Of a stretch of 64,000 nt of DNA, positions 1 to 64,000 are shown in pieces. Source of the DNA: Candidatus Collierbacteria bacterium RIFOXYD2_FULL_45_13 (GTDB lineage Bacteria; Patescibacteriota; Microgenomatia; UBA1400; MFAQ01); NCBI GenBank assembly GCA_001774685.1, contig MFAS01000001.1, positions 9,268 through 73,267 on the forward strand. Reading direction: 5' to 3'. The notes beneath the pieces are model-generated. The model was not told where the DNA came from and made no database searches. It worked only from the letters and a program-made list of their open reading frames with translations. Each line of letters starts with the position of its first letter. Within the stretch, counting starts at the first letter, position 1. The position numbers and the translations under genes were made by a program.

Positions 1-1995
1 CCTCCGGAAGACTCTACTATTGTTTTCGCCAGATACAGCCCCAAACCACTACCTTCGGTTTCCTTCTTTAGAGCATTACTCCCTCGGAAAAACTTCTCCG
101 CAATTCTTTTTTGTTCTTCCTTTGGAATTCCGATACCGTTATCTTTCACTTCAGTAATTACCTTGTTCCCTTTCAGATATATCTGAACCGTTATCTTTCC
201 ACCATCGTTCGTATACTTCAAAGCATTATTGAGGAGATTCGAATATACATGCCTGATTAAATCAGCATCAATCACTACTTCAGGTACATTTTTGTCAATC
301 GTATACTGAAGAACTTTGTTTTCTCCGGCAATATTCACTTTCATATCACTTAAAATACCTTCAACCATTTTTTTTAAGTTTGTCGGCTTCGGAGAAACTA
401 TAATTTTTCCGGATTCGATTCGGCTCACATTCAACAAGGCATTTACTAGCTGGATCTCCCGCTCATTTGACTCATTTATCTTTGAAACATATTTTTCTTG
501 CACTTTTGTCAGTTTGCCGGCATCGCCATCCATCAACATCTCCCCAAACCATTTGACGGCCGACAAAGGCGTGCGCAGTTGATGGCTTGCCAGCGAAATG
601 AACTCGGTTTTCATTCTCTCCACCGCCTTTATTCTGCTAATATCTCTCTCGATGCCTACAAAGAAGAGCAATTCCCCCTGCTCACCCAAAATCGGTGATA
701 CCCTAACCTCTGCCTCATACAGTTCACCGCCTTTTCTCTTGTTAGTCAATTCCCCCCAAAACGGTTTTTTGTCGTATTTAATTGTTCTCCAAAATTTTTC
801 ATAAAATTCCTTCGGCATTTGCGACCCCCATAGCGATGGTTTTTTCCCAACCATTTCCTCCAAAGAATACCCCGTTATCGTCATGGCGGCCTTGTTCGCA
901 TACGTTATTTTTCCCTCCGGATCGGTAATAACTACTTGATCGGAGACTCCATCAACCGCCTGTTTAAATTTCCGAATATCTTTTGTGACCAAAAATGCCA
1001 TGTCCAAAGCCTTTTTCCGAACCGAGATCATACTATAGAGGATAGTCCACCAAAGCAAGTTGATAATTACCATCAAAAACAGGGAAATATTCGGTAAGTT
1101 GTCTTCAATACCGGATAATTTGTAGGCCATTCCGGAATCCAAAACAATATTAAAAATACGGTTTAATATTCTCACTTCTTGGGAAACCGAGGCTCGGACT
1201 TCATTCACAGAGCCAACAGTTGAAATCACCCGTCCCTGATCTATCAAGCTATATTGCAAACCCCTTAACTCCACTGCTTCATCTCTAAGGCTGGAAGGAG
1301 CTATCCAGGTACCGACAAAGCCGATCAAGAAATTTTTTCTCTCCTCCAAAGAATACTCTTTTATTGACGGACTACTATAAACCGGTAAGACAATTATGTA
1401 CCCTTCCCTTTTACTGCTTGGCGCCAACACATTTAGCTTAATTAACTCAGAAATTACCGGACCGTCCGTCATCACCGCTTTCTTGTACGCTCCCGACGGA
1501 TCAAGATACATCAGGTCCGACCCCATCAAGACCTCTAAATCCTTACCTACTGCATGCAGATATTTTATTGGCAAGTACTCACCCTTATCCGACCTGGGGA
1601 ATACAGAATAGTTCAGATAATCAGTTCCGCCAAGCTTCCTTAGTTTCTCCTCAAAGCGATTTAGATCAGCCTTGGCTATTCTTGGTGCATAGAATGGCGA
1701 ATAGATACCCGGGAACCTGACATCTAATTCACTAGAGAGTATAAAACCATGCCACTTCGTCGAGTCTTCCGTCTCGGAGGAAACCATACTCCTGAGATCG
1801 TAAAGCCAGTCCACAGCAGTTGTAACCTTGTCCACCATACCATCGACAATCTGAGCCAGAGTCTGCGTCAACTCTCTACTTCTCCTCTCCTCAACCGTCC
1901 GCTTCATATATCCATATACAAAATGTGATCCCCCCAACAAAAATATTGTCGCTACTCCTATCAGAAATACCCTCCAGCTCTCTTTTTGGTGCATA
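1..1995 (-). CDS. Sensor histidine kinase. The N-terminal periplasmic CHASE-like domain is flanked by TM helices, followed by PAS, HisKA and HATPase domains. The stop lies just beyond the window start.
   Basis: Reverse-strand translation from the ATG at 1995 gives a continuous ORF. It contains an H-box (SLASHQLRTPL) and a G2 box (GSGLGLYLAK). The six-frame track misses it because the stop is off-window. Confidence 0.75.
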
Positions 1996-1998
1996 CTT

Positions 1999-2376
1999 CT
2001 AAGATTTCTTTGCCATCACCGCCTGAATTTCTTGTTCAATATTATTTAAATCTACGTCCGTTTTCATAAGACACTTTGTCGCTCCCATTTCCATCACCCG
2101 ATCAACCGAGTCAGGCAGATTGGTAATCACAATGACTGGAATGTCGGCAGTTTTAACGTTTTTTTTTATTTCTTTCAAGACGTCAAGGCCGTTAAATCTA
2201 CCGGGCATATAAATATCCAAAAGCACCACATCCGGGGCAAAAGTCTCCGCCATCTTTATACCCATTTCACCGTCTGTCGCCACCCTTATATCAAACCCGT
2301 CACCAAACTTTCTTCGATACGCTTCGTCCAATAGGAGGTCATCTTCGACAATCAGTAACTTTGTCATATAAATCAA
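1999..2376 (-). CDS. Single-domain response regulator (CheY-like receiver)
   Basis: 125 aa with motifs LIVEDD...DVVLLDIYMP...K. It lies 3 nt upstream of the kinase start, in the same operon. Confidence 0.85.
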   Translation of the reverse strand: MIYMTKLLIVEDDLLLDEAYRRKFGDGFDIRVATDGEMGIKMAETFAPDVVLLDIYMPGRFNGLDVLKEIKKNVKTADIPVIVITNLPDSVDRVMEMGATKCLMKTDVDLNNIEQEIQAVMAKKS

Positions 2377-2406
2377 TATAGCACAGGAACAGCAGTGTAA
2401 TGATAC

Positions 2407-4440
2407 TTACTTCTTTTTTCCCAAAACCTTTTCTTTTAAGCCCATTATCTCCAGACCCTTAAGGAGCATAAGGGCGTCATGCATGTACTCTGTTTCTTCT
2501 CTGGATACTGTAGGAAAAGCTAGGTAATCATCCTGCGTTTTCCCTGGCATAAAGATCACCGCTTGGCCCGGTTCGGCCCCTGGTTTCACATTTCCTTTAC
2601 CGATAGAGTCCACCGCCTTGGCCCACCAACCCGGAGCCACCAGCATCGGAAATTTAGTGTAAGCGTTAGAGCCGTCATAGAAAGTTGCCGCCCCGGCATT
2701 TGGCATATGAGTACCCACTACCAAACCCGGTTTTTCGTGTATATGCAAGTCGTATAGTCGCTGGAGAGCCCATTCCGGCTTAGAACCGGACCCATGACCT
2801 TCCGCCTTATCGGCAGTTACCACCGGATATATTGTTTTTCTACCTTCTCCGGGCCCAATAGAAAGCTTCAGAAGCGACAAATGATGAATCAGTGGAATTC
2901 CTGTTTTCGTAGCTACGTATGAACCCGGGGCTACCGGAAGCTGTTCCGGCTCTTTGCCCACCTTTCCTTTCCAAGCGCTTTGCCGCATAGACTCGCACAT
3001 CATGATTGCCAAAGTTTGATAGTTGGTTCTTTCACCTTCCTTGCCAATTAGCTGAGCAAACCTATCCAGAACATCAATCCTATCAGGAAGTCTCCCAGCA
3101 TCCTTATCTATCATATTTCTCAGAAAGAGAACCAACCTGTGAGGATTTTCTGCCACCTCTCTCATGAATCCTTGCAGGTCTTTAAAACCCTCAAGGGTCG
3201 ATCCGATCCTGGCATTAGCCACCAATTCCAGGGCCACCGGAAGTTCAGTTCTAATATCCAAATTTAGAGTGCTATATGGAGCCTTCATTTCAATTTTAGA
3301 ATAGGGGTTCTTTACTGTCTCCCCACCCACCATCACTTTTCCCGCCGGTCTATCTTCCACGTATCTTGCTCCCAATCTGTTAGACCCGGTAGGGTAGGAA
3401 ATCAATGGTCCGGTCTCCACACCCTTCTTTGGATCTCGAATCAGTTCCAGCAGTTCTTCTCTTTTTCCCAGCTGTTCCACTCTGTCGAGAAGTGTCACCG
3501 CATCAATTGCTGTTTGGGCTTGTCTCAAGTTTGCCGAAGGCATATTCATATCCTCACGTCTCCCTTTTTTAGGAACAACTGTCACCACCTCCCCTTGAGG
3601 CTCAGGTCTCGACAAACCAAGTTGGGTACCATATAAGTCGGTTGGCCCATTCGGATTGGTTCCCTTTACGGTACCGGCAGATACATAATAGACCTTGTGT
3701 TTGGCACCGGCGTAAACCTCTTCGGCCACTTGCATTCTGTGAATATGTCCGGCCACTGACCCTTTTGGTCTGCTACTCTCGGAGGTGTTTTGCATTACCA
3801 TTCTTTGCCCATCAACTTCGTCAAACTTACTTCCCTTCGGGGGGTTGTGCCAAACCTTGATGTCGTGTTCGTAACCATTTGGAAATTTAAGAATTAAAGT
3901 GCCCCCATTTTGTATCAGTTTTATGTCCAGATCTCCGATCATCGCTCTCCAGGTATTCATCGTATTTTCGGCCATCCATCCAGGATGAGCCCAGTACTCG
4001 GACACCATACCAAGTATTCTCCCCGCATTAGCCAAAGGTTCAAAGTACATCATTCTCATAAACTCCAGCTGAGTCTGGGCGTCGGCATCTGCTTTTGAAT
4101 CAATAGATTGAGAATGTTTACCACTGGACCAACCTTCTATTTCGTCACCCGCAAAGATCACCAGTACATCCGGATTTGACAAAACATACGCCAACAGTTC
4201 GTCCATCGCCTCCAGATCCGAAGCCTTACTTCCCAAATGCCAGTCGGAGAGAACAATAATCTGCTTCGGAGCCATGTCCAGCACTTCCTGAGTAACTACC
4301 AGTTTACCTCTGTTATCAATCTCTAGCCTTTGGCCTGTTTCGTGATGCGATCTATAATCTTTTATTCTTTCGATATTTGTCCTGTCCGGAGGATAAACAC
4401 TCACCGTCCTTAGCAGTTTTCCTTGTTCTTTTTGGGCCAT
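2407..4440 (-). CDS. Large protein (677 aa) with an N-terminal calcineurin-like metallophosphoesterase domain and an uncharacterised C-terminal half of about 350 aa
   Basis: Metallophosphoesterase motifs LSDWHLG and FAGDEIEG. It is the first gene of the operon that continues with the response regulator and histidine kinase. The C-terminal region has no recognisable motif. Confidence 0.55.
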   Translation of the reverse strand: MAQKEQGKLLRTVSVYPPDRTNIERIKDYRSHHETGQRLEIDNRGKLVVTQEVLDMAPKQIIVLSDWHLGSKASDLEAMDELLAYVLSNPDVLVIFAGDEIEGWSSGKHSQSIDSKADADAQTQLEFMRMMYFEPLANAGRILGMVSEYWAHPGWMAENTMNTWRAMIGDLDIKLIQNGGTLILKFPNGYEHDIKVWHNPPKGSKFDEVDGQRMVMQNTSESSRPKGSVAGHIHRMQVAEEVYAGAKHKVYYVSAGTVKGTNPNGPTDLYGTQLGLSRPEPQGEVVTVVPKKGRREDMNMPSANLRQAQTAIDAVTLLDRVEQLGKREELLELIRDPKKGVETGPLISYPTGSNRLGARYVEDRPAGKVMVGGETVKNPYSKIEMKAPYSTLNLDIRTELPVALELVANARIGSTLEGFKDLQGFMREVAENPHRLVLFLRNMIDKDAGRLPDRIDVLDRFAQLIGKEGERTNYQTLAIMMCESMRQSAWKGKVGKEPEQLPVAPGSYVATKTGIPLIHHLSLLKLSIGPGEGRKTIYPVVTADKAEGHGSGSKPEWALQRLYDLHIHEKPGLVVGTHMPNAGAATFYDGSNAYTKFPMLVAPGWWAKAVDSIGKGNVKPGAEPGQAVIFMPGKTQDDYLAFPTVSREETEYMHDALMLLKGLEIMGLKEKVLGKKK

Positions 4441-4503
4441 ACCGCTATGCTATTACTCATCACCTCAAAAAACAACCACCAAAATAAACCTAAACTATAA
4501 ATC

Positions 4504-5574
4504 CTACTGATGTTCTTTTAGGAACTCACCGGTCCACATTTCCACATCATTGGCACTGTCAGCCGTCACCAATTTTTTCCTTAGTCCAGAAGAACCATCA
4601 AAACCTTTGGTATATCCCACCAAATGTTTTCTCATTGGAAAAAATTTCATATTGGGAAAAGTTGATTCATATCTAGTTGCATGCTCAGCGGCAACATTCA
4701 GTTTTTCCTGAAGACTGGGGGTATAACCATCTTTTCTCAAAATCCACGGATTACCAATTGCTTCTCTTCCAATCAGAACCCCATCAACTTTTCCTTCAAG
4801 ATCAACTTCTTTCCCATCTTTCAAAACCACTTCAAAATTTACTTTCCCTGTTTTAAGTTCTTGAGTTTTTGAGTTCTTGAGTTCTTTTATGTCCCCATTT
4901 GCCAAAAACTTCGCCCCACTCTCTCGAATGATCTCACCCGCTTTCAATAGTATTTCCCAATCAGCCTCACCGGAATAAAGTTGTTTGAAGGTTCTCCCGT
5001 GCATGGCCACCGCGGGCAGTTCTTGGGAAGCCAAAAACTTCCACCAAGACTCATCCGGCTTGGCACTCCCAATTCTCGTTTTCAAACTTACCGGAATTTC
5101 AATATTTTGATTTTTTGAGTTTTTGATTTTTTGAGTTTTTATATAATCATTTACTCCTTCTCTCGTCGCCTCAATTACCGCCGCCGCCAAGCCCTGGTCA
5201 CGAATGAGACCGGCCCCCCCACCTCTTTTCTCTAACCCAGGTGAGGGACAGCCCATGTTTATATCGATTCCATCAAACCCAAGTTCGCAAATAATCTTTG
5301 TAGCCTCAAAAAAGGAATCCGGATCACTTCCAAAAAGTTGGGCAATTACCGGTCGTTCGGACTCATCATAGATTAAGTCTCTCCAAATTTTATGTTCCAC
5401 CTCGCCTCTTCTTTGAATCCGCCACAATCCTTCAGCACTCACAAACTCTGCATAAATTACATCGGCCAGTCCGTATTTTTTGGCTACAAAGCGCATTGGG
5501 GCATCTGTCACTCCGTCCATCGGTGACAAGCCCACAATTGGATAATCTAGATTTCCCCAAAAACCTTTCTGCAT
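4504..5574 (-). CDS. dus: tRNA-dihydrouridine synthase (Dus family) carrying two in-frame repeat-encoded insertions
   Basis: DGVTDAPMRF...GFDGIDINMGCPSP TIM-barrel motifs. The K/N/S/T/Q-rich insertions are encoded by the 8-nt tandem repeats at 4855-4888 and 5105-5140. Confidence 0.8.
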   Translation of the reverse strand: MQKGFWGNLDYPIVGLSPMDGVTDAPMRFVAKKYGLADVIYAEFVSAEGLWRIQRRGEVEHKIWRDLIYDESERPVIAQLFGSDPDSFFEATKIICELGFDGIDINMGCPSPGLEKRGGGAGLIRDQGLAAAVIEATREGVNDYIKTQKIKNSKNQNIEIPVSLKTRIGSAKPDESWWKFLASQELPAVAMHGRTFKQLYSGEADWEILLKAGEIIRESGAKFLANGDIKELKNSKTQELKTGKVNFEVVLKDGKEVDLEGKVDGVLIGREAIGNPWILRKDGYTPSLQEKLNVAAEHATRYESTFPNMKFFPMRKHLVGYTKGFDGSSGLRKKLVTADSANDVEMWTGEFLKEHQ

Positions 5575-5601
5575 CCGTATATTTTACCCCACATCCTTAG
5601 A

Positions 5602-6750
5602 CTATGGTAACCTAGCGGCCAGAAGCCAATGGTTGTAAATCACCCCGTCGGACCCCTTATCCTTCCACTTCCTGTTAAAGCTTTCTTTACTACGTCTAAT
5701 TATTCCAACTCCTTCACCTGGCTCTCTCTCCGATCTTACCGACGGGTCAATAAACCAAACTGAGTTTTCATCAACCCGGTACACAATTGAGTAGTGACCG
5801 CTGTCTAGCTTTTTGTAGTGCTTTTCCTTTCCCCACGCCTGATAACAGACCATACACACGTAACCACTCCATAGAATTAGTTCCAAGTCCCGCATCGAAC
5901 AACCGGATCCCTCAAAGTGCTCAATTCCTTCCTCATTAAGCAATTTTTTTATGTTTCGAATTTTTGTTCCCTCTGTCGGAGTCGGCTTCAGCCGTCGATA
6001 AAGATCTGTTTCCAACACGTCTTTTCTTTCCAACAGTAGAAGCAGATTCCCCACTGTCGCCACACCACAGTCGTACTTAAACTTTTGTGTTATCGGCTCA
6101 AAATCAACGCGTCGTTTCCTTAAATATCCGGGGGGTTCTTCTTTTTCCACTTTCTGGTTTATAAATAATAATTCTAATATCATATCGAATGGTTTCGCTG
6201 CCTTGGTCATGGAATCCCGAAAAGAATGATCGGCACCACTAACTCCGTAAACTTGTACATCCTCAGACACGGACTGTTCCGCCATTACTCGCACTTCCTC
6301 TACACTTGCGTATCGATCCAACGCCCCTTGATAAATCACGATCTTACTTGTCACCTTGCTCACATCAGTTCCTCCGGGAATATATCCCAATATCACCAGT
6401 TCATATTTCACCTGTTTTTCTTTTGGAAGGGCAGTCAAATAGTCAGCCGCTACCATACCGCCAAGGGACTTTCCAATCAACCTGATTTTTTTATATTTTC
6501 CAGCCTCGCATACATCTAAGGCTTTTTTCAAGGTCTCAATCTCCTCCTCCCTCGATTGTCCTTCCTGATGTTCTTCACTTCTATCAATGAAGGGAAAGTT
6601 AAACATCACCACGCTTCTACCCAATTTTTTTGCCGTCTGGAAAATCTTTTGCACAGATTCTGATGTTTCGAACCCCTTACTACTTCCATGCAATATCACA
6701 TCCAACACCTCCTTATCTCTACCATCAAAATATTCCATGTTCAAATCCAT
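5602..6750 (-). CDS. Fusion of an N-terminal alpha/beta-hydrolase domain with a C-terminal C39-like papain-fold cysteine peptidase domain
   Basis: GKSLGG nucleophile elbow and ADHSF in the N-terminal half. KYDCGVA (Cys) and SGHYS (His) motifs in the C-terminal half. Confidence 0.5.
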   Translation of the reverse strand: MDLNMEYFDGRDKEVLDVILHGSSKGFETSESVQKIFQTAKKLGRSVVMFNFPFIDRSEEHQEGQSREEEIETLKKALDVCEAGKYKKIRLIGKSLGGMVAADYLTALPKEKQVKYELVILGYIPGGTDVSKVTSKIVIYQGALDRYASVEEVRVMAEQSVSEDVQVYGVSGADHSFRDSMTKAAKPFDMILELLFINQKVEKEEPPGYLRKRRVDFEPITQKFKYDCGVATVGNLLLLLERKDVLETDLYRRLKPTPTEGTKIRNIKKLLNEEGIEHFEGSGCSMRDLELILWSGYVCMVCYQAWGKEKHYKKLDSGHYSIVYRVDENSVWFIDPSVRSEREPGEGVGIIRRSKESFNRKWKDKGSDGVIYNHWLLAARLP

Positions 6751-6827
6751 ACATTACTATATACCAAACTTAATATGACTTTACGAGTCCTACATTCTGA
6801 CTTCTGGGACCTGAAATCTAAGATCTA

Positions 6828-7337
6828 TCAAACCGCGAGCATCCAATGATCGAGCCCGTCTGCGTCCATCCAACGACCCTCAAAGACCTCTTTTTTTATC
6901 TTTCTCACCCCTCTTCGATAGCGCACTCGCTCGCCCTTCACAAATGGGTCAGCCAGCCACAAATAATCTTCTTCAAAACCAAAAACCACGGAATAATGGC
7001 CACTTTGAAGCTTCCTGTAATATTTCTTCTCACCCCAAGCCTGATAGGCCACCAAGCACAGCCTCCCTTTTCCAATTTCGGTCTCAATATCACTCAGCTT
7101 GGCCTCATATCTCTCCTTCGTTCTTAGTCCGTGAGCCAACAACAATTTCTTAATATCTCCAACCAAAGTACCATAGCTGGGTTTAGTGTGTAACCTTTTT
7201 TTGAGATTTAACCTGTTTGACCTTAACCCTCTGGTCCCCAAAATCGTTTGTACGCAAGCCACCCCACATTCATATTTATTCACCTGAATTACCGGCCTTA
7301 CAGGCACAAGTAGTATTTTATCTTTCTTTATTCCCAC
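6828..7337 (-). CDS. C39-like cysteine peptidase, paralog of the C-terminal domain of the upstream gene
   Basis: KYECGVACVQTIL and YQAWGEKKYYRKLQSGHYS align with the 5602..6750 C-terminus. It appears to use a GTG start. Confidence 0.5.
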   Translation of the reverse strand: MGIKKDKILLVPVRPVIQVNKYECGVACVQTILGTRGLRSNRLNLKKRLHTKPSYGTLVGDIKKLLLAHGLRTKERYEAKLSDIETEIGKGRLCLVAYQAWGEKKYYRKLQSGHYSVVFGFEEDYLWLADPFVKGERVRYRRGVRKIKKEVFEGRWMDADGLDHWMLAV

Positions 7338-7447
7338 GACCCAATTCTAAGCCGTCGCATGCCCTTTTACAACCGTCATTTTAGCCTCAAAATAACAATC
7401 GGTCATTGCGAGTTTCGATACCCCAAACCATGGCAATTCCACTCCAC

Positions 7448-7930
7448 CTAAACCTTCTTAAACATAAAGACCTCATCATAAATCAACCCTCCCTCCCACG
7501 ACTCCTTAATACCCCCAATTAACCGTCCAAACTCCAAAAACCCCAGATGCCTATAAATTTCCTCCGCCTCAATTCCGCCCCGGACTGTCAGCTCCAGAAT
7601 ATTCACTCCAGGGAGGCTCTGCACCCAATTTTCCCCAGCTTCAAACAGTCGTGTACACAGCTTCAGCCCTCGATATTCCTCAGCCACTACGACATCCGTC
7701 ACTCTTACTCGGTGACCTCTGGTGAGCTTGCTCAATCTTTCAAAAATGGCTTGGCCGACGACGGCTCCATCTATTTCGATGACCAATCGTTTTGTGTTCC
7801 CCAAGACGGACTCTCTCCTGTCACGTTCTAGCCCGGCTTTTATGGTTTCCCGACTGTTCCTTGGTTGTAATTTTCCTATAGCGGCATCATCAGACAGCTT
7901 TGCCTCCCGTACATTTATTATCATTCCCAA
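7448..7930 (-). CDS. GNAT family N-acetyltransferase
   Basis: 160 aa with VVVAEEYRGLKLCTRLFE motif-A-like core. Confidence 0.7.
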   Translation of the reverse strand: MGMIINVREAKLSDDAAIGKLQPRNSRETIKAGLERDRRESVLGNTKRLVIEIDGAVVGQAIFERLSKLTRGHRVRVTDVVVAEEYRGLKLCTRLFEAGENWVQSLPGVNILELTVRGGIEAEEIYRHLGFLEFGRLIGGIKESWEGGLIYDEVFMFKKV

Positions 7931-7977
7931 ATTCTACTATAATTACTCCAAAGTTCCCTAAAAAATGAGGTAAAAAA

Positions 7978-8226
7978 ATGTCAGACCTGTTTGAACCAAA
8001 ATTCGATGCCAACCAGATTTATGAACCTGATGATTTTATCTTCCGGATTGAGATCATCCTCACAGAGGTTTCCCCTTCTGAAAAGCTTCACCAAGTGCTC
8101 CAAAACTGGCTCACGTGGGCGAGACAACACTCGAGTGACTGCCAAATTGCTTTTATGCCAGGCCAGAACGGTTCCATCGAACCGTTCTGCATAGAAACAG
8201 TCAGAATTAAGAACAGTTCTCGCTAA
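7978..8226 (+). CDS. Small hypothetical protein (82 aa)
   Basis: The ORF is immediately followed by a rho-independent terminator hairpin. No homology was recognised. Confidence 0.35.
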   Translation: MSDLFEPKFDANQIYEPDDFIFRIEIILTEVSPSEKLHQVLQNWLTWARQHSSDCQIAFMPGQNGSIEPFCIETVRIKNSSR

Positions 8227-8248
8227 GGCAGGTCCTCCTGCCTTTTTT
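8225..8248 (+). terminator. Rho-independent terminator
   Basis: Sequence aaGGCAGGtcctCCTGCCtttttt directly after the 7978..8226 ORF. Confidence 0.6.
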
Positions 8249-8324
8249 GTGTGCGCTTATAGAATAGAACCAGAGACTCCAGTCTATTTTCAATCTCTCT
8301 CAGGACTGCATCTTAAATAATGTG

Positions 8325-8398
8325 TGGGCGCTCTTGGGGTCGAACCAAGCACCTCGGTCTTATCAGGACCGCGCTCTAACCAGATGAGCTAAGCGCCC
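8325..8398 (-). tRNA. tRNA-Ile (anticodon GAU)
   Basis: The reverse complement folds as a 74-nt cloverleaf GGGCGCT..CTGATAA..GGTTCGAC..AGCGCCCA. It sits 3' of the 16S gene, the usual rRNA-spacer position. Confidence 0.85.
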
Positions 8399-8622
8399 AA
8401 AACCACTCGTACATTCTAACACAAACAGCTCAAAATGAGCACAAAAAACCCGCCTTAAAGCGGATTTTTCGGTTCGTAGTGGTTTGATTAATCAAACCCG
8501 CAAGCAAAGCAGCAAGCTCTTATCGTTTCAAGAGTGGCAAGAGTCAGGTAGATTGTGTTTAGACACTCACCTACCAATAGTGTGGCGATATTATCATCCG
8601 GTCTCGTGAAGACCTTAACTCC

Positions 8623-10122
<1,500 letters not shown>

Positions 10123-10465
10123 AATTGAATTTTAAGTCACTCTCACCACTCTTCAAACGACAAAAATTATCGAAATAATTGAAATCAGCTCAATTATTTG
10201 CTGCTTCACTTGTTAACGAGCTTGGATATTTTAACAGCCCTTCCGAGCCTCCGCAAGAGCATCTTTACAGATATTCTTTTGCAGGTAAAAAAACTAACCG
10301 AAATCCAAATCGGTAGGCTTATTTTATCACAATTCCTCCATCAATATCAGCCATTTTTTCCACGATCTATCCCATAATTTGATTTTTTATCGAATTAAAG
10401 GTATCATATCCCCAATCTTCGCAACCAAGCAAGCTCATTCACATTTTTCAAAAGGAGGTCTCGTC

Positions 10466-11215
10466 ATGACCAACAAGTCGTTTCTTTTTTGGATGGATCA
10501 GGGAGACCAGCCCTCTTCAGTCATCGCCATGAAACTGGGAAATACCACAGAACCGTTTATTGTCAGGCTCACTGGCGGTTGCGGTTTTATGAATCAAGCA
10601 GATGGCACCCGGAGTATTCGCATTCTCACTAAAGCCCTCACAGGTTTCAAAGGAATCCTCCTCTACGGTGGAACTCGCGTTTTTTGTCCAACGAAAGATA
10701 CCAAATCGGGTTACCGTGTCTTCCCCACCATTCTTGAGGTTCCTCCCAAGCTCCGTCGTATCAATCCAGGCATGTTATCTTTTGGGATTATTCCCAAAAT
10801 GACTCACGTCGAATACAGCCGGCTAGGCCTCATTATTGCCAAGGACCCGGAAACCGGCTTCCTCACCGTTATTCATCCAAATCAAGACCTCTGCCTCGTC
10901 CTCCAAAAGAACGTAGACCAGATGTCCTTTTGGGACGCCGAATGGATTGAGTGCCTTTCTATTATCAAGGAATTCCTCGCCCACCGTACCAAGTTTGGCA
11001 CCGTTTTGGTCGCCTACAACGGAGGGGAGGTCACCGGTCACGAAATCGATGCCTGGGCGGAAGAAGGACTGCCTGTTATTCTAGTCGCTGGCAGTGGTCG
11101 CAAAACCGACGAGTACTGTCAGAACCTGGCATGGCTACAAAAGCATCCTTCGGTTTCAGTCTGCCAAAACCCACAAGAAATTAGGCAGAAGATCTCATCT
11201 TTAGGAGGATTGTAA
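10466..11215 (+). CDS. LOG-like (TIGR00730/TIGR00725-like) Rossmann-fold nucleotide-binding protein, copy A
   Basis: Gly-rich P-loop-like motif LTGGCGFMNQADG and a second motif AYNGGEVTGHEI resembling the LOG PGGxGTxEE. An AAGGAGG RBS lies 8 nt upstream of the ATG at 10466. Confidence 0.5.
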   Translation: MTNKSFLFWMDQGDQPSSVIAMKLGNTTEPFIVRLTGGCGFMNQADGTRSIRILTKALTGFKGILLYGGTRVFCPTKDTKSGYRVFPTILEVPPKLRRINPGMLSFGIIPKMTHVEYSRLGLIIAKDPETGFLTVIHPNQDLCLVLQKNVDQMSFWDAEWIECLSIIKEFLAHRTKFGTVLVAYNGGEVTGHEIDAWAEEGLPVILVAGSGRKTDEYCQNLAWLQKHPSVSVCQNPQEIRQKISSLGGL

Positions 11216-11950
11216 ATGTCACGACCACCATTTTTAGTCACTGCCCGCAATGGGCGCTCTCACTTTTTTGTTGGACCGTTCCTCCCTCGAGCCATGGCCA
11301 TCGCTGCCCAAGAGGCATACGCCAAGGTGATCATCCGTCTTGCCGGTGGTATGAACAATGGCGATGCCATCTTCCCCTTCTTCGACAACGCCCTAGTTAA
11401 CGTATCCGGCTCGATCCTTATGAGCGGAGGTACCCGGTGCTTTGACGAAAAAGGTGCCATTCAAGCTTCCGTTGTCGAAGTCGCCGCTAAGATCGGCTCC
11501 CGTTACAACAACATCTCGATGGGCAGCTTCCCCCGTACCGCACGTTTCGGTTTCGTCGACGATGGACGTTTCATGGTCGGGGATGGTGAAAACGTAACTG
11601 TCAACATGGGAACCGACTTTGTCTGCGCTATCCAACCCGGACCGGAAGACAATCAAGTCTTGGGCTGGGATGGTGACCTCGAAGCCTATCTCTCCTTCAT
11701 GGATGGTTTACGTCGTGAGAATGGCTTTTTGGCCGGTGTCATCGTTTGGAATGGGGGCCGGGTAACCATTCAAGAAGCCATCAAAGCCCGTGATCGTGGC
11801 TTCCACGTATACGTAGTCTCTGGTTCCGGACGCGCAGCCGACTCTGAGCTGGCTCCAGCTAATTTTTCAGGATCAAATATCTTTCATGTACCCATGAACA
11901 ATCCCCGTACCCTGGCCGACCTACTTTCAGAACACCACTTCACTCTCTAA
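11216..11950 (+). CDS. LOG-like Rossmann-fold protein, copy B, a tandem paralog of the preceding gene
   Basis: Motifs RLAGGMNNGDA and VWNGGRVTIQEA are colinear with copy A. An AGGAGG RBS is present. It starts 1 nt after the copy A stop. Confidence 0.5.
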   Translation: MSRPPFLVTARNGRSHFFVGPFLPRAMAIAAQEAYAKVIIRLAGGMNNGDAIFPFFDNALVNVSGSILMSGGTRCFDEKGAIQASVVEVAAKIGSRYNNISMGSFPRTARFGFVDDGRFMVGDGENVTVNMGTDFVCAIQPGPEDNQVLGWDGDLEAYLSFMDGLRRENGFLAGVIVWNGGRVTIQEAIKARDRGFHVYVVSGSGRAADSELAPANFSGSNIFHVPMNNPRTLADLLSEHHFTL

Positions 11951-11959
11951 CAACATTCC

Positions 11960-11985
11960 AGACCCTCTCACGAGGGTCTTTTTAT
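11960..11985 (+). terminator. Rho-independent terminator
   Basis: Sequence AGACCCTCtcacgAGGGTCTtttta after the LOG-like pair. Confidence 0.6.
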
Positions 11986-12017
11986 TGCCAAATTATTAAG
12001 TAATGTTATATTTAATT

Positions 12018-12191
12018 ATGCCCAAAAAAGCTGCCCGCAAAAAAACCGTTACCAAGAGCACCAAGGTTACGAGACGCGTCAAAGCCGTCAAATCCTTCAC
12101 TTTGTCCGATAAACAAGACAGTTACCTTCCCCTGCTACTTGTAATCCTCTTTGCTTCGGTAATCTTCCTTCTTATCGCTCTGACTTTCTAG
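12018..12191 (+). CDS. Small protein with a basic N-terminus and one C-terminal TM helix
   Basis: MPKKAARKK...LLLVILFASVIFLLIALTF. There is no clear RBS. Confidence 0.3.
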   Translation: MPKKAARKKTVTKSTKVTRRVKAVKSFTLSDKQDSYLPLLLVILFASVIFLLIALTF

Positions 12192-12240
12192 CCAACCTCC
12201 GCCAACTAACAATAAACCCAGGCTTTCACCTGGGTTAAAA

Positions 12241-12555
12241 CTATCCCAATCTAAGGGATCTTCTTGTCTTCATAAATTCGATTGCTTCCTTGAAGCCCAA
12301 GACCTTCCCTCTTGAAAATTCGATTTCATTTTCCGGGACGGAACTTTGACGAATCAACACGCCGTCGATCTTCATTGGAAACCTGGCAGGGTTGTCAGTG
12401 ACCAGACCCCCCATGAGGAAAAGGAAATGGTCGATATCGGTATTAACCAAACGTATCAGGCAGTTTCCATTACCTGCCTCTATGATCAGAACTTCAAAAT
12501 AGTACCCCGCGTGGGGGTTTGCAGGCACAAATCGTACCTGATTGCTTTCGTCCAT
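12241..12555 (-). CDS. Hypothetical protein (104 aa)
   Basis: An AAGGAG RBS lies 8 nt upstream of the ATG. No family was recognised. Confidence 0.5.
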   Translation of the reverse strand: MDESNQVRFVPANPHAGYYFEVLIIEAGNGNCLIRLVNTDIDHFLFLMGGLVTDNPARFPMKIDGVLIRQSSVPENEIEFSRGKVLGFKEAIEFMKTRRSLRLG

Positions 12556-12676
12556 TTTAACTCCTTAATGTACTAGATTTTAGGTTGGGTAATTCTACAC
12601 CCAAAAGCCCCATAATACAACTAATAGCCTCAATTTTGGGCAAAAAATCGCCCCACCATCTGGCGGGGCATCATTA

Positions 12677-12901
12677 TTAGTCTTCGGCTTCATTTTCGAC
12701 GATTAATGCTTCATCGGCTCCATGCCGCGCATCACGGCGCTGAGCGAACAACACCTTGTCTTCCCTATCATCCCACTCACGGAAACGATCCGAGTTCCCG
12801 CGTGACGCGTGATCTTGACGACGTCCGCGCCCTGTCTGCATGAACTTCGCACGGTTATTCTCTTTTTCTTTCAGCGGATCCAAAGTTCCTCCATTGAGCA
12901 A
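12677..12901 (-). other. GC-rich segment with a TTG-start 74-codon ORF (highly charged, Arg/Asp-rich) followed by an intrinsic terminator. It may be a small protein or a structured RNA.
   Basis: Local GC is far above the flanks. The minus-strand terminator GCCCCgccagatggtGGGGCgatttttt lies at about 12636-12665. Confidence 0.25.
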
Positions 12902-12993
12902 AAATATTTGGATTCAAAGCAAAAAGGAAAGGTCTGCGGTTGTAATTTCAAACCTACAGCCGTATTCTATCCCCATAGTAATCTATTTGCAAC

Positions 12994-14199
12994 CTATTCA
13001 ATCACTCCGCCACCCAAGCATTCTCCTTCGTGGGAGTAGAAGACTGCACTTTGGCCTGGCGCGATTCCTCGAACAGGCTTATCCAATATTACGAGCAAGC
13101 CTCTCTCAATCTCCATCCCCCTAGCACCTATCAACTCCCCTCCATGTCGTATTCTCACGAGCAGATCATTCAGGTTCCATTTTGTGTTCGATACCCTGTT
13201 CACGCTTCCCACTTCAAGCTGATCCCCCATTGCCCCAATCGCCTCCGCCACCACCAGCTCATTCCTCTTGGCGTCTTTCGCTATTACATAAAAAATCGGT
13301 GTCACATCTCCCATTTCGGTTTTTATAGTTTTGAGTTTTTGAGTTTTTGAGTTTTGTAGCCACCCTCCCCTTTGACCTATTGTATAAAACCATACTCCAT
13401 CGTGAGCACCCACCTCGAGGCCTTCAGTATCCAGCACCTTACCGAGAACCACTTTTAGCCTTCTGGCCAAAAACTCTCGCACCTCTACGTTGCCTACAAA
13501 ACAAATCCCTTGACTGTCCTTCCTGTCCGCCACCGAAAGCTTTGCCTCTTTGGCCAGCACTCTAACTTCATTTTTCGTCAAATCTCCCAAAGGGAAAAAT
13601 ACGTGGCTTAATTCCTTTTGCGTCAGCTTCCACAAAAAATAAGTCTGGTCTTTATGCTTATCCTTTGGAATAAAAAGCGAAACCAAATCCGGTACAGAAG
13701 CGGACTCTTTACTCAAAGTTTTCGAGTTTTCGGGTTTTCGAGTTTTTTTCAATTTCGCGTAATGTCCTGTCGCAATATAGTCAAACCCGTTCTCTATCGC
13801 CCAATCCAAAAAAAGCCCAAACTTTATTTCACTATTACAGAGCACGTCCGGATTTGGCGTCCTACCAGCTTCATATTCTTCATAAAAATACTTGATTACT
13901 CTCTGGTTATATTCCTCTGAAAAATCCAACACCTTAAATGGAACCTCCAGTTCCAAAGCGGTTTTAAGTGCCATTTGTCTATCCTCATCCGCCCGACAGC
14001 CGTTTTTCTTGAACCATTCTTCTCGAGTTTTTTCATCCACCCGTCTGCCGGCAGGTAGATCTTTCTCTATCTCACTTTTAGGAGGCCAGCAATAGAGATG
14101 AACTCCGACCACGTCATAGCCTGCCTTTTTCAAAAGCATGGCGCTCACCGCGCTATCAACACCTCCAGAAATCCCAACGGCTACTTTTTTGCGATTCAC
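12994..14199 (-). CDS. mnmA: tRNA-specific 2-thiouridylase MnmA, with two repeat-encoded insertions
   Basis: VAVGISGGVDSAVSA PP-loop and DQTYFLW motif. It is 401 aa, against about 365 aa for typical MnmA. The extra loops are encoded at 13329-13356 and 13717-13750. Confidence 0.9.
   Translation of the reverse strand: MNRKKVAVGISGGVDSAVSAMLLKKAGYDVVGVHLYCWPPKSEIEKDLPAGRRVDEKTREEWFKKNGCRADEDRQMALKTALELEVPFKVLDFSEEYNQRVIKYFYEEYEAGRTPNPDVLCNSEIKFGLFLDWAIENGFDYIATGHYAKLKKTRKPENSKTLSKESASVPDLVSLFIPKDKHKDQTYFLWKLTQKELSHVFFPLGDLTKNEVRVLAKEAKLSVADRKDSQGICFVGNVEVREFLARRLKVVLGKVLDTEGLEVGAHDGVWFYTIGQRGGWLQNSKTQKLKTIKTEMGDVTPIFYVIAKDAKRNELVVAEAIGAMGDQLEVGSVNRVSNTKWNLNDLLVRIRHGGELIGARGMEIERGLLVILDKPVRGIAPGQSAVFYSHEGECLGGGVIE
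13329..13356. repeat. Representative locus of a tandem 8-nt repeat family (TTTTGAGT x3)
   Basis: Other loci are 4855-4888, 5105-5140, 13717-13750, 15582-15609 and 24055-24088. Confidence 0.8.
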
Positions 14200-14441
14200 A
14201 GCCTATATTTTACCTTATCTTTATCTGTTTTACCCAAGTCAACAAATAATATTAGGCTCTCTGCTTCTTCGTCGCTTCTTTTATTCGAAACTCACTCTGC
14301 CCCTGCTTTTTGTCTTTCAATACCTCACTTTTTCTCTCGACACCTTTTTTCAACAGCTCTTCCTTGCTCTCACCAAACTGATTATGAAAACTTGGACTGT
14401 ATACCGTACTCTTCTGCCTCATGAAAAAATTGTAGCATATA

Positions 14442-14630
14442 TTACCCTCTTTTTTCTCCTCCTCCCCCTACAACATCCAGCTTAGGAGCCTCTTTACCCG
14501 TTATCCCCCTCTCTTTTTCCTCTGACCTCCTAAGGGCTTCCTGAACACGTCTTTCTATATCAGCCATCTTCGCTTCTAACTCAGCCGCCTCTTTTTCTTT
14601 TTGTAGTTTGATACGGTCGGTTAAATTCAT
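14442..14630 (-). CDS. Small coiled-coil protein (about 63 aa), hypothetical
   Basis: MNLTDRIKLQKEKEAAELEAKMADIERR... The ORF sits between mnmA and the ATP-grasp gene. Support is weak. Confidence 0.25.
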   Translation of the reverse strand: MNLTDRIKLQKEKEAAELEAKMADIERRVQEALRRSEEKERGITGKEAPKLDVVGGGGEKRG

Positions 14631-14655
14631 GAATAATATTATAACCCGGCTACTT

Positions 14656-15579
14656 TTATATGCTAACCATCCTACCCGCCACATTTATTTCAGGGAAAGC
14701 CTTCTCAAACCACTTAAACTGGGCCGTTCGGTTTACTTCCAATATTCTCCATTGCTTGCTGTCCTCATCCCAGGCCACATCCAAACCGGCAAAGTTTGCC
14801 TTCAAAACCTTCACCGCCTCGACGCTCAATTTCTCCAGCTCAGCCATTTGTTCCTTGGTAAACTTTGGTTTAATTTTAGACAGTTCCTCTTGTTGCGCCA
14901 GCACCTGGAACTTATCTTTTTGTCTATGTTTCATCATACCTAAAACTTCACCATTCAAAACCAGCACACGGTACCATCGTCTGATTTTCAGAACCGGCTG
15001 AATCAAAACGTCTCCCTCACTATATTTCAGAGCTAGCTTATTAAGTCGTACGATCGTCTCAGCCAGTTTTACATTCTTACCGTGAGATCCAAAGCGGGCC
15101 TTTACCATCACCGGAACGAACTCACTTTTTCTCTTTTCCAAAATCTCCGAATATCTCTTCCAACCTCGCTGTCCTCTAAAGGATACAAAGGGAATCACCG
15201 GCAACCCAGCCTCGGCAAGCAGCAATCCTTGTTCGAGTTTACCCATCAAGGGAAAAAACTTAAAACTTTCCCCATTAATAACTTTGATTTCTCTTTCTGC
15301 CGACCTCGTCTGCTCTAGGTATTCCAATATCACCGACTTCACCCCCAGCATCGATTCACCACCCCGTTTGGTAGCCGCTCTGGGGATAATCAGGTCGTAT
15401 TCGTCAAGTTTTCTTCCTGTTCCCAAATCCACTATTGGTCTACCCATTTTGCTCACACCAATCCGGACATGCTCATAATTTACCTTATCCACGCCATACC
15501 CAAGCTTCACGGCCTCCTCCGCCAACCGCCTTGGCTCATACTCACCCCTAAATCTGGTTAGTATTAATATCTTTTTCAT
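14656..15579 (-). CDS. RimK-like ATP-grasp ligase (alpha-L-glutamate ligase family), paralog 1
   Basis: RimK-type N-terminus plus an ATP-grasp core (PVMVKARFGSHGKNV). Its start overlaps the stop of the upstream ATP-grasp gene. Confidence 0.7.
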   Translation of the reverse strand: MKKILILTRFRGEYEPRRLAEEAVKLGYGVDKVNYEHVRIGVSKMGRPIVDLGTGRKLDEYDLIIPRAATKRGGESMLGVKSVILEYLEQTRSAEREIKVINGESFKFFPLMGKLEQGLLLAEAGLPVIPFVSFRGQRGWKRYSEILEKRKSEFVPVMVKARFGSHGKNVKLAETIVRLNKLALKYSEGDVLIQPVLKIRRWYRVLVLNGEVLGMMKHRQKDKFQVLAQQEELSKIKPKFTKEQMAELEKLSVEAVKVLKANFAGLDVAWDEDSKQWRILEVNRTAQFKWFEKAFPEINVAGRMVSI

Positions 15580-16511
15580 TATTTTGATTTTTTGAGTTTT
15601 TGAGTTTTTCCGAACTTTTCAACACAATACTCCAATATTTTCCTAGCTGCATTTATTTTTGTTCTTTTTTCGAACACTTTGAACTGGGGGGCCTCATTTA
15701 CTTCGATGATATAAACTTTTCCATTTTCGGTGCTCCTCACCAAGTCAGTCCCGGCCACTTCCACCCCAAGGACTCTCGCCGCCGCCTCAGCTGTCTCCTT
15801 GACATCATCCGGCAAGTCCACACCAAGTGACCGTCCCAAGCTTTTATTCAATATCAACTTTTCTTCTTTCACTTGGCGCTTAAATCCTCCCAAACACTTA
15901 TAGCCAACCGTCATAACTCTAAAGTCTCCATCATTCTTTATATACTCTTGCACCAAGAAACCACGGAAGACTGGTACCTTTTTATTAGCCAACCTTGCCT
16001 TTTCCTTCCTTCCTTCCAGAACGTGTTTCAGTTTCTCCAAGTCTGCCAGCTCTCTTACCCAAAAAGTTCCCATCCCGTGTCTGCCACCAGCCGACAGTTT
16101 CACAATGGCCGGTAACTCCCAAGACCCCAGCTCTTTTTCCAAGTCCTTAAAGCTCTCTACATACGCCGACTTAGGATAAAGAACACCAGCATCTGCTAAT
16201 TGCCAGCTCATTACCGACTTAAATCTTCTCAATGGTCCATCAGTCATCAAGTACTCATCCACTACAGATACATTATGTTTCTTGGCGTAGAGCTGCAGCA
16301 ACTTACTCCACTCCAACTCCGATCCTACAGACCGAAAGTACCACCCATCAAAGCTCTTCATGTCCATCTCCCCAAACATAATTTTATCGCCTACCAGTTT
16401 CAGTTTTCTGTACTTTACCGGCACCAATTCAATTCCCAAAACACCTGCCTCGTCTTGAAACCTTTTCTCACTCTCGTCAAATGTCAGTCTGTGTAGATAT
16501 GCAATTTTCAT
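15579..16511 (-). CDS. RimK-like ATP-grasp ligase, paralog 2
   Basis: LPAIVKLSAGGRHGMGTFWV ... YIIEVNEAPQF ATP-grasp motifs. The C-terminus (KFGKTQKLKKSK) is encoded by the 8-nt repeat. Confidence 0.7.
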   Translation of the reverse strand: MKIAYLHRLTFDESEKRFQDEAGVLGIELVPVKYRKLKLVGDKIMFGEMDMKSFDGWYFRSVGSELEWSKLLQLYAKKHNVSVVDEYLMTDGPLRRFKSVMSWQLADAGVLYPKSAYVESFKDLEKELGSWELPAIVKLSAGGRHGMGTFWVRELADLEKLKHVLEGRKEKARLANKKVPVFRGFLVQEYIKNDGDFRVMTVGYKCLGGFKRQVKEEKLILNKSLGRSLGVDLPDDVKETAEAAARVLGVEVAGTDLVRSTENGKVYIIEVNEAPQFKVFEKRTKINAARKILEYCVEKFGKTQKLKKSK

Positions 16512-16553
16512 ATTCAGTTAATTAAATTCATTTACCAAACATCTTTGAAGGTG

Positions 16554-16636
16554 CAGAAGACTAGCCAACAACCGCACGCAGGCGGGAACCCGGTACTCCA
16601 GGGAGATCCGAGTACGGTTTTGGCGGGCTTCGAACC
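16554..16636. repeat. Copy 1 of a conserved 82-nt intergenic element (CAGAAGACTAG..CCGCACGCAGGCGGGA..CCGGTACTCcagggagatcCGAGTACGG..GGCGGGCTTCGAACC)
   Basis: Near-identical copies at 48611-48692 and 55427-55508. It contains two conserved hairpins. Confidence 0.8.
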
Positions 16637-16661
16637 AATAAGATGTTTCATAATAATATTT

Positions 16662-17966
16662 CTACTTTCTAATTTTTACCAGACCAGGATCCACCACAAA
16701 CTCTCTCAGATCCCGTCGCCCGATTAATAACTGCCTTCTCAGGTTTTTTCTGTCCGTCACACTCGCTCTGGTCTTGATTATTCTACCCTTAAGCTTGAGA
16801 GTTAGGGCAATCAGAGTTCTCTCCTCAATACCCAGGGAATTTTTTACCTTCTTTGTCCACAATACATTTTCTGGAGTCAGCAATCCTAACTCAAGCGCCA
16901 GGGAATAATCAATCGACGAGCTCCTGGCTCCGGTATCAATTTTCGCGTTTAGCTCAACCATTTTCTTCTTCCCGTTTCGTACTTTTATTTTTTCGAAGAT
17001 ACCCACCACCGGCTTCTCTTCCCCTATGAATCGGACTCTATTGGCGAACTTGCTGGCAAAAAGGGCCTTACCGATTTTGACCCCTTTTTCGGCCTCCTCC
17101 ACTTCTAGCCCCTCAACTCTCTCCAATCTTCTCCGCAAACCAGCCATGTTCGCGATCTGAATAGACAAACCAGGCTGATCATTTAGCTCCAAGACCACCG
17201 GACCTTTTTCTTCGTCAATCAGCATGTCTACGGACAGGTAGTTTAATTTAGAAATAATCTGTGTCTCTACAGCCATCTTTAATATTTTGTTCCAATAAGG
17301 AATTGTTATTCCGTTCACTTTATTATTAGAATCCGGAAAATATTTCACCGATCTGTTTTTGTACACTCCGTGAGTCGTAATTCCCGTCGCAATATCAATC
17401 CCCAACCCGATGGCTCCTTGGTGGAGATTGGCTTTACCGTTACTTTCATCCGTTGGCAGGCGCAACATAGCCATCACCGGAATGTTATTGTAGACAATCA
17501 CCCGAACGTCAGGGGCTCCACCCACCGCCAATTTTTTAAACTTTGGATGTATCTTTATTCTTTCCTCGATCATCGCTTTGTCCGGCAAATTGTTATGTGA
17601 GTACTTTCCTTCTGCGATATCCATTGAGTGCAAGATCAAATCTTCAACTTTTATCTTTTTATCGTCCACTGTCAAAAACACCCCGTTCTCCTTCGCCGCC
17701 CTTTTAACTAAGACGATTCCTTGCCCTCCAAACCCTTGAACCGGTTTAATCGCAAACCCCTCTTTCAACTTATTCCAGTTATACAGTCGGGCAGCCTTTG
17801 CGTTCCCAATAGTTCCCAATAATCCTGGATGAGCCACTCCGGCTTTTTTAAGCATCTTCTTGGTGAGTAATTTGTCATCCGCCCTACGCCGAGCACTCTT
17901 CAGATTCAGCAGCAAGTAATCAGCCGAACGGGCATTTAGACCCAATATGTCGGATAGTTTTGGCAT
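16662..17966 (-). CDS. Alpha-L-glutamate-ligase-like ATP-grasp protein fused to a C-terminal retropepsin-like (DUF785, 'ATP-dependent Zn protease') aspartyl peptidase domain
   Basis: N-terminal 330 aa have the ATP-grasp pattern (KPVQGFGGQGIVLV ... LELNDQPGL). The C-terminus carries the AKIDTGARSS D-T-G-A motif. Confidence 0.65.
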   Translation of the reverse strand: MPKLSDILGLNARSADYLLLNLKSARRRADDKLLTKKMLKKAGVAHPGLLGTIGNAKAARLYNWNKLKEGFAIKPVQGFGGQGIVLVKRAAKENGVFLTVDDKKIKVEDLILHSMDIAEGKYSHNNLPDKAMIEERIKIHPKFKKLAVGGAPDVRVIVYNNIPVMAMLRLPTDESNGKANLHQGAIGLGIDIATGITTHGVYKNRSVKYFPDSNNKVNGITIPYWNKILKMAVETQIISKLNYLSVDMLIDEEKGPVVLELNDQPGLSIQIANMAGLRRRLERVEGLEVEEAEKGVKIGKALFASKFANRVRFIGEEKPVVGIFEKIKVRNGKKKMVELNAKIDTGARSSSIDYSLALELGLLTPENVLWTKKVKNSLGIEERTLIALTLKLKGRIIKTRASVTDRKNLRRQLLIGRRDLREFVVDPGLVKIRK

Positions 17967-18832
17967 TATTTGGATAATAGCTTTCTAAATCGCCAAACCT
18001 CTGACAACCTTAATCCTTTATATTTCCCAATGAGCAGGTCCAGCACCAGAATCAAAATTGCCGATATTTCCGGCTGCAACAGGATCTGATTCTGGATCCA
18101 AGTCGAACTCATCAGCTTATAGGCAATAAATGCCAGAATTATTGTCTCCATTGTCATCCCCAGAGATGTCGAAACGCTTCTCGTAATTTGGGTTTCTATA
18201 AACGTCTCTGCTAATAGGACAAAAATCATAATCGGGAAAATACCCACGTTCATTAATCTCTCTAAACCAATCATCGGAGACATAATTAGAAGCCCCAGCA
18301 CCGCAATTGAAATTAACCAAATCAATACGGCCAATTTAGGTAAATAGGGAATCCTGGCTTTCTTTATAGCCATTCGTCCAAAAACAGCCGATGTCATCAC
18401 GAAAGATAAAAGTACCAACCCAACCATCCCTCCGGTCGACACAAAAGCAATAGATAGCAACGCCGGTACGATCATTCCAAAGCCATTAACTCCGACCACT
18501 TGTCGTGAAAATGCCACCAAAGCAGCTACCAGTGGAAAGAGGAAAAGCAAAACAAGTGTGTTTGGCGACACCCCATCAGCCACGGCTTTTCGAATCGCCA
18601 GTTTCAGCGAGTTCACGACCCACCAACCCTTCACCTGTTGAGTTTCCAATAAAGTCGTTAACCTGTCCCCGTCTGCTTTGGGAACCGTAAGATCAATTTC
18701 TTGAGTCTCTTGTTGGGCAGAACCGGTCGCCACAATTTCCCCAAAAGAAGGCTTTTGAGAGTTCACTGCCAAAATTCCGACAGGAAGGCTAAAAAAACAG
18801 AGCAATGTCAGGATTATTACCATTCTTTTCAT
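17966..18832 (-). CDS. Polytopic membrane protein: signal peptide, an extracytoplasmic domain of about 100 aa, then 7 TM helices (7TM_transglut-like)
   Basis: Hydrophobicity pattern. Its stop overlaps the start of the ATP-grasp/retropepsin gene. The topology matches the 7TM partner of RimK-associated systems. Confidence 0.5.
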   Translation of the reverse strand: MKRMVIILTLLCFFSLPVGILAVNSQKPSFGEIVATGSAQQETQEIDLTVPKADGDRLTTLLETQQVKGWWVVNSLKLAIRKAVADGVSPNTLVLLFLFPLVAALVAFSRQVVGVNGFGMIVPALLSIAFVSTGGMVGLVLLSFVMTSAVFGRMAIKKARIPYLPKLAVLIWLISIAVLGLLIMSPMIGLERLMNVGIFPIMIFVLLAETFIETQITRSVSTSLGMTMETIILAFIAYKLMSSTWIQNQILLQPEISAILILVLDLLIGKYKGLRLSEVWRFRKLLSK

Positions 18833-18926
18833 GTCACGTATTTTACCGCATATCGAGATGGCAAACCAGTCGTTTGCCCTAATAAGTTGACAAATACGTA
18901 AAATTGTTACATTCTATATCTATATT

Positions 18927-20009
18927 ATGAAAAACTCTTACGGCCCAAGTTCGTTTGGTTTATCAAAAAAACTTCCCAATAGGCACATCAAAGCCCTATG
19001 GTTAATCGCCCTTTTGGTTATAGGCCTTCCATTGTTGGCCTTTGCCGCCAGTTTGACCACTAATCTAACCCCCAAAGCCTTCACCCCCACCGGCCAAACG
19101 ATCTGCAAAGAGGCCGTCAAAACCTATAAGTTTGAAAAGCCCTGCACCTTGCCCAGTATTAGCCCAAGCAACACTCCTAGCGTTACACCCACCGGTATCG
19201 CCGGAGGTGGAGTTAATAGGGCATATTACAGTATTACTTATACTTGTATAGATGGTTATCAGGGCACGATCGACGAGAAGTCCTGCCAGTCTGGTAACAA
19301 GCTTTTGACCCAAGTGTATGCTATTTGTGGCGAACACAGCCGAATCAAAAGTCTTTCCTATGCAGACCCTTGCCGTCCGACTTTCACCACACCCACCGTT
19401 ACTGTAGCTCCTAGCCCCACCACCTCTGGTCCTCAATACTACAAGACGGTAAACTACGTCTGTGCAGACGGTTACGCGGGAGTATACACATCCGTTTGTC
19501 AGAACCGAAGAGATCTCTCGGATCAGGTCATGGGTTTGTGTAAGAACCATTCAATCTGTCCCAAACCATCAGCAACACCTACCCTTACAACCACCATTAT
19601 CCCCACGAGGACTATCACCCCGATTCCACCCATTACCATTACCGATACAGTTACAAGCAATGTCGCGCCAGTAATAACCACCACCGTCCTACCGGCCGGA
19701 AACATAAACTCCACCTACGGTGGCAGCGTGGACGCCATCGATGCCAATCAAAAAGATCAGCTAACAATGACCATGTCCGGGTTACCCTTTGGACTGAGCC
19801 AAGGTCCTTGCGCTTCTTTGAGCACCGGAGGCAAAATTACCTGCTACATTTCCGGCACACCGGCAAACACAGGTATTTATACCGTCAAAGTGAACGTCAA
19901 AGATAATCGTGGAGGTTCGACAGACAAATCTCTCACCCTCTCCGTGTATGAAGGACGGCCAAGTCCCACACCTCTCTTTACGCCCATCGTTCCGCCACCA
20001 ATCAACTAG
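18927..20009 (+). CDS. Membrane-anchored extracellular protein with two Cys-rich tandem modules, Pro/Thr linkers and a C-terminal putative-Ig (He_PIG/cadherin-like) domain
   Basis: N-terminal hydrophobic anchor. The module Y..Y.C.DGY.G....C...QV...C..HS is repeated. The C-terminal domain LP.G...Y.....A.D...D.L...SGLP.GL......G.I.GTP...G.Y...V...D..G is shared with the next ORF. Confidence 0.55.
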   Translation: MKNSYGPSSFGLSKKLPNRHIKALWLIALLVIGLPLLAFAASLTTNLTPKAFTPTGQTICKEAVKTYKFEKPCTLPSISPSNTPSVTPTGIAGGGVNRAYYSITYTCIDGYQGTIDEKSCQSGNKLLTQVYAICGEHSRIKSLSYADPCRPTFTTPTVTVAPSPTTSGPQYYKTVNYVCADGYAGVYTSVCQNRRDLSDQVMGLCKNHSICPKPSATPTLTTTIIPTRTITPIPPITITDTVTSNVAPVITTTVLPAGNINSTYGGSVDAIDANQKDQLTMTMSGLPFGLSQGPCASLSTGGKITCYISGTPANTGIYTVKVNVKDNRGGSTDKSLTLSVYEGRPSPTPLFTPIVPPPIN

Positions 20010-20088
20010 AAAAAGGCAACTAAAAAAAGCTCTCCGAAAGGAGAGTTCTTATTGATTCGCAGATCGGCTTCTTCTATACTCATAGTAT

Positions 20089-20751
20089 ATGGAAAATCAG
20101 AATGTTCCGCTCCAACCGGTTAACATCGAAGCCCCTTCACTGGAAAAACCCAAAAACTTTTACCAACGGCTTTCCGCAAAACAAAGAAAGTCCATCATTG
20201 TTATCATCCTCATCGCCATTTTTCTTCCGATAGTTACCGCTGTCTCCCTGCTCGCTACGAGAATCAATTCCAAAGCTTTTCTTCCCGGGAGTATCGTTAC
20301 TCCCATTCCCACACGCACACCCCGCACCTCTCCTACGGTTGGCACTATCCACGGAAATCCGACCCCTCCACCCATCTCCACTCCTTCTGTTATTACACCT
20401 ACTACTGTGGGCAACGTCTCACCTCAAATCACCACTACATCTTTGCCCATGGCTTTTGCCGGAAAGCCATATTCGGCTACCATGGACGCCACGGACGCAA
20501 ACATCACAGACGTCTTGTCTCTGACCGCCACAGGACTTCCAACGGGTCTTACCCTCGGCTCATGTGCCTCAATTACCAACAGCGGACAAATTACTTGTAC
20601 CATTACAGGCACCGCCACCGTGATCAAATCATACAACGTCCTTATCACCGCCACCGACAATCAAGGCGGTTCAATTTCCAAATACTTCCCCTTGTCTGTG
20701 GTTGTAATACCTGTACAGTCCGGCCCGGGTGGTATTGAAGTCGTCGAATAA
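20089..20751 (+). CDS. Paralogous membrane-anchored protein with a Pro/Thr-rich linker and a He_PIG-like domain
   Basis: TM anchor IIVIILIAIFLPIVTAVSLLA. The He_PIG-like domain aligns with the 18927..20009 C-terminus. Confidence 0.55.
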   Translation: MENQNVPLQPVNIEAPSLEKPKNFYQRLSAKQRKSIIVIILIAIFLPIVTAVSLLATRINSKAFLPGSIVTPIPTRTPRTSPTVGTIHGNPTPPPISTPSVITPTTVGNVSPQITTTSLPMAFAGKPYSATMDATDANITDVLSLTATGLPTGLTLGSCASITNSGQITCTITGTATVIKSYNVLITATDNQGGSISKYFPLSVVVIPVQSGPGGIEVVE

Positions 20752-20771
20752 GTCTTTCCATACAATAAACC

Positions 20772-20792
20772 AAACCCCGCCGGTTGGCGGGG
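20772..20792. terminator. Bidirectional hairpin terminator (CCCCGCCggttGGCGGGG) between convergent genes
   Basis: GC hairpin with T-rich tracts on both sides. Confidence 0.45.
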
Positions 20793-20816
20793 TGATCGGT
20801 AAAGATTCTTCTCTTT

Positions 20817-21548
20817 TTATTTGGCGGGAGCAAAGATATCGTCATGCATCTCCCAGAACTTACCCTGCTCGCCGGCACACAGAGCTGCTTCAGCGGCCTT
20901 CTGTGCACTTGGGTGAAAGGACAAAGGGAAGCTCTTATACTCCAAGCTAATTTTACCTTTGTACTTCTCCATAATCGCTTTTACTGTTGGGAAAGCTTTC
21001 TCGCAATAAGGGCATTCAAAATCCGTGAACTCCACTATTTTAATTTTTGCATTCGACGGTCCGTCTACATAACTTTTGGCCAGGTTCATAGTCAGCCTCT
21101 TACCGCTTTCCCCAAGAGCCGCTGCGGCCTTATCCCCCGACCCATTCTTAAGCTCTGCATCAATTACACTTTCAAACGAAGATTGTGGTTGGGCTCCCAC
21201 CAACATGACTCCATTTATGATAAAGGACGGGGTTCCGCTTACTCCCAAAGCCGCTCCTTCTTTCTGTTCACTTGCCACTCTTTCTGCCATTGTTCCACCA
21301 TCTAAGCACTGATCAAACTTTGTCGCATCCAGACCAAATTTTTTGGCTCTAGCTTTCATGCTAGCCACATCAAGTTGTCTTTCTGGAGCTTGAACCTGTG
21401 TCGGAGCCGTCGTATCCGTTCCAGCAACGTTATTCTTCAGTCCCTCCACCTGGGAAGACAATCTCCCTACATAGAAAGAAGCCACAATTAGTAACAACAC
21501 CAGGATAGGTGTGTAAAGGGTTTGTAAACCGGTTTTTTTATCTGACAT
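20817..21548 (-). CDS. dsbA: DsbA-like thiol:disulfide oxidoreductase, membrane-anchored
   Basis: CPYC active site in FTDFECPYCEKAF. N-terminal TM helix. Confidence 0.75.
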   Translation of the reverse strand: MSDKKTGLQTLYTPILVLLLIVASFYVGRLSSQVEGLKNNVAGTDTTAPTQVQAPERQLDVASMKARAKKFGLDATKFDQCLDGGTMAERVASEQKEGAALGVSGTPSFIINGVMLVGAQPQSSFESVIDAELKNGSGDKAAAALGESGKRLTMNLAKSYVDGPSNAKIKIVEFTDFECPYCEKAFPTVKAIMEKYKGKISLEYKSFPLSFHPSAQKAAEAALCAGEQGKFWEMHDDIFAPAK

Positions 21549-21579
21549 AGAAGAATAATACCAGATAATTATAAAAACA

Positions 21580-24033
21580 CTACCCCACTACAAAGTTTAT
21601 TGTCTTCCCTTTAATATAAATAACCTTTTTTATTTCTCCTGAATCTAAATATTTTTTTATCTTTTCCGATTTTTTTGCTTCTTCAATCACCCGCTCTTGA
21701 TATTCTTCAGGATCTATCATCAAAGTTCCTCTTAGCTTTCCATTAACTTGCACTGTCAGCAATACAGTATCACTTATCAAATATTTTTCCTCATAAACAG
21801 GAAACTGCTGTGTGTGGATACTGAAACCTCCCCCGATCCTAGCCCACAGTTCCTCAGCTACAAAAGGAGCAAACAAAGATAGCACTTTGATCATACTGCC
21901 CAAATCACTCTTCGTAATGTTGCTACCAGGTTTCGATAAAGCATTTACGGTCTCCATTAGTCTGGCAATAACAGTATTAAACTTAAATTCAGCAACATCC
22001 TCTGTAGCTTGCTTAATTAATCTATTGATTGCCTTCGCACTCTCTCCATCTGATACTTCATTATTTCCGGCATGAAGTTCGATCAGGTTATAAAACTTTT
22101 CAATAAATCTTCTGACCCCAACAAGCGATCGCTCATTCCAGACCATCGTAGCATCAAACGGACCCATGAACATAAGGTAAGTTCTAAGTGAGTCGGCTCC
22201 ATACTTTTCGACAAACTCGTCTGGCACGATCACATTGCCCTTACTCTTACTCATCCTATTCCCATCGGGACCAAGAATTACTCCATGGGATATTCTCTTC
22301 TTGTATGGCTCAGTGATATTCTTTGGAACTACACCCAAGTCCCAAAGAAACTGATAAACGAATCTCGAATACAGCAAATGTAAAGTATTATGTTCGTCTC
22401 CGCCCACGTAAACATCCACCGGCAACCAGAACTCCATTTTTTTCTCATCTGCTAAGACATCTGTGTTATGGGGGTCACAATACCTCAAAAAGTACCAATC
22501 GCTTCCGGCCCAGTTTGGCATCGTATCAGTTTCTCGTTTAGCTTTCTCTCCACACTTCGGACAGGTTGTTTCCACCCACTCCTTAATGTTGGCTAGTGGT
22601 GACTCGCCCGTATCGGTTGGTAAATATTTCTCCACTTCCGGCAACACTACCGGCAAATCTGTCGCCGGTATACTTACCCAACCATCTTTCTCACAAAAAA
22701 CCATAGGGATCGGCTCACCCCAGTAATGCTGTCTGCTAAATATCCAATCCCTCAAATGATACTCAACTTTCTTGGTTGCCCATTCGTTCTCAATCATCCA
22801 ATTACTCACTGCTCCAAACGCCTCCTCCCGGGCTTTCATCCCGTTGAACTTCCCCGAGTTTACCATCAATCCATCCTCAATTACTTTTTCGTAGCTATCG
22901 ATCAAATATGCCGGATCTTCAGGTGGCACTTCCACTTGGACAATATCCAGGCCATATTTCTCTGCGAACATATAGTCCCGTTTATCATGAGCCGCCACTC
23001 CCATCACCGCCCCTGTACCAAAATTTGCCAACACGTAGTCCCCAATCCAAATTGGTATTCTTTTTCCATTTACCGGATTGATCGCGTAGGCGCCGGTAAA
23101 AACTCCCGTCTTCTCAGACACCCCGCTGGTCCTCTCAAACTCACTTTTCTTTTTTGTTTCCTTTAAGTATTGCGAAACCTCTTGGGACACCGAAGTGCTG
23201 TGACTCTCTGAAACGATCTCTGCCACCAAAGGATGTTCCGGCGCAATGGCAATCCAGGTCACGCCATAAATAGTTTCAGGAAATTTTGTAAAGCACTGTA
23301 TTTTGTGGACAGAGTTCTCTATCTCAAAATCAATATTTATCCCTTCTTTTTTTCCAATCCAGTTTATTTGAGCAGCCTTGACCTTTTCAATAAACTCCGT
23401 GTCGAGGAGACCGTTAATTAGTCTGTCGGCATAGTCTGTTATTTTTACTACCCACTGAGAAATGGTTCTTTTTGCTGTTTCAGTCCCACATCTCTCGCAC
23501 TTCCCGTCAACCACCTCTTCATTGGCCAAACCTATCTTGTCCTTAGGACACCAGTTAATTGGCATTTCCTGCTTTTCAGCCAGCCCTTTTTCAAAAAGTT
23601 TAGTAAATATCCACTGAGTCCACTTATAGTATTCCGGTAAAGTTGTATTCACTTCACGGTCCCAATCAAAAGAAAAACCCAACTTCTTCATTTGTTCGTG
23701 GAAAGTGTTTGTTACCTCCTTTGTAATTTCTTGAGGTTTCCGGCCGCTTTTGATAGCGTAGTTTTCGGTGGGTAATCCAAAAGCATCCCATCCCATGGGA
23801 AACATCACATTTTTTCCCTGCATTCGCTGAAATCGAGCATAGACATCCGCCGCCGTCATGGCAAAGGCATGACCCACATGGAGGCCTGATCCGGATGGAT
23901 AAGGAAACTCGGTTAGCATATAGAATTTTTCTCGGTCGTTCTCAAAATCTACACCTTTATTGCCATCGAATTCCTCATACTTCTCCGCCCACTTCTTTTC
24001 TGTTGACTTAAAATCGTAGCTCGCCATAGGCAT
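21580..24033 (-). CDS. leuS: Leucyl-tRNA synthetase
   Basis: HVGH (LHVGHAF) and KMSKS (NRMSKSKGN) motifs, 817 aa. The start is taken as the ATG of MPMASYDFK (GGAG RBS). The ORF-track start at 24102 runs into the upstream 8-nt repeat. Confidence 0.93.
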   Translation of the reverse strand: MPMASYDFKSTEKKWAEKYEEFDGNKGVDFENDREKFYMLTEFPYPSGSGLHVGHAFAMTAADVYARFQRMQGKNVMFPMGWDAFGLPTENYAIKSGRKPQEITKEVTNTFHEQMKKLGFSFDWDREVNTTLPEYYKWTQWIFTKLFEKGLAEKQEMPINWCPKDKIGLANEEVVDGKCERCGTETAKRTISQWVVKITDYADRLINGLLDTEFIEKVKAAQINWIGKKEGINIDFEIENSVHKIQCFTKFPETIYGVTWIAIAPEHPLVAEIVSESHSTSVSQEVSQYLKETKKKSEFERTSGVSEKTGVFTGAYAINPVNGKRIPIWIGDYVLANFGTGAVMGVAAHDKRDYMFAEKYGLDIVQVEVPPEDPAYLIDSYEKVIEDGLMVNSGKFNGMKAREEAFGAVSNWMIENEWATKKVEYHLRDWIFSRQHYWGEPIPMVFCEKDGWVSIPATDLPVVLPEVEKYLPTDTGESPLANIKEWVETTCPKCGEKAKRETDTMPNWAGSDWYFLRYCDPHNTDVLADEKKMEFWLPVDVYVGGDEHNTLHLLYSRFVYQFLWDLGVVPKNITEPYKKRISHGVILGPDGNRMSKSKGNVIVPDEFVEKYGADSLRTYLMFMGPFDATMVWNERSLVGVRRFIEKFYNLIELHAGNNEVSDGESAKAINRLIKQATEDVAEFKFNTVIARLMETVNALSKPGSNITKSDLGSMIKVLSLFAPFVAEELWARIGGGFSIHTQQFPVYEEKYLISDTVLLTVQVNGKLRGTLMIDPEEYQERVIEEAKKSEKIKKYLDSGEIKKVIYIKGKTINFVVG

Positions 24034-24106
24034 AATTCTACCACTCCAACACCTCGTTTTTTTGAGATTTAGAGTTTTAGAGTTTTTTCTAGATATAATC
24101 AATTCA

Positions 24107-24862
24107 ATGCAAACAGTGGTCGACGGCGTTCTGACAAACTACGAAGTATTCAACCCCGAACAAGTAAACACTCTCGTTATCCTACACGGCTGGGGATCAT
24201 CTCTACAATTTTGGATCCCCATCGCCAAACAATTAAGCCCAAATCTACGAATCATTCTCCTCGATTTGCCCAGCTTCGGTTCTACTGCACCCCTTCCCAA
24301 CGACCCCAACATCCCCGAATACACCCTATTCGTCAAAGCTTTTACCCAAAAACTAAAGCTCAGTCATTTCATCCTCTCGGGTCACTCGTTCGGCGGTCAG
24401 GTCACTTTGGATTATGCCCTCAAGTTTCCCCACGATTTAAAGTCAATCATTCTTGTCTCTCCGGCAGTCGTCAGAGAAAGGTCAAAATCGGCTAAGTTCA
24501 AGATTATTCTGGCCAAAGTTCTTCGTCCACTTTTCTCTATTCTGCCCAAACACAGCTTTGAAAGGTTTTTAGGTTGGTATACACCCAGAGATTACAGCAA
24601 CTCAACGGAGTACCAAAGACGCGTACTCAAAAAGATTGTCGTATATGATCTTAAGCCTTTCCTTAACCAGGTCAAAATTCCTACCGATATTATCTGGGGC
24701 AGTGAGGATTTTGTCATTCCTTATATGGGCAAATATCTGGCCGAACATATTCTGGACAGTCATCTTCATGTCATTTATGGTGCCCACCACCTTCTGTACC
24801 TCACTCACCCCAAGAAGCTAGTTGACGTTCTTAGTCAAATAATCGACAGACTTTATGTTTAA
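24107..24862 (+). CDS. Alpha/beta-fold hydrolase
   Basis: HGWGSS ... GHSFGG nucleophile elbow. The start is taken at the internal Met (MQTVVDG). The upstream codons are repeat sequence. Confidence 0.65.
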   Translation: MQTVVDGVLTNYEVFNPEQVNTLVILHGWGSSLQFWIPIAKQLSPNLRIILLDLPSFGSTAPLPNDPNIPEYTLFVKAFTQKLKLSHFILSGHSFGGQVTLDYALKFPHDLKSIILVSPAVVRERSKSAKFKIILAKVLRPLFSILPKHSFERFLGWYTPRDYSNSTEYQRRVLKKIVVYDLKPFLNQVKIPTDIIWGSEDFVIPYMGKYLAEHILDSHLHVIYGAHHLLYLTHPKKLVDVLSQIIDRLYV

Positions 24863-26234
24863 CCCTATCAAAACACAGCTCACCATTCTCCAGCAAGAAG
24901 GCTACTCCACCGGCCGATTTCTTAAGTGGTGGATTACTCATCCGTTCACTTATTTCATCTCCAATAAAAAACCTTTAATCCTAACCCAAAAAGTCAAACG
25001 TCTTCTGGCAATCTCCTGCACTCTCTTTGGGTTACTGCTCTTCCTCTCTATCATCTATAAGTTCTTTATTGTCTTTCCTTTCTCAGTCATCCTGTTTCTC
25101 ATCGAACCATTTATATTTCTCTTTGCCGCGGTTGTTATTATCACCCCCTTCGAAAGACTCCACCGCCGAAGAACCATCAACCGTATCAGAAAGGAAGTTG
25201 TCGACAATCAAGATCTAACTGTTATCGGCATCACCGGCTCTTTTGGCAAGACTTCGGTCAAAGATTTTCTCTTTACCATTCTCTCTGGTTGCCAAGAAAC
25301 CCTCAAGACTCCGGAAAGTTACAATACGATTTTTGGCATCGCTAAAGTTGTCGATTTTGAATTACTCAAAAAAACTAGGTTTTTTATTTGCGAAATGGGA
25401 GCTTATGTCCGTGGTGAAATAAAAGAACTCTGTCGCATGATACCTCCCCAATACGCCATCCTGACTGCCATTGGTACTCAGCATCTCGAACGGTTCAAGA
25501 TTCTAAAGAACACCACCCTCGCCAAATTCGAACTGATCGACTCGGTAAACCCCAGTCACGCTTTAGTTAACTTAGACAATTCATTCATTACCGACCGTCT
25601 CTCGGATCACAAATATCGCGGGGTCAAAACCTACTCCATTTTCAATCCCAAAGCGGACTTCTTTGTCAAAAAATACTCCCTCTCTTCCCATGGTCTAAAT
25701 TTTACGCTTGTTCACCAAGACAAAACATATTCCTACACCTCTGTATTATTTGGCACCAGCAATCTTTACAATCTCGCCGCCGCTATCTCCATGGCTATGA
25801 TGATAGAAGTTCCGGAAGAAATTATTTTGGAACAAATTGCCAAGATTAATTCTTCACCCCACCGTCTGGAGTTAAAAAAGATCAATATAGCCACCTTGAT
25901 AGATAACGCTTTTTCGAGCAATGAAGAAGGCTTTACCACCCTGATTAATGATCTATCCAAACTACCTGGGAAGAAAGTCCTCATCACCCCCGGTATCGTC
26001 GAGCTGGGCATTCGTACCGTCGAAGTTCATCAGAAACTAGGTCAGCTGTCATCTACGGTTTTCGATAAATTCATTCTCGTCGGCAAATCCCTCCGCACCC
26101 TCAGTTTCGAGCAAGGCCTAAAGAAACCGGTCACTTACATCCCGAACTCCACCAACCTCTGGCCTCTTATCGAAGAACTATCCCAGGACTTCGGCTGGAT
26201 CCTTCTCGAAAACGACCTCCCGGACACCTTTTAA
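24855..26234 (+). CDS. murF: UDP-MurNAc-tripeptide--D-Ala-D-Ala ligase (MurF-like Mur ligase) with an N-terminal multi-TM extension of about 110 aa
   Basis: IGITGSFGKTSVKDFL P-loop (MurF-type GSxGKTS). N-terminal hydrophobic segments. ddl is adjacent. Confidence 0.65.
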   Translation: MFNPIKTQLTILQQEGYSTGRFLKWWITHPFTYFISNKKPLILTQKVKRLLAISCTLFGLLLFLSIIYKFFIVFPFSVILFLIEPFIFLFAAVVIITPFERLHRRRTINRIRKEVVDNQDLTVIGITGSFGKTSVKDFLFTILSGCQETLKTPESYNTIFGIAKVVDFELLKKTRFFICEMGAYVRGEIKELCRMIPPQYAILTAIGTQHLERFKILKNTTLAKFELIDSVNPSHALVNLDNSFITDRLSDHKYRGVKTYSIFNPKADFFVKKYSLSSHGLNFTLVHQDKTYSYTSVLFGTSNLYNLAAAISMAMMIEVPEEIILEQIAKINSSPHRLELKKINIATLIDNAFSSNEEGFTTLINDLSKLPGKKVLITPGIVELGIRTVEVHQKLGQLSSTVFDKFILVGKSLRTLSFEQGLKKPVTYIPNSTNLWPLIEELSQDFGWILLENDLPDTF

Positions 26235-27382
26235 ACCTTCCCTCCCTTTAGCCCCAGATTTGCAAACCCGGCCAAAATATTGCTCTCAAAAGTATTTATT
26301 AAGCCCTTCTTGCTTTCTTTTTCTTCCAAGGCAAAGTTCACCAATTTGATCACCAGTTCCTCAAAGGTTACTCCGCTGGCTTTCCAAAGATAGAAGGCAA
26401 GGGAACCAGGCATGGTATTTATTTCATTAAAGTAAATTTTGCCGGACTTCGAAACCATATAGTCAACCCTCGCGATCCCCTTACCACCAATAGCTCGAAA
26501 ATAATCCTTAGTATATTTCTCAATTTTTTTAATTATCTCCGGCTTCACATCGGCTGGAATGAGTCTCTTAGCTCCAGCCATACCTTTTTGTTTCACCTGA
26601 CCTTCATATTTATCAGAAAAAGATAATACTTGACTGCTGGCCATAGGGTGCTCCGTCGTAGACACTTCGTATGGCCCGTTTCCCATGATTGAAATATTCA
26701 CTTCTATAAAGTCATTGAGAGCCTCTTCGATTATTACTCTTCGGTCATAACAAAATGCCACTTCAAGTGCGTCATCCAGACCTTTTTCTTTCTCCACTCT
26801 AGATAAGCCTATACTCGACCCCAGTCCTACCGGCTTCACCATTACCGGAAACTTAATGGCCTTCTTGTCCAACGCCAATATTTTTTCTCCTTTTATTACT
26901 AATCTGTCTGCCAAAACATCGATACCAATCGACTTAGCAATAATTTTGGCTAAGTATTTATCAATCTTCACAGCACTTGCCGTCACTCCACAACCCACAT
27001 AAGGAATACCGGACATCTCAAAGAGCCCTTGAAGTGTCCCATCTTCTCCACCCCGACCATGCACCACAGGGAAGATGACATCGGGCTGCTTCTCCGTCAT
27101 TCCAAAGTTCCACAAACCTTTCTGGAGGACCCCTCGCTCCGCTTCCGGCGAAAGAATTATTTCTTTGGCTCCACTGAGAAGCTTCTTATTATTTGTATAC
27201 GACTTAGAATCCAGAAACTTATCATCCCCCAGATACCAACTTCCGCCTTTACTGATATAGACCGGCATAACTTCGAATCCCGCCTTTTTCAAAGCATGCA
27301 TTACCTGCCACGCCGTCACTACCGCCACATCATGCTCCGGACTCACCCCGCCATACACCACCATTACTTTTTTTTGATTCAT
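26231..27382 (-). CDS. ddl: D-alanine--D-alanine ligase
   Basis: VMVVYGGVSPEHDVAVVTA ... ATP-grasp Ddl motifs. Confidence 0.9.
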   Translation of the reverse strand: MNQKKVMVVYGGVSPEHDVAVVTAWQVMHALKKAGFEVMPVYISKGGSWYLGDDKFLDSKSYTNNKKLLSGAKEIILSPEAERGVLQKGLWNFGMTEKQPDVIFPVVHGRGGEDGTLQGLFEMSGIPYVGCGVTASAVKIDKYLAKIIAKSIGIDVLADRLVIKGEKILALDKKAIKFPVMVKPVGLGSSIGLSRVEKEKGLDDALEVAFCYDRRVIIEEALNDFIEVNISIMGNGPYEVSTTEHPMASSQVLSFSDKYEGQVKQKGMAGAKRLIPADVKPEIIKKIEKYTKDYFRAIGGKGIARVDYMVSKSGKIYFNEINTMPGSLAFYLWKASGVTFEELVIKLVNFALEEKESKKGLINTFESNILAGFANLGLKGGKV

Positions 27383-27391
27383 TGTTATATT

Positions 27392-28012
27392 TTAATACAC
27401 CAATATCCCCCTACCGGCAAAGAATCTTTTAAAATCTTTTTCGGCTATTTCACAGTTTTCTTGGGACTCACCAAAAAACCCGGATGGGTTATGTAAAAAC
27501 AAAGTTTTTCTTTCATCATCACTCCATGTCATCAAAACCAAGTGTCCTCCTTTATGTTCAGGTGTGTGGACTGGTTTTCTAATACTCGCACTCACCGAGA
27601 CTATAAAATAATTTCCCTTTTTTAGCTCCCTCTTTATTCTCCAAAGTGTCAAAAATCTTTTGAATACTTTAGCTTTCAATTTCAGTTCTTTTTTAAGAAA
27701 GATAATAAATGGCTCATAAAACAAACCATCAATTGCTTTTCCTTTTTTGATATACCCGCCATATTCTTCACATTTTTTAGCCAGTTCAATAGTTTTATAT
27801 TCTTTTCCAAACTTTCTCATGAGTATCATTTTTAGACAAGCCATTCCACAAACGTTCCAGCTCCAAAGTTCATACTCTGCAGGAGTATTAGCCCCCGACT
27901 TTTTCCACCTTGGATCTTCTCCGGCTTTTATCGTCCCTTCGATTATTTCATCTACTAGCTCCGCAGACTCCCACTGGGAAAAATAGGGAATTTGTCTAAG
28001 TAGTTTAGTCAT
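27392..28012 (-). CDS. C39-like (Peptidase_C39_2-like) cysteine peptidase
   Basis: IPYFSQWESAE...NVCGMACLKMIL (Cys) and KGGHLVLMTWSDDE (His). It sits between murA and ddl in the same transcriptional direction, with an 8-nt overlap with murA. Confidence 0.55.
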   Translation of the reverse strand: MTKLLRQIPYFSQWESAELVDEIIEGTIKAGEDPRWKKSGANTPAEYELWSWNVCGMACLKMILMRKFGKEYKTIELAKKCEEYGGYIKKGKAIDGLFYEPFIIFLKKELKLKAKVFKRFLTLWRIKRELKKGNYFIVSVSASIRKPVHTPEHKGGHLVLMTWSDDERKTLFLHNPSGFFGESQENCEIAEKDFKRFFAGRGILVY

Positions 28013-29321
28013 CCACCCTTTCGATGATTGCCCCTAGTCTGGTGTAGGTTTCAAACACGTTAGGATATCTCCTCCTTAGAATATCCACTCCATGTATTTC
28101 CGTAGTCACCGGATCACACAGAGCCGCAATAAAAATTGCCTTACAAGCTTGAATCACGCTGGGCGACACAATTACTCCACCTTTAAATTTTACTGGTCCC
28201 GTCACTATTACCCTCTCCGGGTCGGAGACGAATATATCCGCCCCCATCGCATTCAGTTCTCTCACAAACTCCAGTCCGGACTCATACATCCAGTTTTTTA
28301 GAAGCAATCTCCCTTTAGTCTTACTGGCCAGTACCGCCATTACCGGGATCGCATCCACCGGAAATCCTGGCCAAGGTCTAGGATAAAGTTTGGGGAGGCC
28401 GGGCGCCGCGAGCGGTACTCCAGAATTTACAGTATCAACTTCCAACCCACCGTTTTTACTAACAACCAAGTCCAATCCCTCTCTGTCAATCTTTATATTA
28501 AAAAGCTCAAACCAATTGATCATTCCGTTCACTATCTCAGGCATGTTTGCACCTTTTATACAAATCTTTCCGTCCGTTACCGCGGCCGCCACGATTAGAC
28601 CGGCCACGTCGACAAAGTCAGGGCCCGGTTCATAGACTGCACCACCTAGTTTCTTCTTTCCTTTTATCGTCACCCTATTTGATCCTATCCCGTCAATTTC
28701 TGCCCCCATACTTTTTAGCATTCTTAACAACTCACTCACGTGAGGTTCGCAGGCGGCATCAATAATCACAAAGTCGGAATTTGTTCCGGCCGCATACATC
28801 ATCAAATTTTCTGATGCAGTCACGCTCGCTTCCAGTTGCCAAATATCAACCAATTTTGCATACTTCTTAGGTGCAGTAAATTTTACATAACCGTCTTCAT
28901 ATTCAAATTTCACTCCGGCCTTCTTAAAGGAGTCCAGGTGTGCCGCAATCGACCGCATCCCCAAATCACATCCACCGGGTAGCGGAATTTCCGCTACTCC
29001 AAAACGGGCAAGTAGAGGTCCTGCAAACATCAGCGAGGCCCTAAATTGGCCACCCAGTGCACGATCGACTCTGTGATACTTTACTCTTGCGCAATTTATT
29101 TTTATTTCCCCATCCATACTTTGGTCAACATTTGCACCAAGCAATTTAAGTATCTGCAAAATCTTCACCACATCACTCGTCCCAGGCACATTTTTATACG
29201 TTATCGTTTCATTGGTCAGAATTGAGGCCGGTAATACCGCTACCAGCGAGTTCTTGTTTGGAATAGGTCGGACAGAACCCTCCAGCTTTCTGCCTCCGGT
29301 AATCCTTAGCACTCCGTTCAT
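28005..29321 (-). CDS. murA: UDP-N-acetylglucosamine 1-carboxyvinyltransferase
   Basis: LRITGGRKLEGSVRPIPNKNS... with PLPGGCDLG active-site Cys. Confidence 0.9.
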   Translation of the reverse strand: MNGVLRITGGRKLEGSVRPIPNKNSLVAVLPASILTNETITYKNVPGTSDVVKILQILKLLGANVDQSMDGEIKINCARVKYHRVDRALGGQFRASLMFAGPLLARFGVAEIPLPGGCDLGMRSIAAHLDSFKKAGVKFEYEDGYVKFTAPKKYAKLVDIWQLEASVTASENLMMYAAGTNSDFVIIDAACEPHVSELLRMLKSMGAEIDGIGSNRVTIKGKKKLGGAVYEPGPDFVDVAGLIVAAAVTDGKICIKGANMPEIVNGMINWFELFNIKIDREGLDLVVSKNGGLEVDTVNSGVPLAAPGLPKLYPRPWPGFPVDAIPVMAVLASKTKGRLLLKNWMYESGLEFVRELNAMGADIFVSDPERVIVTGPVKFKGGVIVSPSVIQACKAIFIAALCDPVTTEIHGVDILRRRYPNVFETYTRLGAIIERVDD

Positions 29322-29364
29322 GTTCTTATTATCTCATGGTCATATCTTTTGCTAAAATTAGCCT

Positions 29365-30666
29365 GTGAATCCAAAAGACAGCGCCGCGCTCAGAAAAATA
29401 GCTCAGGCATACTCTCAAATTTTATCCACTCCTTTTATCCCCCAACCCAGAATCAACTTCATCAAATCGTTCATAAAGGAGTTGCCTTTCGAAGTCGTCG
29501 AAAATAATTACGCACTTATCGTTAAAGTTCCTGGTTTGTCCTCAAAAAAACTTGTCTTGATGTCTCATCTTGATCACCCAGGAATCATTGTTAAAAACAG
29601 ACGAGAAGGTCTTTGTCTGGGTTCACTTTTTCCGGACAGACTACAAAAGATAATTTCCAAACAAGGTTTTATCCCTTTAGACATTTACTCCCCAACAGGC
29701 ACTTTACTTACTCAAGGGAAATTAATTGGTCTTAGAGGTAAGTATCTACAAAAGGCCGTACTGGACATTCCCACCAAAGTTCCCACCAATTCCTCTGCCT
29801 ACTACCAGATAAGCTTATTCCGAGAAAGCAAAGAGTTTCTGTCGCTATACGCAGCCGATAACGATGTCCCCACCATTTGTATGCTCCATTTACTACGAAA
29901 TATCCCCACCAAACCCGCTTTTACCCTCTATTTTGTTTTTACTTTTTATGAAGAAGTCCATCAAATTAGTTCCTTTCATTTGGCCAGAAAAAATTTACTC
30001 CGTCTCAGCCCAGACGACCTAGTCTTAAATATGGAATGCAAAAAAGTTGATAACAATGTGCACAACCCACCAAAGAATCGGTTAGATTATAACTCTGGTG
30101 TAATTCTCCAACCCAACGAAAAAGATTGTCTCTATGGCTATCGGTTTACTTCACCCAATCTTTTGGAACGACTGGTTCTCCGGGTCTGCCAAAAAGCCAA
30201 GATACCTTTGCAATATGGTTTAGGTTTGGGTTCTAGCGATGCCCGGCCTTTCTCCAATTTCAAGATCACTCCTAATCTTTGTACACTGGAAGTACCCAAC
30301 CGTTTCAAACACAACTGCGATGACCAGGGAAATATTGTTTTGGAAAAACTCTACAAACAAGACTTGTTTACCATGTACCAAATCATTTTCTCTTTGATAT
30401 TCACCAAAGGTACTCACCTGGCTGACCTTTCAAGCTCCAAAAACATATTCTTGTCTGATCGGCACAAAATCCACGACCTGGTTACCAATTCCCAAGCCAT
30501 GTCCAGAAAAATCCGATTAAACTACCGACTCGAACTAGCCAATCAGATTAAAGTCATCACCAAGCAGTATTACCCCACCAATATATTTTTCTTAGTTCTT
30601 GATATCGTCATGAATTTTGTTTCGTATCCATACTACTTATTTCTAACGATCCTCAAACTCTCCTAA
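29365..30666 (+). CDS. Hypothetical protein (433 aa)
   Basis: Long ORF with no confident family. LMSHLDHPGII is weakly reminiscent of metallopeptidase metal-binding motifs. Confidence 0.4.
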   Translation: MNPKDSAALRKIAQAYSQILSTPFIPQPRINFIKSFIKELPFEVVENNYALIVKVPGLSSKKLVLMSHLDHPGIIVKNRREGLCLGSLFPDRLQKIISKQGFIPLDIYSPTGTLLTQGKLIGLRGKYLQKAVLDIPTKVPTNSSAYYQISLFRESKEFLSLYAADNDVPTICMLHLLRNIPTKPAFTLYFVFTFYEEVHQISSFHLARKNLLRLSPDDLVLNMECKKVDNNVHNPPKNRLDYNSGVILQPNEKDCLYGYRFTSPNLLERLVLRVCQKAKIPLQYGLGLGSSDARPFSNFKITPNLCTLEVPNRFKHNCDDQGNIVLEKLYKQDLFTMYQIIFSLIFTKGTHLADLSSSKNIFLSDRHKIHDLVTNSQAMSRKIRLNYRLELANQIKVITKQYYPTNIFFLVLDIVMNFVSYPYYLFLTILKLS

Positions 30667-31701
30667 ATATCTAATCTCATCTTCAAGTGCCAGCCCTATT
30701 GTCTCCTTTGCCCTTTTCACGATCTCGTCTCTTATTGCCAAATAATCTCTTGCCTTTGCCCCGCCGGTATTCACGATAAAGTTATGATGATCAGGAGAAA
30801 TCATTGCTCCACCCACTTTGTACCCCGTCATGTTTAGAATATGTTCGACAATATACCCTGTTGCCGTGGTCGGATATCCGAGTATTTCCCGGTCTTTTTC
30901 CGAGATGTTCTTGAACACACACCCTGCTGAGTAAAACGGCTGAGAAGACTTTCTTTTTCTCCATTCGCCAGCCACACTTCTTGCCTTTTCCACGTCCCCT
31001 TTTCTTAAACTTAAAACCACTTCCAAAACAATTTCTCCTGATTGATGGAGTCTCGAAGAATCGTACTCAAATCGCATGCTCTTAGCCGGTATCTTGATCA
31101 CGTCACCAGGCTTGGTCAATAGCACCACATATTTAACTATCTCCGAAAACACATGCCGCCCGCCGTGAATATTGTTAAACACAGCCCCACCCACTGTACC
31201 CGGTATCCTGGAGTACCACTGCAAACCAGTGATCTCCTGATCAAATAGGTGAAACATTGCCACCTGGAGATTCACACCACTATCAATAGCCACTTCCACA
31301 TCTGGGTATTCACTTTCATCATAATCCAAATCAGAAAAATCATAGCGCATCGTCCCCATCTTCGATCCCACCCAACGCGGATCAATCGCAATGTTCCTGT
31401 GTTTCTTAAATCCAAAAATATTTTTTTCCCTTACCTCCATCTCCCCACCACAGTTTTTTACGACAAGTCCACGAACTCCCTTATCAGAAACAAGAATGTT
31501 ACTACCGCCACCAATTATCGTCACCGGCACTTCAAAACTTCTAGCCAGTCGAACGGCCTTTATCAGCTCACCGGAATTATGCGCCTCATAAAACAAATCA
31601 GCCGGACCACCGATTTTCAACGTTGTGTGAGTAGACAAGGGCTCATCTAACTTAACCCTCTCCGGATCCAAACTCTTGATTAACCCGTCAAAATTACTCA
31701 A
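30643..31701 (-). CDS. murB: UDP-N-acetylenolpyruvoylglucosamine reductase
   Basis: LKIGGPADLF...VTIIGGGSNIL FAD-binding motifs. It appears to use a TTG start. Confidence 0.85.
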   Translation of the reverse strand: MSNFDGLIKSLDPERVKLDEPLSTHTTLKIGGPADLFYEAHNSGELIKAVRLARSFEVPVTIIGGGSNILVSDKGVRGLVVKNCGGEMEVREKNIFGFKKHRNIAIDPRWVGSKMGTMRYDFSDLDYDESEYPDVEVAIDSGVNLQVAMFHLFDQEITGLQWYSRIPGTVGGAVFNNIHGGRHVFSEIVKYVVLLTKPGDVIKIPAKSMRFEYDSSRLHQSGEIVLEVVLSLRKGDVEKARSVAGEWRKRKSSQPFYSAGCVFKNISEKDREILGYPTTATGYIVEHILNMTGYKVGGAMISPDHHNFIVNTGGAKARDYLAIRDEIVKRAKETIGLALEDEIRYLGEFEDR

Positions 31702-31790
31702 GCCATATCATTCTAGCATTCATTCGTCATTGCGAGTTTCGTACTCGAACCGTGGCAATCTCACTCCATCGTTGCAGTATAATCGATCTC

Positions 31791-33101
31791 ATGGAACGAA
31801 CATATATCAAAAACGTTAGAGAACATCTAGGACCTATCTCGGTCTCCGGCTTTGCTCAAATCATCAGGAAACAAGGTGGTATCGCCTTCGTCGTCCTTCG
31901 CGACATTACCGGTATCATCCAGACAGTAATTCTCAAATCAAACACTGAGAGTTTCGAAATTGTCCAAAATCTTTCTCTCGAATCAGTCATCACCATCACC
32001 GGAGAAGCCAAAGAAAACACTCAAGCACCGGGGGGCGTCGAGATTTTAGTAGAAAAAATTGAAGTTCTTTCCAAAGCCCAACCGAAGCTTCCGATCCCCG
32101 TAGACGAAAAAGGCGAAGGCGAAACCAACTTAGACACTCGTCTTGACTGGCGTTACCTTGATCTCCGTAAAGAGAAAAACACCTTGATTTTCAAGGTTTG
32201 GACCCTCATGGATCAGGTCTACACCAACTTTCTTACCGATCAAGGTTTTATCCAGATTCACTCTCCCAAATTGATGAGCACCCCAAGCGAAACCAAAGCT
32301 GAACTTTTTGAAGTTAAATATTTCGAAGCAAAAGCCTATCTTGCCCAATCTCCTCAGTTTTACAAACAGATGGCTCAAGCTGCCGGTTTTGAAAAGGTTT
32401 TTGAAATTGGTCCCGTCTTCCGGGCAGATCCTTCCTTTACCTCTCGCCACAATACCGAATTCACCGGCTATGATCTAGAAATGTCCTTTATCAAATCTCA
32501 CGAGGACATCATGCAGCTGGAAGAAAAACTTCTAATAGAAATTATCAAGGTAGTAAATGAAAAATACGGACACGAGATAAAATCTATCTTCAATCGGGAA
32601 ATTCCCATCCCTATCATGCCCTTCCCCAGAATTACTTTTGCAGAAGCCAAGGCTATCACCAAAGGTCAGGGTGTGTCGGCTGAAAAACCATCAGACATGT
32701 CGGCCGAAGAGGAAAGAGTTCTTGGGACTTATGTCAAAGAGAAATATAACCATGAATTTGTCTTTATTACCGACTATCCCATTGAGGGCCGTCCCTTCTA
32801 TCACATGAGACATGAGGATAACTCCAAGCTTACCAAAAGCTTTGACTTACTCTGGAATGGTCTCGAAATCACCACCGGTGCCCAACGCGAACACCGCTAT
32901 GATGTCCTCAAGGCTCAAGCGATCGAAAAAGATTTGGATCCCGAAGGCCTTGCCGGTTATCTAGACTTCTTCAAGTATGGCTGCCCGCCCCACGGCGGTT
33001 TCGGAGCTGGTCCCAATCGCTTTATCATGAAAATGCTCGGGTTAGATAATATTCGCGAAGCCACCTACATCTACCGCGGCGTCAAACGCCTCACACCGTA
33101 G
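31791..33101 (+). CDS. aspS: Aspartyl-tRNA synthetase, archaeal/eukaryal type (class IIb), possibly non-discriminating
   Basis: Class II motifs FEIGPVFRAD and GFGAGPNRF. Length about 436 aa. A TATAAT box lies 7 nt upstream of the ATG, so the mRNA is leaderless-like. Confidence 0.75.
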   Translation: MERTYIKNVREHLGPISVSGFAQIIRKQGGIAFVVLRDITGIIQTVILKSNTESFEIVQNLSLESVITITGEAKENTQAPGGVEILVEKIEVLSKAQPKLPIPVDEKGEGETNLDTRLDWRYLDLRKEKNTLIFKVWTLMDQVYTNFLTDQGFIQIHSPKLMSTPSETKAELFEVKYFEAKAYLAQSPQFYKQMAQAAGFEKVFEIGPVFRADPSFTSRHNTEFTGYDLEMSFIKSHEDIMQLEEKLLIEIIKVVNEKYGHEIKSIFNREIPIPIMPFPRITFAEAKAITKGQGVSAEKPSDMSAEEERVLGTYVKEKYNHEFVFITDYPIEGRPFYHMRHEDNSKLTKSFDLLWNGLEITTGAQREHRYDVLKAQAIEKDLDPEGLAGYLDFFKYGCPPHGGFGAGPNRFIMKMLGLDNIREATYIYRGVKRLTP

Positions 33102-33159
33102 CTAATATACCCTCACCACACCAAATTCTTCGGTGTTCATAAAATGATAATATTAGACC

Positions 33160-33930
33160 ATGAAAGTTTACAGACATATTATCGTTCCCGTAACTCTATC
33201 AGCTTGTATTGCCACCAGTTTTGGCATCTTGCTTCAAAATTTCATTGGCAAGGAATATTTTCTTGAAGATATCGGAGGAATCGGATGGCTACTTGGAGTC
33301 GTCGGCACAATTTATACACTTGTGGCCGCTTTTACTATGGTCGAGGTTTGGAATCAATTCAATAACACCAGCAAACTTATTTCCAATGAAGCTAAATCAA
33401 TTATTTCCCTCTGGAACTACACCGACTATCTCAACGACAAAAACATCGACCAAAAGATGCAAACATCTCTCCTGGCTTATCTCGACCAAACACTAACCAA
33501 GGAACACGATCAAGCCTCAAAAGGAATTAGATCGCTTCAACCTTCCCAGGAAATTATCACTATTCGAAAAGTAATCGACGAAATAGAATTCGATGACAAA
33601 CGGGATGCCAGTATTTTTCCTATTCTCACCCAAGCATATGAGGAACTGTCCACCGCTAGAAATGATCGGATAGAGGCCGGTGTTACCCGCCTTCCCGCTA
33701 TGATCAAAATATTCTTCATCTCCCTTTCCCTAATGCTCATGGTCAGCTATATTTTAGTCGGATATGTTCACCTCCCCCTATATATCATTCACACCATTTT
33801 TGGCGCTTCAATCATTTCTCTCACTTACAAAATAATATTTGATCTGGATAACCCATTTGATGGCTTCTGGAATATTGATTATTCTGCCATGACACAAGCC
33901 AAAGAATATATCACCAACAACCGACATTAG
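33160..33930 (+). CDS. Hypothetical integral membrane protein
   Basis: Several TM helices. No family was recognised. Confidence 0.5.
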   Translation: MKVYRHIIVPVTLSACIATSFGILLQNFIGKEYFLEDIGGIGWLLGVVGTIYTLVAAFTMVEVWNQFNNTSKLISNEAKSIISLWNYTDYLNDKNIDQKMQTSLLAYLDQTLTKEHDQASKGIRSLQPSQEIITIRKVIDEIEFDDKRDASIFPILTQAYEELSTARNDRIEAGVTRLPAMIKIFFISLSLMLMVSYILVGYVHLPLYIIHTIFGASIISLTYKIIFDLDNPFDGFWNIDYSAMTQAKEYITNNRH

Positions 33931-34078
33931 TACCGATGTCGTTCTCATACTAAATTTGGGAAACTTCCATGAAGCGATCCCCCTACCGCATCAAACACCT
34001 AGTCACCTGCAAGGACCATCCTTACAGGTCGTGACACTGTGTCACTGTGGTACCGTGGCACTATATAATAGACGCATC

Positions 34079-35455
34079 ATGGATAACCAAGCTACTCTCG
34101 AAAAAGTCATCTCCCTCGCCAAGCGACGTGGTTTCATTTTTCCTGGGTCGGAAATCTACGGCGGTCTAGCGAATACCTATGACTTCGGACCTCTCGGCAC
34201 CGAACTTAAACGAAACCTTATCAACCTCTGGTGGAAATCTTTCGTTACCGACCGTTCGGATATGTACGGTTTGGACACCTCCATTCTCATGAGTCCCAAA
34301 GTTTGGGAGGCTTCAGGTCATACGGCTAACTTTACAAACGTCATGATCGACTGCCTTACCTGTCACTACCGTACCCGAGCCGATCACCTTATCGAAGATA
34401 AAGTCGAAGATATTGGTAACGTCGAAGGCAAACCTCTCGAAGAACTGGACCAAATCATCAAAGACAACGAAATCGAATGTCCCAAGTGCGGCAGTCAGCA
34501 TTGGACCAAAACCAGAAACTTCAATCAGCTTTTCGAAACCCAAATCGGTATTATCACCGAAGGCAAAAATACCGCCTATCTTCGCGGTGAACTGGCTCAG
34601 GGTATGTTTGTTGACTTTAAACAGGTTCTAGATTCACTCCACCCCAAACTTCCCTTTGGTCTCGCTCAATCAGGCAAAGCCTTCCGAAACGAAATCACCA
34701 TGGGCAAGTTTACTTTCCGTACCTTAGAGTTTGATCTGGCCGAATTCGAATATTTCGTGAAGCCGGCAGATTGGGAAACACATTTTGAATATTGGAAAAA
34801 AGAAATGTATCAATTTGCCTTATCTGTCGGTATACCCGCGGAAAAACTTCGCTGGAGATCACATTCCAAAGAAGAACTTAGTCACTACAGTTCGCGCACC
34901 GAAGACCTCGAATATGAATTTCCGTGGGGCTTCAAAGAAATGTTTGGTCTTGCCTACCGCACCGACTTCGATCTCAAGAATCATATCGAAAAGTCCGGCG
35001 TCGACCTACGCTATACCGATCCATATACTCAAGAAAAGTTTATCCCCCACGTCATCGAGCCCACTTTTGGCCTTTCCCGCCTTCTCACCATTATTCTCAT
35101 GAACGCATACTTCGAAGACTCAGAGAAAAACCGGGTGGTCATGAAGTTTCCGAACCAGCTCTCACCCTACCAGGTCGCCGTTTTTCCACTTCTCGGGAAC
35201 AAAGACGAACTCCTCAACAAAGCTCGGGAAGTCGCCGCCTCTCTCAGGGGCCAATTTCGGGTTGCTGTTGACGAAAGAGGCAACATCGGCAAACGTTACT
35301 TTACTCAGGACGAAATCGGCACCCCTTTCTGTATTACTGTCGATTTCGACACGCTTAAAGATAGCTCTGTGACGGTCCGAAACCGCGATACCATGACTCA
35401 GGAGCGGATCGCCATCGATAATCTTCCCGGTTTCCTACTTGATCATCTATCTTAG
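34079..35455 (+). CDS. glyQS: Glycyl-tRNA synthetase, alpha2 (archaeal/eukaryal) type
   Basis: The N-terminus EIYGGLANTYDFGPLG is diagnostic of GlyRS. The start is taken at the internal Met (MDNQATLEK) downstream of a TATAAT box. Confidence 0.9.
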   Translation: MDNQATLEKVISLAKRRGFIFPGSEIYGGLANTYDFGPLGTELKRNLINLWWKSFVTDRSDMYGLDTSILMSPKVWEASGHTANFTNVMIDCLTCHYRTRADHLIEDKVEDIGNVEGKPLEELDQIIKDNEIECPKCGSQHWTKTRNFNQLFETQIGIITEGKNTAYLRGELAQGMFVDFKQVLDSLHPKLPFGLAQSGKAFRNEITMGKFTFRTLEFDLAEFEYFVKPADWETHFEYWKKEMYQFALSVGIPAEKLRWRSHSKEELSHYSSRTEDLEYEFPWGFKEMFGLAYRTDFDLKNHIEKSGVDLRYTDPYTQEKFIPHVIEPTFGLSRLLTIILMNAYFEDSEKNRVVMKFPNQLSPYQVAVFPLLGNKDELLNKAREVAASLRGQFRVAVDERGNIGKRYFTQDEIGTPFCITVDFDTLKDSSVTVRNRDTMTQERIAIDNLPGFLLDHLS

Positions 35456-35563
35456 ACGTGTTACACTATAAGACGATGAATCTAACTTTTGCCAAATCAT
35501 ATCATCACAACTTTCTCTTTTTTGGGAGAGGGTTGTCTTGATTTCTTGTCAAAACTGAAGCTA

Positions 35564-35591
35564 ACCCCCTCCTAATAAGGAGGGGTTTTTG
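35564..35591 (+). terminator. Rho-independent terminator
   Basis: Sequence aaCCCCCTCCtaataaGGAGGGGttttt. Confidence 0.7.
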
Positions 35592-35640
35592 TATCCCCAT
35601 ACCCAATTACAGAAACCAGTACTTTGACAAGGAGAAAGTT

Positions 35641-36579
35641 ATGCGTAGATTGTTGGATTATTTTTCGAACGGAATTACTTCTAGTACGCTTCAGACTGTC
35701 GGCATGGAGGTTGAAACCCAGTTCGTAACCGAGTCGGGAGAACCAATCTCAGTAGATACTTCCCAGGCCATCCTTCGCAGGCTGTCGAAATTCCCAGGCT
35801 GGAAAGTCAACAAAACAAAGGGCAATCTCATTACAGAGCTCGCTGGGGATACTGGCGCATTTTTTTCATATGAGCTAGGCCGTCACAACATTGAGTACTC
35901 CAGCGCTCCACTGTCAACATCGCATATTCCCTCCCTACCTCAAATTTCTCTTTACAACCTCTATTTTTGTGCCAAAAAATTCGGCGCCTATCCCTATTTT
36001 GGTCCGATCCTGAAAGGTACAGAGGACCTTCTTGTTATTCCAGACGAACGTGATGCTAATTGGCTCAAACTTGACGGCCGTGAAGCCCTTGCCCCGCTGG
36101 CGCGCACCTCATCTGTCCAGTTCACCATCTCTGTTTCGCCAAGTGATGCCATAAGTATTCTCAACGACCTGGGGTCGAACATGGGTAAGTTTCTACCCAG
36201 TTATCCCCAGGATCAAGTCTGGAAAGAATATGTCGCAAGCTCCAAAGCCAATTATCGACCTGACAGGTATGGTGGCCCTCTGATCTTTGCCAATCTTGAA
36301 AATTATTGTGAGCTTCTCAGCCGTCACGACGTGATACAAGGAACTACTCTCGTGCCTTTTTCCAAGGCCCAAAACCTTGATATCCCTCTCTACCTCCGCA
36401 GTATCTGGTGGCACTTCCGACTCAAACGTTACGGAAACAGCCTCTGTATCGAAGTCCGTCCGCTACCGCGACTCGAAGATTCAAATTTCAACAGCCAATT
36501 CAAATTTGTTAAAGATATCTTCAGTCCGTATCGCACCCGTCGACCCGGCCACTATTCCGGTCCGGGCTGGGGACACTAA
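35641..36579 (+). CDS. YbdK/GCS2-like carboxylate-amine ligase
   Basis: N-terminal TVGMEVETQFV (GxExE) and C-terminal WWHFRLKRYGNSLCIEVRPLP are colinear with the gamma-glutamyl-cysteine ligase family 2. Confidence 0.45.
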   Translation: MRRLLDYFSNGITSSTLQTVGMEVETQFVTESGEPISVDTSQAILRRLSKFPGWKVNKTKGNLITELAGDTGAFFSYELGRHNIEYSSAPLSTSHIPSLPQISLYNLYFCAKKFGAYPYFGPILKGTEDLLVIPDERDANWLKLDGREALAPLARTSSVQFTISVSPSDAISILNDLGSNMGKFLPSYPQDQVWKEYVASSKANYRPDRYGGPLIFANLENYCELLSRHDVIQGTTLVPFSKAQNLDIPLYLRSIWWHFRLKRYGNSLCIEVRPLPRLEDSNFNSQFKFVKDIFSPYRTRRPGHYSGPGWGH

Positions 36580-36613
36580 ACTACTATTTACCGCACCAGT
36601 AATGGTGCGGTTT

Positions 36614-37696
36614 TTATATCAACCCCAAATACTTCCTCATCCCTTCATAGAAGGTCATCACCGAATCCAGATCTACCCACTCATCAGCTGAGTGAATCTC
36701 CCCACCCAGCGGCTTATGCATCAGTACCGGTGCCTTGGTCTGGGCAAAATGTCTGGCGTCAGACGCACCGTAAGTTTGTTTCACCGAGATTTTCTTCCCA
36801 AACACCTCTTCCATAACTCCAATATATTTTATAACTTCCGGATCATTTATATCTGTGAAGGTTGGAAGTCCAGTCGACAGTTTGGAAACTTCCATCTCCA
36901 GTCCCAGAGCCTTTATCTTTTCCTCCACTACCGAGATAATACTTTCGATCGAATCCGTCTCTGGATACCTAAAGTCAATTTTCATTTCTGCTTCTGGACA
37001 TACCTGATTTGTCGAAACACCACCATTAATTGTGCCAAGATTCATTGTCGTCTTCCAACTTTCGGTTAGATTGTTGTCACCATAAGTTTTTAGTAACTCA
37101 GACCCCAGCTTAATCAGAGAATCAATTGCGTTCTTACCCAGCCACGGCCTCGAAGCATGGGCCGGTTTTCCCCTGGCCACCAGTTTTAGTTGACACACCC
37201 CTTTTGCTTTATCAACAAAGTTAAGATTCTCTCCCCCGTCGGGAACTATTAATATTTTTGGGGCAAATCCACGCTCCGCCACCACCTTCGCTCCTTCCAG
37301 CCCTCCAACCTCCTCATCGGTGGTAATCATCAGACAAAAATCAACGTTCTTCTCTTTAGCTTCGTTCAAAAGTGCCACTCCCAACGGGATCGAGAACTTC
37401 ATGTCACAAGTGCCCCGGCCAATAGCTTTACCGTCTTCTACTTTCATCTCAAACTGGTCATCCCTTCCGGCCACCACATCCATATGCACCATATAACAGT
37501 ACTGGGGCGAATCACTTTTTTTCACCGACGCTATCATGACTTCGGCTTTTCCATTATAAATTCTCTGAACATCAACCCCTTCCACAATCAAGTCTTGGAC
37601 ATAATTTATAGCCTTTGAATTCTCTTGAATTTCTCCCGATAGCGTCTTCATCGCCACCAAGTCTCTCAGTTGTTTTGTTAAGTCTTCCTTAGTCAT
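36614..37696 (-). CDS. M20 family metallopeptidase/deacylase (ArgE/DapE-like)
   Basis: VHMDVV...GRGTCDMK ... typical M20 metal-ligand motifs. Confidence 0.75.
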   Translation of the reverse strand: MTKEDLTKQLRDLVAMKTLSGEIQENSKAINYVQDLIVEGVDVQRIYNGKAEVMIASVKKSDSPQYCYMVHMDVVAGRDDQFEMKVEDGKAIGRGTCDMKFSIPLGVALLNEAKEKNVDFCLMITTDEEVGGLEGAKVVAERGFAPKILIVPDGGENLNFVDKAKGVCQLKLVARGKPAHASRPWLGKNAIDSLIKLGSELLKTYGDNNLTESWKTTMNLGTINGGVSTNQVCPEAEMKIDFRYPETDSIESIISVVEEKIKALGLEMEVSKLSTGLPTFTDINDPEVIKYIGVMEEVFGKKISVKQTYGASDARHFAQTKAPVLMHKPLGGEIHSADEWVDLDSVMTFYEGMRKYLGLI

Positions 37697-38900
37697 TTTG
37701 TTTAATTAGTTTTATTGCATCTTCCACAAATAATGTTTTTTGTTCCCCTGACCTCATGTTTTTAATTGACACCTTTCTTGCCTGCACCTCGTCACTGCCA
37801 ATCATCACCACGTATGATATTCCCTTTTTATTGGCATATTTAAGCTGCTTGTCGATTTTACAGTCCTCAGGATACAACTCCGTATTTATCCCGGCCGACC
37901 TGAAAGACTGCGCCGTTTCCATCGCCACAACTTTCTGATCGATCGAAAAAGCAACAACCAAAACACTTGTTTTCGTTTGTGTGGTTGGGATCAAGCCCAG
38001 TAACTCAGCCGCTTCCACCGTTCTATCAAATCCGAAGGCAATGCCAGTACCCGGAACTTTTAGTCCTGTTAGCCTCTCCATCAAACCGTCATATCTTTCA
38101 CCACCCCCGACAGAACCCGCCGTGTAATCTTCGATCACTATCTCCCATATCGGACCCTGAGAATAAGAGAATGATCTGGCCAGCGTGGGTTCGAATCGAT
38201 AATACTCGTTACCAAAACCGGATTTTTCAAGATACGTAACGATCGTTTTTATTGTTTCGTCTGGCTTGATGTTTTGTACCTGTTCGAGATACATATCTGC
38301 TTGAATTTTTCCGATCCCTTTACTCAGCATATCCTCAATCACCCCAGCTTCGCCAATCTTTTTGAGTTTGTCTATCGCCACAATTGCTTCATACGGGATT
38401 CCTTTCATTAGGTCCCTGCTGTTGAAAATCAGCACTGGTTTCTTAAAACCTAATGACAAATAAGTATCCAGGTTCTCTGCCATCACCTCAGCGTCAGCCG
38501 TCGCCGTAGCAATCCCAAATATATCTAAGTCGAACTGAGTAAATTCCCGATAACGTCCTCGCTGGGGATTCTCAGCCCGAAAAACAGATTGACACTGATA
38601 ACGGCGAAATGGCATCACAAGAGAGTTCAGGTTATTAGCCACGTAACGACATGTCGGTACGGTCTGGTCATAGCGTAACATCACCTCGCGTCCACCATTA
38701 TCGGTAAATTTGTAAAACAGTTTTTCATCTTCCCCTATTTCACCCTCAAACAGAGCAAACGGCTCAAGCGTTGGTGTTTCAATCGGTTCATATCCCCATC
38801 GTTCAGCCACCTCAACCATTTTGTTTTTCACCCATTGTCGCTTAACCGTTTCTGTCGGCAAAAAGTCACGGAATCCTTTTAATGTTTGTGTGTTTGTCAT
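37689..38900 (-). CDS. hisS: Histidyl-tRNA synthetase
   Basis: LKGFRDFLP, RYDQTVP and FRAENPQRGRYREFTQ motifs. Confidence 0.9.
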   Translation of the reverse strand: MTNTQTLKGFRDFLPTETVKRQWVKNKMVEVAERWGYEPIETPTLEPFALFEGEIGEDEKLFYKFTDNGGREVMLRYDQTVPTCRYVANNLNSLVMPFRRYQCQSVFRAENPQRGRYREFTQFDLDIFGIATATADAEVMAENLDTYLSLGFKKPVLIFNSRDLMKGIPYEAIVAIDKLKKIGEAGVIEDMLSKGIGKIQADMYLEQVQNIKPDETIKTIVTYLEKSGFGNEYYRFEPTLARSFSYSQGPIWEIVIEDYTAGSVGGGERYDGLMERLTGLKVPGTGIAFGFDRTVEAAELLGLIPTTQTKTSVLVVAFSIDQKVVAMETAQSFRSAGINTELYPEDCKIDKQLKYANKKGISYVVMIGSDEVQARKVSIKNMRSGEQKTLFVEDAIKLIKQND

Positions 38901-38950
38901 TTTATTTATATATTCTGAATCTATTTAATAATACCTCCTACAACCTCCAA

Positions 38951-38980
38951 AAACGAAAAAACCTCCATCTGGGGAGGTTT
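38951..38980 (-). terminator. Hairpin terminator (ACCTCCatctggGGAGGT) flanked by A/T runs
   Basis: It follows the stop of the decarboxylase gene on the minus strand. Confidence 0.55.
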
Positions 38981-39088
38981 ATGTCGATTTTATTAAGTGC
39001 GCGTTAAACCCTCCCAAAAGTATGGCTCAGAAAGGTCCAATGATAAGCAGACACAAACCAGTTCATGCCGATATTCTATCACAAATTC

Positions 39089-40570
39089 CTACAGCTTCTT
39101 TAGGCGTTCTGAGATCTCCAGCTCTAGGAAAGTTATGAGGTTTTCTACGTCCGCTATATCCGTCCACGGATGCATGGCCACAAACCTAAAGGCGGATCTC
39201 CCGTTGTCTACTTCGTCGTTAGTGGATACATAGTATCCATATTTTTGGTCCACTGCCTGCTGCACATCCCTCACCAAACGTCCGTATCCTTCTTTACTTA
39301 ACCCGAGATTGTTATTCAAACCAATCAGCAAGGTGTTTAGTTCCGGCACATGCAATGGTCTAAGCAAAGTAGAAGCCTTCACTCGATTAAAGCAGTATTC
39401 TGTCAGCTCGAGTGTGTGATCGAGTAGAGCCGCAAAACCATCTTTCCCTAATAGTTTCTCAGTTGCCCAAGTAGCCATCACCCCACCGGCCCCCAGTGAT
39501 CCTTCCACTCTAGCCGCGAAGCCAAAGTTTCTGTTTTCAGGGTCCCCCAACAGTCCTTTATTATCTTCAGGTTGCAAATATCTGGCACTTTTCTGGATCA
39601 GTGCGTGATCTTTTCGATTTTTAAATAGCACCGCTCCGGCTTGATACGGTACATAAAGCATCTTATGTGGGTCAACGGTAATTGAATCGGCCCTATTAAT
39701 ACCCTTGAACAAGTCGCCGCGACTAGATAAGATAAAGGGTCCTCCATAAGCCGCATCTATGTGTAAATGTGTTTTTGTCGCCGATGCCACGTTAGCCAAA
39801 CCTTCCAGGTCATCAACTTCAGCCGTCTCCGTCTCACCCGCCAAGCCTACTAACGCCAACACATGTTCGCCCTTTCGGTTAATCTTCCAGATCGCTTTTT
39901 TTGCCTCTTCGACGTCAGTTTTGTATCCTTTTCGGGGTAGTAGTGTAAGTACTACATTTTCTGTACCTAGTATCACACAAGCCTTATCAATCGAATAATG
40001 TCTCATGTCGTTTACCAAGACATGCATCACAGTCCCGGGTTTCCACTTACCGACTTCCTTTAGTTCTTTAATTTTCTTTTCTCTAGCTACCCACAATGCT
40101 GCCAAGTTCGCTAGAGTTCCGTCAGTCACTATATTTCCACTTGCTTCTCTCTTGTCATATCCAAACATGTCGATAAGCCAGTCCACAGCTTCAAGCTCCA
40201 TTTTGTGTTCAGACATCGAGACTTCTTTGACTATTGTATTGGTGTTCATATATGCTCCCACCAGGTTAGCCAAAATACCCACCTTACCTCCACTGGGATG
40301 AATTTGACCCATAAATTTATGGTCAAACCTTCTGGTAGATGACTCTCTCCGTAACAACTCTCCCATTATTTCAACTAGATCGTCTGAGTCTTTTGATCTT
40401 GACAACCAGTTCTGCGAATTCTCATCCATCTTCTCAATATCACCGCCCGTCGCGTATATCTGTGCCATCACCCTAATAGTATCTGCCCCCAGCTGTGCCA
40501 ACTTCTCCGAGGTTTCCGGCCTTCTGGGGTCAGCAAAATACTCTCTTGCTTGTTCGAATTTTTTGTTCAT
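39089..40570 (-). CDS. PLP-dependent amino-acid decarboxylase, group II (Pyridoxal_deC family)
   Basis: SGNIVTDGTLANLAALWVAREK, HIDAAYGGPF and VDPHKMLYVPYQAG (PLP-binding Lys) motifs. Confidence 0.8.
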   Translation of the reverse strand: MNKKFEQAREYFADPRRPETSEKLAQLGADTIRVMAQIYATGGDIEKMDENSQNWLSRSKDSDDLVEIMGELLRRESSTRRFDHKFMGQIHPSGGKVGILANLVGAYMNTNTIVKEVSMSEHKMELEAVDWLIDMFGYDKREASGNIVTDGTLANLAALWVAREKKIKELKEVGKWKPGTVMHVLVNDMRHYSIDKACVILGTENVVLTLLPRKGYKTDVEEAKKAIWKINRKGEHVLALVGLAGETETAEVDDLEGLANVASATKTHLHIDAAYGGPFILSSRGDLFKGINRADSITVDPHKMLYVPYQAGAVLFKNRKDHALIQKSARYLQPEDNKGLLGDPENRNFGFAARVEGSLGAGGVMATWATEKLLGKDGFAALLDHTLELTEYCFNRVKASTLLRPLHVPELNTLLIGLNNNLGLSKEGYGRLVRDVQQAVDQKYGYYVSTNDEVDNGRSAFRFVAMHPWTDIADVENLITFLELEISERLKKL

Positions 40571-40693
40571 ATTTATTATTAATTACTATTTTTGCTTACA
40601 AAAAAACACCCGTAGGTGTTTTTCCACTAAATATCTTCCCTGCTATATTCCATCTAATCCAAATGTACTACATCCATAAAATTTGTCAATTGG

Positions 40694-41722
40694 TCATCGA
40701 CCGCCTCTGAATCTGCGATCTATACCCTGAATGGCTTCAGCCACGTCAGGCTCTAGCACACCACTCACGATCTTTATCGGTGCTAGCAGTGTTCCCTTTT
40801 TTAATTTTCCAAGTAAAAGCACAGGGAATCCATCCTTGTCGCGGTTTCGGTCAAAGCCACATGGCACAAAACCGAGATTCAGACACTCCATAATACCAGT
40901 CGTATTGGCCGGGCTGGCGCCCAGTGGCACCAGAGTAAACTGAGAACTCGACTCTGCTTCTCTAATAGCCATTTCGAACTTGACTCCAGCTCTGTCTGGC
41001 ACAATCACCGAAAAAGGCAGTTTGTCAGCTACCGTCCACTTCATTTCCTTGGTTGACTCACCCGACCTGATCGACAAATCTCCGCCAAAACTTCTTCTTG
41101 ACATTGCCACCGCAGTTCTCAGGAGCAGCTCACGGCTAGCTCTATCTTCAGGCAAAAATGCAGATAGTCCACAAGGGATTAACTGAGATGAGGAAAAAAC
41201 GAACATTTCTTGCCTATTAGGATTTCCGTGATTAAACGCTGGCACCGCCGCTTGAGGATTCAAACCCAAATGTCTAAAACAAACGATTTGGGTGGCTTCT
41301 CCCGAGGGCACACCACCGAACTCATCCGAAACTCTCACTTCAGCTACCAGTGGGGAATCCGCATTCATCATGTGATGTTGCGCAGCCAACAACATCAACA
41401 GTCCTCCCACCCCGTTTTCCAACGACACGGCCCTTCCCACCTCTACACTCCCATCCGACTGCCTTACCAGTGCCGCCGATCCAATCGGTCTATCGCCTTT
41501 CATCGCAAACCATAGTCTGCAGTTTCCCGATGCAATATCCCGCAAAAGAGAGTCTCTTCTTTTGGTAATTCCGTGTTCAACGTACATGGCAGAAAGTAGC
41601 TGCGTCAACCACTCCGCTTGGATATCTTGTGGCAAATTATCTTCAGGACTAATTATCAATACTTCCTTTGATAACTGCTCGGTTTTTCGCTCTATCACCG
41701 ACTCCACCTGTTCTTTATTCAT
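40694..41722 (-). CDS. Hypothetical two-domain protein with an N-terminal GNAT-like acyltransferase fold
   Basis: RLWFAMKGDRPIGSAALV...ENGVGGLLM is motif-A-like. It sits in a locally GC-rich segment. The start is taken at ATG 41722, because the TTG at 41791 lies inside the leader terminator hairpin. Confidence 0.45.
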   Translation of the reverse strand: MNKEQVESVIERKTEQLSKEVLIISPEDNLPQDIQAEWLTQLLSAMYVEHGITKRRDSLLRDIASGNCRLWFAMKGDRPIGSAALVRQSDGSVEVGRAVSLENGVGGLLMLLAAQHHMMNADSPLVAEVRVSDEFGGVPSGEATQIVCFRHLGLNPQAAVPAFNHGNPNRQEMFVFSSSQLIPCGLSAFLPEDRASRELLLRTAVAMSRRSFGGDLSIRSGESTKEMKWTVADKLPFSVIVPDRAGVKFEMAIREAESSSQFTLVPLGASPANTTGIMECLNLGFVPCGFDRNRDKDGFPVLLLGKLKKGTLLAPIKIVSGVLEPDVAEAIQGIDRRFRGGR

Positions 41723-42085
41723 ATCATTTAGTTTGTATTTTAATAACAAAAAACCCTGGTCAAACCCCAATAAAATATTGGAATTAGACAAGGGTCTTTT
41801 AACAAGACGGTACCACCTTGTTTCTTCACCCTCTCACGATGGTGAACTTCAAAAGTGCTCTGTTTTCCACTAGGGTGACACACTCATTTTCTATGACGGG
41901 AAAGACCCGGACCTTGTTACCAATGTCTGCTCAGGAGGGTTAATTCAACGAATAAAGTCCGGCTTGCTTTCACCACCCGCAAACTCTCTGTTGTCACCTT
42001 TTTTCGCCTACTACTTCTCCTTCAACGCATTTATTAATCTTTTAAAGAATACACAAATTTACCAATTTCATCAGCCCGTGTCAAT
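41723..42085 (-). promoter_or_regulatory. T-box-like leader: promoter, Stem-I-like region with AGAGA and GGUGA motifs, T-box core GGUGGUACCG, and terminator hairpin with U-tract
   Basis: Minus-sense AAGGUGGUACCGUC (+ strand 41806-41820) matches the T-box core GGUGGNACCGCG at 10 of 12 positions. Terminator CCCUUGUC...GACCAGGGUUUUUU lies at 41747-41794. A TTGACA-17-TAAATT promoter lies at 42056-42084. Confidence 0.4.
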
Positions 42086-42105
42086 GGCTGTGTAATTTTT
42101 CTATC

Positions 42106-43323
42106 TTATTTTACCAACTTCAAATACTTCCTCTTCCCTATGCGCACCACGTTTTCACCTTGATTTAGAGGTAGTTCAGCTTCTCCATCAATCCGTTTCT
42201 CGTTCAGATAGATTGCCCCCTCCTTGAGTAAGGTTTTGAACTCCGTGTTGCTAGTCACCAAACCATTGGCCAAGACATAAGCCGCCAGTGAAGCTTCTGC
42301 TCCCAGCACCGGTACTGCAAAATCAACTTTAATCACTGGTGCGTCAGTTCCAGCCATCTTCTCCACCACCGTCTTCCTAAAGTGCTCCTCCGCTAGCGCC
42401 ACCGCTTCATCACCGTGTAGTTCCCGTACGATGATATTTGCCAATTCCTTCTTGAGGTTCATCGGATTCTCTCCTTTTTCCAGACGGGCATTTGCGTCAT
42501 CGATTACCGTTTGCTCAGCATTTGTTCCCATCAGGTAGTATGTGAGTAACACGTCGTCCGCAATCGACATAATCTTGCCATATATCTCTTCAGGTGAATC
42601 CTCGATCCAGATGGCGTTACCCCAAGACTTACTCATCTTGCGACCATCAGTACCGGGTAAAAATCCATTGGCCAAGACAAATGATTCCTTGCCCCTTAGG
42701 TTTTTCTGTAGAGTTCTTCCTGCTTGCATATTAAAAGTCTGATCGGTCCCTCCAAGCTGAATGTCCGTGTCCATAAAGTAGCTGTCGTAGCCTTGCATGA
42801 TGGGGTATAACACTTCCGGCAAACTCACAGGCTTACCTTCAGTCAATCTTTTCTTAATGAGTTCCCTGCTAATAAAGTCATTCAAAGAAAAATTCCGAGT
42901 AAGTTTCAACACATCACCAAAGTTCAGCTTACTCAGCCACTCGCTATTGTGATGCACCTGTACTTTGGAAAAATCCAGAAACTTCGCCGCTTGACTCTTG
43001 TATGTCTGGAAGTTCTCTTCGATCTGTTCGTCGGTCAAAATCGGTCTCTCCGCTTCTTTGTCGGATGTATCTCCCACTTTAGCGGTAAAGTCCCCGATCA
43101 AAAATGTCACGTTGTGACCGAGATCTGCAAGGATCTGTAATTTCCTTAATGGAAAGGCGTGTCCCAGATGGATCCTTGTGGCCGTTGGATCAATCCCTAA
43201 ATAAACATTAAGTTTCTTATCCGAATACAATAATTTACCCAGCTCTACCCGGCTGGGAATAATATTTTCAACTCCCCGAGTCAAAAAACTCTCAATTAAT
43301 TCTTTCTTACTTGCTTCATCCAT
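42106..43323 (-). CDS. tyrS: Tyrosyl-tRNA synthetase
   Basis: HLGH (RIHLGHAF) and KMSKS (RKMSKS) motifs. C-terminal S4-like domain. Confidence 0.9.
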   Translation of the reverse strand: MDEASKKELIESFLTRGVENIIPSRVELGKLLYSDKKLNVYLGIDPTATRIHLGHAFPLRKLQILADLGHNVTFLIGDFTAKVGDTSDKEAERPILTDEQIEENFQTYKSQAAKFLDFSKVQVHHNSEWLSKLNFGDVLKLTRNFSLNDFISRELIKKRLTEGKPVSLPEVLYPIMQGYDSYFMDTDIQLGGTDQTFNMQAGRTLQKNLRGKESFVLANGFLPGTDGRKMSKSWGNAIWIEDSPEEIYGKIMSIADDVLLTYYLMGTNAEQTVIDDANARLEKGENPMNLKKELANIIVRELHGDEAVALAEEHFRKTVVEKMAGTDAPVIKVDFAVPVLGAEASLAAYVLANGLVTSNTEFKTLLKEGAIYLNEKRIDGEAELPLNQGENVVRIGKRKYLKLVK

Positions 43324-43353
43324 GGATATATTCTAACACTCTCTTGTGAGCCT

Positions 43354-45327
43354 CTACTCCACTCCCTGTTCATCCAGAATTTGCTTCACCGTCAGTCCTC
43401 TGGCTAACCCGTCTCTCAATATCGGCCAAATTTTATTCGCCACCACCATCTTCGGCCTTCTCACTTTTGTTTTATCTATTATTCCTAGTTCTAACAATTG
43501 CTTTACTGAATAAACATCAAAACCGTTAACAAAAAGAACTTCTTCCATGCCCTGGCTTACAAGTGATTCAGCGACCTTTTTTTGTTCAAGATATTTTAGT
43601 TGATCGGTGGTTGTTACCCTCCCCGATTTATCATCGAGTGAGGTGTGTTCTCTCAACAACCTCATCGCTCTATCATACGCATACTCGAACACTTGACCAT
43701 ATATGTCACCATCTCTAAATACATCTTGTTTACTTTTACCTAATCTTTTTGCCCTGATATTAAAAAATAAATCTAGACAGTCCCTAAAAGTTCCTCCCTT
43801 TTTTCTTAGTTCTATACCCTGAAGATATATGTTTTCAGGATAATTATCGTTACCCGTAATCCGTTTCATGGTGACATCTTCAACATACTTCGCTCCTGCT
43901 TCTTCTAGCACCTCATCTCTACCGCCAGCAGGGTACCTCTTCATTATTGTGAGAGGTAAATCTACAGCATCCCAATTTCTATGGGACAGCAAATGTCCTT
44001 CGATCTCGTGAGCAACCCCGGTGAGGTAAGCTACTAGATCTTTCTTTGATGACTTTGGTATATAAAGGATAGCTCTTTTCTTCGTGTAAGCCATGCCCAT
44101 TTTGCTTTGCGCCGATTTTCTCTTCAGTACATCACAGTCTATAAATCCATACTCTTTCAAGATCCATTGCGCTATTCTTATTTCATCGTCGCTTGTCATG
44201 TCTACTTCCAAAGTCGGCTCAGTTTGACTGGAGGCATCAATATCCCTAACGATTTCATTTATTCTTTCGGTCAGTGCCACTCTATTTCCCCTTTTGTCGA
44301 ACTCTTCACCCACTCCATGCAAAAATCTGTCATACCGTTCCATCCTGGCCGGATTTATGTCAAATATTTCCTTTCCGTCCTTTCCGGAACCAATCCACAA
44401 GAGCATATCATCTGCCAGTTGCTTATTAATATACTTCCGGTAAATGTCCAGAATAAAAACCTTTGCCAATTCTAAGTCATCAGATCCTTGTTCATATTCT
44501 CTTGTCATGTTTTGAATTTCTCTCTTCATCAACCTCAATCCATCCAGCCTTTCTAAATTTCTCTCAGGGTGGGTTAGTTTGCAAAGTTTGTTCAAATTCT
44601 CAATCCGACCCAAGTCTCCGTTGTTATCACGAAAATCCTTACTTGTCTTTTCTCTTGCCCATTCGTCTGTAAACCAATGAATCCGAAGTCTCCATGACAA
44701 ATGTATTGATTTCGGATCAAACTTTTCAAAGGCTTCTCTTACCTCTTCTTCTTCAATTTCACCGTCATCATATTCAAAAGTTCTTTTTATTTCCACTTCC
44801 TCTCCTCTTTCTTCGGACACAATTTTGCTAAGTTTATTAAAATTTATTTCTGCTCCACTTTTCAACTGACCGCTCTCAAAAATATCCTGAAACGTGGCCT
44901 CTCTCATCTCACGCTTAAGCTTCTTCCTCTTTGCTTTTATCTCACCATCATCTTCTGAACCCTTATCCGTGTCTTCTGAGTCTTCGTCTTCCTCATCGTC
45001 TTTTTTTTCACTAGGAATCCCCACACTTTCAAAGATTTCATTCATCCAAGCATGAAGTTCAGTTCCTTGCTTATACATTAGCTCCACCATCGCCTTTCCC
45101 ACACCAGACCGTAAAGCCGCTGGATATACGTCGTGAGTATTTATTTTTATTTTCTTGATTCTTTGGAGCTTTTCAAACAGCTTCTCCTCAAAATCAAGTA
45201 GCTCTTTTTTCTCTTTCTCGCCAAGCACCAGCGGTTCCTGCGGCTCAAAGGCTCCTTCTTGCTCCACAAAGGACGAAGCCCTCAAAGGATATGGAAAAGC
45301 TGGTCCTCTTTCAATTTGGTATGCCAC
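43354..45327 (-). CDS. Large hypothetical protein (657 aa) with an acidic low-complexity N-terminal region and an HExxH zincin-like motif
   Basis: HEIEGH in VAHEIEGHLLSH. DE-rich stretch (EEDEDSEDTDKGSEDDGE). Confidence 0.4.
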   Translation of the reverse strand: MAYQIERGPAFPYPLRASSFVEQEGAFEPQEPLVLGEKEKKELLDFEEKLFEKLQRIKKIKINTHDVYPAALRSGVGKAMVELMYKQGTELHAWMNEIFESVGIPSEKKDDEEDEDSEDTDKGSEDDGEIKAKRKKLKREMREATFQDIFESGQLKSGAEINFNKLSKIVSEERGEEVEIKRTFEYDDGEIEEEEVREAFEKFDPKSIHLSWRLRIHWFTDEWAREKTSKDFRDNNGDLGRIENLNKLCKLTHPERNLERLDGLRLMKREIQNMTREYEQGSDDLELAKVFILDIYRKYINKQLADDMLLWIGSGKDGKEIFDINPARMERYDRFLHGVGEEFDKRGNRVALTERINEIVRDIDASSQTEPTLEVDMTSDDEIRIAQWILKEYGFIDCDVLKRKSAQSKMGMAYTKKRAILYIPKSSKKDLVAYLTGVAHEIEGHLLSHRNWDAVDLPLTIMKRYPAGGRDEVLEEAGAKYVEDVTMKRITGNDNYPENIYLQGIELRKKGGTFRDCLDLFFNIRAKRLGKSKQDVFRDGDIYGQVFEYAYDRAMRLLREHTSLDDKSGRVTTTDQLKYLEQKKVAESLVSQGMEEVLFVNGFDVYSVKQLLELGIIDKTKVRRPKMVVANKIWPILRDGLARGLTVKQILDEQGVE

Positions 45328-45643
45328 AGATATATTCTACAACCTTATAAGTCAAAGGAGCATAACTAGGCTCTTCATTTACTATTTGCCGTCCTTAAAA
45401 TCCGATTGCATCTTCCTTATCAGATTAACCGACCGACTCTTCTTGATTTTGTTGTGAGTTACGCAATGCCACCAAAAATGTCTCTTGTGTATCAAAACCA
45501 TTCATTACCCGCACACGGTCATCCATGCCCATGTCTCCAGAAACTTTTTCATCTGCTTCTCCCATCATGTCTGGCAACCTCATACCGAAGTGTTCACTCT
45601 TTGCTGGTATAAACGACTCGCTTTTTTCCATGATTGGATTGTA

Positions 45644-46828
45644 TCAAAGTTGTGAAACCATCAATCTTTTAATTTCTTCCACATATTTTTCCGGCTCCAA
45701 AAATGGTCCCGCATGAGGACTATTTTCAATTACCGAAACCTCCAAATTCGCTTGTCTTTTTCTGAGATTTCCTAAATTTTGTGAGTTAAATACATCTGCT
45801 GATTCAGTGACTTCATCTTGTCCACCAGAAACCACAGCTAGCCTACCTCGATTTTTGAATCGACCAAAAGTCCCATTCACGTTATCCCGACAAACCTTTT
45901 TCCCCAATTCAACCCAAGTACCAAACTTGATTTTCTTTTGTTCATCCTTGCTTTTATCATCCACAAAAACATATTTAGGCAGATCTTTAAGAAATTTAAG
46001 TAAGTTTAGATTCTCACGGACCATTCCACTTCCAAAATCTTTCTCACTTATATCCTTCGATCCTCCAGGACACATCAAAACTGCATTATTTACTCTGTTT
46101 TCCCTAGTCAAAAAGTTCTCGGCAACCCCACCCCCCGCCGAATACGCCAGCAAATCAAAATCTCCCACAGGAACCAGTTTGTTAATCGCATTTTCAAAAT
46201 AAATACTGTGTGGTTCAAAGTCTTCAGCCTTCTTAACCGCATCAAAAAATTCAGGCGTCTCAAATCCACTAGGCGCGTCTGGATATCCAATCAATAATAT
46301 TTTCCGATTTGGTATTTCTCTGGCCAACTCTCTCACAAAACTATCCATACTTTCTATACCATTACTCGCACCAGGAATGATAACAATTGGTAGTTCTTCT
46401 GTTTCAATTTCCTTGTTCAAAACCACATATTTTGCTCTTTGAACACCCCAGGGAGTTTCTACCTCCAAATCTTGCTGCTCAACAAACTCTCTTTCAATTC
46501 TTATTTTATCCTCGTAATCACCCATAGACTTACTTCTTTCATCCGAGCCAATTTCAGTTTTCCTCGCCTCTTTTGCCTTTCTGTACAAGTCCGCCCTCTC
46601 TCTTCTCATTGGAAAAGTAACTCGTTTTTGACCTAGCTTTTCAGTCGCCAATCCAAACCAATACCAGAAGTTGCCTATCGATTTTTCAATTACCGGCTCT
46701 GCCGAATACTTTTCTCCACCAGCCATGACCGGCCTAGCAGCATCTTCTTCGGAAATTGGACTAATATTTTCAGGCATATCTGGATTATACAGACCTCTCC
46801 TTATCTTCCTTAATAACTTTCTCGGCAA
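45644..46828 (-). CDS. Alpha/beta-fold hydrolase with an N-terminal extension of about 130 aa
   Basis: AYSAGGG nucleophile elbow. IPGASNG precedes it. Confidence 0.5.
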   Translation of the reverse strand: MPRKLLRKIRRGLYNPDMPENISPISEEDAARPVMAGGEKYSAEPVIEKSIGNFWYWFGLATEKLGQKRVTFPMRRERADLYRKAKEARKTEIGSDERSKSMGDYEDKIRIEREFVEQQDLEVETPWGVQRAKYVVLNKEIETEELPIVIIPGASNGIESMDSFVRELAREIPNRKILLIGYPDAPSGFETPEFFDAVKKAEDFEPHSIYFENAINKLVPVGDFDLLAYSAGGGVAENFLTRENRVNNAVLMCPGGSKDISEKDFGSGMVRENLNLLKFLKDLPKYVFVDDKSKDEQKKIKFGTWVELGKKVCRDNVNGTFGRFKNRGRLAVVSGGQDEVTESADVFNSQNLGNLRKRQANLEVSVIENSPHAGPFLEPEKYVEEIKRLMVSQL

Positions 46829-48581
46829 AATCGGACAGTGACATGGATCCCAAATCCTTTTGACCTCTTGCTCTCACGGACACCTGTCCGCTTTCCGCTT
46901 CCTTCTCACCCAAGATTAGCATATACGGCACTTTTGATGCTTCGGCATTTCGGATTTTTTTGCCGAGAGAATCTGCGTCGCTATTTAGCTCTACCCTTAA
47001 ACCCTTCTCTTTTAACTCCTTAACAATTTTTTCAGAATACGCCATTGTTTTCTCGGACACTGGCAATGCCGTTACCTGAATAGGTGATAACCATACCGGA
47101 AATGCCCCAGCATAATGTTCGATTAAGACCATCATTGCTCTCTCCGCAGAGCCCAGGATAGCCCTATGGAGCATCACAGGGTGTTTCTGTTCACCATTCT
47201 GATCGGTATAGACCAAGTTAAATCTTTCCGGCATTACATAGTCTATCTGCAACGTAGACAGTTGCCACTCCCTGCCCAGCGCATCCGTTGCCACCAAATC
47301 CATTTTTGGAGCATAAAAGGCCGCTTCCCCGGGACCATCATAGTATGGAATATTATTTCTCTCCATGATCTCCACCGCCCACTTTTCGACCCTATCCCAC
47401 ACAGCAGGGTCACCCAGGTATTTTTCGGGATGGTCCACATCCCTCGTCGACAATCTGTATTTATATTTAAAACCAAAAGTATCCATCACTTTCTTGGTCA
47501 TCTGCAAAGCTACATCAATTTCGACGTCGACCTGATCCTCCCGGCAAAAGATATGGCAATCGTCTTGCGAAAAAGATCTCACCCGGCCGAGCCCCGAAAG
47601 TTCTCCCGGTTTCTCGTCACGGTAAAGCATAGCAAAGTCCGTTAATCGCAAAGGAAGATCCCGGTAACTTCTTGGTTGCGCCGCATAAATCTGGGTGTGC
47701 TGTGGGCAGTTCATCGGTTTTAGGAACATTTCTTCGTCGGAGTAATTGGACACCACCCGGAACATGTCGCCTTTATATTTGTCATAATGCCCGGAAGTCT
47801 TAAACAGATCGGCCTTCGCAATCTGCGGTGTCCAAACTTGATAGTAACCTTGAGCCGCTTGTACCGACTCCACAAACTCAGTTAGTTTCCTTCGAACAAA
47901 GGCTCCTTTGGGGGAATACAAAGGTAGTCCACTTCCCACTAAATCCGAAAAAGAAAACAGATCCATTTCTTTTCCCAGTTTCCGATGATCTCTTTTCTTC
48001 GCTTCGTCCAATTGCCACATATATTTATCCAGCTCCTCTTGTGTGGCAAACGCCGTTCCATAGATCCTCGTCAGCATCTTATTTTTCTCGTCCCCATGCC
48101 AATAAGCTCCAGCAACAGACAGTAGCTTAAATGCTCCAATCTCCGATACAGAATCCAGGTGCGGTCCGGAACACAAATCCTCGTCGATCACTTTCCCGTT
48201 TGGCAAAGTCATTTGATAGGTCGAAAACTTCTCACCGCGACCAGCAATCTCCTCCACCCACTCCATCTTGTATGGGTTTCCCGCAAAGATTTTTTTGGCT
48301 TCATCGGCCTCAATCTCCCGCCGCACCATCTTCGACTCCGACTTTATTATCCTGGCCATTTCTTTCTCAATCGCCGGAAAGTCTGCTTCGGTTACCTTGT
48401 CATCCAAATCAAAATCAAAATAAAAACCCTCATCCGTCGCCGGCCCCATTGCCTTTTTCAGATTGGGGTAAAGCTTCTGCATCGCCGTATGCAAAACATG
48501 CTCCGCGGTATGCCTGAGCTTCAGCGTATCCTGCTTACTCTCATCCATTTTTATATATTTATCGTCCAGTTTTTTCGACAT
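46785..48581 (-). CDS. thrS: Threonyl-tRNA synthetase
   Basis: 598 aa with class II motifs (HRAILGSAERAMMVLIEHYAG) and N-terminal editing-domain residues. Confidence 0.93.
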   Translation of the reverse strand: MSKKLDDKYIKMDESKQDTLKLRHTAEHVLHTAMQKLYPNLKKAMGPATDEGFYFDFDLDDKVTEADFPAIEKEMARIIKSESKMVRREIEADEAKKIFAGNPYKMEWVEEIAGRGEKFSTYQMTLPNGKVIDEDLCSGPHLDSVSEIGAFKLLSVAGAYWHGDEKNKMLTRIYGTAFATQEELDKYMWQLDEAKKRDHRKLGKEMDLFSFSDLVGSGLPLYSPKGAFVRRKLTEFVESVQAAQGYYQVWTPQIAKADLFKTSGHYDKYKGDMFRVVSNYSDEEMFLKPMNCPQHTQIYAAQPRSYRDLPLRLTDFAMLYRDEKPGELSGLGRVRSFSQDDCHIFCREDQVDVEIDVALQMTKKVMDTFGFKYKYRLSTRDVDHPEKYLGDPAVWDRVEKWAVEIMERNNIPYYDGPGEAAFYAPKMDLVATDALGREWQLSTLQIDYVMPERFNLVYTDQNGEQKHPVMLHRAILGSAERAMMVLIEHYAGAFPVWLSPIQVTALPVSEKTMAYSEKIVKELKEKGLRVELNSDADSLGKKIRNAEASKVPYMLILGEKEAESGQVSVRARGQKDLGSMSLSDFAEKVIKEDKERSV

Positions 48582-48610
48582 ACATTTAGTATATGCATTT
48601 TGAATTGGTA

Positions 48611-48692
48611 CAGAAGACTAGTCAACAACCGCACGCAGGCGGGACCCGGTACTCCAGGGAGATCCGAGTACGGTTTTGACGGGCTTCGAACC
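48611..48692. repeat. Copy 2 of the 82-nt intergenic element
   Basis: About 95% identical to 16554-16636. It ends about 30 nt upstream of the thrS start. Confidence 0.8.
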
Positions 48693-48897
48693 AAGTATCA
48701 AAATGCAGATTAATAACAAAAAACTACCTTCTTGCAGGAACCCTTGTGGGGTGGTTCCATCCTGCTTGCGGTAGCCTCTTAATGGGAGCGTTGGTGCCCC
48801 TGACCTGTTCCTCCGGGTTGGTAATCCATCACCGAAACAATTCAACTAGTCTTATTCTAGCACTTTTTTGACTAGCCTCAACCACGTGCCTAGACAC

Positions 48898-48926
48898 TTG
48901 ACTTTTCATGCTATAGGGTGTATACT
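48898..48926 (+). promoter_or_regulatory. Sigma70-like promoter (TTGACT-17-TATACT) for the small ORF at 48980
   Basis: Canonical hexamers with 17-bp spacing, 54 nt upstream of the AGGAGG RBS. Confidence 0.5.
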
Positions 48927-48979
48927 CAGCCTCACATTTCCATTTAACAATCTATATTCATTGCCAAAGGAGGCAAGGT

Positions 48980-49315
48980 ATGTCAGCAGGAATGAACGCA
49001 AGTGACTTCTATTTGCTTCCACCTCAAGAGCAACTTCCCTGTTTTCTCAGCTTCTTGAGGAATGGTAAGAACAAAGACAAAAGCCCGTTCCCATGCAAAG
49101 TTACCCTACGCGGAAAAGGAACAGTTCCTCTTGGTTCGAGCAAAAACACAATCACCGGGGCTCAAATCAAGGGCGAATTCATTGTAATATCGCTCAAATC
49201 ACCCGCTTGGGGCCAACAGAGGTACGAAGTCTTCTTCTACAACGGGAAACCCTACTGCCGCATTCCAGACGCTCAAGGAAGAGGCATTGATCCCGAGTTC
49301 ACACTCGAACTGTAG
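48980..49315 (+). CDS. Small hypothetical protein (111 aa)
   Basis: Strong AGGAGG RBS, upstream promoter and downstream terminator. No homology was recognised. Confidence 0.5.
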   Translation: MSAGMNASDFYLLPPQEQLPCFLSFLRNGKNKDKSPFPCKVTLRGKGTVPLGSSKNTITGAQIKGEFIVISLKSPAWGQQRYEVFFYNGKPYCRIPDAQGRGIDPEFTLEL

Positions 49316-49328
49316 CACCAACCGGCAA

Positions 49329-49360
49329 CAAAAAGACTCCCACATGGGAGTCTTTTTCAT
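49329..49360. terminator. Bidirectional rho-independent terminator (aaaaAGACTCCCacatGGGAGTCTtttt)
   Basis: Perfect hairpin with A/T runs on both sides, between convergent genes. Confidence 0.7.
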
Positions 49361-50829
49361 TTTTTCACCCTTAGCGGCGGGAACAGTACCCCTTCGCGTC
49401 CGGAAATATCTTCCAGGAACCAGAAAAGTCTTTCCGAATGCCCCCAGCCGGAAGTTGGTGGCATACCATATTCCAGCATCTCCACAAAGTCGGTGTCCAG
49501 CATCTGTGCCTCCTCATCTCCCGCCTCCCTCTGAGCCTGTTGTTCTTCAAACCTAGCCCTCTGATCCTCCGGATCATTCAGCTCGGTATAGCCATTCCCC
49601 AATTCAGATCCGGCAATGATGACATGAAATCTTTCAGTTAGTTCCGGATTCTCCGGCTTACTCTTAGCCAAAGGTGACATAAACTTCGGTTCATTTATTA
49701 GGTAGGCCGGTCCGGCAATTGTTTTCCGGATTATCTTCCAGCAGTTGTCTATCAACCGACTTCTATTTATCGCTCCGGTCAGGACCACCCCACTCTTTTT
49801 TACCGCCGCCAACATTTCTTCGTCGGTCGACTTAAAAATATCAATGCCCAGCTTCTCTTTAATTATTTCCACATAATCAATCTCCGCCCATTCGTGAGCC
49901 AGATCATATTCCATCCCTCTACTCACAAACTTTGTCTTCCCATAGACTTCCTTAGCAATATATCGGAAAAGTTCTTTCACGAGCTCCATGTTGTCCCGGT
50001 AATCAGCATATGCCCAGTACCACTCGCACTGGTAATACTCCGGCAAATGTTCATCATCCATCCCCTCGTTACGAAAATTAGGTCCAATGGTATAAATCTT
50101 TTCATACCCAGCCCCAATCAATCTTTTTTGATAGAGTTCGGTCGAGATTCTCAAAAAGAAGTCCTGATCAATTGCGTTCATATGGGTAACAAATGGCTTG
50201 GCGTCAGCTCCACCAGTGACACTTTCTAATACTGGCGTCTCCACTTCGATAAACCCTTTATTTTTCAGAAAACTCCTTGTTACTTCCCAAAACTTGGCTT
50301 TTCTTTCAAACCTTCTCATTTTTTCTGAATCCATCAATAGATCCAAATATCTTTTGCGGAAAGCCTCGTCTGGATTCTCTATCCCCGCCCATTTATCCGG
50401 TAGGGGTAGTCTTGATTTTGCCAAAAGCTTGATCGCACTTACTTGCAGAGACACCTCACCGGTTCTGGTCTTCACTATTTGCCCACCGGCTTGAATGATG
50501 TCACCAATGTCTAATAGCTCCAAGTCTTCAAAACCCAGCGTCTGCTTTTCCTTATCAGTCGGCCCCATGCCATCAGCACGGATAAACAGCTGAATCCTGC
50601 CACTCTGATCTTGAATTTGTCCAAAAATTAGTTTCCCGTGCTCTCTCCAAGCCATAATTCTCCCGGCCAAGATCATCTCCTTGCCATCATACTTCTCAAA
50701 ATTATCCACGACAATTTGGTTCTCAGCTTGTTTCTCGGATCTCGCCGGATACAGCTCAACCCCCATCAATTTCAGGGTTTCCACCTTCTTCTCTCGTTCC
50801 TTTAATATCTCTTCCAGTCTGCTTGCCAT
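49357..50829 (-). CDS. lysS: Lysyl-tRNA synthetase, class II
   Basis: 490 aa. N-terminal OB anticodon-binding region followed by a class II core. Confidence 0.93.
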   Translation of the reverse strand: MASRLEEILKEREKKVETLKLMGVELYPARSEKQAENQIVVDNFEKYDGKEMILAGRIMAWREHGKLIFGQIQDQSGRIQLFIRADGMGPTDKEKQTLGFEDLELLDIGDIIQAGGQIVKTRTGEVSLQVSAIKLLAKSRLPLPDKWAGIENPDEAFRKRYLDLLMDSEKMRRFERKAKFWEVTRSFLKNKGFIEVETPVLESVTGGADAKPFVTHMNAIDQDFFLRISTELYQKRLIGAGYEKIYTIGPNFRNEGMDDEHLPEYYQCEWYWAYADYRDNMELVKELFRYIAKEVYGKTKFVSRGMEYDLAHEWAEIDYVEIIKEKLGIDIFKSTDEEMLAAVKKSGVVLTGAINRSRLIDNCWKIIRKTIAGPAYLINEPKFMSPLAKSKPENPELTERFHVIIAGSELGNGYTELNDPEDQRARFEEQQAQREAGDEEAQMLDTDFVEMLEYGMPPTSGWGHSERLFWFLEDISGREGVLFPPLRVKK

Positions 50830-50898
50830 AGCTACTATTCTAACATCGACTTGTGGTATGCTTTGAGCAATTCCACTTTGAAATTCATCGGAGGAAAC

Positions 50899-51315
50899 AT
50901 GGATCTACCATCCATCAAAGACTATCTTTTAGCCTATTTTTTTGGAGAGTTCGACCACGACCTGATTAACGATCAATCCAACGACCCCTACTTGCACGTC
51001 AGCATCATCACCAGTTCTGAAACAAATCCTCACCGTGACAGCTTCGGACTCTATCTCAAAAAGAAAGACCGGCCAGCTACCCACACCGCCTTTACCACCG
51101 CCAATATGGCTGCTGCGCTGGTTTTGGAAGGCAAGTACCTCCTCCAAAAACCTTCAGGAGCTCAGCCTGTCGATGATACCGTTGGTTACACGAAGGGTAT
51201 CAACATCGGGAAAAATCAGATCATTATTGTGACCGTGATTACCCGAGATCCCGAAGACGCCAAATTCGTCAGCAAGATGATCACGAACAAGATCCTTGCC
51301 TTCGTTGGAAAATGA
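50899..51315 (+). CDS. Hypothetical protein (about 138 aa)
   Basis: ORF followed by a hairpin terminator. The start is ambiguous between 50851 and 50899. Confidence 0.4.
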   Translation: MDLPSIKDYLLAYFFGEFDHDLINDQSNDPYLHVSIITSSETNPHRDSFGLYLKKKDRPATHTAFTTANMAAALVLEGKYLLQKPSGAQPVDDTVGYTKGINIGKNQIIIVTVITRDPEDAKFVSKMITNKILAFVGK

Positions 51316-51317
51316 AT

Positions 51318-51348
51318 TTTTGCCCCGCGTCACAGCGGGGCTTTTCTC
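51318..51348 (+). terminator. Rho-independent terminator (GCCCCGCgtcacaGCGGGGCttttctc)
   Basis: GC hairpin followed by a T-tract. Confidence 0.65.
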
Positions 51349-53050
51349 ACATCTTCTCCACCACCTCTATGCCCAATATCTCCAAACCGCTCTTGATAAC
51401 CAATCCGGTCACAGCTACCAGTAGCAGTCTCAAGTTTTCTTCTGGCACCCCGATTACTCTACTCCTGTCATAGAATCCGTTGAATTTTTGTGCCAACTCA
51501 AACAGGGTTTGACATATCAAATGGGGTGCAAAGTTCTTTGCGGCATTTTCCACCATTTCACCTTCGCCAATCCGCAAAACCAACCATCTCGCCAATCGAC
51601 TTTCGTCATCATTGAGTTTCTGGTTTCTTGAATTCTTAACTTCACCGATTTTTACCCCCACCTTCTCCAATATTCCTTTAGTTCTTACATACACATACTG
51701 TAAATAGGGACCACTATTCCCCTCCATACTAAGAGCTTCCTCCCACTTAAATTCATAGTTGGATTCTGGCGATCTTCTCAGCTCGTTATATTTGATTGCC
51801 CCCATTCCAATTTTTTCGGAGATCACTTCTATATTTTTTTCCTTTGCCACCTTTTTCGCCTCCTCGCCCGCTCTGAAAATTAAATCTTCAAGTTTAATAT
51901 TGGTGCCCTTTCTTGTACTCATCTTCTCCCCGCCAAACGTCATCAATCCATGTGCCACATGTTTGAACTCTACAGTCTTGGCATCTTCCCAGAGGAACTT
52001 AACCGCCTCAAACACCTGCCTGAAATGTAGAGTCTGTTCCGACCCCACTTCGTATACATACAGATCGGACCTTAATTCCACATCATCAAGTCTCTTTCTT
52101 ATCGTCGCCAAGTCTCGGGTAAAATACGTCGTCGTCCCATCTGATTTTTGCAACATCGCCGGTGGCAAATATTCTTTTCCGTCTTTCTCAAATTTGATGA
52201 TTAGGGCCCCTCTTTCGCCTTCCGTTGCCACATCGATTTCCATCGCTTCTTCAATTATTCCCGGCATCGTTTTTAGATAAACACTCTCTCCATATTCATG
52301 TTCAAAACTTACTCCCAGTTTGTGATATATCTGCGCAAATTCTTTCATGGAAATCTCAATACATTCCCTCCAAATCTTTTTGGCGTTTTCATCTCCACTT
52401 TCCAATCTGGCAAAGGCGTCTCTTGCTTTATCCTTCAGTTCGGGTGTCGTTTCTATTCTCTTGTTAAATTCGATATACAAATTTTCAAAGTCTGTCACCG
52501 TCATTTTTGAAACATCAAAATTCTTCTCTTCGGCCGCGGCAATAATCATTCCAAACTGCGTCCCCCAATCTCCCAAGTGATTATCATTAGTTACTTCGGC
52601 ACCACTGTGTTTATAAAGATTAAACAAAGCCTGTCCGATGATGGTAGATCGTAAATGTCCTACCGAAAATCTTTTAGCTATATTTGGTGAAGAATACTCC
52701 ACCAATACTTTTTTGCCGGACATAAAATCACTATCCAGACAATGACCGTCATTCTTTAACATTTCACTTAGCCTCTCTGTTAAAACCTCATCCTTTATCC
52801 AAAAGTTAATAAAGCCTGGTCCAGCGACCTCAATTTTTTCGACCACCTCCATCAATCTTTCATCCTTTTCTAGCTTCGCAATAATATCAGTAGCCAATTC
52901 TCGAGGAGCTTTCTCAAGCTGTTTCGCCATTAACAATGCAACATTGCTAGCATAATCACCCATCCTTTCGTCTCCCGGATGTTCGACCGAAAAGTCTCGA
53001 GGTCCAAAAATCTCCTCAATGGACTTTTTAATTATTTCTTTTATATTCAA
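51347..53050 (-). CDS. argS: Arginyl-tRNA synthetase
   Basis: 567 aa with HIGH-region (VGHLRSTIIG) and class I ArgRS architecture. It appears to use a TTG start. Confidence 0.93.
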   Translation of the reverse strand: MNIKEIIKKSIEEIFGPRDFSVEHPGDERMGDYASNVALLMAKQLEKAPRELATDIIAKLEKDERLMEVVEKIEVAGPGFINFWIKDEVLTERLSEMLKNDGHCLDSDFMSGKKVLVEYSSPNIAKRFSVGHLRSTIIGQALFNLYKHSGAEVTNDNHLGDWGTQFGMIIAAAEEKNFDVSKMTVTDFENLYIEFNKRIETTPELKDKARDAFARLESGDENAKKIWRECIEISMKEFAQIYHKLGVSFEHEYGESVYLKTMPGIIEEAMEIDVATEGERGALIIKFEKDGKEYLPPAMLQKSDGTTTYFTRDLATIRKRLDDVELRSDLYVYEVGSEQTLHFRQVFEAVKFLWEDAKTVEFKHVAHGLMTFGGEKMSTRKGTNIKLEDLIFRAGEEAKKVAKEKNIEVISEKIGMGAIKYNELRRSPESNYEFKWEEALSMEGNSGPYLQYVYVRTKGILEKVGVKIGEVKNSRNQKLNDDESRLARWLVLRIGEGEMVENAAKNFAPHLICQTLFELAQKFNGFYDRSRVIGVPEENLRLLLVAVTGLVIKSGLEILGIEVVEKM

Positions 53051-53342
53051 GCTTTGTAACGAAGTTACATGCGAATAAAAGAGGAAGCGCAGTCTGGATA
53101 CTTCAATAATAATTTATTATTGAAGAGGAGACGAGCATGCTCTTATTTTCCACATTTTAATAATAAACCCCTCACTTAAGCCAAGATTAATCTTAACTCA
53201 AGTCAGGGGTCTTCAGACGGCCTGTCGGCCGGGAGGACGGTACCACCCTTTGTTTCACTCTTTGTGCTGTTTCGGGCTACCCCGGCGGCATTTCCTCCGC
53301 TAGCTCAGGGACGCGACTCCCTTCAAAGCTGGATATATTCTA
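53051..53342 (-). promoter_or_regulatory. T-box riboswitch leader of argS
   Basis: Minus-sense AAAGGGUGGUACCGUCC (+ strand 53235-53252) matches the T-box consensus AGGGUGGNACCGCG. A long terminator hairpin at 53167-53209 is followed by UUUAUUAUU. The candidate specifier hairpin loop GUCGCGU contains CGC (Arg). Confidence 0.55.
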
Positions 53343-53366
53343 GCACCTTCCTGTATTATTAAATCC

Positions 53367-54434
53367 ATGCCCAAGCCACTGGTAATAATTATTACGCTCA
53401 TTGCCAATCTCTTCTTCGGCGGCAAGCTACCCGCCTTTATGAATTCAGGAAACAAACCGATAGTTGACCCCATCACCGAACAAGTATCCGGTATGACTTT
53501 GGAGGAAAAGGTTCGCCAAACCTTTGTTTGCAGTTACGACGGAAAGACCCTTGATAAGGCTCTGTTGATATTAAAAAGTTGTGGCAACATCATCTACTCA
53601 AAAAGCAACACCGACGGTTTGACCGAAAAAGAAATCTTCGATAACAATCAACAAATCCACCAGCAAGACCCTCTTTCATGGATCATGGTAGACCAAGAAG
53701 GCGGCAAAGTTGCCAGAATTAAAGATGGATCACCGTCACCACGAAAAATGGCTGAGGATAATACAGTCTCCTACTGGGGCCAACAGCACGGACGAACTCT
53801 CAAGGACTTAGGCTTCAATGTAGATCTTGCACCCGTAGCCGATATTACCTCAAACAATCCGGTAATAGAGAACCGCTCCTTCGCCGATGATCCGGCTATC
53901 GACGGCACAAAAGCCACGGAATATCTCGTTGCTCTCCAAACCCAAGGAATAGTGGGTGTGATTAAACACCTTCCGGGTCACGGAAGGGTTGATTCCGACA
54001 CGCACAAGAAGACGGGTTCCCTTGACTACAGCTGGGAAGAAATAAAGAACTTTGATTTGATTCCTTTTATAGACACTATTAACAATGGCGCTAGAATCGT
54101 TATGATTGGGCATATCATCATCCCGGAACTAGATAAAAAGCCGGCCAGTATCAGCTCTATCGTTTTAGATAAGCTCAGATCTGCTCTTCCTAATGGGAAT
54201 GACTTAATCTTTCTTACCGACTCTCTCTCCATGTCAGGGGTCGGCCTACCTCAAGCCCAAGCCGCCGTCGCGGCTCTTAAAGCCGGTGAAGACATGATTC
54301 TGTTACAAGGCATCGACCCCAAGCCTCTTTATGAGCACATTATCGCCGCCTACAATAACGGTACTCTCGATAGAACAAAACTTGATCAATCGATTACCAG
54401 AATACTTCGGGTCAAAAGGCAATTTACCAACTAG
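53367..54434 (+). CDS. nagZ: Glycoside hydrolase family 3 beta-N-acetylhexosaminidase (NagZ-like)
   Basis: MVDQEGGKVARI, DLAPVADI, RSFADDP and KHLPGHG motifs. Confidence 0.75.
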   Translation: MPKPLVIIITLIANLFFGGKLPAFMNSGNKPIVDPITEQVSGMTLEEKVRQTFVCSYDGKTLDKALLILKSCGNIIYSKSNTDGLTEKEIFDNNQQIHQQDPLSWIMVDQEGGKVARIKDGSPSPRKMAEDNTVSYWGQQHGRTLKDLGFNVDLAPVADITSNNPVIENRSFADDPAIDGTKATEYLVALQTQGIVGVIKHLPGHGRVDSDTHKKTGSLDYSWEEIKNFDLIPFIDTINNGARIVMIGHIIIPELDKKPASISSIVLDKLRSALPNGNDLIFLTDSLSMSGVGLPQAQAAVAALKAGEDMILLQGIDPKPLYEHIIAAYNNGTLDRTKLDQSITRILRVKRQFTN

Positions 54435-55395
54435 CAGTTTTTCCGGTTAAATACTTCTCTGCATCCAGTGCCGCCTGACACCCCATACCGGCGGCGGTGA
54501 TCGCCTGCTTATACTTGAAGTCCACCACATCACCACAGCCAAAAACTCCGTCTACAGAAGTCATTGTTGGATACCCTTCAAGCCAAACTTTAACGTCTCC
54601 GTTTGTTATTCCCGTTTTCAAAAAACCTTTGTCATCCAGATCCACCTGACCCTTAAACAGTTCGGTTGCCGGAAAATGCCCAATAGCCAAAAACAATCCA
54701 TCAACTACTATATCGGTTGTCAATCCGGTCTCCACATTCTTAATTTTTATTCCTTCCAGTTTTTCCGACCCTTTAACTTCTACCACCTCACTTTTCCAAA
54801 TTATTTTTATTTTCGGATTTGCTGTCACCCTCTCCTGCATTATCTTGCTGGCTTTGAGAGAATCCCTTCTATGAATCAAATATACTTCGCTCGCATATTT
54901 TGCCAGAGCCAAAGCATCCTCCATAGCCGCATCTCCTCCCCCAACCACAGCAGAAATCTTTTCTTTAAAGAAAGCCGCGTCGCAGACGGCACAAGTGCTG
55001 ACCCCTTTCCCCATCCACTTTTCCTCACCCAACCCAAGCATTTTCGAAGACGCCCCCGTTGAGATAATCACCGCCTTTGCCTTAACTTCCTCATCTCCCA
55101 CCCAAACCCTTTTGGTTTCACCAATCAACTCAACTTTCGTAACATCTTCATATCGCACCTCGGCTCCAAATTTTTTCGCTTGAGCCTCCATGGTCATCAT
55201 CAAATCTGGCCCCATAACCCCGTCTTTAAATCCCGGAAAATTTTCCACTTCGGTTGTATTCATCAGCTGACCTCCAGCCTTCGTTCCCGCCAACACCAAA
55301 ACAGATAGTGTTGCTCGAGACAAATATATTGCCGCCGTATATCCACTTGGTCCACCACCAACAATTACTACATCCCACTTTTTATCTTCCATCAT
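54424..55395 (-). CDS. trxB: Thioredoxin reductase
   Basis: VIVGGGPSGYTAAIY FAD motif and redox-active CAVCD. Confidence 0.9.
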   Translation of the reverse strand: MMEDKKWDVVIVGGGPSGYTAAIYLSRATLSVLVLAGTKAGGQLMNTTEVENFPGFKDGVMGPDLMMTMEAQAKKFGAEVRYEDVTKVELIGETKRVWVGDEEVKAKAVIISTGASSKMLGLGEEKWMGKGVSTCAVCDAAFFKEKISAVVGGGDAAMEDALALAKYASEVYLIHRRDSLKASKIMQERVTANPKIKIIWKSEVVEVKGSEKLEGIKIKNVETGLTTDIVVDGLFLAIGHFPATELFKGQVDLDDKGFLKTGITNGDVKVWLEGYPTMTSVDGVFGCGDVVDFKYKQAITAAGMGCQAALDAEKYLTGKTASW

Positions 55396-55426
55396 AAAAT
55401 ATTTATCAGTAAATTATTATGCGGCG

Positions 55427-55508
55427 CAGAAGTCTAGCCAATAACCGCACGCAGGCGGGACCCGGTACTCCAGGGAGATCCGAGTACGGTTTTGGCGGAC
55501 TTCGAACC
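55427..55508. repeat. Copy 3 of the 82-nt intergenic element
   Basis: About 93% identical to the other two copies. It lies between trxA and trxB. Confidence 0.8.
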
Positions 55509-55525
55509 GCAAGACAATTTTCAAA

Positions 55526-55849
55526 TTACTTAATAATCTTCTCAATCATTTGGATGTAGGCATCCTTGCCTCCAAAACCCACCTGTCTCGCCACCTCTTT
55601 GCCTTTTTGATACAGGATAACCGTTGGAATACTCATGACACCATAATCTCCTGCTACTTTGGAGTTGGCATCCACATCCACTTTACCTACCTTGATTTTT
55701 CCCTCGTAAGTATTCGCTAACTCATCGACAATGGGGGATACCAAGCGACACGGGCCACACCAATCGGCATAGAAATCTACCAATACAGGTGTTTCGGATT
55801 TAAGAACCTCATCGTTAAAATTTTGGTCGGTAAATTTTGCTACAGACAT
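55526..55849 (-). CDS. trxA: Thioredoxin
   Basis: WCGPC active site. Confidence 0.9.
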   Translation of the reverse strand: MSVAKFTDQNFNDEVLKSETPVLVDFYADWCGPCRLVSPIVDELANTYEGKIKVGKVDVDANSKVAGDYGVMSIPTVILYQKGKEVARQVGFGGKDAYIQMIEKIIK

Positions 55850-55872
55850 TGTATGTTTATATTAATTAATGA

Positions 55873-56100
55873 TTAAAGAAATCGCTTTAATAACTTAGCA
55901 TATTCTTCTTTGTTACAACTATCCATCGCATCTGCTAACAAAGCCTTCGCGACACTTTTAAGCGAACTCATCGAAGCTACCACCTGAGTTACCACCGCTT
56001 CACACTTCTTGTCCTCAGAAATCATTTTCTCGATTCCCCCCACTTGACCCTGAATTCTTTTCAGAGCAACTTGTAACTTTTTCTTTTCCTCAATTGTCAT
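55873..56100 (-). CDS. CsoR/RcnR/FrmR-family (DUF156) metal/stress-responsive repressor
   Basis: 75 aa. LKRIQGQVGGIEKMISEDKKCEAV resembles the CsoR helix-1/helix-2 region. Confidence 0.6.
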   Translation of the reverse strand: MTIEEKKKLQVALKRIQGQVGGIEKMISEDKKCEAVVTQVVASMSSLKSVAKALLADAMDSCNKEEYAKLLKRFL

Positions 56101-56173
56101 AAATATGAAATATAAAATCTAAAATCCTAAATATGATGATACCCCCAGTGGTATATTCTTGTCAACCCTTGAC

Positions 56174-56749
56174 TTAAAAGTTCAGCGCCAACAAGCCAAA
56201 CATCACCGACACCAGTATCACGAACCATCTTTTCTCTTCCTGACTCACCTCTCTTTTTATCTGCCAAAACCAAAGATCAAACCGGCCGTGATTCCAAAAA
56301 TAGTCATAGATCAAATCAAACACCAAATGAACTCCAATCCCCAGCATAAAACCCCGTGCAAACGAGCTTGATACACTGGTTACCGTCAAGAGAGCCATTA
56401 TCATCCACACCAGCAGAAACAAGACGCCCCTCATTACCAATTCTTTCTGCTCATGTCTTTCGTTCAACAGGGTAATTATTCCTTCAACAAATTTGTTTCT
56501 TCCAAACAAATCCTTCAATCTTGTCCCCAATGCCTCATCCGGTCTCATCAGAAAGCTGTATACAAATCGATCACAAAAAACAAACAGAAAACCGATTATT
56601 CCTCCAAGCAACCACCATAGAAGATCTATCCCAAAGATAAAGTTTCCCGTCAGTACCTTAAATAAAATTAAGAAGGCAAATACACCAAACAAAACATACT
56701 CATGCAAGACTACCTTATCTTTCATCATAGCTAAATCTAATTTTAGCAT
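56174..56749 (-). CDS. Hypothetical membrane protein (about 5 TM helices)
   Basis: Hydrophobic pattern only. Confidence 0.45.
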   Translation of the reverse strand: MLKLDLAMMKDKVVLHEYVLFGVFAFLILFKVLTGNFIFGIDLLWWLLGGIIGFLFVFCDRFVYSFLMRPDEALGTRLKDLFGRNKFVEGIITLLNERHEQKELVMRGVLFLLVWMIMALLTVTSVSSSFARGFMLGIGVHLVFDLIYDYFWNHGRFDLWFWQIKREVSQEEKRWFVILVSVMFGLLALNF

Positions 56750-57999
56750 TAATTACTCCAAGTCTTTATTTCTATCTGGGGTAATTTAATTTTTTTTGGT
56801 GTGACCGCAAGCAAAATTGCAGACACCAAAATCATCATCGTACCCATTACCACAAAGGTGTTTTTCTCACCTACAAATTGTGATATCAAACCCGCCAGAA
56901 TCGGACCAACAATGTATGCGACGCTCAAAGTCGACCCGGAAAGCCCAACCATATGTTTCCCCTCGCTCCCCATACGACTGACAATATCCGAGTACACAGC
57001 GTCGGTCAAAGGCCATGAAACAGAAAGCATTGTCCCTACCAAGAGAGAAACAGTCAAGGCAACCACCACACTATCGCTTGGACCAAGCATCACTAACAAT
57101 AGACCGGAAACCAGCATAAATATTTCAGCCAACTTCTTTTTCCCTTTATATACTCCCCATCGAGCAATCACCACACCCACGAATACCATCGGCAAGGTAT
57201 ATAAAGGCAAAAACAAACCTCCCCACCAGGTTTGTTTCGCCAAATTATCGGAAAACACCGTGCCGGTAGTCCAATAGGTTGCGTCGACTACTCCCATCAT
57301 CAAGCTGATAGCCAAAACTGGCCAGACCCGCTCAGACAAAGTCCACCAATGTTGAATTTCCTTCAGTAAGTTTACTCTTTCTGCAGGTTCATCTACTATA
57401 GGCTCTCTGTTGCTTCTTCCCATAATCACCCAAATCAGATAACCAAGTGCAACGCACACGATCGCCGACACCACCACCCAATAGTCCCCTTTACTTAGTG
57501 CCAAATAGCTACCAAGTATGGGCCCAATGAAGTAGGCAAGGCTTCTAAATGCACTCATCACCGCCCACACTCCCGACCTGGCGGTTATAGGTACGGATTC
57601 GGACACAAACGCCTGACCGCCAAATCCTAAAAACTCGTAATATATTCCCCATACACCCATAGCCAACAAAAAGAGCACCACAAGTGGCCAAGCCACACTC
57701 CACAACAATACACCACAAAACACCAAGCTTGAACCGATGGCCATCAACAATACCTTTCTCGTCTTAACATGTTTTAACAATTGTGGGAAGACCAGGTCGG
57801 CTCCAAAACCAACCAAAGATGAAAATGAAATAATAATACCCATAAGCAACGGACTGTTTACCGAATCTTGGATAAAAGAAGGCACCCAATCGCTCAAGAT
57901 ACCATCACCCACAAAAACAAAGAACAGCATTACCGAAAGCATAACTGCCCTTCCCCAATAGCCTTTTAATAAACCTCCAACATCAAATTTCCTATTCAC
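56749..57999 (-). CDS. Major facilitator superfamily transporter
   Basis: 12 predicted TM helices, 416 aa, MFS-like. Confidence 0.6.
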   Translation of the reverse strand: MNRKFDVGGLLKGYWGRAVMLSVMLFFVFVGDGILSDWVPSFIQDSVNSPLLMGIIISFSSLVGFGADLVFPQLLKHVKTRKVLLMAIGSSLVFCGVLLWSVAWPLVVLFLLAMGVWGIYYEFLGFGGQAFVSESVPITARSGVWAVMSAFRSLAYFIGPILGSYLALSKGDYWVVVSAIVCVALGYLIWVIMGRSNREPIVDEPAERVNLLKEIQHWWTLSERVWPVLAISLMMGVVDATYWTTGTVFSDNLAKQTWWGGLFLPLYTLPMVFVGVVIARWGVYKGKKKLAEIFMLVSGLLLVMLGPSDSVVVALTVSLLVGTMLSVSWPLTDAVYSDIVSRMGSEGKHMVGLSGSTLSVAYIVGPILAGLISQFVGEKNTFVVMGTMMILVSAILLAVTPKKIKLPQIEIKTWSN

Positions 58000-58016
58000 C
58001 CATCCATTTTACTAGA

Positions 58017-58313
58017 TTACATCTCCCCCTTGCTTTTCTCTTCCTCCTTTAGTTGTTTGAGTTTCCACATAAACATTTTGCCCTTACTTCTTGCTCCGGC
58101 GTCCATTACGAAGCTTTTGGCTTTTTCAACCAGTTCCCGGGGCAAACTTTTTACTAGTCTCATATAAATGGCAGTGTGTTTTGTGTCATCCAGCGCCACA
58201 GCCAGACGATATGCATAATCCTGCCACTCCCTACTTATCCTTTTTTGCTTCGTCTCATCCAGCTCGTATTTATCGAGAATGTTCGTCATCGAGCTAAAGC
58301 CTTTTTTATCCAT
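58017..58313 (-). CDS. Hypothetical protein (98 aa)
   Basis: ORF only. Confidence 0.4.
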   Translation of the reverse strand: MDKKGFSSMTNILDKYELDETKQKRISREWQDYAYRLAVALDDTKHTAIYMRLVKSLPRELVEKAKSFVMDAGARSKGKMFMWKLKQLKEEEKSKGEM

Positions 58314-58366
58314 CAGTTACATTTTAACTGAATAAAAATTATAATAAGGATTGTTTCCATACCATT

Positions 58367-60181
58367 ATGGCGAAAACCAAAAATCCCTTATCCAGCTTAA
58401 AAGAATTTCTCATTACCTACCGCTCCACGGTCAAGCTAGTCTGGCAAATTGATCGGTCTGCCTTTATAAAAATCACTCTAGCCAACGCCGCTTTCGGTGC
58501 CTTAGTTTATCCGTCACTTCTCGTTAGTAAAATGCTCATTGACGCGGTTATTCAATCGCTCACCACACAAGAGATATCCAATGGACTAAGGATCATGATC
58601 ATTGCTTCTATTGGAGGTTTGGTCATCGACCGTATTCAGCAAGTTCTTCAGGAAGTGGACCGTATTTTAAGTCGGTTACTTTCTGATTCCCTCCAAGAAA
58701 AAATTCAAGTTGGAATTGCCAGAAAGCTTAATCTACTCCCAGTGGTTCAAGCGGAGTCGCCAACGGTCAGAGACCTTCAACAGAAAGTTTTGGATAGTTC
58801 TGGTCGTTCGATATGGTACCTAGTCAACCCTATTTCTACTTTTCCTGAAATCGTTTTTACCATAATCTCATCTGCCATTCCTATTTTTTCTTTTCAGCCT
58901 TTAATCATCATCCCTTGTATTCTGCTGGCACTCCCAAATATCCTTATCGGTATCAAAACTTCTAAAGCGTGGCACGACCTTTCCACTGAGTACTCACCTA
59001 AATGGAGAGTTTATCGTGCCCTTGAAGATTTCGGGACTAAAGGTCGTTACTTATATGAGAACAAAGTATTGGGCCATGTAGAAATACTACTGGGCAGACG
59101 ATTCAAAATGGCCCAGGAATACTTCAATCTCTCACGTGATCTAGATAGCAAGTATTCTGTCCAAAGACAGTTTGCTACGGTTCCTCTCTCAATCTTTCAA
59201 ACAGGTACGAAACTTTACCTATACTATCTAGCCATTATCCAAACCTTATCGTTGGGTACCGCCCAGATAACCAGCTCAGGCATAGATCGGTTTATTGGCA
59301 ATATTGGACGTTTGATCAGACAAGCCAATGATATATTCCAAAACTATCTCTTTATTTCAGACTATGAAAAATTCATGGCTCTTCCAGAAGAAGATCAGCT
59401 TTCAGGGGTAGAGATTCCCAGCACGCTTCATGAGGGCATTGAGTTCAAAAATGCTTGGTTCAAATACGACCACTCACCTAGTTGGATTCTCAAAGGTGTC
59501 TCTTTCAAGATTGATCCGACGGACAACATCGCCATAGTCGGTGAGAATGGCGCCGGGAAGACAACATTAATCAAATTGATCTGTCGATTTTACGAACCTC
59601 AAAAAGGCGAGATTTTATTGAATGGTCAAAACATCAAAGTTTTCAATATCAAAAATTACCGTCATCACCTCTCCGCTCTTTTCCAAGATTTTGCTCAATA
59701 CCCCTTTTCGGTCGAAGACAATATAAGGTTTGGCGACGTCGACAAAAAGAGAACCCGCATCGGGATCAAAAAGGCCGCCAAGCTTACCGGAATCATCAAC
59801 TTCGTGCAATCCCTACCCTTAGGCTTCAAAAACCCTTTAGATAAAGAATTTGCTGGTGGAGTAGAGCCATCAAAAGGTCTGTGGCAAAGAGTTGCCTTAG
59901 CCAGGATCCTTTATCGTGAAGCGTACATTCTTATCCTTGACGAGCCCACCTCCAATGTGGACCCCGAATCAGAAGAACAGATCTTCGCTGACGTTTTACG
60001 CGTTGCAAAAAAGAAAATGGTTATCTTGGTCTCGCATCGCTTCAGCACCGTTAGAAAAGCTGACAAAATATTGGTTCTGGAAAAAGGTCAGGCTGTTGAA
60101 TACGGTAGTCACGAAGAACTGATGAAAAAGGCCGGCCGCTACAAAGAATTATTCTCCATCCAGGCCCAAAGCTACCAATAG
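58367..60181 (+). CDS. ABC exporter, fused permease and ATPase (MsbA-like half transporter) with a degenerate signature motif
   Basis: 6-TM N-terminal half. Walker A GENGAGKTT, Walker B ILILDEPTS and H-loop VSHRF. The LSGGQ signature is replaced by FAGGVEPSKGLWQR. Confidence 0.8.
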   Translation: MAKTKNPLSSLKEFLITYRSTVKLVWQIDRSAFIKITLANAAFGALVYPSLLVSKMLIDAVIQSLTTQEISNGLRIMIIASIGGLVIDRIQQVLQEVDRILSRLLSDSLQEKIQVGIARKLNLLPVVQAESPTVRDLQQKVLDSSGRSIWYLVNPISTFPEIVFTIISSAIPIFSFQPLIIIPCILLALPNILIGIKTSKAWHDLSTEYSPKWRVYRALEDFGTKGRYLYENKVLGHVEILLGRRFKMAQEYFNLSRDLDSKYSVQRQFATVPLSIFQTGTKLYLYYLAIIQTLSLGTAQITSSGIDRFIGNIGRLIRQANDIFQNYLFISDYEKFMALPEEDQLSGVEIPSTLHEGIEFKNAWFKYDHSPSWILKGVSFKIDPTDNIAIVGENGAGKTTLIKLICRFYEPQKGEILLNGQNIKVFNIKNYRHHLSALFQDFAQYPFSVEDNIRFGDVDKKRTRIGIKKAAKLTGIINFVQSLPLGFKNPLDKEFAGGVEPSKGLWQRVALARILYREAYILILDEPTSNVDPESEEQIFADVLRVAKKKMVILVSHRFSTVRKADKILVLEKGQAVEYGSHEELMKKAGRYKELFSIQAQSYQ

Positions 60182-60679
60182 TTCGTCCGCCGCCTCTTCG
60201 ATAGTTTCCTCCATCTCTTCGGCTTCTTCTTTCCCAAATTTTCCCAGCACATAATCCGCCCCGGACACCACTCGACCTAGTTCGCCGCGATTGTCTATTC
60301 CAAGCCTCACTCTCAAGAAGTTCTTGTCCGGCACGCTTGTTTCCACCGAGCTGACACCATTGTGTACCTTTGGGCCTATTCCGGTTTGAATTTTATACTC
60401 GCCTAACTTCAAATCTAGATCGTCATGAACCAATATCAAGTCGTTTGCGGAAAGTTTGTAAAAATCCATTACCTTTCTCACCGCTCTTCCGGACTCGTTC
60501 ATAAACGTTTGCGGTTTGATAAAGAGAACATCCTTATCCCTATAGATTAAGGACTCAAACTTACTTTCCGGTGAAAACCTGGCTCCTCCCGTGAACTGAT
60601 CTATAAACACAAAACCAGCATTATGTCGTGTATTTAGATACTCGTTCCCCGGATTCCCTAACCCTACAATTAGTTTCAT
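60149..60679 (-). CDS. pth: Peptidyl-tRNA hydrolase
   Basis: LIVGLGNPG...RHNAGF motifs. Confidence 0.9.
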   Translation of the reverse strand: MKLIVGLGNPGNEYLNTRHNAGFVFIDQFTGGARFSPESKFESLIYRDKDVLFIKPQTFMNESGRAVRKVMDFYKLSANDLILVHDDLDLKLGEYKIQTGIGPKVHNGVSSVETSVPDKNFLRVRLGIDNRGELGRVVSGADYVLGKFGKEEAEEMEETIEEAADELLVALGLDGE

Positions 60680-60713
60680 TTATGTACCAATTTTATCCTT
60701 TATAATCCTTTTT

Positions 60714-61277
60714 GTGAAAGGCTTTCTTCTTCTCATACTGATATTAACCATCTTACTGTATCTTCCTCTAAATCGGCAAAAACCCAAATACCGGCTAAAC
60801 CTACGGTTGGACGACCGGATACCATTAGTTTCCTGGACCGTCTGGGTCTATGTCGCCTACTATCTCTTAATCCCTATATCGGTTATTTTGACTTGGAACT
60901 CCATATACGCGACCCCTCTCCTGATCACCCAAATTATTGCTACCGCTTTTGCTTCCACAATCTGGAGGATCTTCCCCAACGGAGTCATCCGCCCAACGAT
61001 CAGACAACACTCGAGCCGTAGCCTCAGGTTATTGAGTTTAATATACCACCATGACCGTGACTGCAACGGTTTACCCAGCGGCCACGTGTTGCACTCCTTT
61101 ATCTCCTGTTTCTATTTGGCTCAGTTATATCCACAGGTCTGGATTGTTTGTTATTTACTTCTCATGGCAATTAGTTTCTCAACCTTGACCACCAAACAGC
61201 ACTACCTCCTCGACATGATCGCCACTTTGATCATTGCACCTTTTATTATCGAGCTATCCTCTATAATCCACTTATGA
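60714..61277 (+). CDS. PAP2-like membrane phosphatase
   Basis: PSGH motif (GLPSGHVLHS) and HYLLD. Confidence 0.45.
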   Translation: MKGFLLLILILTILLYLPLNRQKPKYRLNLRLDDRIPLVSWTVWVYVAYYLLIPISVILTWNSIYATPLLITQIIATAFASTIWRIFPNGVIRPTIRQHSSRSLRLLSLIYHHDRDCNGLPSGHVLHSFISCFYLAQLYPQVWIVCYLLLMAISFSTLTTKQHYLLDMIATLIIAPFIIELSSIIHL

Positions 61278-62146
61278 TTGTTACCAGCAAACCCTTTTTT
61301 TCCGTAATCATCCCGGCGCTCAACGAAGAAAAATACCTTCCTCTCTTACTCGCTGATTTAGCCAAGCAAACCACCCACGATTATGAGGTAATCGTTATTG
61401 ATGGTGTCTCTAAAGACAGAACTGTTGAAAAGGCCAAGTCATTTAAGAACAAACTTCCTCTACTCACCATCCTCTCTTCAAGTGTTCGGAACGTTTCCGT
61501 ACAGCGAAACATGGGTGCCAAGCAGGCCACAGGAAAATATCTTTTGTTTAACGACGCCGACAACAGACTTCCGGAATACTTCCTCGAAGGTCTCAAATAT
61601 CAGCTTCACGTCAAGCCACTGGATCTTTTCACTTGCTGGTTCAACCCTGACTCCACTACTGCTTCCGACAAAGCTGTGGCCAGTTATATGAACATCATTG
61701 TCGAAACCGCCTCGCTACTCAATCAGCCGGCAGCCTATGGAGCTCTGATAGGTTGTCGAAAAAGTATCTTCAAAAATATCGGTGGCTTCAACCGTGAGGT
61801 GGGCTTCGCAGAAGATACCGAATTCGTAAATCGAGGTCACCACAAAGGTTATACCTTTGACATAATTCGCGAACCGCGGTATATATATTCCTTTCGTCGC
61901 TTTAGAAAGATGGGTAAGTTGAAAATGCTTCAAAAATACGCTGTTCTGAACCTTAAGTTTCTCACTAATCAAAAGGTGAATCAGAAAAAAGAATACCCCA
62001 TGGGTGGCGGATATCTCGAAGAGGAGACCAGAATCACACCAGGCCTTACAAAACTAATTCGGTTAGCTTTTAAGAAGAAGGGGAAAAAAACCAAAATCAC
62101 CGACCGCATTCGCGCACTTCTGAGTCTTGAAGAAAACCAGCCCTAA
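61274..62146 (+). CDS. Family 2 glycosyltransferase
   Basis: FSVIIPALNEE...VIVIDGVSKD and the DAD motif (FNDADN). It overlaps the PAP2-like gene by 4 nt. Confidence 0.75.
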   Translation: MIVTSKPFFSVIIPALNEEKYLPLLLADLAKQTTHDYEVIVIDGVSKDRTVEKAKSFKNKLPLLTILSSSVRNVSVQRNMGAKQATGKYLLFNDADNRLPEYFLEGLKYQLHVKPLDLFTCWFNPDSTTASDKAVASYMNIIVETASLLNQPAAYGALIGCRKSIFKNIGGFNREVGFAEDTEFVNRGHHKGYTFDIIREPRYIYSFRRFRKMGKLKMLQKYAVLNLKFLTNQKVNQKKEYPMGGGYLEEETRITPGLTKLIRLAFKKKGKKTKITDRIRALLSLEENQP

Positions 62147-63126
62147 GCCAACATCAGTTGGATTCCCACAAACATCGCATAGACACCCACCAAGACGGCG
62201 CCTTCCCACCTATCCAATTTATGCTTGGTTTTCGTAAACAACCAAAATAGTCCCAAAACGATCAGCAGAAACAGGCCGGAAATACCTCGCTGGAGCGACT
62301 CGACGTAAACAATCGGACTAATTAGAGAAATTATTCCCAGAATTAACGTCGAATTGACCACCACACTACCCAGTACGTTACCCAATATCAACGATATTTC
62401 CCTCTTCTCCGATGCCACTATTGTCAACACCAGCTCCGGCAGGGTGGTCCCCGTGGCTAGAATCACCAGTCCTACCCAAAATGGACTCACCCCCCAAGAA
62501 CTGGAAATCCTGATAACTACATTTATCAGCATCCACGCACATACACCCAATACCCCCAGTCCCACCACCAGCTTGATGGTTTCGACCAATGGTTCCATTC
62601 TGGTTTTTAAACGATGCACTACCGGCTTTCTCCCGGAAAGTTTTAGGTGTTTTAAAGGTGAGTTGCCATTGCGAACCAAATTGTTCACGTATATAAAATA
62701 TAATAAAACCAGCACCAATCCATCAAATCTGGACAATTTTCCATCGGAAATTAAAATAAATGGAAACATGGCGATCCCCATAGTAACCCACAGTTCTTTT
62801 CGTAGGTAGTCACCAATGACCGGAACGGACCCAAACACCAAGGCTGCCCCCCCAATAATCCAGCTCAGGTTGGCCAAGTTGGCTCCAACAATATCTCCCA
62901 AGGCAATTTGTGGTTGCCCACGTAATGCTGCCGCCACACCCACGAACAATTCGGGTAATGAAGTCGAGAATCCCACCAATACCGACGCAAGCATCAGACG
63001 ATTGGTCCGGATATCATGAGCCAGTTTCTCAAATATTCCCACCGTCGCACCCGAAGCAATCACCATTATCAAAATCAGAGTTACTCCATACAAGATATCC
63101 AGAAGCATACCTTCATTTAACCACAA
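62143..63126 (-). CDS. Ca2+/cation antiporter (CaCA family, YrbG-like)
   Basis: Two alpha-repeats (GFSTSLPELFVG and GTTLPELVLT). Confidence 0.75.
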   Translation of the reverse strand: MWLNEGMLLDILYGVTLILIMVIASGATVGIFEKLAHDIRTNRLMLASVLVGFSTSLPELFVGVAAALRGQPQIALGDIVGANLANLSWIIGGAALVFGSVPVIGDYLRKELWVTMGIAMFPFILISDGKLSRFDGLVLVLLYFIYVNNLVRNGNSPLKHLKLSGRKPVVHRLKTRMEPLVETIKLVVGLGVLGVCAWMLINVVIRISSSWGVSPFWVGLVILATGTTLPELVLTIVASEKREISLILGNVLGSVVVNSTLILGIISLISPIVYVESLQRGISGLFLLIVLGLFWLFTKTKHKLDRWEGAVLVGVYAMFVGIQLMLA

Positions 63127-63132
63127 TTCAAT

Positions 63133-63822
63133 TCACTTTTTCCTTCTCTTTCCTACTTCGATCAAAATGGGTACCACAGAAATTGACACAATCATCAGAG
63201 CCACATAGTGGAAGTTTTCTTTTACGAAAGGAAAATTCCCGAAGGCGTAACCGCCGATTAAAAATATTGTTACCCAAGAGATACCGCCAATGATGTTGTA
63301 AAACACAAACTTTCCATAATGCATTTTACTAATTCCGGCAACAAACGGAGCAAAGGTTCTGACAATAGGAACAAATCTGGCAAACACGATCGCCTTACCA
63401 CCATGTCTTTGGTAAAACTCCTCAGCTTGCTCCAAATACTCTTTTTTAAAGAACCTGCTACGTCCATCAAAGATCTTTTTTTCCAGCTTATCACCGATAA
63501 AGTAGTTCACAGAATCCCCAAGTATGGCCGCCGCCACCATCAACAAATAGAGAAATAAAAGGTTGAAAGATCCCATCGCCGCCAAGGCTCCTGCCGCAAA
63601 CAGCAAAGAGTCACCTGGCAAGAAAGGAGTTATCACCAATCCCGTCTCCATAAATATCACCAGAAACAAAATCAGATAAGTCATGGTGCCATACTGGGCA
63701 ATCACCAATACCAAGTTTTTATCAATATGCAAAAAGAAATCCAAAATCATTTGTAAAATCTCCATTCTTCTATTGTATCTTAGGACATTGACAGTTTGGC
63801 AATTTCTTCGACCTCTTTCCAA
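63133..63822 (-). CDS. DedA/SNARE-associated family membrane protein
   Basis: FMETGLVITPFLPGDSLLFAAGALAA ... typical DedA core. Confidence 0.8.
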   Translation of the reverse strand: MERGRRNCQTVNVLRYNRRMEILQMILDFFLHIDKNLVLVIAQYGTMTYLILFLVIFMETGLVITPFLPGDSLLFAAGALAAMGSFNLLFLYLLMVAAAILGDSVNYFIGDKLEKKIFDGRSRFFKKEYLEQAEEFYQRHGGKAIVFARFVPIVRTFAPFVAGISKMHYGKFVFYNIIGGISWVTIFLIGGYAFGNFPFVKENFHYVALMIVSISVVPILIEVGKRRKK

Positions 63823-64000
63823 GTAGTTGCCTGCTTTGGTCCTTTATCTTCCCGAAACTTCACTAGTCTGGGAAATCTCAGGGCCACACCGCCGGCGTGA
63901 TTGGGGCTCTTGGTTATTTCGTCTGCAGCTACCTCTACTACCACTGAAGGCTCCACCCACACGTCCGGCACCAAAGCGCCGGTAACCAAATAATTGCTCG
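63780..64000 (-). CDS. ATP-dependent DNA ligase, C-terminal OB-fold fragment. The gene continues beyond the window end.
   Basis: ...GGVALRFPRLVKFREDKGPKQATTWKEV matches the conserved ligase C-terminus. Confidence 0.5.
   Translation of the reverse strand, partial: SNYLVTGALVPDVWVEPSVVVEVAADEITKSPNHAGGVALRFPRLVKFREDKGPKQATTWKEVEEIAKLSMS

What the first reader, a model, noticed from the sequence alone, without database searches (positions are those of the whole stretch)
14656..18832. Four-gene predicted peptide-modification system: three RimK-like ATP-grasp ligases (one fused to a retropepsin-like peptidase) plus a 7TM membrane protein
Four minus-strand genes overlap at their stop/start codons: 17966-18832, 16662-17966, 15579-16511 and 14656-15579. 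The first is a signal peptide, an extracytoplasmic domain and 7 TM helices, as in the inactive-transglutaminase-associated 7TM proteins. The second is an alpha-L-glutamate-ligase-like ATP-grasp fused to a retropepsin-like domain (DTGA motif) of the DUF785 'ATP-dependent Zn protease' family. The last two are RimK-type ATP-grasp paralogs. This combination of ATP-grasp, DUF785 peptidase and 7TM protein is predicted only from comparative genomics to be a peptide-ligating and peptide-processing system, and has not been tested experimentally. Here it is expanded with two extra ligases and uses a fused ligase-peptidase. In a reduced symbiont-like genome this points to a membrane-associated peptide tagging or polyglutamylation system. 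Copy 1 of the 82-nt element sits between the genes.
Basis: partly seen in the sequence, partly recalled or inferred. Interest (0 to 1): 0.72.

Follow-up and report, generated by a model that had tools for sequence, protein, structure and literature searches.

The report
Membrane-linked peptide ligase-protease gene cluster
This is a real four-gene cluster, conserved across a whole class of ultra-small (CPR) bacteria, that joins amino-acid-ligating enzymes, a fused retroviral-type protease and a seven-helix membrane protein; it is a rearranged relative of the Pseudomonas Rlo stress-tolerance system, whose chemistry is still unknown.

Summary
The genome is a Candidatus Collierbacteria (Microgenomates, CPR).

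- **Linkage:** in 72 of 72 related genome loci with enough upstream sequence, the 7TM gene sits directly before the ligase-protease fusion. It is followed by 0 to 3 (usually 2) RimK-type ligase genes.
- **Homology:** the system is related to RloABC of Pseudomonas aeruginosa, which was studied experimentally in 2025. "Never tested" is therefore out of date.
- **Differences from Rlo:** the 7TM protein has no transglutaminase domain. The retropepsin has no signal peptide and is fused to the cytoplasmic RloC-like ligase, so it is RimB-like in location. Two very divergent RimK-family ligases are added.
- **Active sites:** the catalytic DTGA and the basic residues matching RloA's poly-glutamate contacts are conserved.
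- **Supporting fusions in other CPR relatives:** 7TM+ligase, and ligase+retropepsin+MATCAP (a carboxypeptidase family that trims acidic tubulin tails), usually with a degenerate DTG.

Best reading: a membrane-docked system that builds and trims acidic (Glu-rich) peptides or tails. The substrate is unknown. I rate it a new variant of a known kind, of moderate interest.

The parts
17966..18832 (-). 7TM membrane protein (RloB-like 7TM module only). It has an N-terminal signal or anchor helix (aa 5-23), a conserved outside segment of about 67 aa, seven predicted TM helices (aa ~90-270) and a basic cytoplasmic C-terminal helix. There is no transglutaminase domain.
   Evidence: PF14402 E=8e-25. NF052267 RloB is matched only at model positions 313-506/508. 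Hydropathy. AF2 helices, (pLDDT 61). Adjacent to the fusion in 72/72 loci. 7TM+ATP-grasp single-chain fusions exist elsewhere (P0233, P0238).
17052..17966 (-). ATP-grasp ligase domain of the fusion protein (aa 1-305). It is RloC-like, of the alpha-L-glutamate-ligase-like type. The Mg-ATP residues D247, E260 and N262 are invariant.
   Evidence: PF14397 E=2.5e-65. TIGR02291 scores 279.9 bits over model 10-308/317, below the 314.2 cut-off. Invariant columns in A1. The nearest unfused relatives pass TIGR02291. No TM segment (max KD19 0.94).
16662..17051 (-). Linker plus the C-terminal retropepsin-like aspartic peptidase domain of the fusion (aa 306-434, plus the stop codon). It belongs to the DUF785/RimB/RloA family.
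   Evidence: PF05618 E=2.6e-11 and PF13650. A profile of 21 orthologous domains hits the RloA structures 9g59 (3e-8) and 9g58 (2e-7), and DUF785 2pma. Foldseek hits to Ddi1, foamy-virus protease, 2pma and 9g58.
16926..16937 (-). Catalytic D-T-G-A motif (aa 344-347), preceded by the conserved K342.
   Evidence: D344, G346 and A347 are invariant and T345 is >=90% conserved in A1. K37, D39, G41 and A42 are invariant in A3, with T40 nearly invariant.
16555..16636 (.). Copy 1 of an 82-nt palindromic intergenic element, lying in the 150-nt gap between the fusion gene and RK1. It is probably not a functional part of the system.
   Evidence: It is absent from most relatives, whose genes abut or overlap.
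15579..16511 (-). RK1: a divergent RimK-family ATP-grasp ligase.
   Evidence: PF08443 E=6e-19. TIGR00768 scores 89.7 bits (cut-off 143.4). PDB hits to ArgX 3vpb, Pseudomonas RimK 7qys and E. coli RimK 4iwx. The E-x-N motif is kept in 47/54 orthologous ORFs.
14656..15579 (-). RK2: a second, very divergent RimK-family ATP-grasp ligase with a RimK pre-ATP-grasp N-domain.
   Evidence: PF08443 E=1.6e-11 and PF18030 Rimk_N E=2e-7. End-to-end alignment to E. coli RimK 5zct/4iwx. Only 28% identity to RK1 over 116 aa. The E-x-N motif is kept in 32/37 orthologous ORFs.

Best explanation
**Shown.** This is the Microgenomates (CPR) form of the Rlo/Rim type of ATP-grasp ligase, retropepsin and 7TM system. 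The core is a pair that is always linked: a 7TM membrane protein homologous to the membrane module of RloB, and a soluble protein that fuses an RloC-family ATP-grasp ligase to a retropepsin-like peptidase with an intact active site. Two anciently diverged RimK-family ligases are accessory members of the operon.

**Inferred mechanism.**
- The cytoplasmic ligases use ATP to add amino acids, most likely L-glutamate, to a carboxylate. They make either free oligo- or poly-glutamate, or an acidic C-terminal tail on an acceptor that has not been identified. The three different ligases probably divide the work (starting versus extending the chain, or adding different residues).
- The fused retropepsin should form a dimer within the ligase oligomer and cut long acidic chains. 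This would set chain length or release the product in the same compartment, as RimB does for RimK.
- The 7TM protein holds the complex at the membrane through its cytoplasmic face. It then either passes the product outward or couples ligase activity to conditions in the envelope. Its outside module varies between lineages: short here, PKD or transglutaminase elsewhere.
- By analogy with Rlo, the physiological role is envelope or osmotic homeostasis.
For: **Homology.** Searches give the domain and structure matches. The nearest unfused relatives, at 36-44% identity to the ligase domain, are bona fide TIGR02291 (RloC-family) proteins.

**Linkage.** 72/72 loci have an adjacent 7TM gene. 64/71 have at least one downstream RimK-type gene, and two is the commonest number. 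Flanking genes differ between loci.

**Informative fusions among the best 150 cluster representatives.**
- 9 are 7TM+ATP-grasp, which places the 7TM C-terminus and the ligase on the same (cytoplasmic) side.
- 53 are ATP-grasp+retropepsin.
- 32 are ATP-grasp+retropepsin+MATCAP, and 12 are ATP-grasp+MATCAP.

**MATCAP link.** MATCAP/TMCP enzymes remove C-terminal Tyr and Glu and posttranslational polyglutamylation from acidic tubulin tails (PMC10499314). In the MATCAP fusions the retropepsin DTG motif is usually degenerate (29/32), while the MATCAP HExxxH motif is kept in all eight MATCAP fusions I checked. This looks like one peptidase replacing the other beside the same ligase.

**Acidic substrate.**
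- RloA and RimB cleave runs of 8 or more Glu. RloA K46 was predicted, and R114 and R137 were shown, to matter for that (PMC12239564).
- The aligned positions here, K342, R383 and R406, are invariant or >=90% conserved, as is the catalytic D344.
- The fusion protein is strongly basic (78 K+R against 47 D+E).

**Cytoplasmic peptidase.** There is no signal peptide or hydrophobic segment anywhere in the fusion.

**Genetics in Pseudomonas.** Deleting rloB or rloC suppresses the defects of the rloA1-3 triple mutant. That fits a ligase and 7TM pair making something the peptidase must remove.
Against: - No enzyme activity, product or acceptor is known for RloC or for any member of this CPR family. Glutamate specificity is extrapolated from RimK and from the peptidase's preference.
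- The ligase domain scores below the TIGR02291 cut-off. RK1 and RK2 score far below the RimK equivalog cut-offs.
- PF14397 is named "sugar-transfer associated", and one relative fuses a YdjC-like carbohydrate deacetylase (P0124). A non-peptide acceptor is therefore possible.
- The 7TM protein has invariant acidic residues inside its helices (E209, E213, E229, E255, D265). These are not what one would expect in a channel for a polyanion.
- No protein with an acidic C-terminal tail is encoded in the 64-kb window.
- Both AF2 models are of low confidence (pLDDT 53 and 61), and the 7TM model has no structural relative in the PDB.
- The residue mapping to RloA K46, R114 and R137 assumes a +20 numbering offset between the 9g58 chain (P. 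fluorescens RloA) and the P. aeruginosa precursor numbering used in the paper.
Confidence: 0.5

Rival explanations
1. The system modifies the envelope rather than making peptide tails. The ATP-grasp enzymes would amidate or aminoacylate a carboxylate on a glycan, a peptidoglycan precursor or a lipid-linked intermediate. The 7TM protein would be the membrane acceptor, scaffold or flippase. The peptidase would process a protein partner.
For: - PF14397 is annotated as sugar-transfer associated.
- P0124 fuses a YdjC-like deacetylase.
- L088 has a GalT gene next to the cluster.
- Rlo mutants show cell-shape, beta-lactam and hypoosmotic phenotypes, which the authors discuss in terms of peptidoglycan.
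- The acidic residues inside the 7TM helices fit a cationic or neutral substrate better than poly-Glu.
Against: - The always-linked partner of the ligase is a peptidase, either retropepsin or MATCAP, including a carboxypeptidase family that acts on acidic peptide tails.
- RloA and RimB are poly-Glu endopeptidases, and the basic residues matching RloA's poly-Glu contacts are conserved here.
- No glycosyltransferase or Mur-type gene is consistently adjacent in the loci whose called genes carry Pfam annotations.
Confidence: 0.2
2. Two unrelated functions happen to lie side by side. RK1 and RK2 would be ordinary RimK enzymes that polyglutamylate ribosomal protein S6, while the 7TM and fusion pair does something else.
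For: - RK1 and RK2 hit RimK models and RimK crystal structures.
- The number of RimK-type genes varies from 0 to 3 while the core pair is constant.
- In this genome a 150-nt gap with a repeat element separates RK1 from the fusion gene.
Against: - Scores are far below the S6-ligase equivalog cut-off: PRK10446 gives 44.8 and 25.3 bits against 331.
- In most relatives RK1 abuts or overlaps the fusion gene on the same strand.
- The S6 of a Shapirobacteria relative that carries the same system is about 95 aa and ends ...RYLIVLKF, with no acidic tail. Its homologues are the same.
- Two to three distinct ligases are more than S6 tailing needs.
Confidence: 0.1
3. The cluster matures a ribosomally made peptide (a graspetide or microviridin-like RiPP). 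The ATP-grasp enzymes would form macrocycles on a precursor peptide, the retropepsin would remove the leader, and the 7TM protein would export the product.
For: - Several ATP-grasp enzymes with a protease and a membrane protein resembles RiPP clusters.
- RK1 and RK2 give weak hits to TIGR04187 (22.9 and 16.1 bits).
- Small ORFs lie just downstream (14252-14422 and 14442-14684).
Against: - The TIGR04187 hits are trivial against a cut-off of 350.
- No small ORF family is conserved across the 80 loci. The two small ORFs occur only in close Collierbacteria relatives (3 and 15 loci), have basic or Gly-rich ends and match no family.
- The system is near-universal and vertically conserved in a class of reduced genomes, which is unlike accessory RiPP clusters.
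Confidence: 0.05

Closest known systems
RloABC operon of Pseudomonas aeruginosa and Gammaproteobacteria (Lormand et al., mBio 2025, PMC12239564)
   Same: It has the same three protein families in one operon: a TIGR02291-type ATP-grasp (RloC), a PF14402 7TM module (RloB) and a DUF785 retropepsin (RloA). The catalytic Asp is conserved, and so are the basic residues that match RloA's poly-Glu contacts.
   Different: - Here the peptidase is fused to the C-terminus of the ligase and has no signal peptide, so it is cytoplasmic. RloA is secreted.
- The 7TM protein has no inactive transglutaminase domain.
- Two extra RimK-family ligases are present.
- The host is a CPR bacterium, not a proteobacterium. 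Lormand et al. report 96% of RloB hits in Proteobacteria.
- All scores are below the Rlo equivalog cut-offs.
RimK-RimB(-RimA) ribosomal protein S6 polyglutamylation system of Pseudomonas and E. coli
   Same: A cytoplasmic ATP-grasp alpha-L-glutamate ligase works with a cytoplasmic retropepsin that trims poly-Glu. RimB binds RimK physically, which parallels the covalent fusion here. RK1 and RK2 are RimK-family proteins.
   Different: - The fused ligase is RloC-type, not RimK.
- A 7TM partner is obligatory here.
- S6 in a related CPR genome has no acidic tail.
- The RimK and RimB equivalog cut-offs are not met.
- No RimA is present.
ATP-grasp, DUF785 peptidase and 7TM-inactive-transglutaminase system predicted by comparative genomics (Iyer, Abhiman, Burroughs and Aravind 2009, the source of the Pfam families PF14397 and PF14402)
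   Different: I could not read the paper. I therefore cannot say whether the fused form without a transglutaminase domain, found in CPR bacteria, or the MATCAP fusions, were already noted there.
Eukaryotic tubulin-tail writers and erasers: TTL/TTLL ATP-grasp ligases with MATCAP/TMCP and CCP carboxypeptidases (PMC10499314)
   Same: This is a functional analogy. ATP-grasp ligases add Glu or Tyr to acidic C-terminal tails and dedicated peptidases remove them. CPR relatives of this very ligase are fused to a MATCAP-family domain with an intact HExxxH motif.
   Different: No tubulin-like acceptor is known. The window's own protein has a retropepsin rather than MATCAP. There is no homology between TTLL enzymes and RloC beyond the ATP-grasp fold.
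LysX/ArgX-LysW amino-group carrier protein ligases
   Same: RK1's best PDB sequence match is ArgX (3vpb, E=1.5e-12). These RimK-family enzymes ligate onto the C-terminal Glu of a small carrier protein.
   Different: No LysW-like carrier gene (zinc ribbon with an EDWGE tail) and no lysine or arginine biosynthesis genes lie nearby. The LysX_arch score is 71 bits against a cut-off of 276.

Membership tests
RloABC system | RloC: an ATP-grasp of the TIGR02291 (alpha-L-glutamate ligase-like) equivalog | tested here: not met
   279.9 bits against a cut-off of 314.2, although the alignment covers model positions 10-308/317. The nearest unfused relatives score 333-440 bits. It is a homologue, not an equivalog-level member.
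RloABC system | ATP-grasp of Pfam family PF14397 (ATPgrasp_ST) | tested here: met
   220.9 bits against a cut-off of 31.4, E=2.5e-65.
RloABC system | RloB: 7TM module (PF14402) | tested here: met
   88.2 bits against a cut-off of 25.
RloABC system | RloB: periplasmic inactive transglutaminase domain N-terminal to the 7TM module | tested here: not met
   NF052267 is matched only at positions 313-506/508 (59.8 bits against 900). There is no transglutaminase Pfam hit, and only about 67 residues lie between the N-terminal helix and the first TM helix.
RloABC system | RloA: a stand-alone retropepsin with an N-terminal signal peptide (secreted) | tested here: not met
   The domain is fused at aa ~320-434 of the soluble ligase. 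The fusion has no hydrophobic segment (max KD19 0.94). RloA3 scores 30.2 bits against a cut-off of 210.
RloABC system | Retropepsin catalytic D-T/S-G and basic substrate-channel residues (RloA K46, R114, R137) | tested here: met
   K342, D344, R383 and R406 are invariant or >=90% conserved. They align to K26, D28, R94 and R117 of 9g58. The mapping to the paper's numbering assumes a +20 offset.
RloABC system | The three components are encoded together | tested here: met
   72/72 loci have an adjacent 7TM gene, and the peptidase is fused to the ligase.
RloABC system | Role in hypoosmotic tolerance; poly-Glu cleavage by the peptidase | not testable with these tools
   This needs genetics and enzymology. 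The organism is uncultured.
RimK-RimB S6 modification system | RimK equivalog (PRK10446 / NF007764) or RimK subfamily (TIGR00768) score | tested here: not met
   RK1 scores 44.8 and RK2 25.3 bits against a cut-off of 331. TIGR00768 gives 89.7 and 64.2 bits against 143.4. Only the Pfam RimK domain cut-off is met.
RimK-RimB S6 modification system | RimB equivalog (NF052261) | tested here: not met
   24.7 bits against a cut-off of 200.
RimK-RimB S6 modification system | Acceptor: ribosomal protein S6 with a C-terminal Glu-Glu tail | tested here: inconclusive
   The S6 of a Shapirobacteria relative with the same cluster (L046) and its homologues are about 95 aa with no acidic tail. The S6 of this Collierbacteria genome is not in the window.
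Graspetide / ATP-grasp RiPP clusters | A conserved precursor peptide gene next to the ATP-grasp maturase(s) | tested here: not met
   No small-ORF family is conserved across the 80 loci. TIGR04187 scores 22.9 and 16.1 bits against a cut-off of 350.
Anti-phage defence systems (PADLOC) | Any match to a defence-system protein model | tested here: not met
   No hits at E<=0.001 for any of the four proteins.

The most novel reading that the evidence does not exclude
Microgenomates and other CPR bacteria carry a near-universal, membrane-docked writer and eraser machine for acidic peptide tails or oligo-glutamate. ATP-grasp ligases would be covalently joined to their own trimming peptidase, either a retropepsin or a MATCAP-type carboxypeptidase. 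This would be a bacterial counterpart, and possibly the evolutionary source, of the eukaryotic tubulin-tail ligase and MATCAP logic. The fused form would also show that the still-unknown product of RloC in pathogens is a cytoplasmically made poly-Glu species that the 7TM partner handles.
Probability: 0.25. Interest if true: 0.8.

Novelty: new variant of a known kind. Interest (0 to 1): 0.5.

Why it matters
The biochemical job of RloB and RloC, which affect antibiotic tolerance, biofilm formation and cell shape in P. aeruginosa, is still open.

The CPR form offers natural fusion evidence on that question. The ligase and the peptidase sit in one polypeptide and therefore in one compartment. The 7TM protein is fused to the ligase in other lineages. 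A MATCAP carboxypeptidase replaces the retropepsin in others. Together these argue that the ligase product is a peptide or peptide tail that must be trimmed, and that the 7TM protein works directly with the ligase.

The system is also kept in genomes of under 1 Mb across a whole CPR class. That implies an important and unstudied part of their envelope or osmotic physiology. The proteins are compact and soluble, which makes them convenient for in vitro work.

Tried and rejected
- **AF2 of the fusion.** With a 13-sequence alignment the model was poor (pLDDT 53). Only the retropepsin part was usable. Foldseek still recovered retropepsins, RloA, ArgX and RimK.
- **AF2 of the 7TM protein.** pLDDT was 61, and Foldseek against the PDB gave nothing (best E 2.9, TM<0.25). 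No transporter or receptor fold could be assigned.
- **Full-length phmmer of the fusion against the PDB.** It found nothing. A profile of the C-terminal domain was needed.
- **Iyer et al. 2009.** The paper could not be fetched.
- **Literature searches.** Searches for DUF1704 or MATCAP with ATP-grasp, and for Patescibacteria with RimK, found no paper on the CPR system.
- **S6 hypothesis.** S6 is not in the window. A relative's S6 has no acidic tail.
- **RiPP hypothesis.** No conserved precursor gene was found.
- **Defence-system hypothesis.** No PADLOC hits.
- **Promoter and terminator scan of 14000-19200.** Counts were at or below shuffle expectation, so it was uninformative.
- **Rfam.** No family matches the 82-nt element.
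- **A numbering error corrected.** I first assumed 9g58 was P. aeruginosa RloA. One search shows it is P. fluorescens RloA, and 9g59 is P. aeruginosa RloA2. The residue-number mapping is therefore an inference.

Full report
**1. Observation**

Two junctions are one-base TAATG overlaps: 7TM/fusion and RK1/RK2. The fusion/RK1 junction is a 150-nt gap. That gap holds one of three copies of an 82-nt palindromic element.

- PF14402 7TM_transglut: E=8e-25.
- PF14397 ATPgrasp_ST: E=2.5e-65.
- TIGR02291: E=2e-83, but 279.9 bits against a cut-off of 314.2.
- PF05618 (DUF785, "Zn_protease"): E=2.6e-11 at the C-terminus of the same protein, with DTGA at residues 344-347.
- PF08443 RimK for the last two genes. 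The last one also has a RimK pre-ATP-grasp N-domain.
- PF14401 did not hit.

**2. Source organism and conservation**

The best homologues of the fusion are from Candidatus Collierbacteria (92% identity). A 7TM homologue with 100% identity over 92% of the query exists in ENA. The window therefore comes from a Microgenomates (CPR/Patescibacteria) genome.

A scan of one genome per GTDB species found 547 loci that encode relatives. The best 80 are all Microgenomates-type contigs: Collier-, Woese-, Shapiro- and Blackburnbacteria, and one labelled Paceibacterota. Several carry obviously wrong record titles.

I searched the stop-to-stop ORFs of these loci with the window's proteins.
- 72 of 72 loci with at least 900 nt upstream have the 7TM gene directly before the fusion gene on the same strand.
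- Of 71 loci with at least 2.1 kb downstream, 7, 20, 41 and 3 have 0, 1, 2 and 3 RimK-type ORFs respectively.

Precomputed Pfam annotations of three independent contigs give the same four-gene order with different flanking genes.

The core is therefore the 7TM and fusion pair, and the RimK-type ligases are frequent accessories. RK1 and RK2 share only 28% identity over 116 aa, so they are ancient paralogues. Their E-x-N metal and ATP motif is kept in most orthologues.

**3. What it is related to**

NCBIfam's hits to "RloB osmotic stress tolerance membrane protein", "RloA retropepsin-like peptidase" and "RimB" led me to Lormand et al. 2025 (PMC12239564). Their findings for P. aeruginosa:
- The rlo operon encodes a secreted retropepsin (RloA), an inner-membrane protein with a periplasmic inactive transglutaminase domain and 7TM helices (RloB), and a cytoplasmic ATP-grasp (RloC).
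- Loss of the three RloA paralogues causes hypoosmotic lethality and defects in biofilm formation, antibiotic tolerance and cell shape. Deleting rloB or rloC suppresses these defects.
- RloA and the cytoplasmic RimB cleave runs of at least 8 glutamates.
- RloC's product is unknown.

The chemistry, however, is still open.

**4. How this locus differs from Rlo**

(a) The 7TM protein matches only positions 313-506 of the 508-position RloB model. Only about 67 conserved residues lie between an N-terminal signal or anchor helix and the TM bundle, so there is no transglutaminase domain.

(b) The retropepsin is the C-terminal domain of the ligase. The fusion has no hydrophobic segment, so the peptidase must be cytoplasmic. 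This resembles RimB with RimK, and differs from the secreted RloA.

(c) Two RimK-family ligases are added.

The ligase domain itself is RloC-like. Its closest unfused relatives (36-44% identity in the representative search) pass the TIGR02291 cut-off at 333-440 bits.

**5. The peptidase domain looks active and suited to acidic substrates**

- In 13 full-length orthologues D344, G346 and A347 are invariant, T345 is >=90% conserved, and the IGRRD motif (415-419) is invariant.
- In 21 more divergent domains K342, D344 and R406 are invariant, and R383 and R417 are >=90% conserved.
- A profile of these domains hits the RloA crystal structures 9g59 (E=3e-8) and 9g58 (2e-7) and the DUF785 protein 2pma.
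- Foldseek of the confident part of the AF2 model finds Ddi1 and foamy-virus retropepsins, 2pma and 9g58.
- In the HMM alignment, K342, D344, R383 and R406 align with K26, D28, R94 and R117 of 9g58. With a +20 offset these are the K46, D48, R114 and R137 that Lormand et al. implicate in poly-Glu binding and catalysis. The offset is my inference, because 9g58 is the P. fluorescens orthologue.
- The fusion protein is strongly basic, with 78 K+R against 47 D+E.

**6. Evidence from domain fusions in other lineages**

An exhaustive HMMER search of 1.84 billion cluster representatives found 399 relatives at E<=1e-30. The architectures of the best 150 are:

| Architecture | Count |
|---|---|
| ATP-grasp + retropepsin | 53 |
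| ATP-grasp + retropepsin + MATCAP (PF08014) | 32 |
| ATP-grasp + MATCAP | 12 |
| 7TM + ATP-grasp (one also with a transglutaminase core) | 9 |
| ATP-grasp alone | 44 |

- The 7TM+ligase fusions place the C-terminus of the 7TM module on the ligase's (cytoplasmic) side. This agrees with the basic C-terminal helix here.
- MATCAP/TMCP enzymes are carboxypeptidases that remove C-terminal Tyr and Glu and polyglutamylation from acidic tubulin tails (PMC10499314).
- In the MATCAP fusions the retropepsin DTG signature is mostly degenerate: 29 of 32 lack D[TS]G[AS], and the sampled alignment shows DTS, EPG, NPN and ETG. The MATCAP HExxxH motif is intact in all eight I checked. This looks like one trimming peptidase replacing another beside the same ligase.
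- One such CPR locus (L087) encodes PKD-7TM, the ligase-retropepsin-MATCAP fusion, three further ATP-grasp ligases and a second MATCAP. Another (L088) has the 7TM gene followed by ligase-retropepsin-ATP-grasp.
- The outside module of the 7TM protein thus varies (short, PKD or transglutaminase), while the 7TM and ligase pairing is constant.

**7. Mechanism**

*Shown:* homology, obligatory linkage, intact active-site motifs, a cytoplasmic peptidase, and fusion evidence for a 7TM-ligase-peptidase functional unit.

*Inferred:*
- The ligases build an acidic, probably Glu-rich, peptide or C-terminal tail.
- The fused retropepsin dimer trims or releases it.
- The 7TM protein docks the complex and either exports the product or couples it to the state of the envelope.
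- The three ligases divide the work.

My confidence in this combined reading is about 0.5.

**8. Rivals**

- *Envelope-polymer or peptidoglycan amidation (about 0.2).* It is supported by the Pfam family's "sugar-transfer" annotation, a YdjC fusion and the Rlo phenotypes. It does not explain the invariable peptidase partner.
- *Ordinary S6 modification by RK1 and RK2 (about 0.1).* The equivalog scores are very low. S6 proteins of a relative carrying the same cluster are about 95 aa with no acidic tail.
- *A RiPP cluster (about 0.05).* There is no conserved precursor gene.
- *A defence system.* There are no PADLOC hits.

**9. Verdict**

The locus is a new variant of a known kind. It is an Rlo/Rim-type system rearranged for a CPR cell: the peptidase is fused and intracellular, there is no transglutaminase domain, and extra ligases are present. 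It is standard across Microgenomates rather than peculiar to this genome.

I found no paper that describes the CPR form or the MATCAP fusions in the held library. I could not read the 2009 comparative-genomics paper.

Interest is moderate at 0.5. The parts are annotated and the family is known. However, the natural fusions bear directly on the open question of what RloB and RloC do, and they point to a conserved, unstudied function in ultra-small bacteria.

Noticed in passing
window 16555-16636, 48611-48692, 55427-55508: An 82-nt element occurs in three copies, all in the same orientation. Each lies 30-45 nt upstream of a minus-strand start codon: RK1, threonyl-tRNA synthetase and thioredoxin reductase. 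It folds as one long imperfect hairpin (minus-strand RNA -34 to -46 kcal/mol, z -2.6 to -5.0), with compensatory differences between copies. There is no Rfam match. The downstream genes share no function, so a REP/MITE-like repeat seems more likely than a riboswitch.
   Followed up: partly
L030 3660-3733 (contig CAZUFH010000099.1): The same 82-nt element is 97% identical at the nucleotide level over 74 nt, in a genome whose fusion protein is only about 63% identical. There it sits after RK1 instead of before it, in the same orientation relative to the operon. Such high conservation suggests either mobility or strong constraint. Short remnants appear in L019 (7328-7346, in the fusion/RK1 gap) and L014.
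   Followed up: partly
window 14252-14422 (-) and 14442-14684 (-): Two small ORFs lie between RK2 and mnmA. The first is 56 aa (MRQKSTVYSPSFHNQF...EFRIKEATKKQRA) and is conserved just downstream of RK2 in 15 Collierbacteria-type loci. The second is about 62 aa and ends ITGKEAPKLDVVGGGGEKRG; it is conserved in only 3 loci. Neither matches a Pfam family. Neither is conserved across the wider family, so I did not count them as parts of the system.
   Followed up: partly
L087 1870-10678; P0131 and 43 other cluster representatives: Other CPR lineages fuse the same ligase to a MATCAP-family (PF08014) metallocarboxypeptidase. The HExxxH motif is intact and the retropepsin DTG is usually degenerate. 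L087 has PKD-7TM, ligase-retropepsin-MATCAP, three more ATP-grasp genes and a second MATCAP. This places bacterial MATCAP homologues in a ligase and eraser context, which I did not find described in the held literature.
   Followed up: partly
L044, L050, L057 and 11 other Woesebacteria-type loci, directly upstream of the 7TM gene: A small conserved helix-turn-helix protein (excisionase/MerR-like: ...LLTVREVAELLRVSPLTIKRWGKRGKLP.IRINSRGDRRY...) lies directly upstream of the 7TM gene in 14 loci. It may be a regulator of the operon in those lineages. It is absent from the window.
   Followed up: no
window 18927-20009 (+) and 20089-20751 (+): Divergently transcribed from the operon are two probable surface proteins. 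Each has an N-terminal membrane anchor and Pro/Thr-rich linkers, and the second hits the He_PIG Ig-like domain (PF05345, E=3e-7). They are not conserved next to the system in relatives.
   Followed up: no
window 4843-5152, 13305-13368, 13704-13751, 15566-15621, 24052-24099: A repeat with an 8-nt period (TTTTTGAG on the + strand) recurs at these positions. At the sites I checked it lies inside minus-strand genes and encodes Lys-rich K(T/S)QKLK-type stretches: the C-terminus of RK1 (KTQKLKKSK), two sites in MnmA, and the N-terminus of LeuRS. The meaning is unknown.
   Followed up: no
window 8626-10122 (-) and 41787-42034 (-): A complete bacterial 16S rRNA gene (1380 bits) and a T-box leader (96 bits, just above the gathering score) are the only Rfam matches in the window.
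   Followed up: no
L009, L010, L012, L015, L062, L065 and others (record titles): Many contigs that carry this clearly Microgenomates-type cluster are titled "uncultured Pseudomonadales", "uncultured Gammaproteobacteria", "Spirochaetia", "Bathyarchaeia" or "Woesearchaeota". These are probably placeholder or mis-binned labels, so record titles are unreliable for judging taxonomic spread.
   Followed up: no
window 20817-21548 (-): This is a DsbA/thioredoxin-fold protein in which the Pfam matches appear in swapped order: DSBA C-terminal part at aa 64-129, Thioredoxin_4 N-terminal part at aa 160-240. That suggests a circular permutation or a duplicated and truncated domain.
   Followed up: no

Follow-up and report, generated by a model that had tools for sequence, protein, structure and literature searches.

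The window, by which we mean the whole 64,000-nt stretch of Candidatus Collierbacteria DNA analysed here, carries on its minus strand a tyrS gene followed by a T-box leader, a 342-codon ORF and a decarboxylase gene. All the minus-strand elements described in the initial annotation (tyrS, promoter, T-box motifs, terminator, 342-aa ORF, hairpin and decarboxylase) are present. The tyrS gene (42106–43323, minus strand) encodes a tyrosine–tRNA ligase of the main type (TIGR00234, 323 bits for a cut-off of 113.8 bits; Pfam tRNA-synt_1b, E 2e-68). It carries no T-box of its own, starts only 30 nt past the upstream gene, and its product is 55–60% identical to those of the tyrS genes that relatives keep in the GNAT-M20-tyrS operons described below.

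The T-box leader

A sigma-70-like promoter with an extended -10 TG (TTGACA-17-TAAATT; 42056–42084, minus strand) begins 22 nt past the tyrS stop codon; it is a consensus match only, and promoter-like sites of such quality occur at chance frequency regionally (12 seen vs 12.6 expected). The leader that follows (41787–42034, minus strand) comprises Stem I, Stem II/IIA-B, Stem III and the antiterminator. In the Rfam search it matched RF00230 over the full length of the model (positions 1–219) with 96.4 bits (E 6.5e-20), above the gathering score of 93 bits. Many related CPR leaders fall under that threshold, at 54–83 bits. On the same strand we could place the AGUA box (42017–42009), the AGAGA motif (41990–41984), the Stem I distal loop GGGUGGUGAAAG (41978–41967), the 3' side of the specifier loop GAAUUAACC (41938–41946) and the T-box sequence AAGGUGGUACCG (41819–41808). 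The UGGU bulge of the last (41815–41812) would base-pair with the NCCA end of an uncharged tRNA bearing A as discriminator, or G via wobble.

Folding of the leader gave an antiterminator, ACAAGG[UGGUACC]GUCUU-GUUAA-AAGAC-CCUUGU, of -9.6 kcal/mol, compared with -24.3 kcal/mol for the intrinsic terminator, which in the minimum-free-energy fold is a long composite hairpin, GACCCUUGUC ... GACCAGGGUUUUUU, followed by U6 (41748–41796, minus strand). The 3' strand of the antiterminator is the 5' strand of the terminator, AAGACCCUUGU, and the two folds are mutually exclusive; the T-box proposed initially is thus recovered both by the Rfam search and as a pair of alternative folds. A Stem I alignment across 15 lineages contained 19 pairs, with compensatory changes in 16 of them. 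Judged from its sequence, the T-box riboswitch upstream of the 342-aa gene is genuine. It is ordinary in kind and belongs to a known class; what is unexplained is its target and its altered codon.

The regulated gene and its neighbour

The target (40694–41722, minus strand) encodes a CPR-specific two-domain protein of 342 aa, whose MNKEQ start is backed by 48 homologues. It had no sequence match in Pfam (GNAT models included), NCBIfam or the PDB, and its family is small, with 79 homologue clusters and 83 representatives among 1.84 billion proteins. An AlphaFold (AF2) model with a pLDDT of 95.4 and Foldseek agree on the N-terminal GNAT-like fold that had been proposed from the sequence (E 1.6e-6, probability 1.0 against GNATs). 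This half also has a conserved G104-x-G106 loop that lines up with the loop by which RibT binds CoA. The C-terminal half is degenerate and weakly GNAT-like (best E 8e-3), its matches being almost all GNATs. Among the nearest structures are N-acetyltransferases of amino-acid analogues, namely tabtoxin resistance protein (1ghe) and ArsN/phosphinothricin acetyltransferases (5jtf, 6m7g, 5wph); 2wpw and 2wpx are also among the matches. Reading enzymatic function from fold and context only, we suggest, with low confidence, that the protein probably uses acyl-CoA to N-acylate an amino acid, amine or analogue related to tyrosine. This acyltransferase-like gene is an unannotated T-box target and worth follow-up.

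The next gene (39089–40570, minus strand) encodes a PLP-dependent decarboxylase, and its assignment to group II holds (PF00282, Pyridoxal_deC, E 1.2e-38). Phylogenetically it falls in a CPR-specific clade; it scores below every NCBIfam equivalog cut-off and is ~25–30% similar to several characterised subfamilies. Gene context suggests a link to tyrosine. Two elements, both invariant in related clades, separate it from the GNAT gene: a second promoter-like site, TTGACA-16-TACATT, directly past the GNAT stop (40662–40689, minus strand), and a terminator-like hairpin, AAAAACACC-UACG-GGUGUUUUUUU, with a U7 tract (40600–40623, minus strand), which ends ~30 nt ahead of the decarboxylase ATG. The promoter-like site lies upstream of this hairpin, not downstream of it. 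Since the decarboxylase gene stands behind a conserved terminator-like hairpin and has its own promoter-like site, it is probably outside the T-box transcript, contrary to the joint T-box control of both genes envisaged initially; some read-through into it may occur. A further terminator-like hairpin (38959–38980, minus strand) lies between the decarboxylase gene and hisS.

The initial annotation had also taken the two genes to be locally GC-rich and, from this, horizontally acquired. With GC contents of 0.472 (GNAT gene) and 0.453 (decarboxylase gene), against an average of 0.446 for 48 ORFs (sd 0.030), and GC3 z-scores of -0.3 and -0.2, the two are not GC-rich, and horizontal acquisition finds no support. 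It is the upstream neighbours at 43354–46828 that are unusual, being AT-rich.

The specifier codon

Under the frame rule of TBDB (PMC7778990), the specifier of the window is AAC (41941–41939), followed by an unpaired C at 41938. A UAU triplet noticed earlier as a candidate was rejected: it sits in the upper stem, and the specifier frame holds UAC (Tyr) in 14 related leaders, 13 of them upstream of GNAT genes and the other in a Woesebacteria genome (L040). AAC (Asn) is common to the window and its closest relative (L008), which represent two species-level lineages with GNAT proteins 89% identical. Between their Stem I helices one pair has changed from U-A to C-G, on both sides, and another from U.G to C-G; as pairing was kept despite these base changes, the structure is still under selection. 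Together, the AAC frame and the maintained stem pairing suggest that the sensor was retargeted from tRNA-Tyr to tRNA-Asn through substitution of the first codon base. Sensing of asparagine is without obvious rationale in a gene family whose other links are with tyrosine. Most leaders of the family have C or U 3' of the codon, where a purine is canonical, and an ACN (Thr) triplet abuts the helix in every leader, that of the window included. Genes for tRNA-Tyr, tRNA-Asn and tRNA-Thr were not found in the window, whose sole tRNA gene is for tRNA-Ile.

Gene order in related genomes

We compared about 40 related loci. A T-box precedes the 342-aa orphan in 15 distinct lineages, with UAC in frame in 13 of them; in Microgenomates a T-box with this tyrosine specifier usually stands ahead of the family's genes. 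The usual order there is GNAT, M20 deacylase, tyrS (L004, L006, L014–L020, L026, L027, L032, L034–L037), and the conserved partners of the GNAT gene family-wide are the M20 deacylase and tyrS, rather than the decarboxylase with which it had initially been paired. In the window and in loci of the L009 and L022 types, tyrS is upstream and outside the operon and the T-box is still with the GNAT gene, so the GNAT gene itself is a regulon member. Among these, L009 is the closest UAC clade and matches the window in gene order. The antiterminator has apparently been lost in the leaders of L022–L024 and L026.

GNAT and decarboxylase genes are adjacent and co-directional in the window and in the L001, L002, L008–L011 and L013 clades, and L014 has, in order, T-box, GNAT, M20, decarboxylase and TyrRS. 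Of the 8 contexts examined for the Microgenomates decarboxylase clade, counting the window, 7 place it beside TyrRS genes. Adjacency to TyrRS genes or paralogues was seen in L012, L014, L026, the P0091 locus, L039 and L040, and in L012, L026, L039 and L040 it is a second TyrRS copy that directly adjoins the decarboxylase. In L040 the decarboxylase gene lies within an operon that begins with a UAC T-box, and a tRNA-Tyr(GUA) gene with discriminator A73 is found 134 nt upstream of the leader; no GNAT homologue is present in the decarboxylase modules of L039 and L040. The link between tyrS and a tyrosine-type decarboxylase, initially drawn from lactic acid bacteria, thus gains comparative support. 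The TyrRS paralogues retain HIGH and KMSKS motifs and the C-terminal tRNA-binding region, and so look like true synthetases rather than MshC-kind ligases.

A model for the locus and its alternatives

The reading that we favour, and hold to be probable, is that the leader is a functional class-I T-box of tyrosine descent, acting by transcription attenuation and likely retargeted to tRNA-Asn, which drives the GNAT gene alone, the product being a likely N-acyltransferase. Transcription would start at the promoter-like site just past tyrS, or arrive by read-through from tyrS, and Stem I would capture the tRNA through its anticodon and elbow. If the tRNA is uncharged, its free NCCA end would pair with UGGU in the T-box bulge and steady the weak antiterminator against the far stronger terminator, letting polymerase enter the 342-aa gene; with charged tRNA, transcription would halt at 41748. 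The element presumably descends from a tyrosine (UAC) T-box, whose counterpart in most Microgenomates heads the tandem-GNAT, M20 deacylase and tyrS genes as one operon; in this Collierbacteria lineage tyrS lies upstream and the M20 partner is gone, leaving the GNAT gene alone as the most likely controlled unit. Induction by uncharged tRNA would imply that the product helps restore tRNA charging, possibly by N-acylating a compound in competition with the synthetase.

Three alternatives concern what is sensed. Recognition of tRNA-Tyr might persist if a first-position A-A mismatch were tolerated or the loop bases were presented differently, as tyrosine is the family-wide theme, the UGGU bulge suits the A73 of the L040 tRNA-Tyr, and the closest UAC clade shares the window's gene order. 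T-boxes, however, generally require Watson-Crick pairing of specifier and anticodon (TBDB, PMC7778990), a single specifier base change alters the specificity of B. subtilis tyrS (Grundy and Henkin, as cited in PMC2494555), and AAC occurs in two lineages with maintained stem pairing; we regard unchanged specificity as unlikely. That the ACN triplet is the specifier throughout, with no switch, seems very improbable. ACC, ACU or ACA does lie immediately 5' of the lower helix in 16/16 leaders, but this frame, the one of lowest priority in TBDB (PMC7778990), leaves no unpaired base past the codon, unlike the canonical architecture. Its third position is variable (C, U or A), although a strong codon preference marks T-box specifiers (PMC2494555); the operons hold tyrS, and T-boxes upstream of synthetase genes correspond to the amino acid of the synthetase (PMC2494555); and it is a tRNA-Tyr gene that adjoins the L040 leader. 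A relic of an ancestral tyrS operon, which attenuates constitutively or terminates leakily and senses no tRNA, would account for a tyrS outside the operon, a specifier that is no longer UAC and the antiterminator losses in related leaders; the full-length Rfam match, which exceeds the gathering score and has all motifs intact, and the Stem I pairing kept between the window and L008 make this highly unlikely.

The remaining alternative concerns the regulated unit, which, as the initial annotation suggested, would be a module that produces and modifies an amine under control of tRNA charging, for example from tyrosine via tyramine to N-acyl-tyramine. Its adjacent, co-directional genes in the window and in the clades named above, the orthologous decarboxylase inside the L040 operon, the gene order of L014 and the possible leakiness of intrinsic terminators all speak for it. 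Set against these, the invariant U7 hairpin and separate promoter-like site part the two genes, most lineages have M20 and tyrS beside the GNAT gene and no decarboxylase, the L039 and L040 modules lack a GNAT homologue, and induction of a tyrosine-consuming enzyme at uncharged tRNA-Tyr would be counter-intuitive. We find a joint module quite unlikely; production and modification of an amine as such may still take place, but the data do not favour it.

Comparison with known systems

Like the RF00230 archetype, the B. subtilis tyrS T-box, the leader has a Stem I with K-turn, AGUA/GAA S-turn specifier loop, AG bulge and distal loop, an antiterminator with a UGGN bulge, an intrinsic terminator that competes with it and, ancestrally, a UAC specifier tied to tyrS. 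It differs in its CPR (Collierbacteria) host, its AAC frame, the pyrimidine 3' of the codon in most family members and its first regulated gene, which encodes a GNAT-fold protein and not a synthetase, biosynthetic enzyme or transporter. The tyramine (TDC) cluster of Enterococcus and Lactobacillus, T-box(UAC)-tyrS-tdcA-tyrP-nhaC (PMC3315439), likewise places a TyrRS gene beside a group II decarboxylase in a locus with a T-box attenuator. Here, by contrast, the decarboxylase is not a TdcA orthologue (99 bits for a TIGR03811 cut-off of 905), TyrP and NhaC genes are absent, and the T-box lies downstream of tyrS and upstream of the GNAT gene.

MccE/RimL acetylate aminoacyl-adenylate mimics (PMC3817062). 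Together with TTR and ArsN/PAT they belong to a group that supplies some of the best structural matches to the N-terminal domain, and neutralisation of a synthetase-blocking compound would, by analogy, fit induction by uncharged tRNA; identity is only 11–18%, however, and the protein described here has a second, degenerate domain. The association of an aminoacyl-tRNA synthetase paralogue with a deacylase is reminiscent of MshC, MshD and MshB of mycothiol synthesis. Unlike MshD and the clavulanate tandem GNAT 2wpw, both tandem enzymes in which a single domain is active, the 342-aa protein retains its G-x-G loop in the N-terminal domain; like them, it is built of two domains, only one of which has a recognisable CoA loop.

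A T-box leader precedes the gene for a GNAT-fold protein

The genes considered here lie on the minus strand in the order thrS (46785-48581), a pair of AT-rich genes (45644-46828 and 43354-45327), tyrS (42106-43323; TIGR00234, 323 bits), a 342-aa ORF that we call the GNAT gene (40694-41722), a group II PLP decarboxylase gene (39089-40570), hisS (37689-38900) and an M20 hydrolase gene (36614-37696). A 383-nt gap separates tyrS from the GNAT gene, and the initial annotation had placed a T-box-like leader in it. A search with Rfam RF00230 returned a full-length match at 41787-42034 on the minus strand (model positions 1-219, E 6.5e-20), scoring 96.4 bits where the gathering score is 93; this was the sole cis-regulatory RNA found in an Rfam scan of the whole window. 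On the same strand we located the AGUA box (42017-42009), the AGAGA motif (41990-41984), the distal loop GGGUGGUGAAAG (41978-41967), the 3' side of the specifier loop (41946-41938) and the T-box sequence AAGGUGGUACCG with the UGGN bulge in the antiterminator (41819-41808), so that every T-box motif named in that annotation is accounted for. The proposed promoter (TTGACA-17-TAAATT with a TG extension, 42084-42056, minus strand) is likewise present, but only as a consensus match, and matches of such quality are no commoner in the region than expected by chance.

Both alternative structures of the leader can be folded. The minimum-free-energy fold gives a long terminator hairpin followed by U6 (41796-41748, -24.3 kcal/mol), and the fold of a truncated leader gives the antiterminator ACAAGG[UGGUACC]GUCUU-loop-AAGAC-CCUUGU (-9.6 kcal/mol); as the strand AAGACCCUUGU is common to both, they are mutually exclusive. 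Given the RF00230 match and this pair of structures, we conclude that the T-box is real. Stem I, which contains the specifier loop (AGUA/GAA S-turn), an AG bulge and the distal loop, shows compensatory changes at 16 of its 19 consensus pairs (RNAalifold, alignment of 15 lineages). By established T-box biology, uncharged tRNA would stabilise the antiterminator and the GNAT gene would then be transcribed.

The GNAT and decarboxylase genes had also been described as a GC-rich, horizontally acquired island. Against a baseline of 48 ORFs (mean GC 0.446, sd 0.030), both lie within one standard deviation in GC and GC3 (GNAT gene: GC 0.472, z +0.9, GC3 z -0.3; decarboxylase gene: GC 0.453, z +0.2, GC3 z -0.2), and we reject the idea. 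The apparent contrast is due to the two AT-rich genes upstream (43354-46828; GC 0.40, GC3 z -1.7 and -3.0), so if anything in this region was recently inserted it would be these rather than the GNAT and decarboxylase genes. One of the pair encodes a protein of 657 aa that matches no family, the other is a 394-aa ORF of unknown family. In L008, a close relative, tyrS directly follows thrS without the two AT-rich genes between them.

The leader stays with the GNAT gene in related CPR genomes

The comparison set comprised 40 related loci from Collier-, Ames-, Roizman- and Woesebacteria. With tblastn and nhmmer, 15 distinct lineages were found to carry a T-box immediately before the GNAT gene, and lineages L005, L033 and L038 to have none. 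The commonest operon consists of the T-box, the GNAT gene, an M20 gene of ArgE/DapE type and tyrS (L004, L006, L014-L020, L026, L027, L032 and L034-L037); the deepest clade invariably has it between pheST/PBP1 and recG. In the clades of the window, L009 and L022, tyrS lies upstream of the T-box, outside the operon, and the T-box stays with the GNAT gene, which argues that this gene is a genuine regulon member and not a passenger of a tyrS operon. The GNAT-adjacent M20 proteins form an orthologous group of their own, with 38-59% mutual identity. The M20 protein of the window (36614-37696) was rejected as the conserved partner, being 26-31% identical to that group and orthologous to a distant M20 of L012. 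Several lineages carry a small P-loop kinase gene between T-box and GNAT gene (L017 5460-5999, L026 5380-5994, L033 6244-6795), weakly similar to shikimate kinase, gluconokinase and AAA_33.

Not all leaders are alike. Those of L022/L023/L024 (about 5179-5400) and L026 (about 5194-5400) keep Stem I with UAC, the nhmmer match ends before the T-box sequence, and a pattern search found no GG(U)UGGN motif; two consecutive U-tract hairpins seem to replace the GGUGGUACC antiterminator, and these leaders may be degenerate or differently working attenuators. The leaders of L001, L004, L006, L040 and L032-L037 score 54-83 bits against RF00230 (gathering score 93) or are missed at threshold, and would therefore be overlooked by standard annotation; with a simple clade-specific nhmmer profile they are picked up (E 1e-20 to 1e-64). 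Since these leaders score so low and a full-text literature search brought up no paper on CPR or Patescibacteria T-boxes, this class of element may be under-annotated across the radiation.

The probable specifier codon differs between the window lineage and most relatives

To read the specifier we followed the TBDB convention (PMC7778990), in which the last five loop bases are considered and the preferred frame leaves one base before the helix. The Stem I alignment of 15 lineages places the helix under the specifier loop at GGAG/CUCC. The canonical frame is then UAC (Tyr) in 13 lineages, or 14 related leaders with L040 counted, across loop forms that vary in linker length after GAA and in the base after the codon, which is C, U or A (GAA-U-UAC-C, GAA-A-UAC-C, GAA-UU-UAC-U, GAA-AU-UAC-A and GAA-AUU-UAC-U). 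The window and its closest relative (L001/L008, GNAT protein 89% identical) have the loop GAA-UU-AAC-C, with AAC (Asn) in frame. The UAU triplet earlier suggested as a candidate specifier sits in the upper Stem I helix and was discarded. The AAC loop equals GAA-UU-UAC-U in length and may have arisen when U was replaced by A at codon position 1 or, as the MAFFT alignment has it, when an A was inserted into a shorter L009-type loop; under either reading the canonical frame is AAC.

Tyrosine appears to be the ancestral specificity. UAC is read in the relatives, and T-boxes preceding synthetase genes agree with the amino acid of the ligase (PMC2494555). Moreover, L040, a complete Woesebacteria genome (CP066686.1), carries a gene for tRNA-Tyr(GUA) with discriminator A73 (1251-1323) directly upstream of a UAC T-box with the bulge UGGU (1457-1692), 134 nt separating the two. 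Most likely the sensor was retargeted from tRNA-Tyr to tRNA-Asn in the window lineage. Between the window and L008 one pair of the distal helix has changed on both sides (U-A to C-G) and another from U.G to C-G, so the structure has stayed under selection in the AAC clade. Two other readings have to be weighed against retargeting. The AAC leader might still pair with tRNA-Tyr, the ancestral partner, through a tolerated mismatch; this would leave the first codon position of AAC unmatched. Alternatively, the specifier might be the ACN (Thr) triplet that every leader has right against the helix; this frame departs from the TBDB preference for one intervening base. We regard both as less probable than retargeting to tRNA-Asn. 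The only tRNA gene in the window is a tRNA-Ile, and a scan of 32 related loci came up empty in 31, the exception being L040.

The 342-aa protein belongs to a small family with a GNAT fold

No significant match to the 342-aa protein was found in Pfam, NCBIfam or PDB sequences, and neither Pfam nor NCBIfam recognised ten of its remote relatives. Among 5.8 billion proteins searched there were 79 clusters of homologues, none named beyond "hypothetical protein"; the two with a named source are from an unclassified bacterium and Candidatus Collierbacteria. When 1.84 billion representatives were searched exhaustively with a profile, only 83 proteins of the tandem-GNAT family were found, and the family profile finds only marginal GNAT matches among PDB sequences (RibT, E 0.11). 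By structure, the GNAT-like fold proposed for the N-terminal half is borne out: the AF2 model built from 49 sequences (pLDDT 95.4, pTM 0.92) has the GNAT alpha/beta fold, and Foldseek matched this half to 193 PDB entries with E<=1e-3, the best 50 of the 193 all being acetyl- or acyl-transferases aligned over about 150-190 columns. Among the best matches are PaiA, tabtoxin resistance protein and ArsN/phosphinothricin acetyltransferases; there are two tandem-GNAT entries as well. A second domain, also part of the earlier description, is plausible in a degenerate form: modelled alone, the C-terminal 158 residues (pLDDT 94.6) give weak structural matches, nearly all GNATs (best E 8e-3), and this half is without a pyrophosphate-binding loop.

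The residues that are invariant or at least 90% conserved are concentrated in the N-terminal half, namely Y47, H50, E94, G96, R97, G104, G106, E128, R130, H165 and E172. The G104-x-G106 loop (G104 conserved in at least 90% of sequences, G106 invariant) directly follows strand beta-4 and aligns with the CoA loop of RibT, in a profile match that is itself marginal (E 0.11); the Q/R position of the GNAT pyrophosphate-loop consensus Q/R-x-x-G-x-G/A is not conserved in the family. The N-terminal domain is a putative acyl-CoA-dependent N-acyltransferase. With low confidence, we further suggest that the enzyme uses an amino acid, amine or analogue related to tyrosine as substrate for N-acylation, on account of its expected induction when charging falls, the deacylase partner, the duplicated TyrRS and its structural neighbours, the nearest of which include acetyltransferases that detoxify amino-acid analogues. 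MccE and RimL acetylate aminoacyl-adenylate mimics (PMC3817062), and this precedent makes it an attractive, if unproven, hypothesis that the enzyme may neutralise a synthetase-directed competitor.

A conserved spacer precedes the decarboxylase gene

The initial annotation had the T-box controlling GNAT and decarboxylase genes together. The 123-nt spacer between them (40571-40693, minus strand) is more conserved between the window and the L009 clade than the GNAT protein itself (86% mean column identity vs 77%). It contains, both invariant and on the minus strand, a promoter-like site (TTGACA-16-TACATT, 40689-40662) and a hairpin (AAAAACACC-NCG-GGUGU followed by U7, 40623-40600) ending about 30 nt before the decarboxylase ATG. 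The hairpin would end the T-box/GNAT transcript, and since the promoter-like site lies upstream of it the spacer may act as an attenuator leader in its own right for the decarboxylase gene. Joint control is thus not borne out by the layout, and in the window the T-box probably does not directly control the decarboxylase gene. A mini-ORF in the spacer starts AUG-GAA/AAA-UAU (MEYSREDI* in the window, 40653-40627, minus strand); its Tyr codon is only suggestive.

The decarboxylase contains the PLP-lysine motif ...TVDPHKMLYVP..., and its assignment to the Pyridoxal_deC family is secure (PF00282, E 1.2e-38, 133 bits vs a cut-off of 27). The clade to which it belongs is specific to Patescibacteria, and the enzyme scores far below all NCBIfam equivalog cut-offs (bits vs cut-off: PanP, the best, 163 vs 606; MfnA TIGR03812, 135 vs 299; DABA decarboxylase, 135 vs 900; TdcA TIGR03811, 99 vs 905), and DABA, Lys, Glu, Asp and aromatic decarboxylases, including solved Trp and Tyr enzymes, all lie at much the same distance from it. 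Homology therefore assigns it no substrate. Its context hints at a link to tyrosine: the clade adjoins TyrRS genes in seven of eight contexts (the window, L012, L014, L026, the P0091 locus, L039 and L040), the exception being L033, where no TyrRS-type gene lies within 7 kb of the decarboxylase gene. The order is TyrRS paralogue then decarboxylase in L012, and the reverse in L026. In L040 it is T-box(UAC), PPDK_N protein, HD protein, decarboxylase, M20 and TyrRS, with an EamA transporter and another TyrRS further on. Beside the pair in L039 (7123-11359) lie genes for chorismate mutase, prephenate dehydratase, an aminotransferase, DAHP synthase and prephenate dehydrogenase, an aromatic amino-acid set unusual for bacteria of its kind. 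The L039 and L040 decarboxylase modules were searched for a GNAT homologue, and none was found.

Duplicated TyrRS genes and a possible regulon

Two TyrRS-type genes lie within about 10 kb in L014, L026, L040 and the P0091 locus, to which L014 adds a TrpRS-like gene, although these CPR genomes are minimal in other respects. These copies fall into four sequence groups. Every TyrRS copy beside the decarboxylase clade scores above the tyrS cut-off and retains HIGH and KMSKS-type motifs. The 617-aa TyrRS of the L026 operon (8129-9982) bears an N-terminal B3_4 domain (E 1.2e-24), a PheRS beta editing-type domain, which suggests an added proofreading function. The L040 tRNA-Tyr has only 73 nt and a variable loop of 5 nt; a long variable arm is normal in bacterial tRNA-Tyr. 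It might be a dedicated tRNA for one TyrRS copy.

A joint reading of these loci, unlikely to hold in its entirety, is that the tandem-GNAT family marks a previously undescribed Microgenomates regulon sensing tRNA-Tyr charging. The M20 deacylase, the P-loop kinase, the group II decarboxylase and two to three TyrRS copies would be co-members, and the Collierbacteria sensor would have moved from tRNA-Tyr to tRNA-Asn by one codon position. Such a regulon might defend against a TyrRS-directed antimetabolite or inhibitor by N-acylation and hydrolysis, with spare synthetases as backup, or it might serve to make a new metabolite from tyrosine. T-box specificity is among the few clues to unknown gene function that can be read from sequence. 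In the present case it singles out a protein family restricted to CPR bacteria, linked in at least 13 lineages to the charging of tRNA-Tyr, and offers a concrete biochemical hypothesis for organisms beyond cultivation. A conserved deacylase partner and duplicated TyrRS genes are unexpected in symbiont genomes of roughly 1 Mb, and the UAC-to-AAC change is a natural specifier change with leader stem pairing still maintained.

Comparison with known systems

The riboswitch is a further member of the known T-box class; the novelty lies in the family it targets and in the tyrosine-centred set of CPR genes around it. A literature search on Patescibacteria and tyrosine decarboxylase returned nothing on this subject. 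The locus had been likened to the tyrS-tdcA loci of lactic acid bacteria, and the likeness holds for the TyrRS gene beside a decarboxylase gene, as in the seven of eight contexts: in the enterococcal tyramine (TDC) cluster, with the gene set tyrS-tdcA-tyrP-nhaC, a T-box(UAC)-controlled tyrS precedes tdcA (PMC3315439). It does not extend to orthology or gene set. The window decarboxylase is no TdcA orthologue; TyrP and NhaC are absent, and its neighbours are instead a GNAT-fold gene, hisS and an M20 gene, without a transporter. Finally, the T-box lies upstream of tyrS in the TDC cluster and downstream of it in the window.
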